Origin: Alphaproteobacteria bacterium
Lineage (GTDB): Bacteria > Pseudomonadota > Alphaproteobacteria > SP197
Direction: 5' to 3'
DNA: 64,000 nt
Assembly: GCA_964291265.2 (NCBI GenBank)
Contig: OZ219746.1
Location: 9,578 to 73,577 of the forward strand
Below are positions 1-64,000 of the stretch, piece after piece. Each line of letters begins with the position of its first letter. The stretch's first letter is position 1. The notes under the pieces are model-generated. The model saw nothing but the letters and a program-made list of their open reading frames with translations, was not told the DNA's origin and ran no database searches. The position numbers were made by a program, and so were the translations under genes.

Positions 1-1
1 C

Positions 2-1078
2 ATCGACTCGAAAGACGACACGGCCCGTTTGCGGATCATCGACAAGTATGTCGGCTCCAAGGATGTTTTCATCTATGTCCCGGCGGGTGAAGGAGGACCC
101 GACCCCGAGGAGACGGACCACGATGTAAGCAACGACCTGCCGTACGGAGCGCTCGATTTAACGGATGCAGTCACAACCACAAGCTACCCCAAGTTGAAAG
201 TTCATCGGGCAGGCGGAGAGTTCTACAAGCTCATGCAAGAGGATTGGAATAATCTTAATGACGAAACGTCAGGTGTCATGGTCAGCAATAATAAGATTGA
301 GATGGACACAAAGGACTCCAACGCCGATACCGAGGAGAACAAGAACAAGGAAATCTACTACGTCATTGCGCCTGTAGCGGGCAATTTCTTGGGGCTGACC
401 AGAGCGAAAGGCGATCGTATCTATCTGAAACGTGATAGTGTCGGCGCCGAGAAGATCACGTATGGTGCGATATCCGTCCGCGGCGATGTGAAGTTTCCTG
501 CCGAGATGGCCTACGAACACATGAACTACGGCACGTGGGTCACGCTGAAGGAAGTGAGCGGCGGCGACAATGAAGACCCTGATGGGCTGGGCATCCCGTT
601 TGTCCGCACGCTGACCAGCATGACCACCGACATGCCGACCTCCGGACACGCCGTCTATGATGGCCATTGGGTTGGGCAGGTCCGCAGTGCGGACGCCGAT
701 GGCGAGGGCATGATCCGGTCCTACACCGGCGGTTCGGAAACGGCGGTGAACTTCGTGACGAACGGCATTCATGTGACACTTTCCACCAGCTCCAACGTCG
801 ACGACCCCGACACCCCCGCCGCCTTCGCTCGGCTTGAGGGTGCGATTGCCGGCAACGGGTTCGCGGGAACCAAGGCCACCGTGCTCCTCGCCACCAACGT
901 GGGCAGTAAGAGCGGTGATGACCCCGTAACGTTGGAGACGACCGGGGAGTACACGGGCACGGTCAGCGGCAACTTCTACGGCCCCATGGCGGTGGAGGTC
1001 GGCGGCATCTTCGACTTCACTTCGGCGGACAAGAAGCAGGGCGAGTTCCGCGGCGCCTTCGGTGGCCGCAAGCAGTGA
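2..1078 (+). CDS. TbpB-like (transferrin-binding-protein-B-type beta-barrel) surface lipoprotein, C-terminal part; 5' end lies outside the window
   Basis: The frame is open from nt 2, with no stop before the listed TTG at 29. The C-terminus ...NFYGPMAVEVGGIFDF...KKQGEFRGAFGGRKQ is the barrel signature of TbpB/fHbp-type lipoproteins. It is paralogous to the C-terminus of the 5669..7687 product (...FFGSEAEEVGGVFDY...KGEFRGAFGGSK). Confidence 0.7.
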   Translation: MDSKDDTARLRIIDKYVGSKDVFIYVPAGEGGPDPEETDHDVSNDLPYGALDLTDAVTTTSYPKLKVHRAGGEFYKLMQEDWNNLNDETSGVMVSNNKIEMDTKDSNADTEENKNKEIYYVIAPVAGNFLGLTRAKGDRIYLKRDSVGAEKITYGAISVRGDVKFPAEMAYEHMNYGTWVTLKEVSGGDNEDPDGLGIPFVRTLTSMTTDMPTSGHAVYDGHWVGQVRSADADGEGMIRSYTGGSETAVNFVTNGIHVTLSTSSNVDDPDTPAAFARLEGAIAGNGFAGTKATVLLATNVGSKSGDDPVTLETTGEYTGTVSGNFYGPMAVEVGGIFDFTSADKKQGEFRGAFGGRKQ

Positions 1079-1966
1079 CCCCGTGAGCGGCTGAGGTTCG
1101 CCGCCGCCGGGCTTGCCCCGGTCGTCAGCGAGGCGGCGCCCGATCCCGCGCGGATCGGGCGCCGCTCTTTTGTGTGCCGAGCATGGCCGACAGCTTGGGT
1201 GTACGCGCCCTTCCGAGGCGGGGTCCGGGAGTTCGCAAGGAAGCGTGGAGGTACCCGGGTCAGGTCGTAACTTCGGCTTGACATCCCGGTTCCCCCCCGT
1301 GACGGCCTTTCCCGACCGGGGACGAATGGAGAGCACTTCCGTCCGCCGCCGTGCTTCGGACCGCCGGCCGGGCGGCCAGCCCGGTCATCCGGGAACGACG
1401 CTGCGCCGTTCCGAGACGCCGGGTCGGATCGAGGATCTTCCTCCCGATTCCTGCGGTCGATGCGGAAGGTCCCGGGCCGGATTGCCTTCGGAGGTGCAGG
1501 CCACCCGGCCGCTCACGGACCTTCCGCCGATGGCGCTTGAGACCGTCGAACCCCGGATTCATCAAGCGGTGTGTGGCCCCTTGCGGAGAGGGGAACCCGA
1601 ACCGCTTTCCGGAGGGCGGGACGGTTCCGGTCCCGTACGGCCCGGGGGCGATCGTGCAGTACCTGGGGCAGCGCACCGGATTCCGCGTCGCCGGATCGTC
1701 GCGGTACTCGCAGACCGGTTCGGTGTGACCCGGCCCCAAGGGACGGTTTCCGCCCTTCTGGACCGGGGCGCCGACCGATTCTCCGGTGTCGCCGGGCAGG
1801 TCCGGGATGCTGCGGCCCCGGCCGCCGTCAAGCCCAAGGACGAGACCGGCGTCCGGGTTCACGGTCGGTGGAAATGGATCCCCGTCACCGGTACGAAGCG
1901 GATCCGCCCTTTCCGCCTCGGCGAAGGCCGCGGGGACGGGATCGCGGAAGCGACCGGCCTTCGGTG

Positions 1967-2890
1967 CACGATGTCTGGAAACCGTACGGGAAGATCCTCT
2001 TCGGCAGTCAGGTCACCCGGCTGATCGCGCGGCGCGTGCGCGAGCACGGCGTCTACTGCGAGATCGTCCCCTGGCACCGGGCGGCCGGGCGCCTCGATCC
2101 TCCACCCGTCGCCGTCATCCAGTCCGGCGGACCCGATTCGACGGTGTCCGATGCGGCCCCGACGGTCGCGCCCGAGATCTTCCGGGCCGGCGTGCCGGTG
2201 CTCGGGAGCTGCTACGGACAGCAGGCCATGGTGCAGGCGCTCGGCGGCCGGGTGGACGCGGCCCGGGACCGGGAGTTCGGGCGCGCGGACCTTGAGGTCA
2301 CGGCGCCTTCGGCGCTGTTCGGCGGCCTGTGGAAGCCGGGCGAACGTCATCCGGTATGGATGAGTCACGGAGACCGCGTGGATGCGGTGCCGCCGGGCTT
2401 CCGGGGGGGTGGCCCGGACCGCCGCGTCGCCGTTTGCGGCCATCGCCGACGATCGCCGCCGGTACTGCGGGGTGCAGTTTCATCCGGAGGTCGTGCACAC
2501 GCCGGACGGTTCCCGGCTGCCCCGCCGGTTTGTCCGGGAGGCGGCCGGCCTGGCGGGAACCTGAACGGCCGGCCGGATCCGGTCGGACGCGGTCGCGCGC
2601 ATCCGGGCGCAGGTGGGCCGGGGGCGGGTGATCTGCGGGCTGTCGGGCGGCGTCGACAGCGCCGTGACGGCGCGGCTGGTGCACGAGGCCGTGGGCGACC
2701 GGCTGACCTGCGTGCTGGTCGACCACGGCCTGCTGCGTGCGGACGAGGCGTCCGAACGGCGGGCGTCTGCCGGTTTCCGTCGGAGTTGTCGGCGGCGGTG
2801 GCCGCGACGATCGTCAATCGGGTTCCGGGCCGCAACCGGGTGCTGTACGACGTGACGTCGAAGCCGCCCGGCACGATCGAGTGGGAGTGA
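1967..2890 (+). pseudogene. guaA: GMP synthase (glutamine-hydrolysing) relic with frameshifts and a large internal deletion
   Basis: GATase part: [28 protein letters not shown]...[15 protein letters not shown]...VWMSHGD in the frame of ORF 1571..2890. [26 protein letters not shown] and [36 protein letters not shown] (PP-loop) are in a second frame. The canonical C-terminus [18 protein letters not shown] is back in the first frame. The relic spans about 920 nt, against about 1.5 kb for an intact guaA. Confidence 0.85.
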
Positions 2891-3202
2891 GGGCGCGGGC
2901 GGCGGTCGGCCCGTCCTTGCCATCGTGCGGCGGGTGCGGTGGCGGGGGGCCGCTGCTGTCCTGTCCTGCGTTCCCCGGCGCTTGCGTGCGGGCTGGCCGG
3001 GGTCTTCTGCGGAGCGGGTCCGGGGGGTCTCGCGCCCCAATGGTATTCGGGCATGTCTGCCGATGTAACGGCGGCTTGTCCTACGCCGTCAACCCATTGA
3101 CATAAAGGACTTTACTTTTCTCGGACGTTTTTCCACACGCATTGCTTGACAAGCATTCGCTGATTTGCAAGATGTCCCCGAATCGGTGATGCGGAAGCAC
3201 TC

Positions 3203-5377
3203 ATGGACCAGCGAATCGTCGCCCTGCCGTCGACCACCTTCTCGGGCCGCCGCCTGACCCGCCAGCAGATCGCGGATGCCCAGGAGACCGTGGAGATGTT
3301 TCCCCATGACAGCCGCAACGAGCTGGCGAAGACCATCTGCGAGCATCTGCACTGGAAGACGGCGAAGGGCGCCTACAAGGTCGGGGCCTGCCTCGGGATG
3401 CTGGAGACCCTGGAGCGCTGCGGCATCCTGACCTTGCCGCCCTTGCGCGAGGACCACGTCCGCGACATGACCTGCCCCCCTGCCTGGACCTCGGCCTCGG
3501 ACCCGCAGCCGGAGATCGTGGCGCCGCTGTCGGAACTGTGCCCGCTTCGCGTCGAGCCCGTCACCGACACCGAGGGGCGGCAGCTGTGGAACGCCTTCGT
3601 CGACCGGTATCATTACCTCGGCTACAAGCGCCCCTACGGGGCGCATGTCCGCTACTTCGTCACCGACAGGCAGGGGCGCAAGCTGGGCTGCATCCTGTTC
3701 GAGGCGACAACGAAGACACTTCCCTGCCGGGACCGCTGGATCGGCTGGACGAACCGCAGGCGTGACAGCAAGCGGCACCTGATGACGGTCAATTCAAGGT
3801 ACCTGGTGTTTCCCTGGGTCGTCTCGAAGAACCTTGCGTCCTCGGCCCTGGCCATGGCGACGCGCCGCCTCGCCGACGACTGGGAGCGTCTTCACGGCTG
3901 GCGTCCCGTCCTCATCGAGACCTTCGTCGACGAGACCCGGTTCAAGGCCTCGTGCTACCGTGCGGCCAACTGGCAACGCATCGGTGATACCGCGGGCCGG
4001 GGCAAGTCGCGCAAAGGGGTCTACGTACTGGCGCTTGAGCGGGGTGCTCGCGAGATCCTGCGCTCGGAGAGCGGCGCGGCGAGGAAGAAGCCTGCGACGC
4101 GTGCTGAACGGGGACGGTCCGCCATCGCCGACCGGCGGTTCTCGAAGCGCTGGGAGGCGCTTGTTGCGGCCGCCGTTGCGATTGCGGAACGCGAGGACGC
4201 GCGCTGGCAGAAACGTCGGCGGGTCTTCAACAGCCTGCTGATCATGCTGTTCGTGCTCCGCCTCGTTGCCGCGTCGCGCGGGCAAGGCTACGGGACCACG
4301 CTCAGCGAACTCTGGGAGCATTGCGAGGCCGCAGGCATCGAGCTGCCGCAGGCGGAGCCTCCGGCGGCATCGACGGCCTGCGAGGCGCGGGAGAAGCTCG
4401 ACGAGGCCGCGTTCAAGCGCCTGCACGCGGAGATCCTCGCCCACTGTCCCGAGTGCACGCTGTGGAAGGGTCACAGGACTCTCGCCGTCGACGGCTCGAA
4501 GATCACCCTGCCCAGGGAACTCGCACAGTACGGCTATCGTGTGAGCGACGGCGCCCACTACCCCCAGGGCATGGTCAGCACACTCTACCGGCTCAATGAC
4601 CGCATCCCGATCGACTTCGACCTGTTCGACCACGAGAACGAGCGGGCAGCCGCCCTCGTGCACCTCGACCATGCTGCCGAAGGCGATGTCATCGTCTACG
4701 ACCGGGGCTACTACTCCTTCGCCATGGCCCTCGCTCATCAGGAGCGCAAACTCAACTTCGTGTTCCGCATCCAGAAAGGCGCCAACCCCGTGTTCGACGC
4801 CTTCATCGCCTCCGGCGAGGACGACCGGACCATCACCCTCGACGCCCCCAGGGACGAGACCGCGCTACGCTCGAAGACCCTGCGCGTCCGCCTCGTCAGG
4901 TACCGGTATGCCGACACGGAGTACTACATCGCGACCTCCCTGCTCGACGGCAGCCGCTATCCCGTCCCCGCACTCTCTGATCTCTATCATGCTCGTTGGG
5001 GCGTGGAGGAAATGTACAAGACCGGCAAGTTCCTGATCGAGGCCTTCCACGCCAAGTCCAGGCGCGGCGTCCGCCAGGAACTCTACGCCGCCTTCGTCCT
5101 CATCACCCTCGCCCGCCAGTTCGCGAACCGCTGCGACAACGACATCGACGACGGCGACGACCTGCCGGCCATGCGCACCAACTTCCGCAACAGCCTGCGC
5201 CTCGTCGGCAAGGAGATCGAGGCCATGTTCCTCGCACAGAGCGCCATGGTCGTCCAGTCCGTCAGGCGGATCATGTCCGGGCTCTCGCGCTGCATCCAGC
5301 GCGAAAGGCCCGGGCGCAGCTACGTGCGGCAGTCGAAGCAGCCAAGGAGCAAGTGGCAGAAACGGGTACCCGCCTGA
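3203..5377 (+). CDS. Transposase: N-terminal DUF4338 (DruA-like) domain fused to an IS4-family DDE domain
   Basis: N-terminal half: WNAFVDRYHYLGYKRPYGAHVRYFV...RDRWIGW...VNSRYLVFPWV...LIETFVDETRFKASCYRAANWQRIGDTAGRG, a DUF4338-like motif set. C-terminal half: LAVDGSKITLP...VIVYDRGYYSF...YHARWGVEEMYKTGK, the IS4/DDE_Tnp_1 D-D-E context. A single 724-aa ORF followed by a terminator. Confidence 0.8.
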   Translation: MDQRIVALPSTTFSGRRLTRQQIADAQETVEMFPHDSRNELAKTICEHLHWKTAKGAYKVGACLGMLETLERCGILTLPPLREDHVRDMTCPPAWTSASDPQPEIVAPLSELCPLRVEPVTDTEGRQLWNAFVDRYHYLGYKRPYGAHVRYFVTDRQGRKLGCILFEATTKTLPCRDRWIGWTNRRRDSKRHLMTVNSRYLVFPWVVSKNLASSALAMATRRLADDWERLHGWRPVLIETFVDETRFKASCYRAANWQRIGDTAGRGKSRKGVYVLALERGAREILRSESGAARKKPATRAERGRSAIADRRFSKRWEALVAAAVAIAEREDARWQKRRRVFNSLLIMLFVLRLVAASRGQGYGTTLSELWEHCEAAGIELPQAEPPAASTACEAREKLDEAAFKRLHAEILAHCPECTLWKGHRTLAVDGSKITLPRELAQYGYRVSDGAHYPQGMVSTLYRLNDRIPIDFDLFDHENERAAALVHLDHAAEGDVIVYDRGYYSFAMALAHQERKLNFVFRIQKGANPVFDAFIASGEDDRTITLDAPRDETALRSKTLRVRLVRYRYADTEYYIATSLLDGSRYPVPALSDLYHARWGVEEMYKTGKFLIEAFHAKSRRGVRQELYAAFVLITLARQFANRCDNDIDDGDDLPAMRTNFRNSLRLVGKEIEAMFLAQSAMVVQSVRRIMSGLSRCIQRERPGRSYVRQSKQPRSKWQKRVPA

Positions 5378-5401
5378 CACCAACGCCAGCCGCCAGACAG
5401 G

Positions 5402-5444
5402 CCCCCGGCTTCGGGCAAAACCCGAAGTCGGGGGACTTTTTTAT
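5402..5444 (+). terminator. Rho-independent terminator downstream of the transposase gene
   Basis: cccccggcttcggg / cccgaagtcggggg forms a 14-bp stem with one mismatch and loop caaaa, followed by acttttttat. Confidence 0.7.
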
Positions 5445-5668
5445 CCGAACGCAGGAAAAACTTATCCGAATGCCTTTGTCTCGCGCCCGGCCGTCGGCCG
5501 GCAAAACGGGGTGGAGATCAGGGCTTGCAGCTTTCGTTTCGCAGGCCTATATTGAGCGCCGAGCGTTCGTCGGGGCCGCCTGCGGATGGCCTGCGGATGC
5601 CTCATGCGTGCAAAATCCTAAGGGCCCCTTCACGGGGTTTCTTCCGCAGTCGAAGGGGAGCCTCGACG

Positions 5669-7687
5669 ATGAAACAGACGGAGACACCGATGTACAAGAA
5701 CGTGGCGATGGCCTGCAGCGTGGTCGTACTCGCTTTCGGGCTGGCGGCGTGCAGCAGCAGCAACAAGACGGCCGCCCCGGCTGATCCTCCGGCGGTGGCT
5801 CCGGAGCTCCAGGAGCAGCGGGATAAGGCCAAGGCTGCCGAGACGGCGGCCAAGGCCGCCTCGGACCTCGCGGCCCAGGGCATGGCGGCGGCCGGCGACG
5901 ATCCGGCCAAGATCGGCTCGGAGGCGGCGCAGGCGGCGGTGATGAGCCTCGTGTCCGTCCAGCTTCCCGCGAAGGCGAAGATGTACGCCGACAAGGCCAA
6001 GGCGGCGGCCGATGCGGCGAAGAGAGCCTACGACACGGCGAAGGCGGCATCCGCGAAGGCGGCGGCGGCGACCAGTCTGGCGGCGGCGGCCGAGGCCAGG
6101 CTCGACGCCGAGGCGGCCCGGAAGGAAGCCGAGGCGCAGGCCGAGATCGCCAATGCCCAGGCCAAACTGGCGGTGGATGCGGCCAAGGGGATCGCGTACG
6201 CCGACGGAACCTACACGGTCGGCGCCATGTCGATCACGCCCGGCACAGCGGGGACCACGAGAACCGTCGACGGCAAGTCGGTGACGGTCGGCCTTCTCGG
6301 GTCTGACGACGGCATCGCAAAGAAGACCGTGGCCCGCAAGGATCCCGTGAGCCCATCCACGGACAAGGTTGTGACCACCGACGTGACCCATATGGTGGCT
6401 GACCTTAGGCCCCGCATCCATAACGCCGGCACCGAATACACGGGCCTCACATCCCGGGACACGCCGGCAGGGGGCGTCTTGGGATCGCCGCAGATCAATA
6501 CGGGCCGCAAGATCCGGGTCAGCAACATGTACGATTCGGAGGACGACAAGTCCCGTCTCTGGCTCGTCACGCATTACATGGGCAAGGCATCCGTCGGATT
6601 CTTCTATCGCGAAGAGACCCAAGTCACGGCCACCGTAGACCAGGAACCGGATGCTCCCTACGGCAAGTGGGCGAAGGATGACACCGGTACCGACTATGCG
6701 GGCGGGCCGAAGGTGGTGGAGAAGGCGTCCGGCAACTTCTACCTTGCCACGTCAGGCTCGGTCGAACCCGTCGGGGGCCGGATCTGGAACGGGAGCGCCG
6801 GAACGTTCGACATCTATACGGGCGACGACGAGGAAAAACTTGGAGAAGGCAAGGTCTTCTACATTCAAGACAACCGTAACGACGCGGATGGTGCCCGCAA
6901 TGACCGAAGGACATGGCTGGAACTGGTCGCGACCATCACCAAGCCGGACGGCACGAAGTCGTTCCAGTACAAGATGATCCAGGCTTGGACGGGAGACTAT
7001 CGGGGAGACCCTGACAAGATATCCGTTTCCGACTTTCCGGAATCGATGGCCTACGATCATGTCAATTTCGGCCTGTGGTCGATGCTGAGCGATTCCGGCG
7101 AGAAGCCGAAGGAGCTGGGCATCGCATTCGCCATGGCCAAGCAGGGCGGCAGCATGACCGCCGCCGACGCCATGCCGGCGACCGGCACCGCCACCTACAA
7201 CGGTTCCTGGGCGGCGCATGTTCGTGCGAGGGCCGTCGTCTCGGGCGCCGGCGGCGTCACCACCAACCCTTCTCCGATTACCGAGCAAAGCGGCAACTCG
7301 GTGGTGACGGCGGACTTTGCGAAGAATACCGTCAAGGTCAATCTGCACCAGCTTGCCATGCTTGAGGGCGCGATTTCCGGCAACATGTTCTCGGGAACCA
7401 AGGTCTCCGACGTCAAGGCCAACAAGGGGAACCTGGTCGCCACTGCCGATGGAGCCGGCTTCACGGGCGAGTTCAGCGGTAGCTTCTTCGGCTCTGAGGC
7501 CGAGGAGGTCGGCGGCGTGTTCGACTATACGTCGGAGAAGTTGGTGAAGGGCGAGTTCCGCGGTGCCTTCGGCGGCTCGAAGTTCGGCATGCCGATGGCC
7601 GAGATGATCCCGTCAACGTCGGGTGCCGTCCCGGGTGCTTTGATGAAGGTCAATCGTCGGCTCGATATTCCGGACGTTCCCGAATAG
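5669..7687 (+). CDS. Surface lipoprotein with an Ala-rich coiled-coil-like region and a TbpB-like C-terminal beta-barrel
   Basis: ATG at 5669 is preceded by gaaggggag. Signal peptide plus lipobox MKQTETPMYKNVAMACSVVVLAFGLAAC|SSSN. A long A/K/E-rich stretch follows. C-terminal ...GEFSGSFFGSEAEEVGGVFDY...GEFRGAFGGSK is paralogous to the 2..1078 product. Confidence 0.8.
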   Translation: MKQTETPMYKNVAMACSVVVLAFGLAACSSSNKTAAPADPPAVAPELQEQRDKAKAAETAAKAASDLAAQGMAAAGDDPAKIGSEAAQAAVMSLVSVQLPAKAKMYADKAKAAADAAKRAYDTAKAASAKAAAATSLAAAAEARLDAEAARKEAEAQAEIANAQAKLAVDAAKGIAYADGTYTVGAMSITPGTAGTTRTVDGKSVTVGLLGSDDGIAKKTVARKDPVSPSTDKVVTTDVTHMVADLRPRIHNAGTEYTGLTSRDTPAGGVLGSPQINTGRKIRVSNMYDSEDDKSRLWLVTHYMGKASVGFFYREETQVTATVDQEPDAPYGKWAKDDTGTDYAGGPKVVEKASGNFYLATSGSVEPVGGRIWNGSAGTFDIYTGDDEEKLGEGKVFYIQDNRNDADGARNDRRTWLELVATITKPDGTKSFQYKMIQAWTGDYRGDPDKISVSDFPESMAYDHVNFGLWSMLSDSGEKPKELGIAFAMAKQGGSMTAADAMPATGTATYNGSWAAHVRARAVVSGAGGVTTNPSPITEQSGNSVVTADFAKNTVKVNLHQLAMLEGAISGNMFSGTKVSDVKANKGNLVATADGAGFTGEFSGSFFGSEAEEVGGVFDYTSEKLVKGEFRGAFGGSKFGMPMAEMIPSTSGAVPGALMKVNRRLDIPDVPE

Positions 7688-7768
7688 GCGCCGCCGTCAC
7701 GACCCTGGCGGCCTTGTCTTTTCGGACGCTGGCCGGGCAATCCGTGCATGCCTCGATCTACGGGTTTT

Positions 7769-7797
7769 GGACGAAGGCCGCTTCGCGGCCTTCGTCC
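7769..7797 (+). terminator. Strong GC hairpin (12-bp perfect stem) downstream of the lipoprotein gene, with no U-tract
   Basis: ggacgaaggccg-cttcg-cggccttcgtcc. It directly abuts the 88-bp inverted-repeat copy A. No T-run follows, so terminator function is uncertain. Confidence 0.3.
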
Positions 7798-7884
7798 AAT
7801 AGGACCTGACAACAGGGAAGAAACACGACCCTGACAAAGCGCGGCAAATCGCCGAAATCCCGCCGTTCTATGCAGCCATCAACA
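7797..7884. repeat. 88-bp inverted repeat, copy A (perfect reverse complement of 42316..42403)
   Basis: Base-by-base manual alignment gives caataggacctgacaacagggaagaaacacgaccctgacaaagcgcggcaaatcgccgaaatcccgccgttctatgcagccatcaaca = RC of 42316..42403, 88/88 identical. It contains an orphan ATG (7870) plus 5 codons identical to the start of the integrase relic at 42330. Confidence 0.95.
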
Positions 7885-8146
7885 ACAGTCGCTTGATATC
7901 CCAGGATCGTCGCCCCGGGGTGTTGCAGAACCCATCGCGGAACCTCGAATCTGGATGTTGTCTGTCGGAGCGTTTCGGGAAGGATGGGCGTGGCGCTTTC
8001 GGCCATCTTCCCACAGCCATCCACCGCATCTTCGATGCGCTCTCCGGACACTGCGTGAACCCGAACCCTCAGCGACCAGTTCCGGGCAGCCCTCAGGATT
8101 TGGGTTGACGCTTGCCGGGCGGCGGCGTTGTCCCTATGATGTCCCC

Positions 8147-8428
8147 ATGTCAGAGGCCATCGCGTTCGATGCACACCGCTTCGTCAAGCGCCTGACCGAC
8201 TGCGGCTTCACCGAGCAGCAGGCCGAGACGCTTGCCGACGAGCAGGTCGCCCTGCTCAACGCCAACCTGGCGACGAAGGCCGGCATGGAAGCGATGCGCC
8301 AGGAGACCAGGTCCGGCATCGACGCGGTGCGCCAGGAAAATGCAACCGCCATGGCGAGGGTCGAGACGCGCATGGAGTCGATCAAGTTCGATCTGATGAA
8401 ATGGATGATCGGTCTGTTGATCGCCTAG
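8147..8428 (+). CDS. DUF1640 (CCDC90-like) coiled-coil membrane-anchored protein
   Basis: MSEAIAFDAHRFVKRLTDCGFTEQQAETLADEQVALLNANLATKAGMEAM...FDLMKWMIGLLIA. This is the typical DUF1640 N-terminal motif with a C-terminal hydrophobic tail. Confidence 0.6.
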   Translation: MSEAIAFDAHRFVKRLTDCGFTEQQAETLADEQVALLNANLATKAGMEAMRQETRSGIDAVRQENATAMARVETRMESIKFDLMKWMIGLLIA

Positions 8429-8695
8429 GGTGGGCTGCTCATCGCCCTCGTCAGGTTCCTGTAGAGATCTCGTAGCGGCGTTCGGTCCACAGGCCACCCG
8501 GGCTTCCCCGGAAACAGGATGCGCCACCATGTCCGAGGTCCTCGCCACTGACTGGAAGAACCCGTCGTCGGCGCCGCAAGACCGCGCCGGTGAGCGCACC
8601 GGGTTCGCCGCTGATCCGGACGCCTTCTCGCGCACGGCCAGGGCACAGGCGGAGGATGACGCGATGAAACTCGGCCATGTCGGGGGCATGGACCG

Positions 8696-10000
8696 TTGAA
8701 GCCACCGGCGCATGCAGCCACCAATGGCTGGTACAGCATCCTTCCCCCACCGCCCCGGGCGCAACGTGTCGAGGGCACGGTCCGTGTGCCATGGGCCGTG
8801 GTCGGCGCCGGCTTCACCGGGCTGGCGGCGGCGCGCACGCTGGCCGGCCACCTGCCGGATCAGACGATCGCGCTCATCGAGGCGGAGCGGGTGGGCTTCG
8901 GCGCGTCGGGGAGAAATTCGGGCTTCGTCCTGGACTCCCACTTCATGCCGCAGCGGCTTCCGTTTGCCGATCCGGAACACGCCAGGGCGGCGACCCGTCT
9001 GTGCACCGGCGGCAGGGACATCCTGAAGGGTCTGGTGCGGCGACACCGGATCGCCTGTCACTGGCATGACTGGGGCAAGCTCTGGGTCGCCGGCTCTTCC
9101 GCCGGGGAGGAGGGCCTTCTTCGCCAGCGCCAGGGCAATGATGTGCTGGGTATCCGCCACCAGGTTCTCGATCGCGACGATGTCGAGGCGCTCACCGGGA
9201 CACGCTTCTACAGCGCGGGCCTCAAGGTCGAGGGCACGGCGCTGGTCAACCCGGCGGCGCTGTGCCGGGGCCTTGCCGACACCCTGCCGGCCAACGTCGC
9301 ACTCCATGAAGAGTCCCCGGTTCTCAAGTGCCACAAGGGGAATCCGCACCGGCTCGTGACTCCGGCAGGCGAGGTTGTCGCCGACGGGGTCATCCTCTGC
9401 ACGAACGTCTATTCGCCGTCCCTCGGTGTCGCCCGCCACGCGATGGCGCCCCTTGTTCTCTACGCCAGTCTGACCCGGCCCATGACGCCTCGAGAGACCA
9501 AGCTCGCAGGTGGAGACCGCCGCGGTTTTGGTCTGCTCCCGGCGGCGCGGGGCGGTTCGACCATCCAGCGCACCCCCGAAGGACGGCTGCTTGTCCGCAA
9601 CACCCTGGCATATGGCCCGGCTGCCGCGTCGCAGCCGACGAGGCTGGAGGCGGCACGACTCTGTCATGTCGATTCGATCCGCAAGCGCTGGCCGGCGATC
9701 GCGGACATCGACATCGAGCACACCTGGGGAGGGTGCGTCGGCATCACGCGCAACGACGGCCACATCTTCGGCGCCGTCGGCAATCGGCTGTGGGCGTCGA
9801 TCGGTTGCAACGGTGCGGGAGTATCGCGCGGCACCATGGCCGGTGTTCTCCTTGCCGATCTTGTGGCCGGCCGGGACTCGGACCTGTTGCGCGATCAGCA
9901 ACGCGTTCCCGCACCAGGCTGGATGCCGCCGGAACCCCTGCGCGGCCTGATCGGCCGGAGCCAACTCCGTCAGCACATGGCGGACATGGCCGAACGCTGA
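8696..10000 (+). CDS. FAD-dependent oxidoreductase (DAO family, PuuB-like)
   Basis: N-terminal dinucleotide-binding motif WAVVGAGFTGLAAARTL...IEAERVGFGASGRNSGFV in a 434-aa ORF. The start is a TTG and is uncertain. Confidence 0.7.
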   Translation: MKPPAHAATNGWYSILPPPPRAQRVEGTVRVPWAVVGAGFTGLAAARTLAGHLPDQTIALIEAERVGFGASGRNSGFVLDSHFMPQRLPFADPEHARAATRLCTGGRDILKGLVRRHRIACHWHDWGKLWVAGSSAGEEGLLRQRQGNDVLGIRHQVLDRDDVEALTGTRFYSAGLKVEGTALVNPAALCRGLADTLPANVALHEESPVLKCHKGNPHRLVTPAGEVVADGVILCTNVYSPSLGVARHAMAPLVLYASLTRPMTPRETKLAGGDRRGFGLLPAARGGSTIQRTPEGRLLVRNTLAYGPAAASQPTRLEAARLCHVDSIRKRWPAIADIDIEHTWGGCVGITRNDGHIFGAVGNRLWASIGCNGAGVSRGTMAGVLLADLVAGRDSDLLRDQQRVPAPGWMPPEPLRGLIGRSQLRQHMADMAER

Positions 10001-10045
10001 AGCGTCGATGTCGCAAGGACCCCCGTTTCGGCACGGCATTCGAAG

Positions 10046-11722
10046 TCAGGTGTGGGCGGCGGCGTCGATCTCGAAGAGGTCGCCGCGCTCGCGCAGCACC
10101 TCGTCGAGCCAGTCGGTGCGCATCTCCGGAGTCGAGGCGATGAGCTTGCGCGTGTAGGCCTCTTTCTGCGGCGGTGTGAAGATCTGCTCGGTCGTTCCCT
10201 GTTCCACCACCTCGCCCTGATACATCACCACGGTCCGGTCGGCGATGTTGCGCACGATACCGAGATCGTGGGTGATGAACATGTAGGCAAGATCCTTTTC
10301 CTGTTGCAGACGGTCAAGAAGTTTCAGGATGCCCGCGGCCACCACCTGGTCGAGGGCCGAGGTCACCTCGTCGCAGATGATGAGTTCGGGATCGGCGGCG
10401 AGGGCGCGTGCAATGCAGACCCTCTGCTTCTGGCCGCCCGACAGCTGGCCCGGGAAGCGGTCTGCGAATTCCCTGTCGAGATCGATTTCCTCGAGCAGGG
10501 CGAAGATCCGTTCCTCGCGCTCCCTGCCGGTGAGACCGAAGTAGAAGGTGAGGGGACGGCCGATGATCTCCGAGACGCGCTGCCTCGGGTTGATGGCGAC
10601 ATCGGGCATCTGGTAGATCATCTGGATCTTGCGCAACTCTTCCTTGTTGCGCTCCTTGAGGGCGAGCGACAGCTTCTGGCCGCCGAACTCGACATGGCCG
10701 CTGTGCGGCGGCAGGAGTCCCGTCACGGTCCGGGCCAGGGTGGACTTTCCGCTCCCCGATTCTCCAACGATGGCGACGGTCTCGCCCCGTCCGATCTCGA
10801 CACCGACATCCTTCAGGACGTCGATCTGGCCATCATAGGTGGCCGTGACCTTCCTGATGGCGAGCACCGGGTTCTCGGGCATGCCGGTGAAGATCTTGGT
10901 GTTGATGTCCTCGGTGCGCGCCGAGATCAGTTCCTTGGTGTAGGGCTCTTCCGGATCGTGGAGGATCTTGTCGGTGTCCCCCTGCTCGATCAGGTCGCCG
11001 TAACGCAGAACCATGATGCGGTCGGCGATCTGCGCCACCACCGCAAGGTCATGGGTGATGTAGAGCGCCGCGGTGTTGTTGTTGCGGATGAGGTCGCGCA
11101 CCGTGGCCAGCACCTCGATCTGCGTGGTGACGTCAAGGGCGGTGGTGGGTTCGTCGAGAACCAGGAGATCCGGTCCACAGGTCATGGCCATGGCCGACAT
11201 GACGCGTTGCAGCTGGCCACCCGATACCTGGTGGGGATAGCGCTTTCCGATGTGCGCCGGATCGGGAAGATCGAGCCTGGCGTAGAGATCTTCGGCGCGT
11301 TTCGTCGCCCTGGTGTGCGACATGACGCTGTGGCGCACCGCTGCTTCCGTCACCTGGTCATTCAGCCGCTTGGCCGGATTGAAGGCGGCGGCGGCGCTCT
11401 GCGCGATGTAGGCCGCCCGCACTCCCCTGATCTGACGCACGTCGTCTTCGTCCTGCTGGCGCAGGTCGGTGCCGGCAAAGAGAATCCGGCCGCCGGTGAT
11501 CAGGCAGCCCGGGCGGGCAAAGCACATGGAGGCGAGGCCGATGGTCGACTTGCCGGCGCCTGATTCGCCAATCAGGCCAAGGACCTCGCCACGCTTCAGG
11601 TTGATGTCGATGTCGTTGACGATGCGGAAAGGATTGCCGTCCGCGCCAAGCGCCTCGACGCGCAACGCCTGCATCTCCAGGAGGGTTTCGCCAGCGCCGG
11701 TGCCTGTGGTGTCCTCGTTCAC
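10046..11722 (-). CDS. ABC transporter ATP-binding protein with duplicated ATPase domains (Dpp/Opp/Gsi type)
   Basis: Two Walker A motifs (GESGAGKST, GESGSGKST), two signatures (VSGGQLQR, LSGGQKQR) and two Walker B motifs (LLVLDEPT, LIICDEVT). GTG start at 11722, 4 nt after the stop of the upstream permease gene. Confidence 0.9.
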   Translation of the reverse strand: MNEDTTGTGAGETLLEMQALRVEALGADGNPFRIVNDIDINLKRGEVLGLIGESGAGKSTIGLASMCFARPGCLITGGRILFAGTDLRQQDEDDVRQIRGVRAAYIAQSAAAAFNPAKRLNDQVTEAAVRHSVMSHTRATKRAEDLYARLDLPDPAHIGKRYPHQVSGGQLQRVMSAMAMTCGPDLLVLDEPTTALDVTTQIEVLATVRDLIRNNNTAALYITHDLAVVAQIADRIMVLRYGDLIEQGDTDKILHDPEEPYTKELISARTEDINTKIFTGMPENPVLAIRKVTATYDGQIDVLKDVGVEIGRGETVAIVGESGSGKSTLARTVTGLLPPHSGHVEFGGQKLSLALKERNKEELRKIQMIYQMPDVAINPRQRVSEIIGRPLTFYFGLTGREREERIFALLEEIDLDREFADRFPGQLSGGQKQRVCIARALAADPELIICDEVTSALDQVVAAGILKLLDRLQQEKDLAYMFITHDLGIVRNIADRTVVMYQGEVVEQGTTEQIFTPPQKEAYTRKLIASTPEMRTDWLDEVLRERGDLFEIDAAAHT

Positions 11723-11726
11723 GTGA

Positions 11727-12614
11727 TCATACCTCGAATTCAGTGGCCGCGGACCGGTTTGACCAGGCCAGCACGTAGTCGACCAGGAGGTTGGTTCCCA
11801 CGGCAAGAATGGCAATGGCGCCGGCTGGATAGAGCGGGGCTATGATGCCGTAGATGATGGCTGACGAGCTTTCACGCACCATGCCGCCCCAGTCCGCCAG
11901 GGGTGGCTGGATGCCCAGGCCAAGGAAACTCAGGGCGGCGATGAAGAGGAAGGCAAAGACAAAGCGCAGACCGAACTCCGCGATCAGCGGCAGGGTGGTG
12001 TTGGGCAGGATCTCGCGGGTCATGACCCACCAAAGTCCCTCGCCTCGCAGTCTTGCTGCCTCGACATACTCCATGACCGCAACGTCCATCGCGATGGCCC
12101 GCGACAGCCTGAAGACGCGCGTCGAGTCGAGGACGGCAATGACGGCCACGAGAACGAGAAGATCGGAGCCGAGAACGGAGATGACCACGAGCGCCATGAG
12201 GAGGGTGGGAATGGCCATCAGCGTCTCCACGAAACGCGACAGGATGCTGTCGAAGATGCCCCCCAGAACCGCGGCCGCAAACCCGGTGACGATCCCCATG
12301 AAGAAGGCGAGCACGGTGGCCACGAAGGCAATGGCAATGGTCGTGCGGGCGCCGTAGATGATGCGGGACAGCATGTCCCTGCCGATGTGATCGCCTCCCA
12401 GCCAGTGCTCGGCCGACACGGGAGCCCAGACATCGGTCACGAGTTCGGTCTCGCCGTAGGGTGCGAGCCAAGGTGCGAAGACGACCACGAAGAGGTTGAT
12501 GAGGATGATGGCGAGACCGACACGCGCCGTCAGGGGCATGCCGCCGAGAAACTGCTTGACGACCATCATCCTGGTCGGACGGACCCATTGTGCGGTTTCC
12601 GATGTGGTGACCAT
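11727..12614 (-). CDS. ABC transporter permease (DppC/GsiD-like)
   Basis: Multi-pass hydrophobic protein with a BPD_transp_1-like core (...AVLDSTRVFRLSRAIAMDVAVMEYVEAARLRGE...). It sits in an operon between a second permease and the ATPase. Confidence 0.85.
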   Translation of the reverse strand: MVTTSETAQWVRPTRMMVVKQFLGGMPLTARVGLAIILINLFVVVFAPWLAPYGETELVTDVWAPVSAEHWLGGDHIGRDMLSRIIYGARTTIAIAFVATVLAFFMGIVTGFAAAVLGGIFDSILSRFVETLMAIPTLLMALVVISVLGSDLLVLVAVIAVLDSTRVFRLSRAIAMDVAVMEYVEAARLRGEGLWWVMTREILPNTTLPLIAEFGLRFVFAFLFIAALSFLGLGIQPPLADWGGMVRESSSAIIYGIIAPLYPAGAIAILAVGTNLLVDYVLAWSNRSAATEFEV

Positions 12615-12624
12615 GACCTGCCTC

Positions 12625-13578
12625 CTACTTGGGATGCCTGAGACGCGGATTGGCGAGAATCGACGAGACATCCGCAATGAGCGTGAGGAGGATCCAGACA
12701 CCGGCGAAGATCATGACGCAGGCCTGGACCACCGGAACGTCCCGTTTCGAGACGGAATCCACCATGTACTGGCCCATGCCCGGATAGGTGAAGACGACTT
12801 CGACGACGACCACGCCGACGATGAGATAGGCCATGTTGAGCATGATCACCGTGATGATCGGCGACCACACGTTGGGCAAGGCATGCTGAACGACGATTCG
12901 CCAGTAAGGCACACCCTTGAGGTGCGCCATCTCTATGTAGGAACTCGACATGACCGCAATGACCGCGGCCCGGGTCATGCGCATCATGTGGGCCAGGGTG
13001 ACAAGGGTGAGTGTGACGGCAGGAAGCGCCATGGCCTCGAGGCGCATCAACAGGGTCATTTGGTCACTCACATTGGAGAGACTCGGGAACCATCTGAAGG
13101 TGACCGCGAACAGGATGATCAGAACGTATCCTATGAAGAACTCCGGCACGGAGATTGCCATCAGGCTGCCGACGGATATGCCCCTGTCGAGAGGCGTGTC
13201 CTGACGAATGGCGGAAAGCAGTCCGAGGGACACCGAAAGCGGAATGGCGATGACGGCGGCGAGCGCCGCCAGGAACAGCGTGTTCTCGAGCCGGAAACCC
13301 ACCTGCGGTGCGATCGGACGACGATTTCCCAGGGACGTGCCGAGGTCGCCCTGGACAAATCCCGCCAGCCAGTCCAGATAACGTTCATGGGGAGGGCGGT
13401 CGAGGCCGAGTTGCGCACGGATCGCTGCGGTGTTCTCTTCGGTGGCCGACTGACCGAGAATGGCGTTGGCAACATCACCTGGAAGTATCTCGGTGGCGAT
13501 GAAGATAATGACGGACACGCCCAGCAGGGTTCCAATGCCGATAGCGAGCCGTCTTGCCACCAGAGTCAGCATGCGCAC
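12625..13578 (-). CDS. ABC transporter permease (DppB/GsiC-like)
   Basis: MRMLTLVARRLAIGIGTLLGVSVIIFIATEILPGDVANAILG... is the typical DppB N-terminus, and the EAA-like loop SSSYIEMAHLKGVPYWRIVVQHALPN is present. Confidence 0.85.
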   Translation of the reverse strand: MRMLTLVARRLAIGIGTLLGVSVIIFIATEILPGDVANAILGQSATEENTAAIRAQLGLDRPPHERYLDWLAGFVQGDLGTSLGNRRPIAPQVGFRLENTLFLAALAAVIAIPLSVSLGLLSAIRQDTPLDRGISVGSLMAISVPEFFIGYVLIILFAVTFRWFPSLSNVSDQMTLLMRLEAMALPAVTLTLVTLAHMMRMTRAAVIAVMSSSYIEMAHLKGVPYWRIVVQHALPNVWSPIITVIMLNMAYLIVGVVVVEVVFTYPGMGQYMVDSVSKRDVPVVQACVMIFAGVWILLTLIADVSSILANPRLRHPK

Positions 13579-13704
13579 ATTCCGTTTCCACCCCGGACAT
13601 TCAAGCGGACTCGGCGGAGATTTGCAAATGACAAGCGGAACCGGCAGCCCGTCAGGGACCGCGATGGCCGGCGCAGAACGGCCTGCCGCGCCGTCCTTCC
13701 CGTG

Positions 13705-14295
13705 ATGTCGGGCGTCTGGATCTTTGGATACGGTTCGCTCATCTGGCGGCCCGCCATGGCCTTCCGGGCCCGTCGCGTGGCGCGTCTTGCCGGCTGGAAG
13801 CGGCGTTTCTGGCAGGGTTCACACGACCATCGAGGCTTGCCCCAGGCGCCCGGACGCGTGGTTACCCTGATTGCCGCGCCACGGACCTGCTGCGACGGCA
13901 TGGCCTATCTCGTCGACAGGGACGAGGTGGAGACGGTTTTCCGCGATCTCGACCATCGCGAGAAGAACGGCTATGAGCGTCATGCGGTCAGCCCGACGTT
14001 CCGTGACGGGGGCGTCGTCGACGCCATCGTCTACATCGCCGCCGTCGCCAACCATGCTTGGCTCGGTCCGGCTGGCGACGACGAGATGGTGAGGCAGATC
14101 TGCCAAGCGGCCGGCCCGAGCGGCCCCAACATCGACTATCTCAACGATCTTGCGGCGGCCTTGCGGGACCTGGAGATCGATGACCCTCATGTCTTCCGGC
14201 TCGAGAGCCTGGCACACGCCTTCATGGCCCGCCAGGAGGGCACTCACGCAACACAACAGCTGCAGCACGTCGCCAGCGGCGTCCGCACCCGGTGA
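13705..14295 (+). CDS. chaC: Gamma-glutamylcyclotransferase, ChaC family (glutathione-specific)
   Basis: VWIFGYGSLIWRP...AGWKRRFWQGSHDHRGLPQAPGRVVTL...REKNGYER... are ChaC hallmark motifs. Transcribed divergently from the ABC permease operon. Confidence 0.8.
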   Translation: MSGVWIFGYGSLIWRPAMAFRARRVARLAGWKRRFWQGSHDHRGLPQAPGRVVTLIAAPRTCCDGMAYLVDRDEVETVFRDLDHREKNGYERHAVSPTFRDGGVVDAIVYIAAVANHAWLGPAGDDEMVRQICQAAGPSGPNIDYLNDLAAALRDLEIDDPHVFRLESLAHAFMARQEGTHATQQLQHVASGVRTR

Positions 14296-14424
14296 TGGCA
14301 CGAAGTCCTCGATGCACATGACCATGCACAGCCTGACAGCACAGCCGAACTCCTGTTACTGCCCCCAACTTGCAATCACCAAGCAAACCTCAGCGCAGAT
14401 CGTCATCACCGCACGAACGAACGC

Positions 14425-14953
14425 TTGCCCCTGTCACGCGCCAGCCGTTCGAGCCGGCGGCGGAACCGGCAGCACCGCGTCTCGCGGAAGCTGGCCGGCG
14501 GAACGGTCGTCGTGGAAGGTCCGAAGACCGCCGACATGACCAGGAGTGCAAAGGGCACGGTCGAGCATCCCGGGACGAACGTGAAGGCGAAGTCCGGGCT
14601 GAACCGCGGGATCCTCGCCACCGGTTGGGGCGAGGTGCGGGTGATGCCCGGCTGCAGGGCTCCGCGCCTCGTCTGAGGTGAACGCGGCGCATGTCAGCCA
14701 GACGTGTGCGGAGTGCAACAACGGCTTGACTGACGCCGCCTCGCGTCCGTCGCAGGCGACATTCACATGCGTGGCCTCATGCCATGCGGACCTGAATGCG
14801 GCCCGCAACATCAGGCGTCGGGGACTGGCGCATCGGCACGGGGATGGAGCGTTGCCGCCAGGCACTCCGATGATCCGTGACACGGATCGCAGACTGGCGG
14901 CATGTGCCTTCCAGTCAACGATACAAGTCCCCAAAGACGGGGGATCAGCCTGA
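14425..14953 (+). pseudogene. tnpB: IS200/IS605-type TnpB (OrfB) 3' relic
   Basis: ...GTNVKAKSGLNRGILATGWGE... in one frame, then NAAHVSQTCAECNNG...SQATFTCVASCHADLNAARNIRRRG (zinc-ribbon plus RuvC-III motif) in another. The N-terminal two thirds of the protein are absent. Confidence 0.65.
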
Positions 14954-16123
14954 CGGGTTCGGAGCCGGTACATTTCGGTCCGGCACCCCTGTCCCCCGGC
15001 CCCTTGGAGGGCCGCCGTGCCCCTGAATGGCAGGGCTCACCTCCGGAACCGCTTCCCCCGGCTCCGCGGGAAACTGCCGGATGTGCATCGCAGGGACGGG
15101 CAGCATCCCGAGAACCGTGTGCCAGTAGGACCAGGAGCGTGGATCGAAGATCCCGGGCCAGGCATTGCGCAAGGCGTCGCGCAACGCTTCGTCCCCGTAG
15201 GCGCGGCGAATCGTCGCCGTATCCTCCGATGAGCCGTAGATCATCGCATGACTCAGGAACTGGACCTCGTCGCGCAGTGTCTCGTGAGGCGGCTGGAACC
15301 ATACCACCCGCCGCGCAATCTCAAGCAGGGCCGGCTCGGCCGGACCGAGGGGAGTCTGCTCCGGACTGCGGTCCGGGGAGGCTGGCTCCCTTGCTCCGAG
15401 GGCGTCATCCGAAATCTCGCAAGCCATTGTCGTGCTCCGTTGCTGTTCCGTCGGGACAAGGCGCGCGTGCGGTCCGAACACCGGCAGGTTCTTGACATTG
15501 ACCGCTGCAACGGCCTGCGTCAGGTTGACACGAACTTCATTCGGCACCTGGTGCAGATTGCCGTCTGCGTAATGAGCAAGCGCCTTGAGCGTCACCAGGG
15601 GATTGAACTCAGGGCCGAATACGGCATTGGCGGCCCCCAGCGCCTCCTCAAGCGAGAGACCCGATCGCAGCAGGGCGTCCAGGTCGATATAGTCCTTGGC
15701 ATTGGCACGCGATTGAACCGCAGCCGCCTTTGTCGCGGCGATATCCAGCAAGGACGCCACGAGAATGCCAGGTCCGTCCGCCTTGTCCGGGTCGTTGACG
15801 CTGGACATACCGAGGCCTCCGAAAAACGACACCATCACCTCGCCATCCAGGTTCAGAACGCATGACAGGGTGTTTTCCTCGCTTCGGGTCGTCAGGCTTC
15901 CGCTCAAGTAGGGAATGTGTCTCCGGAGCGAATCGGGCTGGAAGGCGTCGCGGGAAAAGAAATCGAAGTCGACGGACTGACGATGCCCCAGCCTCAATGC
16001 AAGCGCTGTGCCTCCATAAAGAACGAAGCCCGACGGCGTACCGCCAAGCATTTTCCACAGACGTCTCTGCGGCTCGGGGAGCACATTGATGTCGAAGTAC
16101 AGGGGCACGCTTTTCAATAGCAT
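14945..16123 (-). CDS. AbiEii/AbiGii-family nucleotidyltransferase (type IV TA toxin-like) with an uncharacterised C-terminal extension of about 160 aa
   Basis: N-terminal approx 230 aa: ...RRLWKMLGGTPSGFVLYGGTALALRLGHRQSVDFDFF...LDIAATKAAAVQSRANAKDYIDLDALL..., the DUF1814/AbiEii pattern. The ORF then continues for about 160 aa with no similarity that I recognise. Confidence 0.6.
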   Translation of the reverse strand: MLLKSVPLYFDINVLPEPQRRLWKMLGGTPSGFVLYGGTALALRLGHRQSVDFDFFSRDAFQPDSLRRHIPYLSGSLTTRSEENTLSCVLNLDGEVMVSFFGGLGMSSVNDPDKADGPGILVASLLDIAATKAAAVQSRANAKDYIDLDALLRSGLSLEEALGAANAVFGPEFNPLVTLKALAHYADGNLHQVPNEVRVNLTQAVAAVNVKNLPVFGPHARLVPTEQQRSTTMACEISDDALGAREPASPDRSPEQTPLGPAEPALLEIARRVVWFQPPHETLRDEVQFLSHAMIYGSSEDTATIRRAYGDEALRDALRNAWPGIFDPRSWSYWHTVLGMLPVPAMHIRQFPAEPGEAVPEVSPAIQGHGGPPRGRGTGVPDRNVPAPNPSG

Positions 16124-16440
16124 GGTACCCTCCCGGGTTCCACGGCAACGCCCATAGGGGCATCATGAGGCCGGTCGACGGGCGGGCCTCGCCGTCACCT
16201 GTTCCATGCAAATCCCCTTCCGTCGCCCGCCAGGCGCCTGGTCGCGATGGCGCGGCGGGAGCGGCCGGTCCCCCGCCAGCCCGGCCACGACATGCGCGAG
16301 CTCGGCATCGACGGTCCCGGCAAAACGGCCCCTCATCTCGCCCCTGCAATCCCGCTTGAAGGCCGCGGTCAGGCGGTGGCGAACCTGCGGACCTCGACCG
16401 GCGCCCGGTTGTGCTGCGCGTGCCAGAGATCTTACTGCAT

Positions 16441-16644
16441 CTATTGGGCCAGCCAGCTCTCGGGGCTGCCGCCGAAGGCGTTGGACAAGCGGATCGTTAT
16501 CTCGGGCGAGATGCCGGGGCGGCCGTTGAGCAGCATCGACAGGGTGTTGCGCGAGACCGAAAGGCCCTTTGCGGCCTCGGTCACGGTCAGTCCGAGGGGA
16601 TCGAGGCACTGGCGCCGGATGAGCGCGCCGGGATGGGGCGGGTG
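16441..16644 (-). pseudogene. higA: HigA-like XRE-family antitoxin relic (no start codon, C-terminally short)
   Basis: Manual translation gives HPPHPGALIRRQCLDPLGLTVTEAAKGLSVSRNTLSMLLNGRPGISPEITIRLSNAFGGSPESWLAQ*. This frame is immediately preceded by an in-frame TAA (16645..16647) and has no usable start codon. Confidence 0.6.
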
Positions 16645-16962
16645 TTACATGAGCATGGGCATGACCTCCCGGTGGTGGCCCGGATAGCCGATGTCGCGGC
16701 ATGACCGTTCTTGAAGCGGAAGACCACCCGCCAGTTGGCACGGACCGTGACCGCCCAGAACCCGGCATACGTACCGCTGAGCGGGTGCAGCCGAAAACCG
16801 GTCAGGTCCATGTCGTCCGGTGCGGCCGACGCGTTGCGCCGTACTAAGATGTCGCGCCAAGCGTTTCGCGTACTCCGGGTGGATGCGGCGTTCGTCGCCG
16901 TGTTCCATGAACCGCCTGAGCGCTTCGCGCGGAACGTACCGACGACGCCGGTGCACAACCAT
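16645..16962 (-). pseudogene. higB: HigB/RelE-type toxin relic (frameshifted)
   Basis: The N-terminal part (...ALRRFMEHGDERRIHPEYAKRLARHLSTAQR) and the extreme C-terminus (..DIGYPGHH) are in one frame. The core DMDLTGFRLHPLSGTYAGFWAVTVRANWRVVFRFKNGHA is in another. Confidence 0.6.
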
Positions 16963-17534
16963 CGTCCATGAGGACGAGATCCGTGTCCTCGCCGTCCACA
17001 TGTCGAAGCCGAACCAGCGCAAACAACACGGCCCACCCGACACGGATCAGGCGATCGCGACATTCGCCAACACCTGAGCGCCTCGCCGGATTCATCCCGT
17101 CGCGGCGCCAGCCCATGCCGAGCACTCACATGCTCCGGGACGAATGCCTGATCCTGTCAATCTTCCCCGAACACCACCGCCATGCGCGAAGACGCCAACA
17201 TCGAGTTGACTGTGTGCCGTTGAAAGGTCCCGGGTCTCGCCCGCATTCGATCAGTTCCATCATGCCCCTGTCGCTGCGTGACCGAACGCTTGGGTCCAAT
17301 GAGCGTGCTGATCCATGTTGGTGAACTCCACTCGGTTGCCGGGCAGCGCATCTCGCAGAAGAGCTTCGGACTGGAACTGCTTCGCGGAATGGACGGGACG
17401 ACAGCTGCTCCTGACGTATCCTGAATCGCCACGGCGCGACTCGGGTCTGGCAGGAAACGCCCGCGTCGTGTGATTGACTCGCCGATGCCCGACTGTCAGC
17501 ATGCCGTCATATTTCGTAGATAAATGACGGCAAC

Positions 17535-18695
17535 ATGGCAGGCGAGACCTATCCGCGGCTGATCCGGCCGCCCGGGCAGAGCTTCTTTCTCCTCGGCGTC
17601 CGCGGGGTCGGCAAGAGCACCTGGGCCCGAGAGCAGTTTCCCGATGCGCCGCGCATCGATCTCCTCGACGAGGCCCGCTACCAGGACTACCTGGCCGATC
17701 CATCCCTCTTCGCCGCGGATCTCCAGTCCGCGCCGCCCGGCAGCTGGGTGGTCGTCGACGAGGTCCAGCGCCTTCCGAATCTCCTCAACGAAGTGCACCG
17801 GCACATCGAGGACCGCCGCCTCAACTTCGCTCTGCTCGGATCGAGCGCGCGCAAGCTCAAGGCGTCCGGCGTCAACCTGCTTGCCGGCCGGGCGTTGCAC
17901 AGGACGATGCATCCCCTGACCCCGGCGGAGCTCGGCGACGACTTCGATCTCGATGCGGCCCTCGGCACCGGAACGATCCCCCTCGTCTGGGTCGCCGACG
18001 GCCGGCGAGCGGTGCTCGAGAGCTATGTCCGGCTTTATCTCCGCGAAGAAGTCCGGGCCGAGGGGCTGGTCCGAAACCTGCCGGGTTTCGCGCGCTTCCT
18101 GCCGGTCGCCGCCCTCTACCACGGCCAGGTCGTCAATATCTCCGGCATCGCGCGCGATTGCGGCGTCGCCCGCACCACGGTGCAGGGCTATATGGACATT
18201 CTCGAGGACACATGGCTCGCCTTCCGCCTCCCCGCCTTCCAGCCGCGCCTGCGGGCGCGGGAGCGACGTCATCCGAAACTCTACTGGGTCGATACCGGCC
18301 TGGTCCGCGCGGTGAAGAAGCTTCACGGGCCGATCGCGCCCGAGGAACGCGGTGCACTCCTGGAAGGCTGGGTCCTCCACCTCCTGCGAGCGCACGGCGA
18401 GCAGGGCGGACTGTTCGACGAGTTGCACTATTGGGCGCCGCACCCGGCGAACCGCACCGAGGTCGACTTCTTGCTCCGCCGGGACAGCGAGCTGACCGCG
18501 ATCGAGGTCAAGTCCCAGCCCCGCTATCACACCGGCATGCTGCCCGGGCTGCGCGCGCTCGCAGAGTTGTCGGGAGTCGCGCGACGCGTGCTGGTCTACA
18601 GCGGCAAGCGATCCTTCCGAACCAGGGACGGGATCGACGTGTGGTCCATCGAACGGCTACAACAGGCGTTCGCCGAAAACGCTCTGTGGCCCTAG
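17535..18695 (+). CDS. AAA ATPase with DUF4143 C-terminal domain (AAA_14 family)
   Basis: Walker A motif FFLLGVRGVGKSTWAR and Walker B motif WVVVDEVQRLP. The C-terminal ...EVDFLLRRDSELTAIEVK is typical of the DUF4143 PD-(D/E)XK-like module. Confidence 0.75.
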   Translation: MAGETYPRLIRPPGQSFFLLGVRGVGKSTWAREQFPDAPRIDLLDEARYQDYLADPSLFAADLQSAPPGSWVVVDEVQRLPNLLNEVHRHIEDRRLNFALLGSSARKLKASGVNLLAGRALHRTMHPLTPAELGDDFDLDAALGTGTIPLVWVADGRRAVLESYVRLYLREEVRAEGLVRNLPGFARFLPVAALYHGQVVNISGIARDCGVARTTVQGYMDILEDTWLAFRLPAFQPRLRARERRHPKLYWVDTGLVRAVKKLHGPIAPEERGALLEGWVLHLLRAHGEQGGLFDELHYWAPHPANRTEVDFLLRRDSELTAIEVKSQPRYHTGMLPGLRALAELSGVARRVLVYSGKRSFRTRDGIDVWSIERLQQAFAENALWP

Positions 18696-19031
18696 GCCGA
18701 AGTTCCAGAACCGATCAGACGTATCATTATGGTAACTGCTCACCCCTTGTTGGAGTCTGGTTGTCCGTAGTGCTCGTTGAGAATGTCTACGGCCTTTCCG
18801 TCGAGGGCGATGTGGATGGCGACGAGAGGGTTGTAGCCGAGTGCGTCCATAGTGGTGAGGTAGTTTGAGCCTCGGCACCATGCTTTTGCGTGGAGCATGG
18901 TGCGGTGGCAGGCGAACTGGCGGAAGGTAGGGGGTGAAAGTCCCCTGGAACGAAGGAGTAACCGCAGGGGGCGTCACGGCAAGCGTCTCGTCCGGGCACC
19001 ATGATCGGCCGGTGCGCGTGCCGCGACGGGC

Positions 19032-20045
19032 TCAGTGCCTGGGCCTGGCGGCCAGCACGTCATCAAGACTTGGGGCAGCCAGCACCGCCTCCGCCCAGGC
19101 CTCCAGTTCGGCGGCCGACGCGCCGCGGACCCGTTCGCGGACCGCATCCGGCACATCATCGAAGCGCAATTCCAGAAGACGCAGAACAATTCCTGCCTGG
19201 CCTTCCACGCGACCTTCTTCCCGGCCTTCGCTCCGGCCTCGTTCGATTCCCCTCTCGATTCCCTGTTCGACCCAGGTTTGTGCGATCGTGCCCATCAACA
19301 CCTCCCAATGGTCCGGCTTCGTCCGGCGCAAAGACGCCTCCAGCATGGCCGGCGTCAGGCCCTTGTGCTCGGTCATATAGCGCACAATATGGTGCTCGAA
19401 GTCGCTCCCTGCGAGCAGCCCGTCCATGATCACGTCGAGAAGATCGGGCGGCACCTCCTCGGCAAAGACAAACCTGAGCGCCAGAAGAGCGGACCGCACC
19501 TCGGGCGAGGCCGACAGCCGGTCCGGCGCCATCTCCCCGAGGTTGTGCACCACATAGGCGAACTCCCTCAACGAACGACTCCAGCCCCTCGGGCGCGTCG
19601 ATCATGTTCGGTACCGAGCGCTCCGCCGTCCAGCGGCCCCGGCCATGGTAGAAGACCAGCGGGATGATCATCGGCAGCCTTTTCCTGCCGCCCTCGATCT
19701 CGCGCCGCCAGATGTTGACCATGTATCCCAGGAGCTGGAGCGGCGTCGCGGCATCGACCTGGCTCTTGTGTTCGAGCAGCACGTAGAGGCTTAGCATCCT
19801 GGCCGCTCTTCAGCCTCACCCGGAACAACGCATCGCACCGGTTGGCATGGGCGGCCTTGTCGACGAAACTGCCTCGAGCGCCTCCGGCCGCGCCTCGGGG
19901 TCGAGGAGGTCAGCCACCTTCCGCGGCAGGTAGTCGTCGAGCGGCGAAGCGGCACGGAGACCAGCGCCCGGAACAGCGCATCGTGCCGGTTCTCCGGAAG
20001 TCTCACCGAGCGAGACCCCGGCGTTTCAACGGGCATCACGCTCAC
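19032..20045 (-). pseudogene. Rpn-family (YhgA-like, PD-(D/E)XK) recombination-promoting nuclease/putative transposase, copy 1, broken into three frames
   Basis: Pieces: MSVMPVETPGSRSVRLPENRHDALFRALV.., then ..DALFRVRLKSGQDAK, then MLSLYVLLEHKSQVDAATPLQLLGYMVNIWRRE...LVFYHGRGRW, then ..EFAYVVHNLGEM...EQGIERGIERGRSEGREEGRVEG...LRFDDVP... Confidence 0.8.
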
Positions 20046-20155
20046 GGGCCGGAAGAGGGAAGGTGATCGTCATGGTGGCACCCTACGCCGATGAGCACCC
20101 GGTCGGCAATCGCGGCGCCTGACCCGGGGCCTGCCAGGCGTCAAGACCTCGATGG
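19036..20155. repeat. Direct repeat, copy 1 of an approx 1.1-1.4 kb duplication (partner 29558..30932)
   Basis: Homology starts at tgcctgggcctggcggccagcac and ends at ...caagacctcgatgg in both copies, in the same orientation. Identity is high but imperfect by eye. The copies differ by tandem-repeat expansions in copy 2. Confidence 0.85.
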
Positions 20156-21083
20156 TTGGTTCGGGATCGGGAGGCCCACGCGCCGGCGCTGTCGGCCGGA
20201 TCCGTGGAGGTCAGGGACCATGATCTCGTCCTTGGTGGACGATGCGGCTTGCCGACGTGATCGGGCTCATGACGCAGCATGCGGTGAAGGCCGGACATAT
20301 CCTCATCTCCCGGTCTGGCGAAGGCGGGTCCCCGTGTGCAGGCCTTCAGGGCCTGAAGCACTTCAATCGCAAGTATTCGATCGAGGGGTGACGATGATGA
20401 GGATGCTGGCGGCAACCACGCACATATCCCGCGTCTCGCCCGCATTCCTTCAGTTCCATGATGCCCCCTGTCACTGCGCGACCGAACGCTTGCCCGGGCT
20501 GAAACCGGCTGCCTGTGCAGACCGGGATCGTCGTGCGGCGGCGTCTGCTCGTCGGCAATGACCCGTTCGGTATCGCCGATGCCAGTCCCGGGGTTTCGGC
20601 AACCCGCCGCTTGATCGACATGCGGCACCGGCCCTCGGAACATGGTCGCCGGAACGTGCCGTCCTCGAAGCCGGCTGCGGAACGCGACCTTCGAGAGCCT
20701 CGACGAGGTCTTCGATGGGCTGGTGTCACTTCGACACTGTCGGCTTGTGGCACTCCTGACGGCGTGTCGCGGCGTGAAGACTGTTTGTGCTTGCCGACAG
20801 GCATCTGGACGCGTCACGGATCGATTCTGGATTCCGGCCTGCGGGCCCTGGTGGAGGGCGGTAGGTACCATCCAGCCTGGCATCTCCTCGGTCCTGTCAG
20901 GAATGCCGCAGGCGGCAGACGGCGATGCTCGACCGATAGGTGGCGCAGGTTCGCCCGCTCCGGAGTGCTCACCAGTCGGGTGAGATCGTCCGGCAAACGG
21001 ATGCCAGGAGACCTTCAACATGATACGACTTCGTCATACGGCGATTCGCCGAGTGCCGGCTCATGGCGCCGGGGGAGGGGACG

Positions 21084-22739
21084 ATGAGCGACTACTTCGA
21101 CCTTGGGTCCTATCGCTTTTCCGTCACCACGACTTCGAGCGAGGCGCAGATCTGGTTCGACAGGGGCCTGGCATGGACCTACGGCTTCAACCACGAGGAA
21201 GCGGTCGCCTGTTTCGAGAGGGCCCTGGAGGCGGACCCTGGCTGCTGCATGGCGCACTGGGGCGTCGCCTACGCCGTGGGGCCGAACTACAACAAGCCCT
21301 GGGCCGACTTCGGTGAGGAGGAACGGGTGGCGTGCCTGGCCCGAGGACGATCGCAAGCGGGTGAAGCGGTGCGCTGCTCGCAGGGCGCGACCGCGGTCGA
21401 GAGGGCGCTGTGCCTGGCTCTGGTCCGGCGTTACCCCGAGGTCGACGACGGTGAATGGGACGGCTGGAACGATGCCTATGCGGCGGCCATGCGGATGGTC
21501 CATGCCGCGCATGCCGGCAGCCTCGACGTCTGCGCCCTTCTCGCCGAATCGTTGCTGGTTCGCACGCCGTGGGAACTCTGGGACCTGGATGCCGGCGAGG
21601 CCGCCGAAGGTTCCGCCGTAATGGAGGCCATCGATGTCCTGGAGACCGCCCTCGCCGAACTTCCCGGCGCGGACCGGCATGCCGGTCTGCTTCACCTGCA
21701 TGTTCATGCCATGGAGATGTCGCCCCATCCCGAACGGGCTCTGAGGTCGGGCGATGCGCTTTTCTCCGTCATGCCGGAGTCGGGGCACCTGCGCCACATG
21801 CCGACCCACATCGACGTCCTGTGCGGCAACTATCAGGCTGTCGTGGAGCGCAACCACGCGGCCATCGTGGAAGACCGGAAGTTCGTCGAGTACGCCGGCG
21901 TCTTCAACTTCTATTCCGGCTACCGGGCTCACGACTATCACTTCAAGGTCTACGGCGCGATGTTCCTGGGCCAGTACAAGCCCGCCATCGAGGCCGCCGA
22001 GGAGATGATCGAGACCCTGCCGAGGGAGCTCCTCGAATTCGGTTCGCCGCCCCTGGTCGACTGGCTGGAGGGCTACATCCCGATCAAGCAGCATGTGCTC
22101 ATACGATTCGGCAAGTGGTCGGAGATCCTGGAGCAGCCGCTGCCCGACGATCCCGAGCTTTACTGCGTCACCACTGCGATGATGCACTACGCCCGCTGCG
22201 TGGCCTCGGCCGCGACGGGAGAGGTGACCAGGGCGGAGGCGGAACGCGACCTCTTCCTCGAAGCGCGCGGCCGTGTGCCCGATAGCCGCCGGTTGTTCGC
22301 CAGTAGCTGCCTCGACATTCTCGCCGTGGCCGAGCAGATGCTTCTGGGTGAACTGGAGTACCGCAAGGGCAACCACGACGTTGCGTTCGGCCACCTGCGC
22401 CGTGCGGTCGAACTGGACGACAGCCTGCCTTATGACGAGCCCTGGGCCTGGATGCAACCGGCCCGCCACGCTCTCGGGGCGCTTCTGATGGAACAGGGTC
22501 GCTACGTCGAGGCCGAAGCGGTCTACCGTGCCGATCTGGGATTCGATGCAACCCTGCGCCGCCCCTGCCAGCACCCCGACAACGTCTGGAGTCTGCACGG
22601 TCTCCACGAATGCCTGGTCCGCCGCGGTGATACGGTCGAGGCGCCGATCATCAAGCAGCGACTGGACCTCGCCGCTGCGCGCTGCGACGTGCCGGTGCAC
22701 GCGTCATGCTACTGCCGCATGCAGAACGTCATTTCCTGA
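21084..22739 (+). CDS. Tetratricopeptide-repeat (TPR) protein of unknown function
   Basis: MSDYFDLGSYRFSVTTTSSEAQIWFDRGLAWTYGFNHEEAVACFERALEADPGCCMAHWGVAYA... with further TPR-like helices to the C-terminus. Intact 551-aa ORF. Confidence 0.65.
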   Translation: MSDYFDLGSYRFSVTTTSSEAQIWFDRGLAWTYGFNHEEAVACFERALEADPGCCMAHWGVAYAVGPNYNKPWADFGEEERVACLARGRSQAGEAVRCSQGATAVERALCLALVRRYPEVDDGEWDGWNDAYAAAMRMVHAAHAGSLDVCALLAESLLVRTPWELWDLDAGEAAEGSAVMEAIDVLETALAELPGADRHAGLLHLHVHAMEMSPHPERALRSGDALFSVMPESGHLRHMPTHIDVLCGNYQAVVERNHAAIVEDRKFVEYAGVFNFYSGYRAHDYHFKVYGAMFLGQYKPAIEAAEEMIETLPRELLEFGSPPLVDWLEGYIPIKQHVLIRFGKWSEILEQPLPDDPELYCVTTAMMHYARCVASAATGEVTRAEAERDLFLEARGRVPDSRRLFASSCLDILAVAEQMLLGELEYRKGNHDVAFGHLRRAVELDDSLPYDEPWAWMQPARHALGALLMEQGRYVEAEAVYRADLGFDATLRRPCQHPDNVWSLHGLHECLVRRGDTVEAPIIKQRLDLAAARCDVPVHASCYCRMQNVIS

Positions 22740-23711
22740 ACGTGCGCGCCGTGGATGGCGTCTGACCGTTCCTGACGTTGACGAGGGCGAGGCTCAGGAG
22801 GAGAAGGGCGAAGGCCGTCCAGACCCACGCGCTGTGCTGCTCGCCGAACGTGACGATGCCCGCGCCGATGATCATCGGCGTGGCGGCAAAGGTCCACGTG
22901 GCGTAGAACACCGGCCCCGCAATGCGGATGGTTTCGAACGACGCGAGCCAGAGCCAGACGTTCAGTGCACCGAAGAGCGGGACGAGCCACCAGAGATGCA
23001 GGCGTTCGGCATCGAACCACCAGACTTGGTCCAGCCAGACGACCGGGACCAGCAGCATCGCCGCGCCGCCTGCCATCATGGCAAACGAGATCGCCAGGGA
23101 ATCTGTCTCGGGCGGCCAGTCGCGGGCCATCCAGTTGGCCCAGAGCGCCCAGCCGACGGGAACGACAAGCGCGACTGCAACCCAGGGAACCATGGCACGG
23201 GATGGCAGGCCGGTTTCCGGCAACACCGTGAGCATCAGGCCTGCGACACCGATCAGGAGTCCGACAAGGCGAATCCAGCGATATCTCTCGATCAGCAGCA
23301 CGAGCGCGACCAGGTAGGTGAGGGCCGGCTCGATGGCCATGGTGAGACTCATGACGCCGACAGGCAGGTGCGGCGAGGCCAGGGTCATGGCGACATAGGG
23401 ATCACGAGCCCGAAAAGCGCCGACACCGCGTAGTAGCGCAGGTGGGGCACGGTCCGCGGCACAGACTGGCGCCTCGCCAGCAGAGTCGCCCCGCCCATCG
23501 CCGCTCCTGCGAGACATTGCCAGAAGACGAAACCAAGGAAGGGAACACCTCCCTCGGTGCCGATGCGCAGAAAGACGAGGAAGGCGGTCGCCGGAAGCGC
23601 GACCATCATCAGGAGAAAAAGGCGGAGCAGGAGCGAAGGCTCGGCGACTGGCATCATGGCATTCCGAACCCGAAAGCCGGGCGGTCTCGGACATGGGCTC
23701 AGGCTGCCCAC
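22729..23711 (-). pseudogene. DMT-superfamily (EamA-like) transporter, one frameshift
   Basis: The N-terminal 5 TM segments lie in the frame of ORF 23385..23711 (...YYAVSALFGLVIPMSP*). The remainder lies in the frame of ORF 22729..23784 (..YVAMTLASPHLPVGVMSLTMAIEPALTYLVA...). The break is near 23395. Confidence 0.7.
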
Positions 23712-24245
23712 TAGTCACAAAGGGTATCATCACAAGTGAATTGAGAGGGTAGTCTTCACCACTGCCGCCGCTTGTCAGCGGCACACCCGGCGATTATGCG
23801 GATCGAATGCATGACAAGACCGGCAGACCGGCGCACCCTGTCAGGATGCCCATCGTCATGGACTAAACTCCCCTGCCGATCCGGTCAACATTGGATCCAG
23901 GACTATTCTGTTGTCGTCCCGGCGCTCGGCGTCGGTTGATTTTGGGGTGGACATCTCGTTTTCGCCGTGGCAGTGTGCTGGCATGATGACGCTTGCCACC
24001 CCGGATTCCTCATCGACCTTCGCGGCGTGACGGTGCACCCGACCCGTGGCGTACGCGCTCCTGACCCCGCGACATAAGCCGGGAACGCGCCATCTGACGG
24101 CGCAACAGGACAGCTCTGCTAGAACACTCGAAAATGCGTATCCGGTGAGCCCCGATGCACCAGCAGTGACCACTGAAACCGGCCCACAGTGAACCCGGGT
24201 ACCTCAACCATACCAGGTCCCTGTCACATCAACAATCCACAGGAC

Positions 24246-24716
24246 TTAGCGATCCGCGCATCGTTGTCGATTTAGGAACTCACGGCGTTGCTTGCGGCTG
24301 CCGGCAAATGGATACAATAACCGCTGTCCTGTTGCCTTAGTTGGCAGAATGTCCTTGTCTTTGAAGTCGTCACGGAGTTTGCCGTCATTTGAGCAAAGAA
24401 CTTTGGCGCCGCTTGCAAGTGCTAATGACAAGATATGTAAATCATTTGATCTTGGGGTCTTTTGAGCCAATTGACTGTCAGTAATATAAAGCTGGTCCGC
24501 TGAGATTTTTCGAAGATGTCCTCCTTGGTCATACCGTCGGATAAGATCCATAACGGCGCTATTGTTTCGAAGTTCTGTGAAATACTGCCCAGCGCTAGAG
24601 ACCGCCAGTATCCCGTGCCTACTGCCAATCCACGATAGAAACAAATTGTCACCTTCGCCGCGTCGTTTCACCAGTACAGGAAATGAATCTGCATCAACGA
24701 TAGCGACCACGCACAT
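24246..24716 (-). CDS. PIN-like nuclease domain protein; fifth and last gene of the Ub-like operon
   Basis: MCVVAIVDADSF... supplies the N-terminal acidic residue after strand 1. ...SNDLHILSLALASGAKVLCSNDGKL supplies the C-terminal PIN-type D..H..A....A..L.T.D motif. The gene starts 13 nt after the ATPase stop. AT-rich codon usage like the rest of the operon. Confidence 0.6.
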   Translation of the reverse strand: MCVVAIVDADSFPVLVKRRGEGDNLFLSWIGSRHGILAVSSAGQYFTELRNNSAVMDLIRRYDQGGHLRKISADQLYITDSQLAQKTPRSNDLHILSLALASGAKVLCSNDGKLRDDFKDKDILPTKATGQRLLYPFAGSRKQRREFLNRQRCADR

Positions 24717-24729
24717 TTGCTTTACCTAT

Positions 24730-25992
24730 CTACTTGAGGCCCAGTAGGCGCTCTGTTTCTGTCAAGAAAAACTCTCGATAGGTACTAGGTGGATCCAACA
24801 CATTTCCCATTGAATCGACCGAGATATTGTGAATTCTGGTCTCGGTGTTATCTTCATAGTTTTCAAAATACAGGATCACAAGGTCTTCTGGTTGCAACAC
24901 TTGTTGCAATACACATAATCTGAAACGATCGACGATATGATCACTGTGGGTTTCAATAATGTAATCGTGTGGTCCTTCGGCCATATATTGGGCCAATTTA
25001 GCCTGTGCCACTGGATGAACGTGGACTTCTGGTTGTTGCAGCAAAAAAATACTTGGTGTGTCAGTTACAGCTATGGCGTGTATAAAAGGGAGTATTGAAT
25101 GCACACCGTAACCCACATCAATTAGATTATGGGTGCCAGCGGCCGTTGTGACCAAAACATCCGTTGCTTCGCCCAAGTCGATTTCAGTCAACGTGATGTC
25201 GCTCCACAAACCTAATGCCGTGCCGGCCTGTGCGATCAGTGAGCGTTCCGAAGAATTGCTTAAATACACCGGGGGCTCCTTGTAACTGCGCAGCCTGGGA
25301 GGCGCATGCGGCTCAGGAGCTTTAACGTGAAAACTAGGATGTGCGGGCAATGGCATCTCGGAACGGAAGAAGTTAATGAATTTACCGAAGTTAATGATTT
25401 CTTCCGATGTGCTTGGTACACATTCTCGTTTTGCAAAAATTGTGCTATCCGCATTGTATGGGAAAAAACCGTGACGCACGTTACGCGATAACCAAGTAGA
25501 AATGGGTACAAAGGATATTTCCGCCCACTTCATAGAAAAATCAAAATTTGGACCATGAAACACCAAACGTTTATTTTTACTGCTGTCACCATTATAGATT
25601 GACATTTCGATGTGCGCAGACGAAGCATCCTTTGCAGCAAAGGAAAACTCGGTGCGTGTTTCATAAGGCCGTCCCTTATTGTCGCGTCCGAAGGAAAACA
25701 TGGCTGATGAGTGAATGTGATCGTCATATTGACCAGTAATTGTAAAGTTGGAAGAGCCCAAACGGGCTATCGAGTCGTATTCACCCATGGAAAATGGAGG
25801 TTGGTCAAAGATGTGATTGTCAGGCAAGTCAACTAAATTGGAGAGGTGAGCGAATGCATTGAAGCAGCCCAGAAAAGTGGATTTACCGACGCTGTTTTCA
25901 CCAACAAGCAAGGTGATGCGACCCAGACGTGCGTGTTGGGGAGAGTTGAAACGGCGAATATTCTGGAGAGACATTTCGCTTATACGAGGCAT
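24730..25992 (-). CDS. ABC/AAA_15-AAA_21-like P-loop ATPase (OLD/Septu-PtuA-like fold class); fourth gene of the operon
   Basis: Walker A LLVGENSVGKSTFLGCF, Walker B-like IFLLQQPEVHVHP, H-loop-like IIETHSDHIVDR. The ATG at 25992 overlaps the E1 stop codon (TAATG). Confidence 0.75.
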   Translation of the reverse strand: MPRISEMSLQNIRRFNSPQHARLGRITLLVGENSVGKSTFLGCFNAFAHLSNLVDLPDNHIFDQPPFSMGEYDSIARLGSSNFTITGQYDDHIHSSAMFSFGRDNKGRPYETRTEFSFAAKDASSAHIEMSIYNGDSSKNKRLVFHGPNFDFSMKWAEISFVPISTWLSRNVRHGFFPYNADSTIFAKRECVPSTSEEIINFGKFINFFRSEMPLPAHPSFHVKAPEPHAPPRLRSYKEPPVYLSNSSERSLIAQAGTALGLWSDITLTEIDLGEATDVLVTTAAGTHNLIDVGYGVHSILPFIHAIAVTDTPSIFLLQQPEVHVHPVAQAKLAQYMAEGPHDYIIETHSDHIVDRFRLCVLQQVLQPEDLVILYFENYEDNTETRIHNISVDSMGNVLDPPSTYREFFLTETERLLGLK

Positions 25993-27479
25993 TAGCGATC
26001 TCCTGAAGACGGCAGAAAACGTGTCAGCAGATTGCCGCACTTTATGAGAAAACGACTAATGAAAGAGTCTACAGCTTTCGTTTCGTGCGGTGCATTAAGG
26101 AGGAATGGGTACTTGAACTGATCGCCGAGGGCTGTCTTTCCGACGACGGAACAGTGTTCATTGCACTCCAGAGCTTCCACGTCAAGGCGATTCGGTATCA
26201 TACTGTAGTGCTGTCGACCCGCGCGATCTGGCCACCAAGTGTCAGCTATCACAAGTCGTATCATCGCGACGACCATTGAGGTCGCAAGGTTTGCGCAGAA
26301 CGGGAAGACGTTCTGGTTGCGTGGCTCATGCTCGGATTCAGTGAGGTTGTGGACATATGATGGATCATCCAGAGAGCCGTCGACATCGAGAACAACATCG
26401 GAACTGGTATATTGGCCGTCACATCGCAGACAACGAAACATCGGACCGATGGTCGTTACACTCCAAGCCGCCTGGCCGAGTGTGCCGTCCGGCTTGTTGT
26501 CGATGAACACGCCACCGGATATAACGGGAATACAATGTGCATAGGCGACGTGGTTCAAAAGATCCTTGGGAAGCGGGCGATCCACGGCGGAGAATAGGAT
26601 ATCGCAATCAAGAACGGCGGTGAAGGCGCGACTGTCTTGAATGGGCAAGGCGAACGTTTGGATAGAAAAGCCAGCGGCGGTCGCCGATCGGCTTGCCTGC
26701 TGGGCGACGAGTTCGACTTTTAATGAGCCGACATCGTTTTCGGAGGCGTACATCAAGCGGTCGAGGTTGTGGGTCTCTATCCGATCCGGATCGATGATCG
26801 TGACCCTTTCCATGCCCATCCTTGCCAAGGATTCGGCAATCACGCAGCCCACGCTTCCGACTCCGACGATACCGAAATGAAGACCGGTGAGGTCTCGTTG
26901 GCGTTTGATACCCCAAGTGTCGATCGTACGCTGTAGAAATCTGCGTCGCTCACCTGCAGGGCGCTGTTTAAACGTGACGCGAAAGTGGCGTCCGACGATG
27001 CGAACCCTTTCGCACCATGTTCGATTGAAGGTTTCGCCGTCCCAGTTCCAAAAACGAGCGCTCCAACTGTGGTCCGTGCCAAGCGTCAATCCAACGAGAG
27101 GCAGTCCGGTTGCACGAGCGGCAGGTGAGATTCGATCTCGTTCGGCGACGATGTCGAGCACGCTCATGTCCTGCCAGCCGTCGGTAAAGTGGCTGTGCAT
27201 GAATGCCAGCCCGGCCCCCCGAAGGATGGCAATTCGTGTCGCACGGGTCAAGTAAGTTGGTTCGAAACTCGTGCCACCATGCAAGTGTCGTTCACCTTCA
27301 CCCGGGAGCAATATCTCGAATACGATGGCAGCTTTTCTGCTGGCCCCCGTTGAGGGACGCCACAGGGCAAAGCAAAGTTCCTCCTGCATGTATCCGGCGT
27401 TCACGTGCCGGAGCAGATGAGCGGATGCGCTGTCGTGCGCCTCTTGGGTCAGAACAGTATCGAAGATCAAATCTGGCAC
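25992..27479 (-). CDS. JAB/JAMM-like N-terminal domain fused to a ThiF/MoeB-type E1 adenylation domain
   Basis: N-terminus: ..QEELCFALW...AFMHSHFTDGWQDMSVLD is a JAMM-like E...HxH...S..D arrangement, with a spacer one residue longer than canonical. Centre: LHFGIVGVGSVGCVIAESLARMGMERVTIIDPDRIETHNLDRL is a Rossmann ATP-binding motif of E1/ThiF type. Cys clusters CLRC and CNEHC are present. GTG start overlaps the E2-like gene by 13 nt. Confidence 0.8.
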   Translation of the reverse strand: MPDLIFDTVLTQEAHDSASAHLLRHVNAGYMQEELCFALWRPSTGASRKAAIVFEILLPGEGERHLHGGTSFEPTYLTRATRIAILRGAGLAFMHSHFTDGWQDMSVLDIVAERDRISPAARATGLPLVGLTLGTDHSWSARFWNWDGETFNRTWCERVRIVGRHFRVTFKQRPAGERRRFLQRTIDTWGIKRQRDLTGLHFGIVGVGSVGCVIAESLARMGMERVTIIDPDRIETHNLDRLMYASENDVGSLKVELVAQQASRSATAAGFSIQTFALPIQDSRAFTAVLDCDILFSAVDRPLPKDLLNHVAYAHCIPVISGGVFIDNKPDGTLGQAAWSVTTIGPMFRCLRCDGQYTSSDVVLDVDGSLDDPSYVHNLTESEHEPRNQNVFPFCANLATSMVVAMIRLVIADTWWPDRAGRQHYSMIPNRLDVEALECNEHCSVVGKTALGDQFKYPFLLNAPHETKAVDSFISRFLIKCGNLLTRFLPSSGDR

Positions 27480-27847
27480 CAGAAACGAAGAAGATGTCTA
27501 ATAAGGAATGTTTTCATGTTCCTTTCCGAAGCTGGGATAGAATCCCAGAAATCACTGGGTGGTACGCTGAAGGCTTTCCAATGGTGATTGTCATAGGTGA
27601 ATGATGAATGCACAGGAAGTTTCGCATTCGGGAGGTCAGCAACATAGATAAAATGTGGTGGATAATCGGGATAACTGTCTTCCTGGAAGCCGATTGCGAT
27701 GGTGAAAAATTGATCCTTGTATCTTCCTGTTGGAACTGATTGGGTCAGCGTAACGACTGTTTGCTGAATAAAGCCGTCTGCGGATACAATTTGCGGTTCG
27801 TGTCCCAGCTCTGCAAGCTCGGCACAGATTAAATCGATAGGCTTCAT
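27467..27847 (-). CDS. E2/UBC-fold-like (RWD/UEV-like) protein; second gene of the operon
   Basis: 126 aa. ..GFQEDSYPDYPPHFIYVADLPNAKLP.. resembles the UBC/RWD YPxxPP flap followed by an (H)PN-like turn. No Cys is present where the E2 catalytic Cys is expected. The start ATG overlaps the Ubl stop (ATGA). Confidence 0.55.
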   Translation of the reverse strand: MKPIDLICAELAELGHEPQIVSADGFIQQTVVTLTQSVPTGRYKDQFFTIAIGFQEDSYPDYPPHFIYVADLPNAKLPVHSSFTYDNHHWKAFSVPPSDFWDSIPASERNMKTFLIRHLLRFWCQI

Positions 27848-28326
27848 GGATCTGGAGCAAATGCCACGGGGGTTGCCCCGGAGTGTACCGCCAAGAATTC
27901 ATCGTCATTCGTAATATCGACAATGTCGATCAAGTTGCGATATTTTATACCGGTATTGATGTTTTCAAGGATGTAGCTGTTGAGTTGGTTGAGGTCGATG
28001 CTGGCGGACTTCCCGGCAGCTCGGAGGATGTTTTTTACGGAGAGGGTCGCATTAGTCGTTGTTTGTTGCTCTCCATTGACCTTGTAGTGAATCACCGTGT
28101 CAAGGGTCGGCTTTGAATCATGGTCCCTTTTTTTTGTCGTAACGCGGTCGCCGGAGTGAATGTCGATATTCTGCTTGGGATCGAGATGTTCGGTGCCGCC
28201 TTGAGAAATCAAGAGAAAATGGTCTGGGGACAAGCCAGCGATAGCAAGGACTTCTGCAACGGTTAGGGAGACCTTGCGAGCGGAGTGTGGTTTGTCGTCT
28301 ATGAAGAACTCAATGGAGTCTGCCAT
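27844..28326 (-). CDS. Tandem beta-grasp ('multiubiquitin'-type) ubiquitin-like protein, 160 aa; first gene of the operon
   Basis: ATG at 28326 is preceded by aagaggataac. There are two approx 70-aa units with parallel endings, ..NIDIHSGDRV and ..FLAVHSGATP. The second HSG is followed by a 10-aa tail (ATPVAFAPDP). Confidence 0.7.
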   Translation of the reverse strand: MADSIEFFIDDKPHSARKVSLTVAEVLAIAGLSPDHFLLISQGGTEHLDPKQNIDIHSGDRVTTKKRDHDSKPTLDTVIHYKVNGEQQTTTNATLSVKNILRAAGKSASIDLNQLNSYILENINTGIKYRNLIDIVDITNDDEFLAVHSGATPVAFAPDP

Positions 28327-28445
28327 GTTATCCTCTTTGGCATTAGGCAAAAAGATGTTGCAAGCAGGACGGGGTTGGCTGGCTTGTCCACTTTCTACTA
28401 TGTCACTACATCGTTTAGGTCGAAGGATCAAGTGATGGCGTCTGA

Positions 28446-28473
28446 ATTCTAGAGCGAGGGGTAGAAATGTCAA
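28446..28473 (-). promoter_or_regulatory. Sigma-70-like promoter candidate for the Ub-like operon
   Basis: On the minus strand: TTGACA (28473..28468), 16-nt spacer, TAGAAT (28451..28446), about 120 nt upstream of the Ubl ATG. Confidence 0.45.
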
Positions 28474-29423
28474 GCGCGTGGAACGGATCGCGGGGAACGT
28501 GTCGGACTTCTCCTTCGGTCTCAAGGCGGAGCGAAGGGAGAATGGTACCCCGGCACCGAAGCAAACCACTTCCGAGATGCGCAACGCAGCGCCGTAGGCG
28601 ACAACGGTTGCCATGCTGTAGCGCACGTCGGTGGATCGCCTGGATCAGGTGCTTGAAAGCCCGTCGGGAGTTGTCCGCGGCAGGCGTTCGGGAGCCCGGC
28701 GAGAACGAAGATGTTCGACGTTCTAGGGCTGATTGAGCACACTACCATAGAACAGGCGGATCGTCATGGTCCGGAACGCCATGGCCGATGACGGCATTTC
28801 TACGAGACGGCGGCCGGGGAGGGAGAGGCATGAGCCGCCCGTTGCCGGATTCAGCGCTTGTGCGTCTTTCGATCTCGGCGACGACGGGGAATGGGCGCAG
28901 GTCGCAGAGCGGGCTCGGGAACAGGGGAAGTCGGCCTCGCGCGGTTTGTGGATGCGGTGCTGGCGGTGGCCGATACCCGCACGGTCGAGGGTGAACGGGA
29001 CCTGCAACCCGAAGCCCGTCCGGCAAGGCGAACTGCTCTGAAACGGGCCCACCTCGGAAGACGCGGCAGCCGAAGACGGTGGACCACGATCTCGGACCAA
29101 GGAGCGAAATCATCTGCTGTTGCGCACAGTGGTACCGAGTTGGCAGATTGCATCCGGCAGGAGCGGTGGCTACCGCAGGCGTGACCGGTCCCGAGAGCGA
29201 CGCGGAGATGGGACGGGAACTCGAAAACGTGGAGACCTGATCGTGAACGAGGGCTGCGGTGCCAAGGGCGGGCGATACAGGATCATCGTAAGCGTTCGGC
29301 CGTGCGGTGACGGCTGATTTTGGTTGGTTTTGGGACTGGCTGACAACCGTCTGAGAAAGTGCTGGTAACGCATCCTCAACCGGTGAATATCACCAACAAT
29401 CACCGCGCGACCGAACGCTTACC

Positions 29424-29556
29424 CCGAAGCCATGTTGGCAGGAAAGGACGCCCGGGAGACCTCAAGCACGATGACCTGCAAGCGTCCGGTCTTGCCCCGG
29501 TTTTCGCTCGGCATTCTCCCAAGCGCTGTCATCCCCTCATGAGCGAACGCTTACCG
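29424..29556. repeat. 133-bp direct repeat, copy A (partner 31126..31258)
   Basis: ccgaagccatgttggcaggaaaggacgcccgggagacctcaagcacgatgacctgcaagcgtccggtcttgccccgg...atgagcgaacgcttaccg, with about 10 mismatches to copy B by eye. Confidence 0.85.
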
Positions 29557-30817
29557 CTGCCTGGGCCTGGCGGCCAGCACATCATCAAGACTTGGGGCGG
29601 CCAGCACCGCCTCCGCCCAGGCTTCCAGTTCGGCGGCCGACGCGCCGCGCACCCGCTCGCGGAACGCATCCGGCACATCACCGAAGCGCAAGGACAGTTG
29701 ACGAAGAAGAAGTTCCGCGAGGGCCTCGCTCCGGCCTCGTTCAAGTCCCCTCTCGAGTCTCTCGGCTCTTCCTCTCTCGATACCCTCGGCTCTTCCCCTC
29801 TCGATACCCTCGGCTCGTCCTCTCTCGATTCCCTCGGCTCGTCCTCTCTCGATACCCTCGGCTCGTCCTCTCTCGATTCCCTCGGCTCTTCCCCTCTCGA
29901 TACCCTCGGCTCTTCCCCTCTCGATACCCTCGGCTCTTCCCCTCTCGATACCCTCGGCTCTTCCCCTCTCGATACCCTCGGCTCTTCCCTGTTCGACCCA
30001 GGTTTGTGCGATCGTGCCCATCAACACCTCCCAATGGTCCGGCTTCGTCCGGCGCAAAGACGCCTCCAGCATGGCCGGCGTCAGGCCCTTGTGCTCGGTC
30101 ATGTAGCGCACAATATGGTGCTCGAAGTCGCTCCCTGCAAGCAGCCCGTCCATGATCACGTCGAGAAGATCGGGCGGTACCTCCTCGGCAAAGGCAAACC
30201 TGAGCGCCAGAAGAGCGGACCGCACCTCGGGCGAGGTCGACGGCCGGTCCGGCGCCATCTCCCCGAGGTCGTGCACCACATAGGCGAACTCCCTGACGAA
30301 CGACTTCAGCTTCTCGGGCGCGTCGATCATCTTCAGCACCGAGCGCGCCGCCTTCCAGCGCCCCCGGCCGTGATAGAAGACCAGGGGGATGATCGCCGGC
30401 AGCTTGATGTCGTTCCCGCCGCCCTCGCTCTTGCTCCGCTCGCTCTTGCTCCGCTCGATCTCGCGCCGCCAGATGTTGACCATGTATCCCAGGAGCTGGA
30501 GCGGCGTCGCGGCGTCGACGTAGCTCTTGTGTTCGAGCAGCACGTAGAGGCTTAGCATCTTTGCCGTCCTTCAATCTCACCCGGAACAGCGCATCGCACT
30601 GGGTGGTACGGGCGGCCTTGTCGACGAAACTCTCCCCAACCGCCTCGAACGGCGCCTCGGGATCGAGGAGTTCAGCCACCTTCCGCGGCAGGTAGTCGGT
30701 GAGCAGAGAAGCGGCACGGGACGGTTCGGAGACCAGTGCCCGGAACAGCGTATCGTGTCGATTCACCGGAAGTCTCACCGAGCGAGACCCCGGCGTTTCA
30801 ACGGGCATCGTGCTCAC
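29551..30817 (-). pseudogene. Rpn-family (YhgA-like, PD-(D/E)XK) nuclease/putative transposase, copy 2, split into two frames
   Basis: N-terminal 85 aa (MSTMPVETPGSRSVRLPVNRHDTLFRALV...CDALFRVRLKDGKDAK) are in one frame. MLSLYVLLEHKSYVD...(335 aa) is in the +1 frame. The break is at the same position as in copy 1. Confidence 0.8.
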
Positions 30818-30932
30818 GGGTTGGAAGGGGGAAGGTGTTCGTCATGGCGGCACCCTACGCCGAACAGCACCAGGGCGGCAATCGCGGCGCCTGACCCGGG
30901 GTGAGGCCTGCCAGACGTCAAGACCTCGATGG
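29558..30932. repeat. Direct repeat, copy 2 of the approx 1.1-1.4 kb duplication (partner 19036..20155)
   Basis: See copy 1. Copy 2 is longer because of a 24-bp tandem array and a 15-bp duplication (SKSERSKSE). Confidence 0.85.
29749..29990. repeat. 24-bp tandem repeat, about 10 units, in frame within Rpn copy 2 (encodes (GRAEGIER)n)
   Basis: The unit ctctcgataccctcggctcttccc is repeated with minor variants (t/c, tcc/ccc). The protein reads RAEGIERG x9 plus RAERLERG. Copy 1 has only about 3 degenerate units at the same place. Confidence 0.9.
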
Positions 30933-31125
30933 CGCTTGTTCCTCAGGTCGCCGCCATGCCCGTACTTCACTCGGGTGGCCTCAGCCCAAGCTATGGCCCC
31001 TCCCTATGCTGGGTTGTGGAACTGATAGAAGACCAGTGATCACCCGCGATTTTGGCAACAAACTTCAAGGTCACCAACCCGCCCTCGTCCCCGCCTTCGA
31101 TACCTCAAGACCGCTTCGCTGCCTG

Positions 31126-31258
31126 CCGAAGCCATAGTGGCAGGAAAGGACGCCCGGGAGACCTCATGCACGATGACCTGCAAGCGTCCGGTCTTGCCCC
31201 GGTATTCGCTCGGCACTCTCTCAGGCGCCGTCATCCCCTGATGAGCGAACGCTTACGG
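31126..31258. repeat. 133-bp direct repeat, copy B (partner 29424..29556)
   Basis: ccgaagccatagtggcaggaaaggacgcccgggagacctcatgcacgatgacctgcaagcgtccggtcttgccccgg...atgagcgaacgcttacgg. Confidence 0.85.
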
Positions 31259-31347
31259 ATCATCGCGGTCGGGGCTGAGGCGCGTCGAAGCCCGGTTCGC
31301 CGAACGCGCTGGGAGCCACGGCGGCAGCGGTCGCGGGCCGTGGTCCG

Positions 31348-31815
31348 ATGACTGACGTGTTGCTGTCGAACGATGAGCTCAACCGACACCGATTGGCCTT
31401 GAAGCGGGTGAGGAATCCCAATGCCCGTTGGCGGGCACAACCCGGACGGCACAAACAGCGGAATTTCAATGCCGTAACGGAAGACGGGGCGGTCTACCGG
31501 ATCTACCAACGGCAGGATCTGGATGACCATCTGGACTTCTCGTGCGGCTTGGTGCTGACGCGGTGCCGCGGCAAGCCGTTGAGCTTGGTTCGCTACAACG
31601 GGGCGAGTCACGTACACGTGAAGATCCGCTATGCTTGTCATGTTCATCGTGCTACGGCCGAGGCACTCGCGGCCGGGAGGAAAGTCGACAGCCACGCCGA
31701 AGGAACGGATCGATACAGGACCGTGGAGGGAGCGCTTGCGTGCCTGATGGAAGATTGTGGCGTGGAGGGTCTTTCCGCGAATCATGACGAGCTGGACTTG
31801 TTCGATGGCGCTTGA
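31348..31815 (+). CDS. Hypothetical protein (155 aa), first gene of a two-gene cassette
   Basis: Intact ORF whose stop overlaps the next gene's start by 11 nt. I recognise no motif; it is His/Cys-containing (..YNGASHVHVKIRYACHVHRATAEAL..). Confidence 0.45.
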   Translation: MTDVLLSNDELNRHRLALKRVRNPNARWRAQPGRHKQRNFNAVTEDGAVYRIYQRQDLDDHLDFSCGLVLTRCRGKPLSLVRYNGASHVHVKIRYACHVHRATAEALAAGRKVDSHAEGTDRYRTVEGALACLMEDCGVEGLSANHDELDLFDGA

Positions 31816-32587
31816 TCATGTGCAACTGGAAAGGCTGCTGTGCGAGCGCCTGTGCGCAGAGGTCAGGCTTCACCGGCGCGAGGACGATGTGCTGATGATG
31901 GAATCGCCATTCACCTTTCCGGATGGCGACCACTTCCCCATCTACTTGTCCGAAACGGCGGCCGGAGGCGTGAAACTCAGCGATCGCGGTCACACCCTGA
32001 TGCATCTGAGCTACGAGCATGACGTGAAGTTGTTCTACGAAGGCGCGCGCGCGTCTCTTCGTGAGCAAATCGTGCGTGAGAGCGGCATTGATGAAGACGA
32101 GGGCATCTTCTCCATCGAGACGCCGCTGGACCAGGTGGCGGGCACGCTGTTCAGGTTCGGGCAGGCATTGACGAAGATCCATGACCTGACGTTCCTGAGC
32201 CGAGAGAGGAGCGCCTTGACGTTCGATGAGGACCTGTGCGAGCTGGTCTTCGCCATCCTCGACGAGGAAGTCGTCGAGAGGGGCTACATACCGCCTGAGG
32301 TTCCGGACGCCAGACACTATCCGGTGGACTACCGTTTTGAGGGGAAGGACGGGATGTCGGTGTTCCTCTACGGGATTCCGGGCCGTGACAAGGCGCGGTT
32401 GAAGACAATCATGCTGTCGCATTTTCTGCTTCACCGTGTGCCTTTCGAGTCGGTCCTCGTTTTTGCAAATCAGCAGGAGATACCGAGACTCGACCTCGCG
32501 CGGCTGACCAATGTTGCCGGAACCGCGGTCGCCTCGCTCGAGGCGGAAGACGATCTGCGCCGAAAGCTCGAACGCCTTGCTGCGTGA
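31805..32587 (+). CDS. DUF1828/DUF1829-like protein (260 aa)
   Basis: ..MMESPFTFPDGDHFPIYLSETAAGGVKLSDRGHTLMHLSY.. resembles the DUF1828 N-terminal signature. ..VDYRFEGKDGMSVFLYGI..ARLKTIMLSHFLL.. resembles the DUF1829-like C-terminus. Assignment from memory of the motifs only. Confidence 0.5.
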   Translation: MALDHVQLERLLCERLCAEVRLHRREDDVLMMESPFTFPDGDHFPIYLSETAAGGVKLSDRGHTLMHLSYEHDVKLFYEGARASLREQIVRESGIDEDEGIFSIETPLDQVAGTLFRFGQALTKIHDLTFLSRERSALTFDEDLCELVFAILDEEVVERGYIPPEVPDARHYPVDYRFEGKDGMSVFLYGIPGRDKARLKTIMLSHFLLHRVPFESVLVFANQQEIPRLDLARLTNVAGTAVASLEAEDDLRRKLERLAA

Positions 32588-32754
32588 ACGCGTTCCGAAC
32601 AAGGACACGACCACTGTGCTGTGACGGGTATCGATGGCGATGGGTCGCCGAGAGCGTACTCTGACCTGCCCCCGTCGACTGGTGTCGGGTGAGTGCTGGC
32701 GCATTGAGGATTTCTCCGCCAGGCTGGGTGTTGAGCCGGCGGAGCGGAGCCGTG

Positions 32755-32835
32755 CGGCCAGCTTGGCGTCATGATCGTCTCGGGTGCTGGCGGCTGGTAT
32801 CCCAAGCCGCCATGTGGTCGCATGGAGTTGTCGTA
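32755..32835 (-). pseudogene. IS3-family transposase (OrfB, rve domain) 3' fragment, separated from its upstream part by the 32836..35363 insertion
   Basis: YDNSMRPHGGLGYQPPAPETI is the canonical rve C-terminal YNxxRPHxxLGYxxPAPE. It continues the ...IIIEAWRRH sequence that ends at 35364. Confidence 0.75.
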
Positions 32836-32940
32836 ACGCCCCGAACGCAAAAGGCACTTCTGCTTTGAGCGCGAAGTTGTGCATTGGCGCGACCGCCCTT
32901 TGATTGATTGGAGACGCAAACGGTAATATCGTTATGACAA

Positions 32941-33270
32941 ATGGCCCGATCATCGCGATCCCAAAAGGTCGAGCGGCTCAATACCGCGTACACCTTGCTC
33001 GCCCAAGGCGTGACGGCAAGCGAAGCGGTGCTTTGCCTGTCTCAGCGCTTCGGTTTGTCACGGCGTCAGGCGTATCGCTACCTCCAGGAGGCGTGCGCCA
33101 TGAGCCAGCCGGTCGAGCCGGCCGAGGCGGTGATCCCGATCACCATCAAGATTCCAGGCACGTTGGCGGAGGCTTTGCGGGCGCATTCCAGGAGCAGCGG
33201 CGATTCGATAGGGGAGATCGTCGCGCGGGCTTTGAGACGCTTCTTCTCGGACATGGGTCGTCATGGCTGA
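32941..33270 (+). CDS. Small DNA-binding protein (N-terminal HTH, C-terminal RHH-like)
   Basis: ..TASEAVLCLSQRFGLSRRQAYRYLQEA.. is HTH-like. ..ITIKIPGTLAEALRAHSRSSGDSIGEIVARALRRFF.. is CopG/RHH-like. It lies directly upstream of the recombinase gene. Confidence 0.55.
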   Translation: MARSSRSQKVERLNTAYTLLAQGVTASEAVLCLSQRFGLSRRQAYRYLQEACAMSQPVEPAEAVIPITIKIPGTLAEALRAHSRSSGDSIGEIVARALRRFFSDMGRHG

Positions 33271-33380
33271 ACGCCGCTCAAGCTCTCGGCCCGCCGCCAA
33301 GCTCCAGAACGCCTACGCGATCCTGGTGCCCGATCGGGCCCACAAGATCCCGCCGCGAACCCGCGACGTAGGAGACGATC

Positions 33381-35363
33381 ATGAAGATTGCAGCCCTGTA
33401 CGCGCGGGTCTCGGGCGAGCAGCAAAGGGATAGCAACACGATCGCCAGCCAGACCGAGGCCTTGGTTGCCTACGCCGAACGCCATGGCTACTGCGTGGCG
33501 CCCGACATGGTCATCGAGGATGACGGCTACGGCTATACCGGCGCGGTTCTCGAACGCCCGGGGCTGGAGCGTGTCAGGGACCTTGCCGCGGAGGGGCGCA
33601 TCGAGGCCGTCCTGGTCCATGCCCCGGATCGCTTGAGCCGCCGCTATGCCTATCAGGTTCTGATCATCGAGGAGCTGGCCCGCCAGGGCGTTGAGACCGT
33701 GTTCCTGAACGCGCCGTCGATGGAAACCCCAGAAGACCATCTCCTCGTCCAGTTCCAGGGAATGATCGCGGAATACGAGCGGGCGCAGATTCTGGAGCGT
33801 TCCCGTCGCGGCAAGCGTCATCGGGCGCGACGCGGCGAGGTCGCCGTCCTCGCCGGCGCACCCTATGGCTACCGCTACCACAAGAAAACCCAGGACAGCG
33901 ACGCTTTCTACGAAATCTCCGAACCGCAGACGTCCGTGGTTCGCGACATCTACCGCCATTACACCGAAGATCACGTCAGCATCGGCGCGATCGCTCGCAC
34001 ACTCAACGAGCGCGGTGTCCCCACGTCTTCCGGGCGCTCGCGCTGGGAACGCTCGGTGGCATGGGCGATCCTGCGGAATCCGGCGTACAAGGGAAGGGCG
34101 TGCTTCGGCAATACCCGGGTGGCGCCGCGCCGCAGCGTGCGGCCTCTGCGCCGCCGCGACGGGTTCGCCGACAGCAACACTGCCGGTCACGAACGGCCGC
34201 GGAAGGCTGGATCGAGATCCCGGTGCCGGCGATCGTCAGCGAAGAGACCTTCGCCCTCGCCGAAGAACGGCCGCAACGCAACAAGGTCTTCTCCAAACAG
34301 TCATGAACGTCGGCGTGCCTGCTTACCCCGCGCCATGAAACGTGAGCCTGTTGTGGCCGTTGGACAAGTGCGTTGATCCGGCGTATTGGTGCACGATCAT
34401 GCGAGCAGGTGGAGGTGGGTGACGAGGACGCTTGTATTTCGACGATGTCCTGACGCCTGAACGAACCAGACCCTTGATGGCCATAGACGCGGGGTAGCCG
34501 GAAAGGTCCAAGGTTCGTCAACAGGCGTCAGCCAGAACCACCACACGGCGGTCAGGCATGCGCCTGACCGACAGGTCGCTCGCGCCCTGTTCAACAAAAG
34601 GCGTCGCAGGGATCAGAAATGTTTCACAGCAAGCGTAGGACCAAAACACCCAGCGTCTCGCAGGGGCTCGTGGCGTGCGGCAAATGCGGCTACGCGCTGT
34701 ATCGCACGTCGGCCCGAACCACTGCCCGCAAGATCTCCTACTACCGCTGCCTGGGTTCCGACGCCTGGCGCCATCTCAACGGCCCTCTGTGCAACAGCCG
34801 TCCCGTGCGCCAGGATCTGCTCGATGACATCGTATGGACCGAGCTGGTCCGCTTGCTCGAAGATCCGGCGCTCGTGAAAGCAGAGATCGACCGACGACTG
34901 GAGGCAGCCCGTGTCTCCGATCCAAGCCAGTAGCGCGAGGCCGACCTTCGGCATCGGCTGATCAGGGTCCGCAAGGCCATCGACCGCCTCGTCACGGCCT
35001 ATCAGGAGGAGTTGATCACCATCGACGAGTTGCGCAACAGAACGCCCGAGCTCCGCCGTCAGGAACAAGCGCTGCATCGCGAACTGCAATCCACTGTCGA
35101 TCGCGCCAAGGATCGAGAGACTTATCTTCGGCTCGCCGAGACTCTGACCGGCTTTCTGGCGCGGCTGCATTCGTCAGCCGAAACTCTGGACATCGCCGAA
35201 CGGCAGCGTATCGCCCGGCTCCTCGTGAAGGAGATACTTGTCACCGAGGACAAAATCACTATCCGCCATTCCATCCCGATCTCGGGCTCGCCGGGCGCGG
35301 ACCCGTCGAAACCCGACAACGGCGGAACCGAAGGCGAGAGTTACCTTTCGCGTTCAGGGCGTC
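33381..35363 (+). pseudogene. Large serine recombinase, disrupted by a frameshift, an approx 330-bp insertion and an in-frame TAG
   Basis: MKIAALYARVSGEQQ.. (catalytic Ser motif) and ..PDRLSRRYAYQVLIIEEL.. (resolvase domain). The recombinase domain runs to about 34190, where the frame shifts (..EWIEIPVPAIVSEETFALAEERPQRNKVFSK). Insertion at about 34298..34633. Zn-ribbon GLVACGKCGYALYRTS...YYRCLG. TAG at 34931..34933. Then a coiled-coil C-terminus. Confidence 0.85.
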
Positions 35364-35720
35364 GTGGCGCCGCCATGCTTCAATGATGATCCGGGCCTCG
35401 TTCAGACTGTCGAGGATCTCGTCGCGGAACCGCGCGTTGGAGCTTTCGATACAGCCGATCTCCCAGGGTGAGCCCGGCTCGATGAAGGCGGTTCGGGCGC
35501 CGACCGCGTCGGTCCAGCGCCTGACCGGCGGCGAACTGGGGTCCGTTGTCGGAACGGATCCCAGACCGGGGACGCGGTGCAGGATGAACAGGTCGGTCAG
35601 CACGTCGATGACATCGGCAGAGGAAGGCTTGCGCCTTGACCGGATCGCCAGGTTCTCGCGGGCGAACTCGTCCAGGAGGTTGAGCATGCTTGAGCGTTTG
35701 CGCGGCAGTGTCCGCTGATC
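35364..35720 (-). pseudogene. IS3-family transposase (OrfB) central fragment, 5'-truncated and frameshifted
   Basis: ..LLDEFARENLAIRSRRKPSSADVIDVLTDLFILHRVPG.. and ..AFIEPGSPWEIGCIESSNARFRDEILDSLNEARIIIEAWRRH are in one frame. ..IRSDNGPQF.. is in another. Confidence 0.75.
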
Positions 35721-35975
35721 GTGACGCCGGGCGGATGAACCGGTCCGGTCCCGGTCGCAACATGGCAACGCCTCCCTGAATGGCGTCAACGTCGCGCCAA
35801 GGTCCCCGGCTGCGTCGACGTCTCCTCCAATGAACCATCGCAGGCCGGCGTTTCGCAAGCCACCAACCTTCACCGCGACAGCCGGGATCCCGCGCCTGTG
35901 GGGCGTCATGTGGCCCGGGCGGGCCATGAAGGTCCGCCCGGGCCACAGCGAGATGGCGGTTCTTCCTTCCCTGGT

Positions 35976-38379
<2,404 letters not shown>

Positions 38380-38409
38380 GAACAATCATGCCCGGGGGAT
38401 ACCTGCCTT

Positions 38410-39312
38410 ATGAAACGCCTGCCCACGATGAAGCAGCTCCAGTATCTGGTGGCGCTGGCCGATACCCGGCACTTCGGCCGCGCGGCAAGACGCTGCCACA
38501 TCACCCAGTCGACGCTCAGCGCGGGTATTCGTGACCTGGAGTCGGTGCTCGGCACCGCAGTCGCCGAGCGTTCCAATCGGCGGATGCTGATGACTCGGGT
38601 TGGCGCCGAGGTCGCCGAGCGGGCGAAGGCCTTGTTGCGCGACGCCGAAGAAATCATGGAGGTGGCGAGGGCCGGGCGTTCCGCGATGACGGGCGAGATG
38701 CGCCTTGGGGTCATCCCGACGATCGGCCCCTTTCTCCTGCCGCGCGTTCTTCCGGGTCTGAGGGAGAGGTTCCCGGACCTGACACTCTACTTGAGGGAGG
38801 AACAGACGGCTCCGCTTCTCGCCCGGCTGGAAGACGGAGAGCTGGACGCTACCCTGATCGCGTTGCCCTACGAGACTCGAGACCTCGAAATCCGCATCAT
38901 CCTCGAGGATGAGTTCCTGTTCGCCTGCAACCGGGATCATGCGCTTGCCGGCGCCAGCGAAGTGGCCCTCGACGCGCTTGTCGGCGAACGCCTCCTGTTG
39001 CTGGAAGAAGGTCACTGCCTGCGCGGTCACGCGCTGATCGTCTGCGAGACAGGCGACACGGACGCGCGGGCGCAGTTCGAGGCCAGCAGCCTGCACACCC
39101 TGGTGCAGATGGCCGCGGCGGGAATCGGCGTCACCCTGGTGCCGCAACTCGCGGTCGATGCCCATATCACCCAGGGAACGGGTCTCTCGCTGTCGCGCCT
39201 TGCCATGCCCGCGTCGCGCCGGATCGGACTGGCCTGGCGCCGAAAGTCCCTGCGGGTGCAGGAGTTCTCGCTGCTGGCGGACGCGCTGCGCGAACTGGCG
39301 GATACCGCGTGA
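38410..39312 (+). CDS. oxyR: LysR-family hydrogen-peroxide-responsive regulator
   Basis: MKRLPTMKQLQYLVALADTRHFGRAARRCHITQSTLSAGIRDLE.. is a LysR HTH. ..LLLLEEGHCLRGHAL.. is the OxyR redox-Cys context. Divergent from katG. The start could alternatively be the M at 38428. Confidence 0.85.
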   Translation: MKRLPTMKQLQYLVALADTRHFGRAARRCHITQSTLSAGIRDLESVLGTAVAERSNRRMLMTRVGAEVAERAKALLRDAEEIMEVARAGRSAMTGEMRLGVIPTIGPFLLPRVLPGLRERFPDLTLYLREEQTAPLLARLEDGELDATLIALPYETRDLEIRIILEDEFLFACNRDHALAGASEVALDALVGERLLLLEEGHCLRGHALIVCETGDTDARAQFEASSLHTLVQMAAAGIGVTLVPQLAVDAHITQGTGLSLSRLAMPASRRIGLAWRRKSLRVQEFSLLADALRELADTA

Positions 39313-39629
39313 CGTCTCCCGCTCCGCATGACCTGGGGAGCCATGCGGCCGATCGCGTTAGGCGGAGACGAAGCCCGGCAACTTCCGGAGCGGGAACGTT
39401 GCCGCCTTGCCAAGCCCGTCGGATCGGTCATGATTCCCGTTCGCAGATGGAGGGGAAGGGATGATGCGGGTCCTGTCGGACGATAGGAGCGGGACGCTCA
39501 ACGATCCGGTGCCGATTGAATGGCGTTTCCCTGGACCGGGCGCCGGGATTCCGGCCGACTCCCCGCCTGTCGGACGCGATCTGTGTGGAATTGTCGCCGG
39601 ACAGGCCGCATCCGGGTCGGGAGGCGGCC

Positions 39630-41705
39630 ATGTCTCGTGATCCCCGTTACGACATTCTCTTCGAACCCGTGCAAATCGGGCCCGTTACGGCGAGGAACCG
39701 CTTCTATCAGGTGCCCCACTGCAACGGCATGGGGCGCACCTTTCCGTCCAGCATGGCGGCAATGCGCGGCGTCAAGGCCGAGGGCGGCTGGGCCGTGGTC
39801 TCGACCGAACAGATCGACATCCACCCCTCGACCGACATCACCGGCGCAACCGAGGGGCGGCTGTGGTCGGATCAGGACATCCCCTACCTCGCACGCATGT
39901 GCGATGCCGTCCACGAACACGGCTCCCTCGCGCTGATCGAATTGACCCACAACGGCAAGTTCGCACCGGCGTCCTACAGCCGCGAGGTGCCGCTCTTTCC
40001 GTCCCACATGCCCGTGGTCGGCAACGCGCCGGTGCAGGCCCGCGCCATGGACAGGACCGACATCAGGAACTACCGGCGCTGGCATCTGGACGCCGTGAAG
40101 CGCGCCAGAAGGGCCGGTTTCGACATCGTCTGCTGCTATGCCGCCCACAACCTCTCGCTCGCCGGCCAGTTCATGCAGCCGCGTTACAACCGCCGCACCG
40201 ACGAGTACGGCGGCAGTCTGGAGAACCGTGTCCGCCTTTTCCGAGAAATCATCGAGGACGCCAAGGAGGCGGTTGGCGACACGATGGGCGTGGTGGCGCG
40301 CTTCGCCGTCGACGAAAGGCGCGGTGGCGAAGGCATGGAATTCGACAAGGAAGGGCGCGAGGTTGTCGAGATGCTGGCCGAACTGCCCGATCTCTGGGAC
40401 GTCAACGTGGCCGAGTGGGAGAACGACAGCATCACCAGCCGTTTCGCGGACGAGGGATTCCAGGAACCCTTCATCTCCTTCGTCAAGCAGGTCACCACCA
40501 GGCCCGTGGTGGCCGTCGGCCGCTACACCACGCCCGACCGCATGGTTTCGCTCGTGAAGAACGGCATGCTCGACATGATCGGTGCGGCCCGCCCGTCGAT
40601 CGCCGATCCCTTCATGCCGAAGAAGATCGAGGAGGGCAGGATCGAGGATCTCCGGGAGTGCATCGGCTGCAACATCTGCGTGGGCTGGGACCACATGCAG
40701 TCGCCCATGCGCTGCACCCAGAACCCGACCAAGGGCGAGGAGTGGCGCAAGGGCTGGCATCCGGAGCGCATCCCGCACAAGTCGGGAGACGACGAGGTGC
40801 TCGTCATCGGCGCGGGGCCCGCGGGTCTCGAGGCGGCGCTCGCGGCCGGCCAGCGCGGCTACGATGTCACGCTGGCCGAAGCGGAGGAGGAACTGGGCGG
40901 CCGTGTCTCCCGCGAAAGTCGCCTGCCGGGACTCTCCGCCTGGGGCCGGGTGCGCGACTACCGGGTGCACCAGATCCGGCAGTTGGCCAACGTCGAAGTC
41001 TATCCCGCCAGCCATCTGACGGCCGGACAGGTGCTCGAGTTCGGCGCTGACCGCATCGCTGTGGCGACCGGCGCACGCTGGCGCAGGGACGCCTTCGGCC
41101 GGACCCACCAGTTCCCGATTCCCGGCGTCGAGGAAGCGTGCGTGCTCACGCCCGACGACGTCATGTCAGGTGCGGCGCCCGAGGGCCCTGTCCTCGTCTA
41201 CGACGACGACCACTACTACATGGGCGGCGTGCTCGCCGAGAAGCTGCGCGGCGACGGGCTTGAGGTGACGCTGGCGACACCCGATCCCGTCGTGTCGTCG
41301 TGGACTACCCTGACCCTGGAGCAGCACCGCATTCAGGCGCGCCTGATCGAGCTTGGCGTCGGCATCGAGGTCAACGCCAGGCTCGCTTCCATCGGCGACG
41401 GCGTCGCGGCGCTTGCTTGCGTCTTCACCGGACGCCGCCGCGAGGTTGCTGCCGCGACGGTCTTGATGGTGACGTCACGCCTGCCCCATGATGCGCTCTA
41501 TCGCGAACTGGCCGGCGACCCGCAACGGCTGAGCGACGCCGGCATCGCCTCTCTCCAGCGCATCGGCGACTGTCACGGTCCCGCGACCATCGCTGCGGCT
41601 GTCTACGAGGGCCACCGCTTCGCCCGGGAACTGGGCGCGGAGCCCGGGGAAATCCCCTTCAAGCGGGAACTGACGGAACTGGCAGCGGAGTTCGCGCTAC
41701 CCTGA
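39630..41705 (+). CDS. Trimethylamine/dimethylamine dehydrogenase-family FMN/4Fe-4S/ADP-binding flavoprotein
   Basis: MSRDPRYDILFEPVQIGPVTARNRFYQVPHCNGMG.. closely parallels the TMADH N-terminus, including the Cys of VPHC. The Fe-S motif is CIGCNICVGW...MRCTQNP. The dinucleotide fold is VLVIGAGPAGLEAALAAGQRGYDVTLAE. Confidence 0.85.
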   Translation: MSRDPRYDILFEPVQIGPVTARNRFYQVPHCNGMGRTFPSSMAAMRGVKAEGGWAVVSTEQIDIHPSTDITGATEGRLWSDQDIPYLARMCDAVHEHGSLALIELTHNGKFAPASYSREVPLFPSHMPVVGNAPVQARAMDRTDIRNYRRWHLDAVKRARRAGFDIVCCYAAHNLSLAGQFMQPRYNRRTDEYGGSLENRVRLFREIIEDAKEAVGDTMGVVARFAVDERRGGEGMEFDKEGREVVEMLAELPDLWDVNVAEWENDSITSRFADEGFQEPFISFVKQVTTRPVVAVGRYTTPDRMVSLVKNGMLDMIGAARPSIADPFMPKKIEEGRIEDLRECIGCNICVGWDHMQSPMRCTQNPTKGEEWRKGWHPERIPHKSGDDEVLVIGAGPAGLEAALAAGQRGYDVTLAEAEEELGGRVSRESRLPGLSAWGRVRDYRVHQIRQLANVEVYPASHLTAGQVLEFGADRIAVATGARWRRDAFGRTHQFPIPGVEEACVLTPDDVMSGAAPEGPVLVYDDDHYYMGGVLAEKLRGDGLEVTLATPDPVVSSWTTLTLEQHRIQARLIELGVGIEVNARLASIGDGVAALACVFTGRRREVAAATVLMVTSRLPHDALYRELAGDPQRLSDAGIASLQRIGDCHGPATIAAAVYEGHRFARELGAEPGEIPFKRELTELAAEFALP

Positions 41706-41929
41706 ACCGAAATCTCGCGTCGGAACTGCGGTTCCAGACGCGGAAGGGCCGGACGCCGCCGCCAGGTTTCTCAATTGGTTCTCCTCCGGGGAGTGCCTGC
41801 CTCCTTGTCCGTGTTGACGACCTCGACAGGGTCGCGGCCCCTGTCGTCGATCTCGGACATCGTGTGGGCCTGCTCGAGGTTGGCGATGGCACAGGCCTCG
41901 ATCAGCCTTCGAAGTACTCGGGCACGATC

Positions 41930-42330
41930 CTGGCATCGTCGAGGTTGAAGGCGACCGCGCCGATGCTGCGCCGGCGTAAGGTCGAGCACCTCGCCGCGGC
42001 GGCAGCCGGTGAGGGCGAGCGGGCGGATGGCGGCGAGGCCTCTGGCCATCAGGCTTCGCTGGCGTCGCCAGCTGTCAGCGTGTCCGCGGCGATGAACCGG
42101 GCAACCTTCTTCGCCGGGTTCCTTGCGATACCGGGGCAGGGGTTTGAGCGGCGCTCGCGCAATGCCTCTTCCGTGGCGCGGAACATCATTGCACACAATG
42201 TCTCGAAGGACCGGTTGGCCGCGCCGGGCCTGTCCCTGCCCGCCGCATCGAACCACGTGTCCACCTTCTCGGGTTCGACCCGGTCCAGCAGGCATCCTGC
42301 CGAAGGCGGGGATCCTGTTGATGGCTGCAT
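41930..42330 (-). pseudogene. Tyrosine integrase relic (frameshifted, truncated before the catalytic C-terminal half)
   Basis: MQPSTG..VDTWFDAAGRDRPGAANRSFETLCAMMFRATEEALRERRSNPCPGIARNPAKKVARFI.. is in one frame. ..AAIRPLALTGCRRGEVLDLT (first catalytic Arg box) is in another. No R-H-R-Y C-terminal half follows. Confidence 0.7.
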
Positions 42331-42403
42331 AGAACGGCGGGATTTCGGCGATTTGCCGCGCTTTGTCAGGGTCGTGTTTCTTCCCTGTTGTCAGGTCCTA
42401 TTG
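42316..42403. repeat. 88-bp inverted repeat, copy B (perfect reverse complement of 7797..7884)
   Basis: See copy A. It covers the integrase relic's first 5 codons plus 73 bp upstream, and includes two TGTCAGG motifs. Confidence 0.95.
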
Positions 42404-42739
42404 TCACGTCCTGTTGTCGTGGTTTGAGTGTTCGGCTGGTTGTCTCCCCGAGCGCCGCCGTCTTTTCCTATTGTCGTTTTGGTCCGGTTCGGGTTCCGTC
42501 GACCTCTGCTTCGGTCTTGGTGACGGTTGCCGGGAGGGTTCCGGTTCCGAGGCACTCGCGGGATTGTTTGTCTTCCCTGTGGGCGGGTCGCGTTGTCCGG
42601 TCCCGGGGCGGCGTCTTTGCCGCCGCCCCGGGTGGATGCTAGATCGGCATCAAGAGAAAGAGCGATGCGATGCCGGGCGGAGTTGTGACGCCCCCCGGCG
42701 CAGCACCCGGACGAGCCGGTCACGGGGGACCGAACTCCC

Positions 42740-43270
42740 GTGTATTGTCGAGCCATTTTGCGTCCGGGTCCACCCCCGCTCTCGAGACGGACGGTGTGCA
42801 CGACAGGACGACTGTTCAACTGCAGGCGGTGTCAGCGGCAGGTTGTTCTCTGCCGGTCGTGTGACCGGGGGCATGTGTATTGCTCCAAGGAGTGCAGGGA
42901 GCGGTCCCGGATCGAGCGGCGCCGCGCGTCGCGTCGTCGCTACCAGAGCACGCTGAAGGGCCGTGAGACGGGCCGTCACCGCCAGCGGCGTTACCGGCTC
43001 CGCAAGGCGGAGGAGGCGCGTGCGTTGAAGGCCAGGGCGGCGATGGTTGCCGAGATCATGGGCACGCAGACGTCTGCTGTGGTGCTGCTTGGCGACGTTC
43101 CGGCGGTGTCTGGAGACGCCGGTTCTGAAGAAATCGTTACGGACCACCCTTCCCGACTGCTGCCGACCTCCCTACCTGCGGTTGTGAAGGCGCAAGAGCG
43201 ACGCGAATCGCCGCTTCGGTGCGCCCGGTGCGGACGGGTCGTGACGCATGTGGTGCTGAGGGACCTGTGA
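42740..43270 (+). CDS. Cys-rich, Arg-rich hypothetical protein (putative zinc ribbon) upstream of istA
   Basis: ..CTTGRLFNCRRCQRQVVLCRSCDRGHVYCSKECRERSR.. contains CxxC-type pairs, and a second pair occurs near the C-terminus (CARCGR). Coding status is not proven. Confidence 0.4.
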   Translation: MYCRAILRPGPPPLSRRTVCTTGRLFNCRRCQRQVVLCRSCDRGHVYCSKECRERSRIERRRASRRRYQSTLKGRETGRHRQRRYRLRKAEEARALKARAAMVAEIMGTQTSAVVLLGDVPAVSGDAGSEEIVTDHPSRLLPTSLPAVVKAQERRESPLRCARCGRVVTHVVLRDL

Positions 43271-43302
43271 TGCGGCGTTGAGGAACCAAAGGGAGGGAGT
43301 TC

Positions 43303-44796
43303 ATGGCGATCGACGAGGACACGCGGGCGACGATCGTGCGGCTGTCGCGGGCCGAGGGCTGGGCTGTGGGGACGATTGCCCGGCATCTCGGCGTGCACCA
43401 CGGCACGGTGACGCGGGCGCTCAAGGCGTCGGGGCAGGAGCGGCGGCCGCGGGCCAAGCTCATCGACCCCTTCGTTGCCTTCCTCGGGGAGCGTCTTGAG
43501 GCGTCGCCGGACCTTCCGGCCAGCACGCTCTGGCGACAGGTCGTGGCTCTGGGCTACCGCGGCGGCGAGGATCACTTCCGTCACGACCTGCGCCGCCTCG
43601 GGCTGAGGCCGGTGAAGAGGCCCGAGCCGTCGCTGCGGCTGAGCTTCCTTCCGGGCGAGCAGGCGCAGGTTGACTGGGCCGAGTTCGGGAAGGTCCGCAT
43701 CGGCCGGGCGGAGCGCAGGCTCATGGGGCTTCTCGTCACCCTCAGCTACTCGCGCCAGACTGTCCTGAGCCTGTTCCACGACGCGCGGATGGCCAGCTTC
43801 CTGCAAGGCCATGTCGAGGCTTTCGCGGCATTCGGGGGTGTGCCGCGGAGGCTTCTGTACGACAACCTGAAGAGTGCCGTGGTGACGCGCCGCGGCAAGG
43901 CGGTCACCTATCATCCGATGCTGCTCGGCCTTGCGGCCCACTATGCCTTCGAACCGAGCGCCGCCTGGCCCAGGAGCCCGCAGGAGAAGGGCCGCGTGGA
44001 ACGCCGTGTGCGCTTCGCGCGCACCGGGTTCTTCGCCGGGCGCGACATCACGGTCCCGCTCGGCGAGCTCAACGCCGCAGTTCGGGAGTGGTGCTTCGGC
44101 GCCGCCGCGGAGCGGCCCTGGCCGGACGACGACAGTCTCCTGGTGCGGGACGCCTTCGCCCGGGAGAGGGAGCACCTGATCGTCCTTCCCGTCGACCCCT
44201 TCCCGCATCACGAGGTCCGCCCGGTGCGCATCGACAAGACCTGCCACGCCCGCTTCGACACCAACGACTACAGCGTTCCGGGTAGCTTCTCCAAGGCCCT
44301 GCTGACGCTGGTCGCCGACCGCGACGAGGTTCGCATCCTCGACGGCGCCGACGAGGTCGCGCGCCACCGACGCTCCTACGACAGGAAGCAGGCCGTCACC
44401 GATCCGGAGCATGCCAGGGCGATCGCCGCGGGCAAGCGGCGGGCCCGCTCCATGAGCGTCCGCGACCGGGTCCTGCGCACCGTGCCGCGGGCCGAGGAGA
44501 TGCTGGCGCGCGCCGGGACCAACGGGCGCAACGTGGCCTCCTGCGCCCGGATGCTGGAGACGCTTCTCAACGCGCACGGCGCCGACGCTCTCGACCGGGC
44601 TGTCGCCACGGCGCTGGAGCGCGGCTCGTGCCACCCCGAAACCGTGCGCGTCATCATCGAGGAGCGCCGCCGGGAGCAGGGCCTGCCGCCCCTCAGCATC
44701 GCCGACGACGGCCGCGGCGGCCGTGGCACGACGCCGCGGGGGACCGCTCTCGACGCCTACGACAGGCCCGAAGCCAGCGCCAGGAACAAGACATGA
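43303..44796 (+). CDS. istA: IS21-family transposase IstA
   Basis: N-terminal HTH IVRLSRAEGWAVGTIARHLGVHHGTVTRAL. DDE region ..GEQAQVDWAEFG...LLYDNLKSAVV.... 497 aa. Its stop overlaps the istB start (ATGA). Confidence 0.9.
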   Translation: MAIDEDTRATIVRLSRAEGWAVGTIARHLGVHHGTVTRALKASGQERRPRAKLIDPFVAFLGERLEASPDLPASTLWRQVVALGYRGGEDHFRHDLRRLGLRPVKRPEPSLRLSFLPGEQAQVDWAEFGKVRIGRAERRLMGLLVTLSYSRQTVLSLFHDARMASFLQGHVEAFAAFGGVPRRLLYDNLKSAVVTRRGKAVTYHPMLLGLAAHYAFEPSAAWPRSPQEKGRVERRVRFARTGFFAGRDITVPLGELNAAVREWCFGAAAERPWPDDDSLLVRDAFAREREHLIVLPVDPFPHHEVRPVRIDKTCHARFDTNDYSVPGSFSKALLTLVADRDEVRILDGADEVARHRRSYDRKQAVTDPEHARAIAAGKRRARSMSVRDRVLRTVPRAEEMLARAGTNGRNVASCARMLETLLNAHGADALDRAVATALERGSCHPETVRVIIEERRREQGLPPLSIADDGRGGRGTTPRGTALDAYDRPEASARNKT

Positions 44797-45494
44797 GCGA
44801 GCTCAGGGAGCGTGCCCGGGCGCTCGGCCTCCACGGGCTCGTCGAACGCTGGGACGAGGTCGCCGGGACCGCATGGATCGAGGAGGTGGTCAGCGGCGAG
44901 GAACAGGCCCGCAGGGCCCGCAGCCACGAGCGCCGCCGCGCCGCGGCGCGGCTGCCCGCCTTCAAGCCCCTGGCGGACTTCGACTGGACATGGCCGCGCG
45001 ACATCAGCCGGGCTCATGTCGAAGCGCTCCTCGGCCTCGGCTTCGTCGACCGTGCGGACAACGCCGTGCTCGTCGGCGGGCAGGGCACCGGAAAGACCAT
45101 GATCGCCGCCAACGTGGCTCACCAGGCCCTGCTGCACGGCCACACCGTCCGCTTCGAGAAGGCGCCGGAACTGCTCGAGGCACTCGCCGAGACCGTCTCG
45201 CGCAGCGAGCTGCGCCGCCGCCTCGCGATCCTCGCCAGGCCCCGCCTGCTCGTCCTCGACGAAATCGGCTACGTGACCCTCGAAAGCCACCATGCCGACA
45301 TCCTCTACGCCATCGTCTCGCGGCGCTATCAGCGCCGCTCGACCATGGTCACGACAAGCCTCGCCTTCGCCCAGTGGGACCGCGTCTTCCCCAGCGCCTC
45401 CGGCATCGCCGGCACCGTCGACCGGCTCATGCACGACGCAACCCTCATCTCCATCGACAGCGACTCCTGGCGGCTCAGGCGTGAAACCCGATAA
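44793..45494 (+). CDS. istB: IS21-family helper ATPase IstB
   Basis: ..FDWTWPRDISRAHVEALLGLGFVDRADNAVLVGGQGTGKTMIAANVA.. (Walker A), ..LLVLDEIGYV.. (Walker B), ..STMVTTSLAFAQW... Confidence 0.9.
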   Translation: MSELRERARALGLHGLVERWDEVAGTAWIEEVVSGEEQARRARSHERRRAAARLPAFKPLADFDWTWPRDISRAHVEALLGLGFVDRADNAVLVGGQGTGKTMIAANVAHQALLHGHTVRFEKAPELLEALAETVSRSELRRRLAILARPRLLVLDEIGYVTLESHHADILYAIVSRRYQRRSTMVTTSLAFAQWDRVFPSASGIAGTVDRLMHDATLISIDSDSWRLRRETR

Positions 45495-45528
45495 ACCCCG
45501 CCGCGTCGACTTCGACGCCGTCAAGCGC

Positions 45529-46374
45529 ATGCCGTTCGAACGCATCGCCGCCGACTGGGGATACGTCCGCGACGAACAGGCCTCGACACGCGCCAACCCC
45601 GTCCTGTGCGCACCCGGCCTGCCGAAGCTCGTCACGAAGTGCCTCAACAACGGACACTGGGTCTACTTCAACACCCAGAACGATGAAGACAACGGAACCG
45701 TCATCGACTTCATGCTCAACCGCGGACTGGCCTTCGCCGACATCTGCACCCGCTTCGCAGCACCCGACGCCGCGCCACGCGACTTCCGCAGCCTCTGGGC
45801 CGCGGCAACGCCCGATGCGGCCCCGGACTGGCTCACCGGGCGCGGCATCCTCCCGGAGACCCTCGACACCTGCCGCCCCCTGGTCCGCCGCGACCACAAC
45901 GGACGCGTCCTCTTCGCCCATCGCAACAGGAAGCGAAAGCTCACCGGCTTCGAGATCGGTCCCCCCGACGGACCGAAACGCTTCGCCACCGGTGGAACCC
46001 GAAGCCTGTTCGCCGTCCGCGCCGGAACCGCCGCGGACCTCGAGGCCCTCGTCATCACCGAAAGCGCCGTCGACGCCCTCAGCCTGGCCCAGATCGACCA
46101 ATGTCCCCCCAGCCACGCCTTCCTCTCCACCGCCGGGGCACCCTCGCGAAGACAGCACGAACAGATCAGCCTCGCCGCAAGCAGCCTGCCCAACGTCAGG
46201 ACCATCGTCCTCGCCCAGGACCACGACGAGGCCGGAGAGCGACAGGCCGAAACCCTGCGCAAAAAGATGAAGCTCCCCTCCCACGTCTCGTTCCACAGAC
46301 GCAGACCGCCGGAAAACGCCGACTGGAACGACGTCGTCAACGCCAGGACCAAAGAACCACAAGCGAGATCATGA
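45529..46374 (+). CDS. Toprim-domain protein (DUF3991/TraC-primase-like), plasmid/ICE-type; N-terminus uncertain and possibly clipped by the IS21
   Basis: ..LVITESAVDALSLAQI.. and ..IVLAQDHDEAGERQAE.. match the Toprim E and DxD motifs. The frame is open from inside istB, with an alternative GTG start at 45481. Confidence 0.65.
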   Translation: MPFERIAADWGYVRDEQASTRANPVLCAPGLPKLVTKCLNNGHWVYFNTQNDEDNGTVIDFMLNRGLAFADICTRFAAPDAAPRDFRSLWAAATPDAAPDWLTGRGILPETLDTCRPLVRRDHNGRVLFAHRNRKRKLTGFEIGPPDGPKRFATGGTRSLFAVRAGTAADLEALVITESAVDALSLAQIDQCPPSHAFLSTAGAPSRRQHEQISLAASSLPNVRTIVLAQDHDEAGERQAETLRKKMKLPSHVSFHRRRPPENADWNDVVNARTKEPQARS

Positions 46375-46691
46375 CCACGTCCGTCACAAGGAGACCACTC
46401 ATGCCCCTCACGCCCGCCGAAAAGCAGCGGCGATACCGGGAACGGCGCAAGGCCGGCATCCCTCCCGTCCACACCCCAAAGCATCGTGACCGGCGCTCGC
46501 GACCGCAACGCTGGAACGACGCCGTGGCCGAACTGCGCGCCCTGCAGGACGAATGGCGTGACCGCCTCGACAGCATCCCCGAAAGCCTCCGTGACACGCC
46601 TTACGGAGAACGCCTGCAGAGCGTCGCCGATGCCGACATCGAGGCCCTCGAGGACATCGAACCGCCACGCGGCTACGGAAGGGATACGTGA
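46371..46691 (+). CDS. Hypothetical protein (106 aa), translationally coupled to the Toprim gene
   Basis: ATGA overlap with the upstream stop. ..LTPAEKQRRYRERRKAG.. is a basic N-terminus. Its 3' 150 bp are duplicated downstream. Confidence 0.45.
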   Translation: MTTSVTRRPLMPLTPAEKQRRYRERRKAGIPPVHTPKHRDRRSRPQRWNDAVAELRALQDEWRDRLDSIPESLRDTPYGERLQSVADADIEALEDIEPPRGYGRDT

Positions 46692-47250
46692 TCCCGCAAG
46701 ACCCTTGAACGCGGTCACGCGTTACCATCCAGGAATGAGAACGTCTCACCCCGACGCGCTTCTCAGCCTCCCCGGGGAAACCCCCGGGCCGTCCAAACGA
46801 CACCGCATCACGAGACTGCCGCAGCCGCTGGCCGGACTGGCTTACAGGTCGCAGCATCCGCCCGAAAACACTCGACGCCTGCCGCACCCTGCAGGACGAA
46901 TGGCGTGACCGCCTCGACAGCATCCCCGAAAGCCTCCGTGACACGCCTTACGGAGAACGCCTGCAGAGCGTCGCCGATGCCGACATCGAGGCCCTCGAGG
47001 ACATCGAACCGCCACGCGGCTACGGAAGGGATACGTGATCCCGCAAGACCCTTGAACGCGGTCACGCGTTACCATCCAGGAATGAGAACGTCTCACCCCG
47101 ACGCGCCTCTCAGCCTCCCCGGGAAACACCCGGGCCGTCCAAACGACACCGCATCACGAGACTGCCGCAGCCGCTGAGCCGCAGCAACGCCCGATCCGCC
47201 GCCGGACTGGCTCACAGGTCGCAGCATCCGCCCGAAAACACTCGACGCCT
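46541..47250. repeat. Tandem duplication, two units of about 347-365 bp
   Basis: 46541..46887 and 46888..approx 47250 align nearly base for base (cctgcaggacgaatggcgtgaccgcctcgacagc...cactcgacgcctgccgcac). Unit 2 carries an extra approx 25-bp insertion. Confidence 0.85.
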
Positions 47251-47480
47251 GCCGCACCCTGCGCCGCCGCAACCGCAACGCACGCAGCCTCTTCGCCCAG
47301 CGCAACAGAAACCGTCAGCTCTCCAGCCTCGAGATCGTCCCGCCCGACGAACCACGACGAGGACGGAGAACGCCAGAACGAAACCACGCGCAAAAGCCTG
47401 AAGCTCCCCTCCCACATCACGTTCCACAAACGCCGAACGCCAGAAAACGCCGACCGGAACGACATCGTCAACGTCAATGC
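47160..47480 (+). pseudogene. Degenerate, internally deleted paralogue of the Toprim gene
   Basis: About 75% similarity by eye to 45800..45970 (..ccggactggctcac.ggtcgc.gcatcc.cccg.a.a.cctcgac.cctgccgc.ccctg..) and to 46230..46350 (..ctgaagctcccctcccac.tc.cgttccaca.acgc..gaaaacgccgac.ggaacgac.tcgtcaacg.c). No intact ORF. Confidence 0.6.
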
Positions 47481-47811
47481 AAGACCAATGGGATCCAACA
47501 ATAGGCAGAAAACAAAGACCGGGCGGACCTTCGTCCAATGCCGCACGTTCTCCTGTCGTGGTCACCCACTCACACGATCAGCGCCCAAAAGAGCGGTTCT
47601 CCGCCAATATCCCGCCGTTCTAAATCGCCGCCGACAGATCCTCGGCCCTGAGCCAGAGGCGCATGGTAAGCGCCCGGAGGGCTTCCGGTGCGGTTCGCTT
47701 ACGCTGCAGATGTGCGTGTCCGCCGGAGCGCCTCAGGACATTCTGCCGGACGCCTTTGCCCTGCCAGGTCAACCCGGGTTAGCCTCTCCCGGGTCCGGAA
47801 GGGAAGATGTC

Positions 47812-49137
47812 ATGGTGATGCGCAGCAACAAGGCCCGGAAGGCCGATCTCGAAAGGGCCGTGGCGGAGTCGTTTTCCAGGTATGCGGCGCGCAATCCGCG
47901 AAGCCGGGAGGAGGACCTGAAGGCCGCGGACCACTTGCCGGGCGGCAACACCCGCACGGTGATCTTCCATCCTCCCTTTCCACTGACCATCGCCCGGGGT
48001 GAAGGCCAGTATGTCGAGGACATCGATCATCACCGATACGCGAACTTTGTCGGCGAGTTCGGCGCCGGACTCTTCGGTCATTCCGATCCCGACATCGCCG
48101 GCGCCATAGGACGCGCGGTCTCGGACGGGTGGGTGCTCGGTGGTCCCAACCGCTACGAGCGCATCCTCGCCGCCGAACTCGTCCATCGCTTTCCTTCCAT
48201 CGACAGGATCCGGTTCACCAACTCGGGCACCGAGGCCAACTTGATGGCCATCAGCATATCCCGGGTGGTTTCCGGCCGGTCGAAGGTGATGGTGTTCGAG
48301 GGCGCCTACCATGGAGGCGTCTTCCTGTTCGGCCACGGCGGGTCCCCCATGAACGCCCCCTTCGACTATGTCATGGCGCCCTTCAACAACGCACCAGCGA
48401 CCGTCGATCTTGTCGAACGCCACGCCGATGAGCTGGCCTGTGTCGTCATCGAGCCGATGCAGGGATCGGGCGGCATGATCCCCGCAGACAGGAGTTTCCT
48501 CGCGGCATTGCGGGAAGTCACCAGCCGTCACGGCATCATCCTCATCTTTGACGAGGTCGTGACAAGCCGCCTCTCGGGCGGTGGGCTCCAGGAGGTCCTC
48601 GGCGTGACGCCCGACATGACAACCCTGGGCAAGTACATCGGCGGTGGCGCCGCCTTTGGCGCCTTCGGTGGCCGCGCCGACATCATGGCGCGTTTCGATC
48701 CGCGGTCGCCGCAGGCGGTGGCCCATGCCGGCACCTTCAACAACAACGTCATCACCCACGCCGCCGGGGCGACGGCGATGACGCGAATCTACACGCCTGA
48801 CGTCGCCGGGACCTTCAATGCCCGGGGCGACGCGTTCCGCGAGGACCTGAACGCCATCATCGCTCGCCATCGTTTGCCCATGGTGGTGACCGGCCTCGGC
48901 TCCGTCATGCAGATCCACTGTTGCGAAGGACCGTTGAGGGACGAACACGATGCCGCGAGGGACGACGAGCTCAAGTCGCGACTCCTCTTCCACGAACTCC
49001 TCGCCCGGGGCCAGCGCATGACCTGGCGCAATTCACTGCTTCTGTGTCTGCCCATGACCGATGACGACCTCGAGGCCTTCTGCGCGGCCTTCGGCGACGT
49101 TCTCGGCGAACACGGTCATCTCTTCGCCATGGACTGA
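47812..49137 (+). CDS. Class-III (PLP-dependent) aminotransferase, glutamate-1-semialdehyde aminomutase-like
   Basis: ..LPGGNTRTVIFHPPFPLTIARGEGQYVEDIDHHRY.., ..FTNSGTEANLMAI.., ..LIFDEVVTSRLSGGG.. and ..TTLGKYIGGG.. (PLP-Lys context). Confidence 0.85.
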   Translation: MVMRSNKARKADLERAVAESFSRYAARNPRSREEDLKAADHLPGGNTRTVIFHPPFPLTIARGEGQYVEDIDHHRYANFVGEFGAGLFGHSDPDIAGAIGRAVSDGWVLGGPNRYERILAAELVHRFPSIDRIRFTNSGTEANLMAISISRVVSGRSKVMVFEGAYHGGVFLFGHGGSPMNAPFDYVMAPFNNAPATVDLVERHADELACVVIEPMQGSGGMIPADRSFLAALREVTSRHGIILIFDEVVTSRLSGGGLQEVLGVTPDMTTLGKYIGGGAAFGAFGGRADIMARFDPRSPQAVAHAGTFNNNVITHAAGATAMTRIYTPDVAGTFNARGDAFREDLNAIIARHRLPMVVTGLGSVMQIHCCEGPLRDEHDAARDDELKSRLLFHELLARGQRMTWRNSLLLCLPMTDDDLEAFCAAFGDVLGEHGHLFAMD

Positions 49138-49161
49138 TCCTCAACCCGCTGGATCAGGAGC

Positions 49162-50412
49162 TTAAGCGCCGTCGAGGTAGTCGAAGGCGGAGAGAGCGTG
49201 GCTGCGGATGACGTGGAAGAAATCGTCGAGCGGAACGTGCTCGTCGCGCTGGCCCATGCCGGTGGGGAAGGGACCGTAGACATAGGCATCGATACCCCGA
49301 TAGCGCCACAGCCTCGCATCGGTTCCGCCGAGGCTGACGATGGGTTGGGGCCGGAATCCCGCCAGGGCCTCGACGTTGTCCTGGAGAATGCCGACCATGG
49401 CTCCATGGGGGTCGCACCATGAGGGGGCCATGTAGTTCTGTTCCTCCATCGTCACCTGAGGCCAGCGCGTCAGGACCTTCTCCACGACACTCTGAACGGT
49501 CTCCCTGTCGCCGCCGACAGGCAGGCGGAAGTCGGCCTCGATCGTCGCCGCACCGGGAATCACGTTGACCTTGAGACCGGATTCGATGACGCCGATATTG
49601 CACGTGACCTTCTGGATGATGGCATGGGCTCCCTCTCCCATGGCCCGGTCGAGGGTGTCGCGCGCCTCCTCGATGGCACGGCCGATGTTGTGGGGAGGAT
49701 CGACATGAATGGCATCGACCGAAGCCCGAAGATCCCGGCAGAAATCCATCGCCACCAGGCTGGCACTGTCGCCGGCATGGGTGTAGGCGCCGTGTGCGCC
49801 CGTGGTCGTGACACGGAACGTCACCCACCACGGTCCCTTCTCGGCGAAGCGGATGGAGTAGGGACTCGATGGCTCGCCGTTGAGGCAGCAGTCACCGTGG
49901 ACTTCCGGGTGGCGTTCGATCAGATGGCGCGCACCCCAGGGACCGAATGTCTCCTCGTCGGAGACGCAGGTCAGGGTGAGGCGGCCGTTGAGATGCTCGC
50001 GAAGCCTGGAGAGGTACATGTAGGTGAAGATCGATGCAGAGGTGCCGCACTTCATGTCCGCGGAGCCGCGGCCCCACACGGCGCCGTCCTCGATGGCGCC
50101 CGACCAGGGAGACCCGTGGGTCCATGGTTCGGGCGCCGCAGGAAACACGTCAATGTGACCGTTGAGCACAAGGTGGCGCCCGTCGCCGGAGCCATCGAAG
50201 CTGGCGACGACATTCGGGAACATCGGTTCCGGGTCGATCACCCGGTGCGCCAGGCCGTGCTCGTCCAGAAAGCGTCGGATGTGCGCCACCGCCTTGCGTG
50301 TGTCGCCGGGCGGATTGGGCGTCGGCGTGGCGACGAAGTCGCTGAAGAAGCCCTCCAGCGTCCGTCGGTCTTCCTCGATCCAGTCGAGCAGTTGCTGTTT
50401 GAGATCGGCCAT
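49162..50412 (-). CDS. M20-family metallopeptidase/deacylase (ArgE/DapE/CPG2-like)
   Basis: ..HLVLNGHIDVFPA.., ..WGRGSADMKCG.., ..VSDEETFGPWG... Its ATG shares one nucleotide with the holA stop. Confidence 0.85.
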   Translation of the reverse strand: MADLKQQLLDWIEEDRRTLEGFFSDFVATPTPNPPGDTRKAVAHIRRFLDEHGLAHRVIDPEPMFPNVVASFDGSGDGRHLVLNGHIDVFPAAPEPWTHGSPWSGAIEDGAVWGRGSADMKCGTSASIFTYMYLSRLREHLNGRLTLTCVSDEETFGPWGARHLIERHPEVHGDCCLNGEPSSPYSIRFAEKGPWWVTFRVTTTGAHGAYTHAGDSASLVAMDFCRDLRASVDAIHVDPPHNIGRAIEEARDTLDRAMGEGAHAIIQKVTCNIGVIESGLKVNVIPGAATIEADFRLPVGGDRETVQSVVEKVLTRWPQVTMEEQNYMAPSWCDPHGAMVGILQDNVEALAGFRPQPIVSLGGTDARLWRYRGIDAYVYGPFPTGMGQRDEHVPLDDFFHVIRSHALSAFDYLDGA

Positions 50413-51449
50413 CAGTGTCTCCTTGGTCTGTTTCCGGCCGCTGTTCTGGCGACATCGAACAGTGTCCGCCGGCAGATGGTGGTGTCAGGCATGCCGGGCA
50501 GTCGGCATCGTGCCTCGGCATCGAAGAGGTAATCGCGGGCACGGCGGACGAGAGGCGCATTCCACCGCCGGCCCGCGGCCTTCAACGCGTTCTCGGCGCG
50601 GAAATGAAGCACGCGCGCCGAGTTCATGGCTTGGGCCTCGTTGACGCCCCGCTCCTTCAGTGCGAGGACGAGCTCAAGCTGGGTCAGGTGGCGGCGCACC
50701 GCGGCAAGGATGATGGTGGGTTCTTCCCGGTTGGCCAGTGCCCTCTCGAGACAGCGGTCGAGGTCGTCGAGATTCCCGGACGAAACGCTGTAGGCGATGC
50801 GGTCCAGGGAGAGGAAGGAACTGTCGGCCACCACGTTTTCGACATCGTTGGCCGTTGCCCTCTGGCCCGTCCCCACGTAGAGGGCGAGCTTGGCAATCTC
50901 GTTGCGGGTCTGCATCCGGTCGCCTCCCAGACAGGATTCGAGGAGGCGCCTGGCGTCGCCGTCAGCGGTGATGCCCTGCCTGGAGAGCTCGTCGGCGATC
51001 ACCGACTCGAGCACCCGTCCCTCGTCACGATAGCACGCCAGGGCGGCGGCATCCTTCGCTCTCTCGAAGGTCGAGCGCAGTTTCGAGCGGGCGGCGAGTT
51101 CGCCGGCCTCGACGAGGATCAGGGTATCGCCAGTCGGCAGTTTCATGACCTCTGCCATGGTCGTGGCGAAACCGTCCGCCGCGCCGCGCACCCTGACGAC
51201 CCTGCGCCCACCGGTCATGGAGAGCGACACCGCTTCCTCCCTGAGTCGTGCCGGATCCCTTGCTGCCTCGTCACCGGTCAGGTCGCAGACCCGGAATGGA
51301 TCACGGGGATCATCGACCACGCCGCCGAGCAGGAGATTGCTGCGTTCCCTGACAAGTCCCTGGTCCGCCCCGTGGATCAGCACCGCCCTGATGGCATGGC
51401 CCGGAGCGCGGCAGAAGCCTTCGATCTCGCGCGCCGGGATCTTCACCAT
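50412..51449 (-). CDS. holA: DNA polymerase III subunit delta
   Basis: MVKIPAREIEGFCRAPGHAIRAVLIHGADQGLVRERS...; position downstream of leuS-lptE is conserved synteny. An alternative start lies 6 codons upstream at 51467. Confidence 0.85.
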   Translation of the reverse strand: MVKIPAREIEGFCRAPGHAIRAVLIHGADQGLVRERSNLLLGGVVDDPRDPFRVCDLTGDEAARDPARLREEAVSLSMTGGRRVVRVRGAADGFATTMAEVMKLPTGDTLILVEAGELAARSKLRSTFERAKDAAALACYRDEGRVLESVIADELSRQGITADGDARRLLESCLGGDRMQTRNEIAKLALYVGTGQRATANDVENVVADSSFLSLDRIAYSVSSGNLDDLDRCLERALANREEPTIILAAVRRHLTQLELVLALKERGVNEAQAMNSARVLHFRAENALKAAGRRWNAPLVRRARDYLFDAEARCRLPGMPDTTICRRTLFDVARTAAGNRPRRH

Positions 51450-51511
51450 CCGCCAGGTATCCGGCACAGGCGCCGCGCAAGCGGGGAGGACCGCTGCACG
51501 TCGGTCATGAC

Positions 51512-52048
51512 TCAGGACTCGGCGCCATCGTATGCACGGTGGAAGTGGAAGGACAGGAGGTAGGCGATGGTGTTGGCAAGATCTCTCGCCGCCTTGCGGG
51601 CCGTATCCTGGCGAGCCACCTGGGAGGAGTACTCCGAGACGACGACATCGTGACTTCCGGTGGACCGTGCCGTCGACTGGTAGAGCACCTCTCCGCTTCC
51701 GATGTCACGCAGCGTGAACGTTGCCGTCATGACAAGGTTGGATCGAGTCACGGTATAGGAACTCTCGATGATCAAAGGCGTGAAGCGCCGGGTGAAGGTG
51801 ACATCGAGAACGAAGCGCGGAGGCTGTTGGCCGTTGCCCGTGGAGAACCGGTCGATCAGCTCGTTGCGCATGATCTGGCCGAGACGGCGGTTCCGGCCGT
51901 CACCGATGCGATTGACCTGGATGGCTGCCAGCATCTCCTGCACCGATGGCGCGTTTCCGCGTTCGGCCAGGAGTGGCTCGAAGCCACAGGCCGGAACGAG
52001 AGCCGCCACCGGCAAGCACGCGAGAAACTTGCGGCGCGAGAGGTCCAT
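51512..52048 (-). CDS. lptE: LPS-assembly lipoprotein LptE
   Basis: MDLSRRKFLACLPVAALVPAC|GF is a lipobox. Size (178 aa) and position between leuS and holA fit. Confidence 0.8.
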   Translation of the reverse strand: MDLSRRKFLACLPVAALVPACGFEPLLAERGNAPSVQEMLAAIQVNRIGDGRNRRLGQIMRNELIDRFSTGNGQQPPRFVLDVTFTRRFTPLIIESSYTVTRSNLVMTATFTLRDIGSGEVLYQSTARSTGSHDVVVSEYSSQVARQDTARKAARDLANTIAYLLSFHFHRAYDGAES

Positions 52049-52052
52049 CCTG

Positions 52053-54611
52053 TCAGACGACGATGTTGACGACGCGGTTGGGGACCACGATCACCTTGCG
52101 GATGGGCCTGTCGCCGATGGCCCGTCTGACGTTGTCCTCGCCGAGCGCCGCCGATTCGACATGGTCATGGGCCGCATCCCGGGGCATATCGAGCCGCGCC
52201 CTCAGCCTGCCGTTGACCTGGACGGGAATGGTCACGGCGTCCGTGGTGGCGAGAACCGGGTCGGCCTCGGGCCATGGCGTGTCGGCGATCAGGGTCTCGT
52301 GACCGAGACGATTCCACATCTCCTCGGCAAGGTGCGGCATCATCGGTCCGATCAGGCGCACCAGCATCTCAAGGGACTCGCGCAAGGCCTCCGGTACGCC
52401 CGGCTGTGCCGCATGAACGCCGGCGACGGCGTTGACGAGTTCGTGAATGCGCGCCACCGCCCGGTTGAAGTGAAACTTCTCGATATCCACGGTGATGCCG
52501 GCGATCGTCCTGTGGACGACACGGCGCAGTTCGAGGCCCGCTCCCTCGACCTTCGGCACGGGTGTTCCCGGTGGTGGCAGCAGGTCCAGCATCTCGTTCG
52601 TCATGCGGGCGATGCGCTGAACGAACCGGTGGGCCCCCGCGATGCCGCTGTCTGTCCATTCAAGGCCACGGTCCGGCGGCGAGTCCGACAGCATGAACCA
52701 GCGTGCCGTATCGGCGCCGTAGTCGCGGATGATGCTCTCCGGATCGACCACGTTCTTGCGGGACTTGGACATTTTCTCCGAGCGTCCGACGGTGACGGCC
52801 TCGCCGGTCTCGCGGGAGAGCACGCCGCCGTCCTCATCCCGGATGACCTCCCGCGGTTCGAGATAGGAGCCATCTGCCAGTCGGTAGGTCTCGTGTCCCA
52901 CCATGCCTTGCGTGAAGAGGCCGGCAAAGGGCTCGTCAAGGTCGAGGTAGCCGCAGCGCCTGAGAGCACGCGTGAAGAAGCGCGAGTAGAGGAGGTGCAG
53001 AACGGCATGTTCGATGCCGCCGATGTACTGGTCGACCGGCATCCAGTAGTCGATGGCGTCGCGTGAGGCCGGTGTTGCGGCATGGGGCGAACAGAAACGC
53101 AGAAAGTACCAGCTCGAATCGACGAAGGTATCGAGAGTGTCGGTATCGCGCCGCGCCCTGCCATGGCAACGCGGACAGGTGACGTGTTTCCACGTGGGGT
53201 GATGATCGAGCGGATTGCCCGGGTGTCCGAGGTCGATGTCGTCGGGAAGCCGGACGGGAAGGTCGTCCTTGGGTACCGGGACGATTCCGCAATCGGGACA
53301 GTGGATCACCGGAATGGGACATCCCCAGTAACGCTGGCGCGACACCCCCCAGTCCCGCAGCCTGTAGTTGATCTCGCGGTGTCCGGTGCCATCAGCCTCC
53401 ATTCTCGAGGCAACCGCCTCCTTGGCCTCGGTGACGGAAAGACCGTCAAGGAAGGCCGAGTTGGCGAGTACGCCGTCGCCGACGAATGCCTCGGAGGTGA
53501 CCTGGAAGCCGGCTGCGTCGCTCTCACGGGGCACGACCACGGGAATCACGTCGAGACCATAGGCATGGGCAAACTCGAGATCGCGCTGATCATGGGCGGG
53601 ACAACCGAATATCGCCCCCGATCCATAGTCCATCAGCACGAAATTGGCGACGAAGACGGGAAGTTCCCGGCCATCGAAGGGGTGGATCGCGACAAGTCCG
53701 GTGTCGATGCCCTTCTTGTCAGCCCGTTCCATGGCTTCCTCGCCGGTGGACGCGCGTCGACACTCCTCGATGAAGTCGTCCAGTCGGGGCACCGTGCGGA
53801 CAAGATCCGCACTCCACGGGTGCTCCGGGGAAATGGCCATGAAACTGGCGCCGAAGATGGTGTCATGGCGGGTCGTGAAGACTTCAAGCCTGTCACCGCG
53901 CCCCTTGACCGAGAACAGCATTCTCAAGCCCTCGGAGCGACCGATCCAGTTGGCCTGCATGACGCGGACCTTGTCCGGCCAGCGCTCCAGTTCCGCCAGG
54001 GCATCCGTCAGTTCGTCGGCAAATTCCGTGATTTTCAGCACCCACTGATTCAGACGCCGCTTTTCGATGAGGGCGCCGGATCGCCATCCCCGGCCGTCGA
54101 TCACCTGCTCGTTGGCGAGAACGGTGAGATCGACCGGATCCCAGTTGACCATGGTGTCCCGGCGGTCGACGAGGCCGGCTCCGAGGAAGTCGAGAAAGAG
54201 CTCCTGCTGGTGCCTGTAGTATTCGGGGAGGCACGTGGTGATCTCGCGCGACCAGTCCAGGGACAGTCCCATGGACTGCAGCTGGCGGCGCATGGTGGCG
54301 ATGTTGGCCAGGGTCCAGTCGCGCGGATGGACGCCCTTCTCCATGGCGGCATTCTCCGCCGGAAGGCCGAAGGCGTCCCAGCCCATGGGGTGCAGGACAT
54401 TGAATCCCCGGGCCCGCTTGTAGCGGGCGACGAGGTCCCCCATGGCGTAGTTGCGCACATGCCCCATGTGAATACGGCCACTGGGGTAGGGAAACATCTC
54501 GAGAACATAGGCCTTGGGTCGCTCGTCATCCTCGACGGCGACAAAGGTCTCTCTTTCCTCCCAGACCTGTCTCCAGCGGGTTTCAGCCTCGTGGAAGTCG
54601 TAAGTGTCCAT
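52053..54611 (-). CDS. leuS: Leucine--tRNA ligase
   Basis: ..[16 protein letters not shown].. is the HIGH motif and ..KMSKSRKN.. is the KMSKS motif. 852 aa. Confidence 0.97.
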
Positions 54612-54646
54612 CGCTGGCGCCCCCGAAGGGATCGTCCGTCATCCGC

Positions 54647-55237
54647 TCACTCGCCAAGCCAGGCGATGCGCAACAGCCGTGCCTTCGTCAGGATGGCGTT
54701 TTCGAGCGCCGTGGCCGTATCGTCCGAGGCGGCCGCGTCCTGCCATCCGTCGGTGCCCTGGACCTGCCGGTTGACGGCAACACGCAGAGCCGAGGCCGTC
54801 AGTCTAGTGTCGAGTATGTAGACCGCTACCTTGAGCCGTTCCTCCGGTGATTCGGGCGGCCTGTACCAGTCGTAGATGATGACGCCGCCGAAGGGATCAG
54901 CGGAAAGCGGTGGCAGGAAGGCGAGCGTGTCGAGTGAAGCGCGCCACAGGAAGGCGTTGACGCCAAGCCCCCCGCCCGGACGCTCGCTTGCGCTGCCGGA
55001 CAACAGCGCGTTGATGCCTCCGCTGCCGAAAATGGTCTCGCGATCGGGATCGTCGATGTCCGGTTCGAAGCGGCCCTGAGGTGTGCTTATGGTATCCTCG
55101 ACGCCTTCGTAGGAAACATCCTGGCCGCCGCAGGCGGCAAGAAAACCCGCCAGCAGGATGGCGCCGGACGCAGGAAAGCTGAGGTATGCAAGGGGTGTGC
55201 GCAAGATCACGACTGTCCTGTCAGGATGGCTGTTCAT
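54647..55237 (-). CDS. DUF3576 domain lipoprotein
   Basis: ..ILLAGFLAAC|GG is a lipobox. ..VNAFLWRASLDTLAFLPPLSADPFGGVIIYDWY... is the DUF3576 core. Confidence 0.7.
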   Translation of the reverse strand: MNSHPDRTVVILRTPLAYLSFPASGAILLAGFLAACGGQDVSYEGVEDTISTPQGRFEPDIDDPDRETIFGSGGINALLSGSASERPGGGLGVNAFLWRASLDTLAFLPPLSADPFGGVIIYDWYRPPESPEERLKVAVYILDTRLTASALRVAVNRQVQGTDGWQDAAASDDTATALENAILTKARLLRIAWLGE

Positions 55238-55665
55238 ATCCGTGCAGTCTGTTACGGCGACAGTCGGCGGGCAAGCAGATTCTCGTCGCCTGTCGGCGGC
55301 GCCGGGGTCGGCAGGATGCGCCAGGTCGTCCTCCCTCTCGAGGCAGGTGTTCACGGCATGCGCGGGCATGGTCGAACCGCTCCCCGGCGCCGAGTTCCCG
55401 TGTGCGGTGCTCCTCGAGGCTGAAGAGAACGAGGATGTCCTGCATGGCCCCTCGCAGGGCCGCCACCGGCACGACCTTTCCCCGTGCAGTCACCTTCCGG
55501 TTGAGGAAGCGGCTCGCGGATTCATCGGCCATCCGCGCCGGTTCCGTCTCCGCTCTCCGGTTCCGTGCCCGACGCCTCGATGAGACGCTTGACGGGTATC
55601 CGGCATGATGCAGGGCGACCTCCGGTCCATCTCCCGAACACAACGCGGTACGTCCGGCCGCGGGT

Positions 55666-56667
55666 TCAACCGGCACAGGTCTCCCGGCGTCCCACTCGGT
55701 CAGCCATGAGACAGAGCATTTCCCACATCATCTGCGCACCGTTGAGCGACGTGATGGAGGCGCTGTCAAAGGGAGGCGACACCTCGACGACATCCGCGCC
55801 GATGATATCGATGCCCATGAGTCCGCGCAGCACCTGCTGGGCCTCCCATGTCGTGTAGCCGCCGACTTCAGGCGTGCCTGTCCCCGGTGCGTAGACAGGG
55901 TCGAGCCCGTCGACATCGAAACTGACATAGACCGGACCATCGCCGACGACCTCGCGCGCCCGGGCGATGACGGCCTCGATGCCCATGGCATAGAACTCCT
56001 CGATATGAATGACGGTCATGCCGCTCTCGTAGCTGAAGTCCCAAAGGACTTCCGCCGGCCCGCGGATGCCGATCTGGATGGTGCGTTTCGGGTCGAGGGC
56101 CCCGTCCTCCACGGCCACCCTGAAGGGACCGCCGTGGTGGTGCTTGTGGCCGAACAGTTCGGGGCCGGTGTCGCAATGGGCGTCGAAGTGGATGAGCCCC
56201 ATCGGTTCACCCAGCGAGTTCTTCAGTGCCCGCATGATCGGCAGGGTGATGGAGTGATCTCCTCCCGCGGTCAGCGGCATCACGTCGGCCGCTGCCACGC
56301 GATCGTAGAACGACTCGATGTCGCCCATGGCGCGTTCGAGTGCGTAGACCCCCTCGATCATGACATCGCCGATATCGGCGACCCGGGCCGTGTCGAAGGG
56401 ACGCACGCCGGTCTTGTGGTTGATGCGACCCATGAGGGTGGACTGCTCACGCAGGGCCCGGGGACCGTGGCGGGCTCCGGGACGGTTCGTCACGGCCCCG
56501 TCGAAGGGGACGCCTGCGATTCCGATGTCGATGTCGCCCCAGGATTCGGGATTCTCGCGCAACTCCTGGCGCATGAACGTCGCCACGCCTGCATAGCGGT
56601 GGCGGAACACCGCTCCCCAGGCAAGCTTGCGCGCCTCGGGTACTCCATTGTCCGTGGTGTCACTCAT
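55666..56667 (-). CDS. Agmatinase/guanidino-acid hydrolase (arginase-family ureohydrolase)
   Basis: ..GVPFDGAVTNRPGARHGP.., ..GGDHSITLP.., ..HFDAHCDT.., ..SFDVDGLDP.. and ..DVVEVSP.. are the Mn-binding motifs. Confidence 0.9.
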   Translation of the reverse strand: MSDTTDNGVPEARKLAWGAVFRHRYAGVATFMRQELRENPESWGDIDIGIAGVPFDGAVTNRPGARHGPRALREQSTLMGRINHKTGVRPFDTARVADIGDVMIEGVYALERAMGDIESFYDRVAAADVMPLTAGGDHSITLPIMRALKNSLGEPMGLIHFDAHCDTGPELFGHKHHHGGPFRVAVEDGALDPKRTIQIGIRGPAEVLWDFSYESGMTVIHIEEFYAMGIEAVIARAREVVGDGPVYVSFDVDGLDPVYAPGTGTPEVGGYTTWEAQQVLRGLMGIDIIGADVVEVSPPFDSASITSLNGAQMMWEMLCLMADRVGRRETCAG

Positions 56668-56740
56668 GACTGTCTTCCCGTTTCACGGTTTCCGTCATAC
56701 TATCGGCGGGAATCGGGCCTGTCGCCATCGATCAATCGCC

Positions 56741-57214
56741 GTGGTGATCCTCATTCCGCACGACACTGCCATACCCCGACTGGGACGGCGCCTGCCCGGA
56801 GTCGTCTACCAGGAGCGGGCGAGCGTCTACGGGTTGGCATCGGACCGCGAAGGACGAATCCTTGCCTGCCGTCGGGGCGGAAACCGGGTGGTGCTTCCCG
56901 GGGGCGGCCTTGAGGAAGCCGAGAGCGAAGGGGAGGCACTCCGGCGGGAAGTCGCGGAAGAGACGGGTTACCGCGTTCTCGCTGCCCGTTCGCTGTGCCG
57001 GGCCTGGCAGTATCACAACAACCGCCATGCCAAGCCGCCGGCCAGGAAGCACTGCCACTTCTTCATCATGGACATTGCCTGCATAAGGTCGTCCCCGGTG
57101 GAAGCCGATCATGTCCCGGTCTGGCTCGATCCCGAAGAACTGTCCGCGACGCTGACCTTCGAGAGTCATCGCTGGGCCGTCACGGTGCTCCGCAGCCTGC
57201 CCCCCGTCCTGTAA
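56741..57214 (+). CDS. NUDIX hydrolase
   Basis: The Nudix box is LPGGGLEEAESEGEALRREVAEETGY. The start is uncertain: GTG at 56741 was chosen because the upstream ATG at 56666 overlaps the divergent agmatinase start. Confidence 0.7.
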   Translation: MVILIPHDTAIPRLGRRLPGVVYQERASVYGLASDREGRILACRRGGNRVVLPGGGLEEAESEGEALRREVAEETGYRVLAARSLCRAWQYHNNRHAKPPARKHCHFFIMDIACIRSSPVEADHVPVWLDPEELSATLTFESHRWAVTVLRSLPPVL

Positions 57215-57379
57215 GCGTTCGGTCATGCAGTGATGGCTGGTGCGGCTCCGGTCTCTCTCAACGATCTGCCGACAGACAAGAGGCTGATCAAACGGTCCGC
57301 CGCACCTGCGGTGCCAATCAACTGATACAACATGCCCGATTCCTCTCGTTTCGGCTTGTCGTCTCCCCGATGTCACAGA

Positions 57380-57850
57380 ACACCGAAGGAACCATGGCGA
57401 CAACGCACCTCATCCAGCACCGGGTCGACGCGCTCAAGCGGGGGAAGGTCATCTCTGGATGGGGTGCGATACCGAACTGAAGGGCCTTGGCATCCGCATC
57501 ATGCCCTCGGGCACGAGGCGCCGCTTCATTCACTCCCGGCACGAGGGCTAAGAGGATCTGGAAGACCTTCGACGATGCCGGCGCCGTGCAGGAACGGCAA
57601 CCTGGCGGGCCTGTTGGATCGAGAGGGACGCACTCTTCGAGGCCGGCGCACGGGAAGTCCACCACGAACAGCTCTGGAAGCCTCGTACCCTCGAGGTCAA
57701 CCGGCACCATCTTCGCAGACAGATCCTGCCCTTCTTCGCTGGCCGCATGATCAGCGCCATGCAAGGCAGAACGTCGCAGCATGGTTCCGTTCTCTCCATG
57801 CAACACCGGTGGCGGCAAACCGATCTGCGCCGGTAACTGCTCACCCCCCG
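57380..57850 (+). pseudogene. Tyrosine integrase 5' relic (DUF4102/arm-binding and SAM-like N-domain), multiple frameshifts
   Basis: ..VDALKRGKVISGWG.. / ..GLGIRIMPSGTRRRFIHSRHEG.. (arm-binding-domain pattern) and ..RRQILPFFAGRMISAM.. / ..WFRSLHATPVAANRSAPV.. lie in different frames. Same family as the relic at 41930..42330. Confidence 0.55.
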
Positions 57851-58227
57851 CTGATCATGGATCGTTTCCTGGCGGCGTTCGGGTCCGGGCATCTTCTCTT
57901 GTCACCATCACTCGCCGAGCGTCGGGTGCCGGTTGGCAGGAACCGGTCCGGTCTTCGGCCCTTTCCGGCCCGTGGCGACAGGGCCGAACGGCTCACGGCT
58001 CAAGATGCCTTCCGGCCTCCGGCACCGTTCCGCGGCATGGGCGTCCAGCTGAACGGCCCCGGAGTCATGTTCTCCCCGGTCGTATCCGGCCCTTGCTCAT
58101 GGACAGGCAGGCGGATAGTTTGTCCGTGCGTTCGTCGCGGCCGTTCCGGGACATTCGGGGCCACGACAGGGAAGGTTCTCCGCACCCCACCCGGCCGCGG
58201 TTTCCGGCGCCGCGAAGGGAGAGATCA

Positions 58228-59793
58228 ATGACCCGCCGCCGTCTTCCGATCGGGATCCAGGGCTTTCCGACGATCCGGAACGAGGACTTCTACTATGTCG
58301 ACAAGACATCGCTGGTCCGGCGGCTGGTGGACGAGGGGCGCCATTACTTCCTGTCCCGTCCGCGCCGCTTCGGCAAGAGCCTGCTGCTCGACACCCTGCG
58401 ATCGCTGTTTGCCTGCCGCGAACCCCTGTTCAGGGGACTGGCCATCCACCCCCACTGGGACTGGTCAACGCCCCATCCGGTGGTGCGGCTGAGCTTCGGC
58501 GGGAAATACAACGAACCCGGCGAGATCGAAGAGGACATCATCGTGCAACTGGACGGCGTGGAGCGCGAGCACGGTCTCCCGCCTGCCCGGATCTCCTATA
58601 CCGGCCCGAGACGTCTGCGGGACCTTCTCGACCGCCTGCACGACGCCACTGGCCGACAGGTCGTGGTGCTGGTGGACGAGTACGACAAGCCGATCCTCGA
58701 CGCGCTCCACGATCCGGAGCTTGCGACGACCAACCGGGACTACCTGCGCGGCTTCTACGGCATCGTCAAGGACAGCGACGAGCATGTCCGCTTCGTCTTC
58801 GTCACCGGTGTCAGCATGTTCTCGAAGGTCAGCCTGTTCTCGGGACTCAACAATCTGAAGGACATCAGCCTCGATCCGCGCTTTGGCACGATCTGCGGCT
58901 ACCGCGAGGAGGACCTGGACCGTGTGTTCGGCCCCGAAATGGCCGGGCTGGACCGCGAGGAGATCCGCACCTGGTACAACGGTTACCACTGGCGAGGCGG
59001 GGAGCGGGTCTACAATCCCTATGACGTGCTCCTGCTGCTCGACAGTCGCGAGTTCCGCCCCTACTGGTTCGAGACGGGATCTGCGAATTTCCTGTTCCGG
59101 ATGCTGATGGAGAAGTCGGTGAGTCCGATGGAACTGGAGGGGCGGCTGGCGGACACGTCGCTGGTCTCGAAGTTCGATGTCGGCGACATCGACATCGAGG
59201 CGCTGCTCTTCCAGACCGGCTACCTGACCATCGCCGGGGAGGAAAGGCAGGACCACAGGACCCTCTACCGTCTGGACTATCCCAACCTCGAGGTCCGGAT
59301 CAGCCTCAATGACGGACTGCTTGCCTGGCTGGGCAAGAAGGGGGGCGAGCCACTGGAGCGGGGCCGCGAGTTCTGCGCACTGCTGGAGGCGAACGACTTC
59401 GCGAGCTTCGGCGAGAAGCTCCGCGCCTGGCTCGCGGGCATACCCTATCAGTGGCATGCCAGGGGCGACCTGGCGCGCTACGAGGCCTGGTATGCGAGCC
59501 TTCTCTACATGTGCCTGCGTGCGGCCGGGGTGGGCTTGAGCGTGGAGGAGGCCTCGCATCGCGGCCGTGCGGACATGGTGGTGCGTCTCGGCGGGCAGAT
59601 CTTCGTGCTGGAGTTCAAGATGGCCGACGGCGAGGAGGACGGCGCCGCCGCGCTGGATGCGGCCATGACGCAGATGCGCCAGCGAGGCTATGCGGAGACC
59701 TACCGCGACCACGACGGCTCGGTTCACCTGATCGGCGTGGCCTGCGGGCGCGAGGCGCGCAACCTCCTCGATATCCGCGCCGAGACCGCATGA
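58228..59793 (+). CDS. AAA-ATPase-like (PF09820-type) N-domain plus PD-(D/E)XK (PDDEXK_9-type) C-domain protein
   Basis: MTRRRLPIGIQGFPTIRNEDFYYVDKTSLVRRLVDEGRHYFLSRPRRFGKSLLLDTL.. is the hallmark N-terminus. ..GRADMVVRLGGQIFVLEFK.. is the PD-(D/E)XK E-x-K motif. Confidence 0.8.
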   Translation: MTRRRLPIGIQGFPTIRNEDFYYVDKTSLVRRLVDEGRHYFLSRPRRFGKSLLLDTLRSLFACREPLFRGLAIHPHWDWSTPHPVVRLSFGGKYNEPGEIEEDIIVQLDGVEREHGLPPARISYTGPRRLRDLLDRLHDATGRQVVVLVDEYDKPILDALHDPELATTNRDYLRGFYGIVKDSDEHVRFVFVTGVSMFSKVSLFSGLNNLKDISLDPRFGTICGYREEDLDRVFGPEMAGLDREEIRTWYNGYHWRGGERVYNPYDVLLLLDSREFRPYWFETGSANFLFRMLMEKSVSPMELEGRLADTSLVSKFDVGDIDIEALLFQTGYLTIAGEERQDHRTLYRLDYPNLEVRISLNDGLLAWLGKKGGEPLERGREFCALLEANDFASFGEKLRAWLAGIPYQWHARGDLARYEAWYASLLYMCLRAAGVGLSVEEASHRGRADMVVRLGGQIFVLEFKMADGEEDGAAALDAAMTQMRQRGYAETYRDHDGSVHLIGVACGREARNLLDIRAETA

Positions 59794-60725
59794 ACTCAGA
59801 GCCATGCAGGAATCCGGATGCGTCGACGGAACTCGACCGCGCCGACCGATCAAGAAGCCGGTGCTCCGTTGAGACCCCCGTTCGTCCAACGAATTGCCGA
59901 CGCCGGTGATCCGTGCGGCGACCGTCCGGACCCTTTCAAGGAGACACGACGGACGATTCCCGGCTCGAACGCATGAGCAGCCGACGGAACCGGCACCGTC
60001 GGCTGAGGGTTTCGGGACCGCGCTGCAGACCATCACGCCACGGGACAACAAGGGGCCTGAAGACCGGACCGGTTCTTGCCAACCGGGGCCCGCACATCCG
60101 GTTCCCGGCAACGGACCCGTGAAGGTGACGAAAGAAGGTGCCTGACCCGAACGTCCTCGAGAAAAGGCGATCAAGGATCACCCGGGTGAGCAGTTACCTG
60201 CGCCGGTCCTTTTCCTCACCATGCAGAAGGCCGAAGAACAGCAGCCACTGCTTCGGCTCGCTGCCGCTACCGCGAGACCAGGCGCGAACGGTTCCTCCTG
60301 CCGGAGGAGTTCCGCAGTCTTGCAGCGGTCCTGGCACGCCACCAGGCAAGGCGTCCCCTGCACACGGTCCTCTCTCGTTCATGATCGAGGCCATGGGTGC
60401 TTTCGACGAGCCGCGCGGAGCGACGCAGCAGCTGACGGGAGGTGGCGACCGGCCTGTGTCTGGCGCCAGCGGCCTTGTCATGCGAGGCGACTGACTGGCG
60501 GTCGCTCCATGAGGCCCAAGCGGGTCCGTGCGGATGCGGCCGAAGCGCGTATGCGGGAGCTGCGCTGTGCGGAGATGGACGCCCGTACGGGCCCATTCAA
60601 GGTCCATCTCGACCGCACCCGCGGCCATCTCGAGGCGGCTCGTGCGGAGGTGAGGGCGGTTCGCCGGGAGGCGAAGTTTCCCTCACCGCAAGTCTCGCGG
60701 CCGCGGTCCGGTCCGATCTCCTCCG

Positions 60726-63700
60726 CTACCAGGTCAGGGTCGCACGGAACATCAGTTCATGCTCGGGACTGCCCTCAGCGTCCCGTTCTCGGCGCAGGGT
60801 TTCCAAGCCCAGCACCATCGATGACCCGAGTTCCAGACGCACCCCGGCCCGGTAGTTTCTCCCGCGATCTTCCGACAGCACGAACCCGGCATAGGGGGTC
60901 AGGAGGCCCTGTCCGTTCAGGGCCGGAAGTCCGTAGCCGACTTCCGTCACCAGATGCGGCGCTGCCGCATGCCGGTTCCGAGAACCGTCGTTCGCCCCCG
61001 TCGGCGGCAACGCCGTCCATCGGGACGGTCCGCCACCGCCGTCGACCACGCCCAGTCCCGGTGCGAGGCTCAATGACAGACCGTGCCCGTTGCCACCGGC
61101 ACCCTTCCGGATCAGGCCCCCGAAGCCCCATTCTTCGGTCTCGCCGCTGTGGCCGGCCAGCGTCCGCCCGCGAATCTCCAGTGTCAGATCAAGGGCCGTA
61201 TCGAGATAGCCCAACGCACCTGCGATCTCCAGGCCGGTCCCTGTTCCGCCGTCGCCGCCGTCGCTGCGGAACGCCACTTGCAGAGACGGCGTCAGGACCG
61301 TGTTCTCCGTGATCGTGTGCACATGTCCTGCTTCCAGCGAAACCCGCAACAACTCCACATCGGAACGAATCGAAGCGAGAGATCCCGAACCTTCGATCTC
61401 GGCCCGGGCCAGTGCGCCGTCGGCCCCCATGTCGACCGTGGTTCGGCCGCCCTTGATCAGGCTGTCGCTTGCATACAGCTCCCCCTGGATGCCGGCCGCC
61501 ACGGAAGTCTGGGTCAGGTCCCCGGACTGCGTGCCTTCGTGATTGTCCCTTATCTCGACATCGCCGGTGCCGTATCCGGCCATGGCCCAGAGCTCGACGC
61601 CCGACGACAGCGTCACCCCTGCATACGGGTGGACACCGACCTGGTCCGTCTCGTAGGTCCCGGAATGCGCCGTCGCGCCCGAGCCCTCCTCATAGTCGAA
61701 ACTGCCTCTCGACAGCGACAGCGACAAGCCCGCAATCGTGTTGCGGCGAATCCGCATGTCGGCCCCGAGGTGGCCGCTCGTCATCCTGCCGTCCCACGAG
61801 ACGCCGTTGCTCGTGCCCGACAACTCGCGCCAGTCGCCACTGCCCCAGAACACCGCGCCACCCGGCACGGCCGAAGCATCGCCTCCCTCCGCGTTGAGCG
61901 GAAGTGCGAACGAGGAACCTGCCAGCATGCGGGCGGCCTCGAATCCGTCGTTCGCGAATTGCGGTCCGTGCATGTCCATCGCCTGCAGCCATCGGCTTGC
62001 CATTCCGGCATCGGACGTCTCCATCTCCGATGGACCGGCGAGACCGGCGCCGATCCGGGCGCGGACCGCGTCCACGGTGCTCGCCAGGGTCACCCGCGTG
62101 GATTCCGACAGAAGCGTCTTGGCGATCTTGGCGATCTTACCGTTCGCGCCGTCGGGCGGGTAGACGCCCGGGTCGCTGCGCCCGAGCAGCGCCTGACCCA
62201 CCTTGTCCACGTGCGCCTTCTGCATGTCGCCCAGGATCTTCGCCGCGCCCGACCCCGGATAGTGCGCACAGTACGCGCTCGACGGGTCCGCCGTGTCGCC
62301 GTCCCCCGCCGCGATCCGCATCTTGCGGCAGTCGAGCGACTCCCACCACGCCCCGACGCTCGTGAAGCCGCCATCCCCGTAGATCAGGGCCGCCGCCGCA
62401 TCCACCAGGCGTTTCGTCTCCGCATCCAGGTCGGCATACATCTTCTTCGCCGCCGTCTCCTGCGCCGGTGTCGTATCGTCACCGTGCAGCGCCGCCACCA
62501 TCTGCTCCGCCGTCAGCACGTTCCACCAGCGCATCGCCATCGCGTTGTCGGACGGGTAGACGCCCGGGTCGCTTCGCCCGAGCAGCGCCTGGCCCACCTT
62601 GTCCACGTGCGCCTTCTGCATGTCGCCCAGGATCTTCGCCGCGCCCGACCCCGGATAGTGCGCACAGTACGCGCTCGACGGGTCCGCCGTGTCGCCGTCC
62701 CCCGCCGCGATCCGCATCTTGCGGCAGTCGAGCGACTCCCACCACGCCCCGACGCTCGTGAAGCCGCCATCCCCGTAGATCAGGGCCGCCGCCGCATTGA
62801 CCAGGCGTTTCGTCTCCGCATCCAGGTCGGCATACATCTTCTTCGCCGCCGTCTCCTGCGTCGGTGTCGCATCGTCACCGTGCAGCGCCGCCACCATCTG
62901 CTCCGCCGTCAGCACGTTCCACCAGCGCATCGCCATCGCGTTGTCGGACGGGTAGACGCCCGGGTCGCTGCGCCCGAGCAGCGCCTGGCCCACCTTGTCC
63001 ACGTGCGCCTTCTGCATGTCGCCCAGGATCTTCGCCGCGCCCGACCCCGGATAGTGCGCACAGTACGCGCTCGACGGGTCCGCCGTGTCGCCGTCCCCCG
63101 CCGCGATCCGCATCTTGCGGCAGTCGAGCGACTCCCACCACGCCCCGACGCTCGTGAAGCCGCCATCCCCGTAGATCAGGGTCGCCGCCGCATTGACTAG
63201 GCGTTTCGTCTCCGCATCCAGGTCGGCATACATCTTCTTCGCCGCCGTCTCCTGCGCCGGCGTCGCATCGTCACCGTGCAGCGCCGCCACCATCTGCTCC
63301 GCCGTCAGCACGTTCCACCAGCGCATCGCCATCGCGTTGTCGGACGGGTAGACGCCCGGGTCGCTTCGCCCGAGCAGCGCCTGGCCCACCTTGTCCACGT
63401 GCGCCTTCTGCATGTCGCCCAGGATCTTCGCCGCGCCCGACCCCGGATAGTGCGCACAGTACGCGCTCGACGGGTCCGCCGTGTCGCCGTCCCCCGCCGC
63501 GATCCGCATCTTGCGGCAGTCGAGCGACTCCCACCACGCCCCGACGCTCGTGAAGCCGCCGTCCCCGTAGATCAGGGTCGCCGCCGCATTGACTAGGCGT
63601 TTCGTCTCCGCATCCAGGTCGGCATACATCTTCTTCGCCGCCGTCTCCTGCGCCGGCGTCGCATCGTCACCGTGCAGCGCCGCCACCATCTGCTCCGCCG

Positions 63701-63905
63701 TCAGCACGTTCCACCAGCGCATCGCCTTCGGATCATCCAGCGTCTGCGCGTTCGCCGCGGCCGACCAGGTCAGGACCAGAGGAACCACGAGCCCGGCCAG
63801 CGCCGCACCGATGCCCGGGCGGATCCCGGCGAGGCCGCTCCTCCGGGCGCACGACTCACGTCGGGGGTGATGGGTATCGGCTCGAGTTGAGGCAACGTTC
63901 GTCAT
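60726..63905 (-). CDS. Autotransporter outer-membrane protein with a four-fold repeated non-canonical passenger
   Basis: Signal-like N-terminus ..GAALAGLVVPLVLTWSAAANA|Q. Then 4 x 132-aa repeats. The C-terminal approx 300 aa have alternating beta-strand pattern ending ..LMFRATLTW (aromatic terminus). Confidence 0.8.
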   Translation of the reverse strand: MTNVASTRADTHHPRRESCARRSGLAGIRPGIGAALAGLVVPLVLTWSAAANAQTLDDPKAMRWWNVLTAEQMVAALHGDDATPAQETAAKKMYADLDAETKRLVNAAATLIYGDGGFTSVGAWWESLDCRKMRIAAGDGDTADPSSAYCAHYPGSGAAKILGDMQKAHVDKVGQALLGRSDPGVYPSDNAMAMRWWNVLTAEQMVAALHGDDATPAQETAAKKMYADLDAETKRLVNAAATLIYGDGGFTSVGAWWESLDCRKMRIAAGDGDTADPSSAYCAHYPGSGAAKILGDMQKAHVDKVGQALLGRSDPGVYPSDNAMAMRWWNVLTAEQMVAALHGDDATPTQETAAKKMYADLDAETKRLVNAAAALIYGDGGFTSVGAWWESLDCRKMRIAAGDGDTADPSSAYCAHYPGSGAAKILGDMQKAHVDKVGQALLGRSDPGVYPSDNAMAMRWWNVLTAEQMVAALHGDDTTPAQETAAKKMYADLDAETKRLVDAAAALIYGDGGFTSVGAWWESLDCRKMRIAAGDGDTADPSSAYCAHYPGSGAAKILGDMQKAHVDKVGQALLGRSDPGVYPPDGANGKIAKIAKTLLSESTRVTLASTVDAVRARIGAGLAGPSEMETSDAGMASRWLQAMDMHGPQFANDGFEAARMLAGSSFALPLNAEGGDASAVPGGAVFWGSGDWRELSGTSNGVSWDGRMTSGHLGADMRIRRNTIAGLSLSLSRGSFDYEEGSGATAHSGTYETDQVGVHPYAGVTLSSGVELWAMAGYGTGDVEIRDNHEGTQSGDLTQTSVAAGIQGELYASDSLIKGGRTTVDMGADGALARAEIEGSGSLASIRSDVELLRVSLEAGHVHTITENTVLTPSLQVAFRSDGGDGGTGTGLEIAGALGYLDTALDLTLEIRGRTLAGHSGETEEWGFGGLIRKGAGGNGHGLSLSLAPGLGVVDGGGGPSRWTALPPTGANDGSRNRHAAAPHLVTEVGYGLPALNGQGLLTPYAGFVLSEDRGRNYRAGVRLELGSSMVLGLETLRRERDAEGSPEHELMFRATLTW
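62157..63722. repeat. Four tandem, near-identical 396-bp (132-aa) coding repeats; the last is truncated to 126 aa
   Basis: Repeat unit is MRWWNVLTAEQMVAALHGDD...DPGVYPSDNAMA. Only single substitutions differ between units (A/T at ATPAQ/ATPTQ/TTPAQ, N/D, T/A). Antisense shadow ORFs recur with 396-nt spacing (62468, 62864; 62479, 62875, 63271). Confidence 0.95.
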
Positions 63906-64000
63906 CCTGATGGTCCTCTGGATTGCTCACTGCATGTCTGGGACGCCGCAATCCGGCACACCGGGCGGCGACGATCAGGAACCATGCGATCGTCGCAAAA

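Follow-up and report, generated by a model that had tools for sequence, protein, structure and literature searches.

What might a ubiquitin-like (Ubl) conjugation pathway do when it is encoded in one operon with an ABC ATPase and a PIN nuclease? The question is raised by positions 24246-28326 of the window, the 64,000-nucleotide stretch of DNA analyzed here, in which five minus-strand genes follow one another with overlapping or near-abutting junctions (Table 1). The original prediction described these open reading frames and their coupling, and both were seen again at the same positions. The sequence ATGA is common to the TGA stop of the Ubl gene and the start of the E2-like gene, the E2-like and JAB-E1 genes overlap by 13 nt (GTG start) or 4 nt (TTG start), the E1/ATPase junction is TAATG, and a 13-nt gap precedes the PIN gene. 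The compositional contrast was also reproduced, with a GC content of 47-54% in the five-gene island and ~65% in the flanks and genome, and all quoted motifs were found (YPDYPPH; HSH...S..D; GVGSVG...D.D.IETHNLDRL; GENSVGKST; ETHSDH; SNDLHILSLALASGAKVLCSND). The five-gene operon is real and mobile. The mobile island is a small unit. The answer favored here is that a Bub/6E-type Ubl core captured, once, a free-standing cassette of ABC ATPase and PIN nuclease, which would have produced a mobile composite conflict operon, most likely anti-phage, with conjugation acting on or upstream of the ATPase–PIN pair; the probability of this whole reading is estimated at about 0.5.

Table 1. Features of the operon, in window coordinates.
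Feature	Position	Strand	Details
Sigma-70-type promoter candidate TTGACA-16-TAGAAT	28446..28473	-	11/12 positions match
Conserved leader	28327..28445	-	~110 nt; 3' end is the AGGAGGA ribosome-binding site
Ubl gene; tandem ubiquitin-like protein	28326..27844	-	160 aa, ATG start; unit 1 ~residues 1-72, unit 2 ~77-155
Variable C-terminal Ubl extension FAPDP	27847..27861	-	predicted JAB-domain cleavage product
E2-like gene; cysteine-less E2/UEV-fold protein	27847..27467	-	126 aa; Ser94 codon 27566-27568
JAB-E1 gene	27479 (GTG) or 27470 (TTG)..25992	-	495 or 492 aa
JAB/JAMM metallopeptidase domain	26970..27479	-	~residues 1-170 of JAB-E1; E33, H95-x-H97, S106, D109
ThiF-type E1 adenylation domain	25992..26930	-	~residues 184-495; Pfam ThiF 2e-30
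ATPase gene; NsnB/HEC-03-like ABC ATPase	25992..24730	-	420 aa; PADLOC NsnB 7.5e-34
PIN gene; PIN-fold nuclease	24716..24246	-	156 aa; D8, E48, D92, D111, D117

The candidate promoter proposed upstream was recovered as well, and its -35 CTTGACAC and -10 TCTAGGAT/TAGAAT boxes are kept in four loci from other hosts (L001, L008, L011, and L087). DNA homology with other loci reaches position 28438, and the leader contains conserved blocks, TTGATCC...AACGATGTAGC...TTGCAA, for which neither an Rfam match nor a convincing conserved fold was found. Promoter and leader travel together with the operon.

Among 83 related loci, 58 share the order Ubl-E2-JAB/E1-ATPase-PIN in colinear form, with at least 10 phyla represented. 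A distance of -4 separates the Ubl and E2 genes at 26 of 63 junctions, 79 of 81 loci have -13 or -4 between E2 and E1, and 42 of 63 have -1 or -4 between E1 and ATPase, an overlap of 1 or 4 nt; in most loci the PIN gene follows the ATPase gene at +8 to +14. This recurrence and the conserved junction distances place the gene order beyond chance; the chance juxtaposition considered in the original prediction is contradicted by the co-occurrence of ATPase/PIN and Ubl-conjugation genes in ~60 loci elsewhere. In the ATPase tree (neighbor-joining, midpoint rooting, no support values), the 64 linked ATPases group in a single clade that includes none of the 65 standalone ATPases. In ~75 metagenome loci, the ATPase gene is directly followed by a PIN homolog in the absence of Ubl, E2, or E1 genes, and the neighbors are unrelated housekeeping genes. 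Sister clade B (18 loci), on the other side, encodes a short Ubl, E2, and JAB-E1 without ATPase–PIN, and 17 of its loci contain a convergent DUF2971/PDC-S31-like gene. The composition of the operon and its modular origin are considered very probable.

The same modularity bears on another explanation, namely that two independent defense modules are merely co-transcribed: the Ubl cascade would mark proteins of the invader, much as Bil does with those of phage tails, the ATPase–PIN pair would sense and respond separately, and their linkage would only secure joint inheritance and expression. The pair is widespread alone and so presumably self-sufficient, HEC-03 works as a two-gene system, clade B has the conjugation core without the pair, and defense systems commonly cluster. 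Except for the one in Walker A, the ATPase and PIN have no conserved lysine as a candidate acceptor. However, two points argue against independent modules: the E1 and ATPase genes overlap by 1-4 nt in the majority of loci, in no fewer than 10 phyla, and the pair was captured once and then neither lost nor exchanged within the linked clade. The ATPase also co-diverges with E1 and E2 (Spearman 0.70 and 0.71) as tightly as E1 with E2 (0.68), and BubE, said to be present in all Bub operons, is missing, its slot being held by ATPase–PIN or the DUF2971-like gene. Operon fusion and co-divergence are also compatible with mere co-inheritance of two systems, and this explanation is judged unlikely but worth serious attention.

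How would the conjugation core work? The proposed tandem Ubl is supported by the alignment of its two halves (hhalign probability 98.2%, E 2e-13), and the matches pointing to the beta-grasp fold are all sub-threshold: of 38 members, 14 match Multi_ubiq and 8 match DUF348. The idea that both units end in HSG was not confirmed: in a profile–profile alignment of the halves, TND in unit 2 stands opposite the first HSG. At the C-terminus, conservation centers on the motif G-x-TPVA; unit 2 ends in invariant G150-x-T-P-V-A155, with V154 and A155 invariant in 64 of 64 sequences. Approximately two-thirds of the Ubl homologs end right after TPVA, others continue for 2-8 variable residues, and six are in-frame Ubl-E2 fusions. 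As judged from sequence, the mature C-terminus is most likely Ala155, in place of Gly150, which had been suggested as the conjugated residue. The JAB domain would trim the Ubl precursor after TPVA and expose Ala155, a step proposed from the gene ends and fusions and from the BubCD precedent. Citrobacter BubCD is the best PDB match and closest solved relative of the JAB-E1 fusion. One continuous profile alignment (E 6.7e-21) covers both JAB and E1 and places H95, H97, S106, and D109 on BubCD zinc-site residues; these residues and E33 are invariant in 84 of 84 sequences, in agreement with the JAB assignment.

The E1 assignment is equally borne out by Pfam. Its invariant motifs include G206xGxxG211, D230, N238-L-D-R241, D300, C350xxC353, Y357, Y375, and C439xxxC443; the adenylation motifs are intact, and the domain would adenylate Ala155. 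The catalytic cysteines expected in E1 were not confirmed: the conserved ones belong to two CxxC-type pairs and a ThiF-type 'LDCD', and in comparison with MoeB/ThiF they look structural, not catalytic. Between C353 and C439, there is no conserved Cys, and invariant Tyr residues are present. The profile alignment with BubCD stops at residue 331; hence, the putative catalytic Tyr is unaligned with BubCD Y370. For the E2-like protein, the AF2 model (pLDDT 93.5) is consistent with the suggested E2/UEV fold, the best full-length Foldseek match being BubB (9eae_C, probability 0.89) followed by the TSG101 UEV domain, in a statistically weak fold match (best E 0.14, TM 0.50). Among 1.84 billion proteins, the family accounts for only 60 representative clusters, and its distant fusion members match Prok-E2_E at sub-threshold scores. 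Across 82 sequences from both clades, Y59, P63, P64, H65, W90, S94, W101, D102, H118, and R121 are invariant, and conserved Cys is absent; the S-x-H/Asp arrangement known from Type I BubB does not recur here. Of the folds originally assigned, the beta-grasp (sub-threshold), UBC/UEV (statistically weak), JAMM, and E1 calls were all sustained by profile or structure searches.

JAB processing and Tyr/Ser oxyesters were described for Bub (Ye, Gong, Chambers & Corbett 2024, PMC11601596), in which BubB is a demonstrated Ser-type E2 (PMC11601596). Since the E2-like protein has no conserved Cys and the E1 cysteines look structural, a Bub-like Tyr/Ser oxyester route is more likely here. By analogy with Bub, Ubl may pass via crossover-region Y375 or Y357 to Ser94 of E2 as oxyesters and then be joined to a target; the observed basis of the oxyester step is that only an invariant Ser and Tyr, and no conserved Cys, are found. 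An alternative assumes that the E2-like protein is an RWD/UEV-type adaptor that binds Ubl without catalysis, as put forward for 6e operons by Iyer et al. (2006), and that E1 alone conjugates, or Ubl is only adenylated or serves as a non-covalent scaffold or filament regulating ATPase–PIN. The missing Cys and the match to the non-catalytic TSG101 UEV domain fit this proposal, such domains in 6e operons were taken as inactive E2 (Iyer et al. 2006), and bacterial multi-domain Ubls can form filaments (PMC11601603). It is nevertheless improbable: the invariance of Ser94, H65, D102, and H118 suggests a site retained for catalysis or binding, the Ser-type BubB is the nearest structure, and the JAB and E1 active sites are intact and the processing site is conserved, which implies that the C-terminus is indeed activated.

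Type I Bub (6E.1/DUF6527) is thus similar in its JAB-E1 fusion, multi-domain Ubl, and Cys-less E2 with an invariant Ser, in the closest structures (BubCD and BubB), in the Ubl-E2 fusions seen in some homologs, and in the invariant E1 Tyr residues. In contrast to Bub, the operon lacks a BubE/DUF6527 gene, Ubl and E2 have a gene each in the window, Ubl ends in Ala instead of Gly, no BubB-like catalytic arrangement is seen, matches to Pfam Multi_ubiq and Prok-E2_E stay below threshold, and the ATPase–PIN pair is attached.

The ABC ATPase call is supported by AAA_15/AAA_21 matches in 43 of 43 members (DUF3696 in 12 of 43). Its proposed OLD/Septu-like character needs revision, as the nearest PADLOC models are Menshen NsnB (7.5e-34), PDC-M55A (3e-23), and HEC-03B (6.6e-21), with weaker matches to AriA, PtuA, and GajA. 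The protein contains Walker A G31..GK37, R77, D292-V-G-x-G296, Walker B LLQ319-Q320-P-E322, the H-loop ETH349SDH, and a DUF3696-like C-terminal tail. Where Walker B normally has an acidic pair, an invariant Q-Q is present, which suggests, at the level of sequence, an ATP-binding switch rather than a motor. Menshen NsnB (Millman 2022; PMC12065111) shares the Q-loop Arg, the GxG signature motif, a non-canonical Walker B, and the DUF3696 tail, and its PIN-fold partner NsnC is also encoded directly downstream. However, NsnA (ParB/DUF262) is absent here, and the NsnC PIN is inactive, being an adaptor for a fused toxin (PMC12065111), whereas the PIN protein of the window retains its catalytic acidic residues and lacks a toxin domain at the C-terminus. 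The PIN call was upheld by an AF2 model (pLDDT 86) matching AF0591 PIN (E 1e-3) and VapC2 (E 1.9e-3) at Foldseek probability 1.0 each, by PIN-clan Pfam matches in 21 of 47 members, and by acidic residues conserved in linked and standalone homologs; no PADLOC model matched the protein. PIN features thought to be specific to the operon-linked clade proved to be family-wide and were rejected as such.

It is proposed that the ATPase oligomer holds and gates PIN through the DUF3696-like tail, as suggested for NsnB-NsnC and seen in PARIS (AriA/AriB) and Septu (PtuA/PtuB), two systems whose nuclease is kept sequestered or gated by an ABC-ATPase oligomer, although these nucleases are Toprim/HNH and neither system has a conjugation module. 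Released or activated PIN would then cleave RNA, and the infection would be aborted. In the preferred coupling, conjugation primes, licenses, or restrains the ATPase–PIN pair by acting on or upstream of it, as Cap2/Cap3 tune the CBASS core; direct biochemical control of the pair by conjugation is put forward tentatively, at somewhat less than even odds. The logic would resemble Type II CBASS, where an E1/E2 ligase and JAB peptidase regulate a self-sufficient effector core, and the E1 matches PADLOC Cap2 'E1-E2' models. However, Cap2 has E2 fused to E1, relies on cysteines, and conjugates the CD-NTase itself with no separate Ubl, and there is no cyclic-nucleotide signaling here. Bil (BilABCD) also employs Ubl, E2, E1, and a JAB peptidase in anti-phage defense, but its E1 is eukaryote-like with a catalytic Cys domain, its E2 is Cys-type, its JAB is stand-alone, its C-terminus is Gly, and it has no nuclease effector. 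As anticipated, no named system with this five-gene architecture was found among PADLOC models and in the searchable literature; with Bub (2024), Menshen NsnBC, and HEC-03 already known, novelty is somewhat lower. The operon may help reveal what Bub-like pathways do.

A defense role of the operon is likely, because CRISPR-Cas adjoins the locus in L005 and L006 and the ABC ATPase/PIN pair of HEC-03 is protective. HEC-03 consists of an ABC ATPase and a VapC-like PIN, protects against phages, and needs both genes (Payne et al. 2024, bioRxiv 10.1101/2024.01.29.577857); it is the same kind of two-gene module, and the window ATPase matches HEC-03B, although it matches NsnB and PDC-M55A better and HEC-03 lacks genes for Ubl, E2, and E1. 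The operon could instead serve a habitat-specific, non-anti-phage function in sponge-associated bacteria, such as stress-responsive RNA turnover, mobile-element addiction (as a module), or interaction with the ubiquitin system of the host. Each of the 80 genome loci comes from a MAG, and many of these bear names that sponge symbionts typically have, no phage phenotype has been shown so far for Bub operons, and a small mobile island would fit such a role. This is very improbable given the neighboring CRISPR-Cas, the experimentally defensive ATPase–PIN architecture of HEC-03, and the best ATPase matches, NsnB, PDC-M55A, and HEC-03B, which are all defense models.

The five-gene operon is real and recurrent and, as far as can be told, uncatalogued. 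It is built from two recently described kinds of module, a conjugation core (Ubl, E2-like and JAB-E1 genes) and an ATPase-PIN pair, and both halves have named relatives. The original prediction of five consecutive minus-strand ORFs is borne out between positions 24246 and 28326 of the window, and so are their junctions: ATGA is common to the Ubl stop and the E2 start, TAATG is common to the E1 stop and the ATPase start, and the PIN gene follows after a gap of 13 nt. The proposed E2/E1 overlap of 13 nt holds with the GTG start and becomes 4 nt if the TTG start applies.

Coordinates of the operon genes and their leader in the window
Feature	Position	Strand	Length	Remarks
Ubl	28326..27844	minus	160 aa	
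E2-like	27847..27467	minus	126 aa	
JAB-E1	27479 (GTG) or 27470 (TTG)..25992	minus		start alternatives
ATPase	25992..24730	minus	420 aa	
PIN	24716..24246	minus	156 aa	
Leader	28327-28445	minus	~110 nt	promoter to Ubl start codon; TTGATCC...AACGATGTAGC...TTGCAA conserved across hosts

The promoter candidate TTGACA-16-TAGAAT (28473..28446) was found as proposed, with 11/12 positions matching, and the AT-rich character of the block was also correct (47-54% GC vs ~65% GC in the genome). The five genes fill this low-GC island. DNA similarity to related loci spans exactly positions 24246-28438 of the window, and the -35/-10 boxes together with the ~110-nt leader are kept in loci of other hosts. The shared DNA block and the conserved promoter and leader across hosts thus indicate that the transcription unit moves as a single mobile block. 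Attachment-site repeats were sought at the island edges and none were found, the only repeats being the larger ones of Rpn-like genes farther out. The leader RNA matched no Rfam family, nor did it show a convincing conserved structure; because the operon carries no regulator gene of its own, a regulator whose gene lies elsewhere may use the leader as its operator.

One member of the conjugation core is the JAB-E1 fusion. Its residues 184-413 match Pfam ThiF (2e-30), and the closest solved structure is that of Citrobacter BubCD, the JAB-E1 protein of the bacterial ubiquitination-like pathway (Bub, formerly 6E). A profile of 30 JAB-E1 homologues aligns with BubCD without interruption, over the JAB domain and on into the adenylation core (BubCD residues 66-320, E 6.7e-21). 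A JAB-only profile compared with the BubCD JAB domain reached only E = 2, and the match was settled by the full-length profile. In this profile alignment, which ends short of BubCD Y370, residues H95, H97, S106 and D109 fall on the zinc-site residues of BubCD; together with E33, they are invariant in 84/84 family members. The same invariance holds for the motifs of nucleotide binding and of the Arg finger, for D300, and for the cysteine pairs C350xxC353 and C439xxxC443. Within the E1, Y357 and Y375 are also invariant, and the interval between C353 and C439 contains no conserved cysteine. By their look, and in comparison with MoeB/ThiF, we take the cysteine pairs and Cys292 of the ‘LDCD’ motif to be structural. 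The PADLOC Cap2 models match the E1 across the adenylation core only.

The E2-like and Ubl families are not detected by curated models. For the E2-like protein, no match was obtained in Pfam, NCBIfam or PADLOC, and its family is small, at 60 representative clusters in a set of 1.84 billion proteins. PDB-sequence searches with single sequences and family profiles of the E2, Ubl and PIN proteins returned spurious hits (SETD3, de novo TIM barrels and wHTH proteins), so structure prediction was needed. Two proteins, E2-like and PIN, were modelled from shallow alignments (33-37 sequences at >=46% identity). The AlphaFold2 model of the E2-like protein is a confident one (pLDDT 93.5), and its best full-length Foldseek match is BubB, the Bub E2 (9eae_C, probability 0.89), a weak similarity at TM 0.50 with no significant E-value; TSG101 UEV domains and canonical E2s come next. 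Across 82 family sequences there is no conserved cysteine, and S94, H65, W90, W101, D102, H118 and R121 are invariant. The protein does not have BubB's S-x-H spacing. Two distant Ubl-E2 fusions give near-full-length, sub-threshold matches to Pfam Multi_ubiq and Prok-E2_E, the defining Pfam pair of the 6E lineage.

For the Ubl protein, sub-threshold matches to Multi_ubiq and DUF348 were found in 14/38 and 8/38 family members, respectively. It had been read as two units, each ending in HSG. The repeats themselves are confirmed (hhalign probability 98.2%, E 2e-13); the first HSG does not mark the end of a repeat. The original prediction also placed the reactive end of the Ubl at Gly150, and here the gene ends point elsewhere. 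In approximately two-thirds of homologues, the gene ends right at an invariant G-x-T-P-V-A, and the remaining ones carry short variable tails after TPVA (FAPDP in the window). An in-frame Ubl-E2 fusion occurs in 6 of about 64 homologues; in the window, the two are separate genes with the ATGA overlap. Gene ends at TPVA, tails and fusions are all expected if JAB trims a precursor after Ala155, as BubCD cleaves BubAB, the Ubl-E2 fusion of Bub. The gene ends thus favour Ala155 over Gly150, and, to judge from these sequences, Ala155 is most likely the reactive C-terminus.

The second half of the operon encodes the ATPase and the PIN nuclease. The ATPase matches Pfam AAA_15 and AAA_21 and, among PADLOC models, NsnB (7.5e-34), PDC-M55A (3e-23) and HEC-03B (6.6e-21); DUF3696 is detected in 12/43 family members (best E 1.2e-5). 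Like NsnB, it departs from the ABC consensus in its Q-loop, which has Arg, and in its signature motif, which reads GxG; in Walker B, an invariant Q319-Q320, with P-E322 next to it, stands in for the acidic pair. The Q-Q pair is also present in all relatives encoded without a conjugation core (standalone). The PIN protein gave no PADLOC match, NsnC included, and PIN-clan Pfam families match 21/47 members of its family. Its model (pLDDT 86) comprises no second domain, and the top Foldseek matches are PIN and VapC nucleases: AF0591 (E 1e-3), Rickettsia VapC2 (1.9e-3) and M. tuberculosis VapCs (TM up to 0.59), with probabilities of 0.9-1.0 over all of these. Residues D8, E48, D92, D111 and D117 are kept in >90% of homologues, whether linked to the conjugation core or standalone. 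The catalytic motifs of JAB, E1, the ATPase P-loop and PIN are intact. Besides the Walker A Lys, the ATPase and PIN families contain no conserved lysine that could be a candidate acceptor.

The co-occurrence of the ATPase-PIN pair with Ubl-conjugation genes recurs widely. The scan for E1 used one genome per species, a pattern pre-filter and tblastn confirmation, and found 138 relatives, 80 of which were retrieved (loci L007-L086), all of them MAGs, with at least 10 phyla represented. Colinearity of the five genes holds in 58/83 loci, and in about 64-68 each of the five can be detected; the analysis shows them to be obligately linked. Junction distances are conserved, and at the boundary between the two halves the E1-to-ATPase distance is -1 or -4 in 42/63 loci. 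No further conserved gene was found in the homologous operon loci. The MAG names are often sponge-symbiont-like (Poriferihabitaceae, Palauibacter, Latescibacterota, Binatia, Dehalococcoidia, SB0661/SB0662 bins), which suggests horizontal spread inside one habitat, the marine sponge, the habitat being read from MAG names only. In two Holophagales MAGs (L005 and L006; 1-6913), the operon adjoins CRISPR-Cas (Cas1, Cas4, Cas3 and GSU0053/GSU0054-type genes), which is a defence-island context. The PIN gene is not called in these two loci, yet it is detectable by tblastn.

Each half also occurs apart from the other. A sister clade of 18 loci (L068 and L070-L086; ~6370-9500 in each), with 47-50% E1 identity, keeps a single-unit Ubl (~78 aa), the E2 and JAB-E1, and lacks ATPase-PIN. 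In 17/18 of these loci there is a convergent ~340-aa gene whose 3' end runs into the E1 gene and which gives weak DUF2971 and PADLOC PDC-S31 matches; this DUF2971-like gene is an alternative partner of the same conjugation core. Conversely, a widespread standalone cassette was found in ~75 metagenome loci (L089-L166), with ATPase identity of 27-47% and a PIN gene directly downstream (E 1e-17 to 1e-31). None of these ~75 loci has Ubl, E2 or E1 genes, and there is no conserved third gene beside the pair, the neighbours being unrelated housekeeping genes. The standalone ATPases, with their Q-Q Walker B, match PADLOC NsnB (1e-38 to 1e-43), as well as PDC-M55A and HEC-03B. The standalone PIN proteins start with MC(V/I)I(I/V)D and have a Cys in their C-terminal tail. 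The N-terminal Cys2 and the tail residues R132/P136/F147/C153 had been candidate adaptations of the linked-clade PIN and were rejected, since standalone PINs have them too. On viral contigs, eight weak ATPase relatives were found; two are accompanied by a PIN gene, and Ubl and E1 are absent from all eight. In a neighbour-joining tree, which carries no support values, all 64 linked ATPases group in a single clade that contains none of the 65 standalone ones, and pairwise divergences are correlated between the halves much as within the core (Spearman 0.70 for ATPase-E1, 0.71 for ATPase-E2 and 0.68 for E1-E2). The simplest history is that a Bub-like core captured a free-standing ATPase-PIN cassette once and that the whole unit then spread.

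The nearest relative of the conjugation core is Bub. The ‘6e’ operons, predicted earlier to encode JAB-E1, multi-Ubl and RWD-like E2 domains that lack Cys (Iyer et al. 2006), were later renamed Bub, for which JAB processing and Tyr/Ser oxyester chemistry were shown (Ye et al. 2024, PMC11601596). The pathway was reconstituted biochemically; its discoverers observed no phage phenotype and report that no targets are known, and BubE (a DUF6527 serine protease) was reported in all Bub operons (Ye et al. 2024, PMC11601596). In Type I Bub, the Ubl is fused to the E2 (BubAB) and freed by JAB; the E2 lacks a catalytic Cys and has instead an invariant Ser close to His and Asp, the E1 crossover loop has an invariant Tyr and no Cys, and the Ubl has 1-3 beta-grasp domains and ends in Gly (PMC11601596). 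The operon shares with it the JAB/JAMM peptidase at the N-terminus of a ThiF-type E1. However, BubE is absent, as none of the five genes matches DUF6527; Ubl and E2 are unfused in the window; and the Ubl ends in Ala rather than Gly. From Bil (BilABCD), the operon differs in its single adenylation domain fused to JAB and its E2 without Cys, and from Type II CBASS in the absence of a CD-NTase and in an E2 encoded by a separate gene, unlike the Cap2 E2-E1 fusion.

For the other half, two systems have to be considered. In Menshen, NsnB is an ABC ATPase with a DUF3696 tail, and its partner NsnC joins an inactive PIN, which serves as adaptor, to a toxin domain (PMC12065111). The ATPase is likewise of the NsnB type with a DUF3696 C-terminal tail; however, NsnA (ParB/DUF262) is absent from the operon and the homologous loci, and PIN is here a single domain with its acidic residues kept, in contrast to the inactive PIN and toxin of NsnC. 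HEC-03 consists of an ABC ATPase and a VapC-like PIN and protects E. coli from phages, with both genes required (bioRxiv 10.1101/2024.01.29.577857). Adjacent genes for an ABC ATPase and a VapC-like PIN are found here as well, but the ATPase scores higher on NsnB and PDC-M55A than on HEC-03B, and the PIN fits no HEC-03 model. The operon lacks at least one defining feature of each of Bub, Menshen and HEC-03 and so lies outside all three. No PADLOC model matched the operon at system level, and in the literature searched neither a named equivalent nor this combination of modules was found.

The arrangement allows a mechanism to be proposed. JAB would trim the Ubl after Ala155, which E1 would then adenylate; the Ubl would be relayed via Tyr and then Ser oxyesters and conjugated to a target. 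The ATPase oligomer would hold PIN by its C-terminal tail and serve as an ATP-binding switch, and RNA cleavage by PIN would lead to abortive infection. By analogy with Cap2/Cap3 in CBASS, the conjugation core may regulate the effector, by priming, licensing or restraining it, a reading to which we assign a probability of about 0.4. It is favoured because ATPase-PIN is self-sufficient elsewhere. Ranked second to it is the explanation that the two arms are independent and merely co-inherited, which we consider rather improbable. A further reading, tentative and itself rather doubtful, is that the immune nuclease would be switched by Ubl modification directly: the cysteine-free cascade, with a JAB-trimmed Ubl that ends in Ala, a Tyr-type E1 and a Ser-type E2, would conjugate the tandem Ubl to ATPase-PIN, or to a phage trigger bound there, releasing or licensing the PIN RNase. 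In such a Ubl switch, the effector slot would be exchangeable and taken by ATPase-PIN, the DUF2971-like protein or BubE. If true, no Bub-like pathway would previously have had an identified effector output, and the switch would mirror in a prokaryote how ubiquitin activates immune effectors of eukaryotes.

A Bub-like core long fused in evolution to an experimentally validated type of defensive effector is strong contextual evidence for an immune role. PIN toxicity or RNA cleavage gives the locus a concrete read-out, and its candidate substrates form a short list. The locus also shows that Ubl cascades can serve different effectors as exchangeable front ends, and that the family has a C-terminal alanine acceptor motif (TPVA). 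The defence operon has reached at least 10 phyla, and many of the MAGs concerned have a marine-sponge habitat in common, to judge by their names.

Around the island, a direct repeat of ~1.1 kb (window 19036-20155 and 29558-30932; 85-96% identity, copies ~10.7 kb apart) corresponds to two paralogous Rpn/YhgA-like genes (Pfam Transposase_31 and DUF4351), which bracket a TPR gene, an EamA transporter gene and the five-gene island; these repeats might favour recombination of the whole segment, or its loss. The right-hand Rpn-like gene contains a 24-nt tandem repeat (window 29697-30032) encoding (GRAEGIER)n, with roughly a dozen units as counted from 10 overlapping 120-nt windows, and the left copy is without this expansion. 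Just past the right-hand gene, at 31757-32587 in the window, lie a gene for a DUF1828-domain protein (5.8e-19) and small ORFs.
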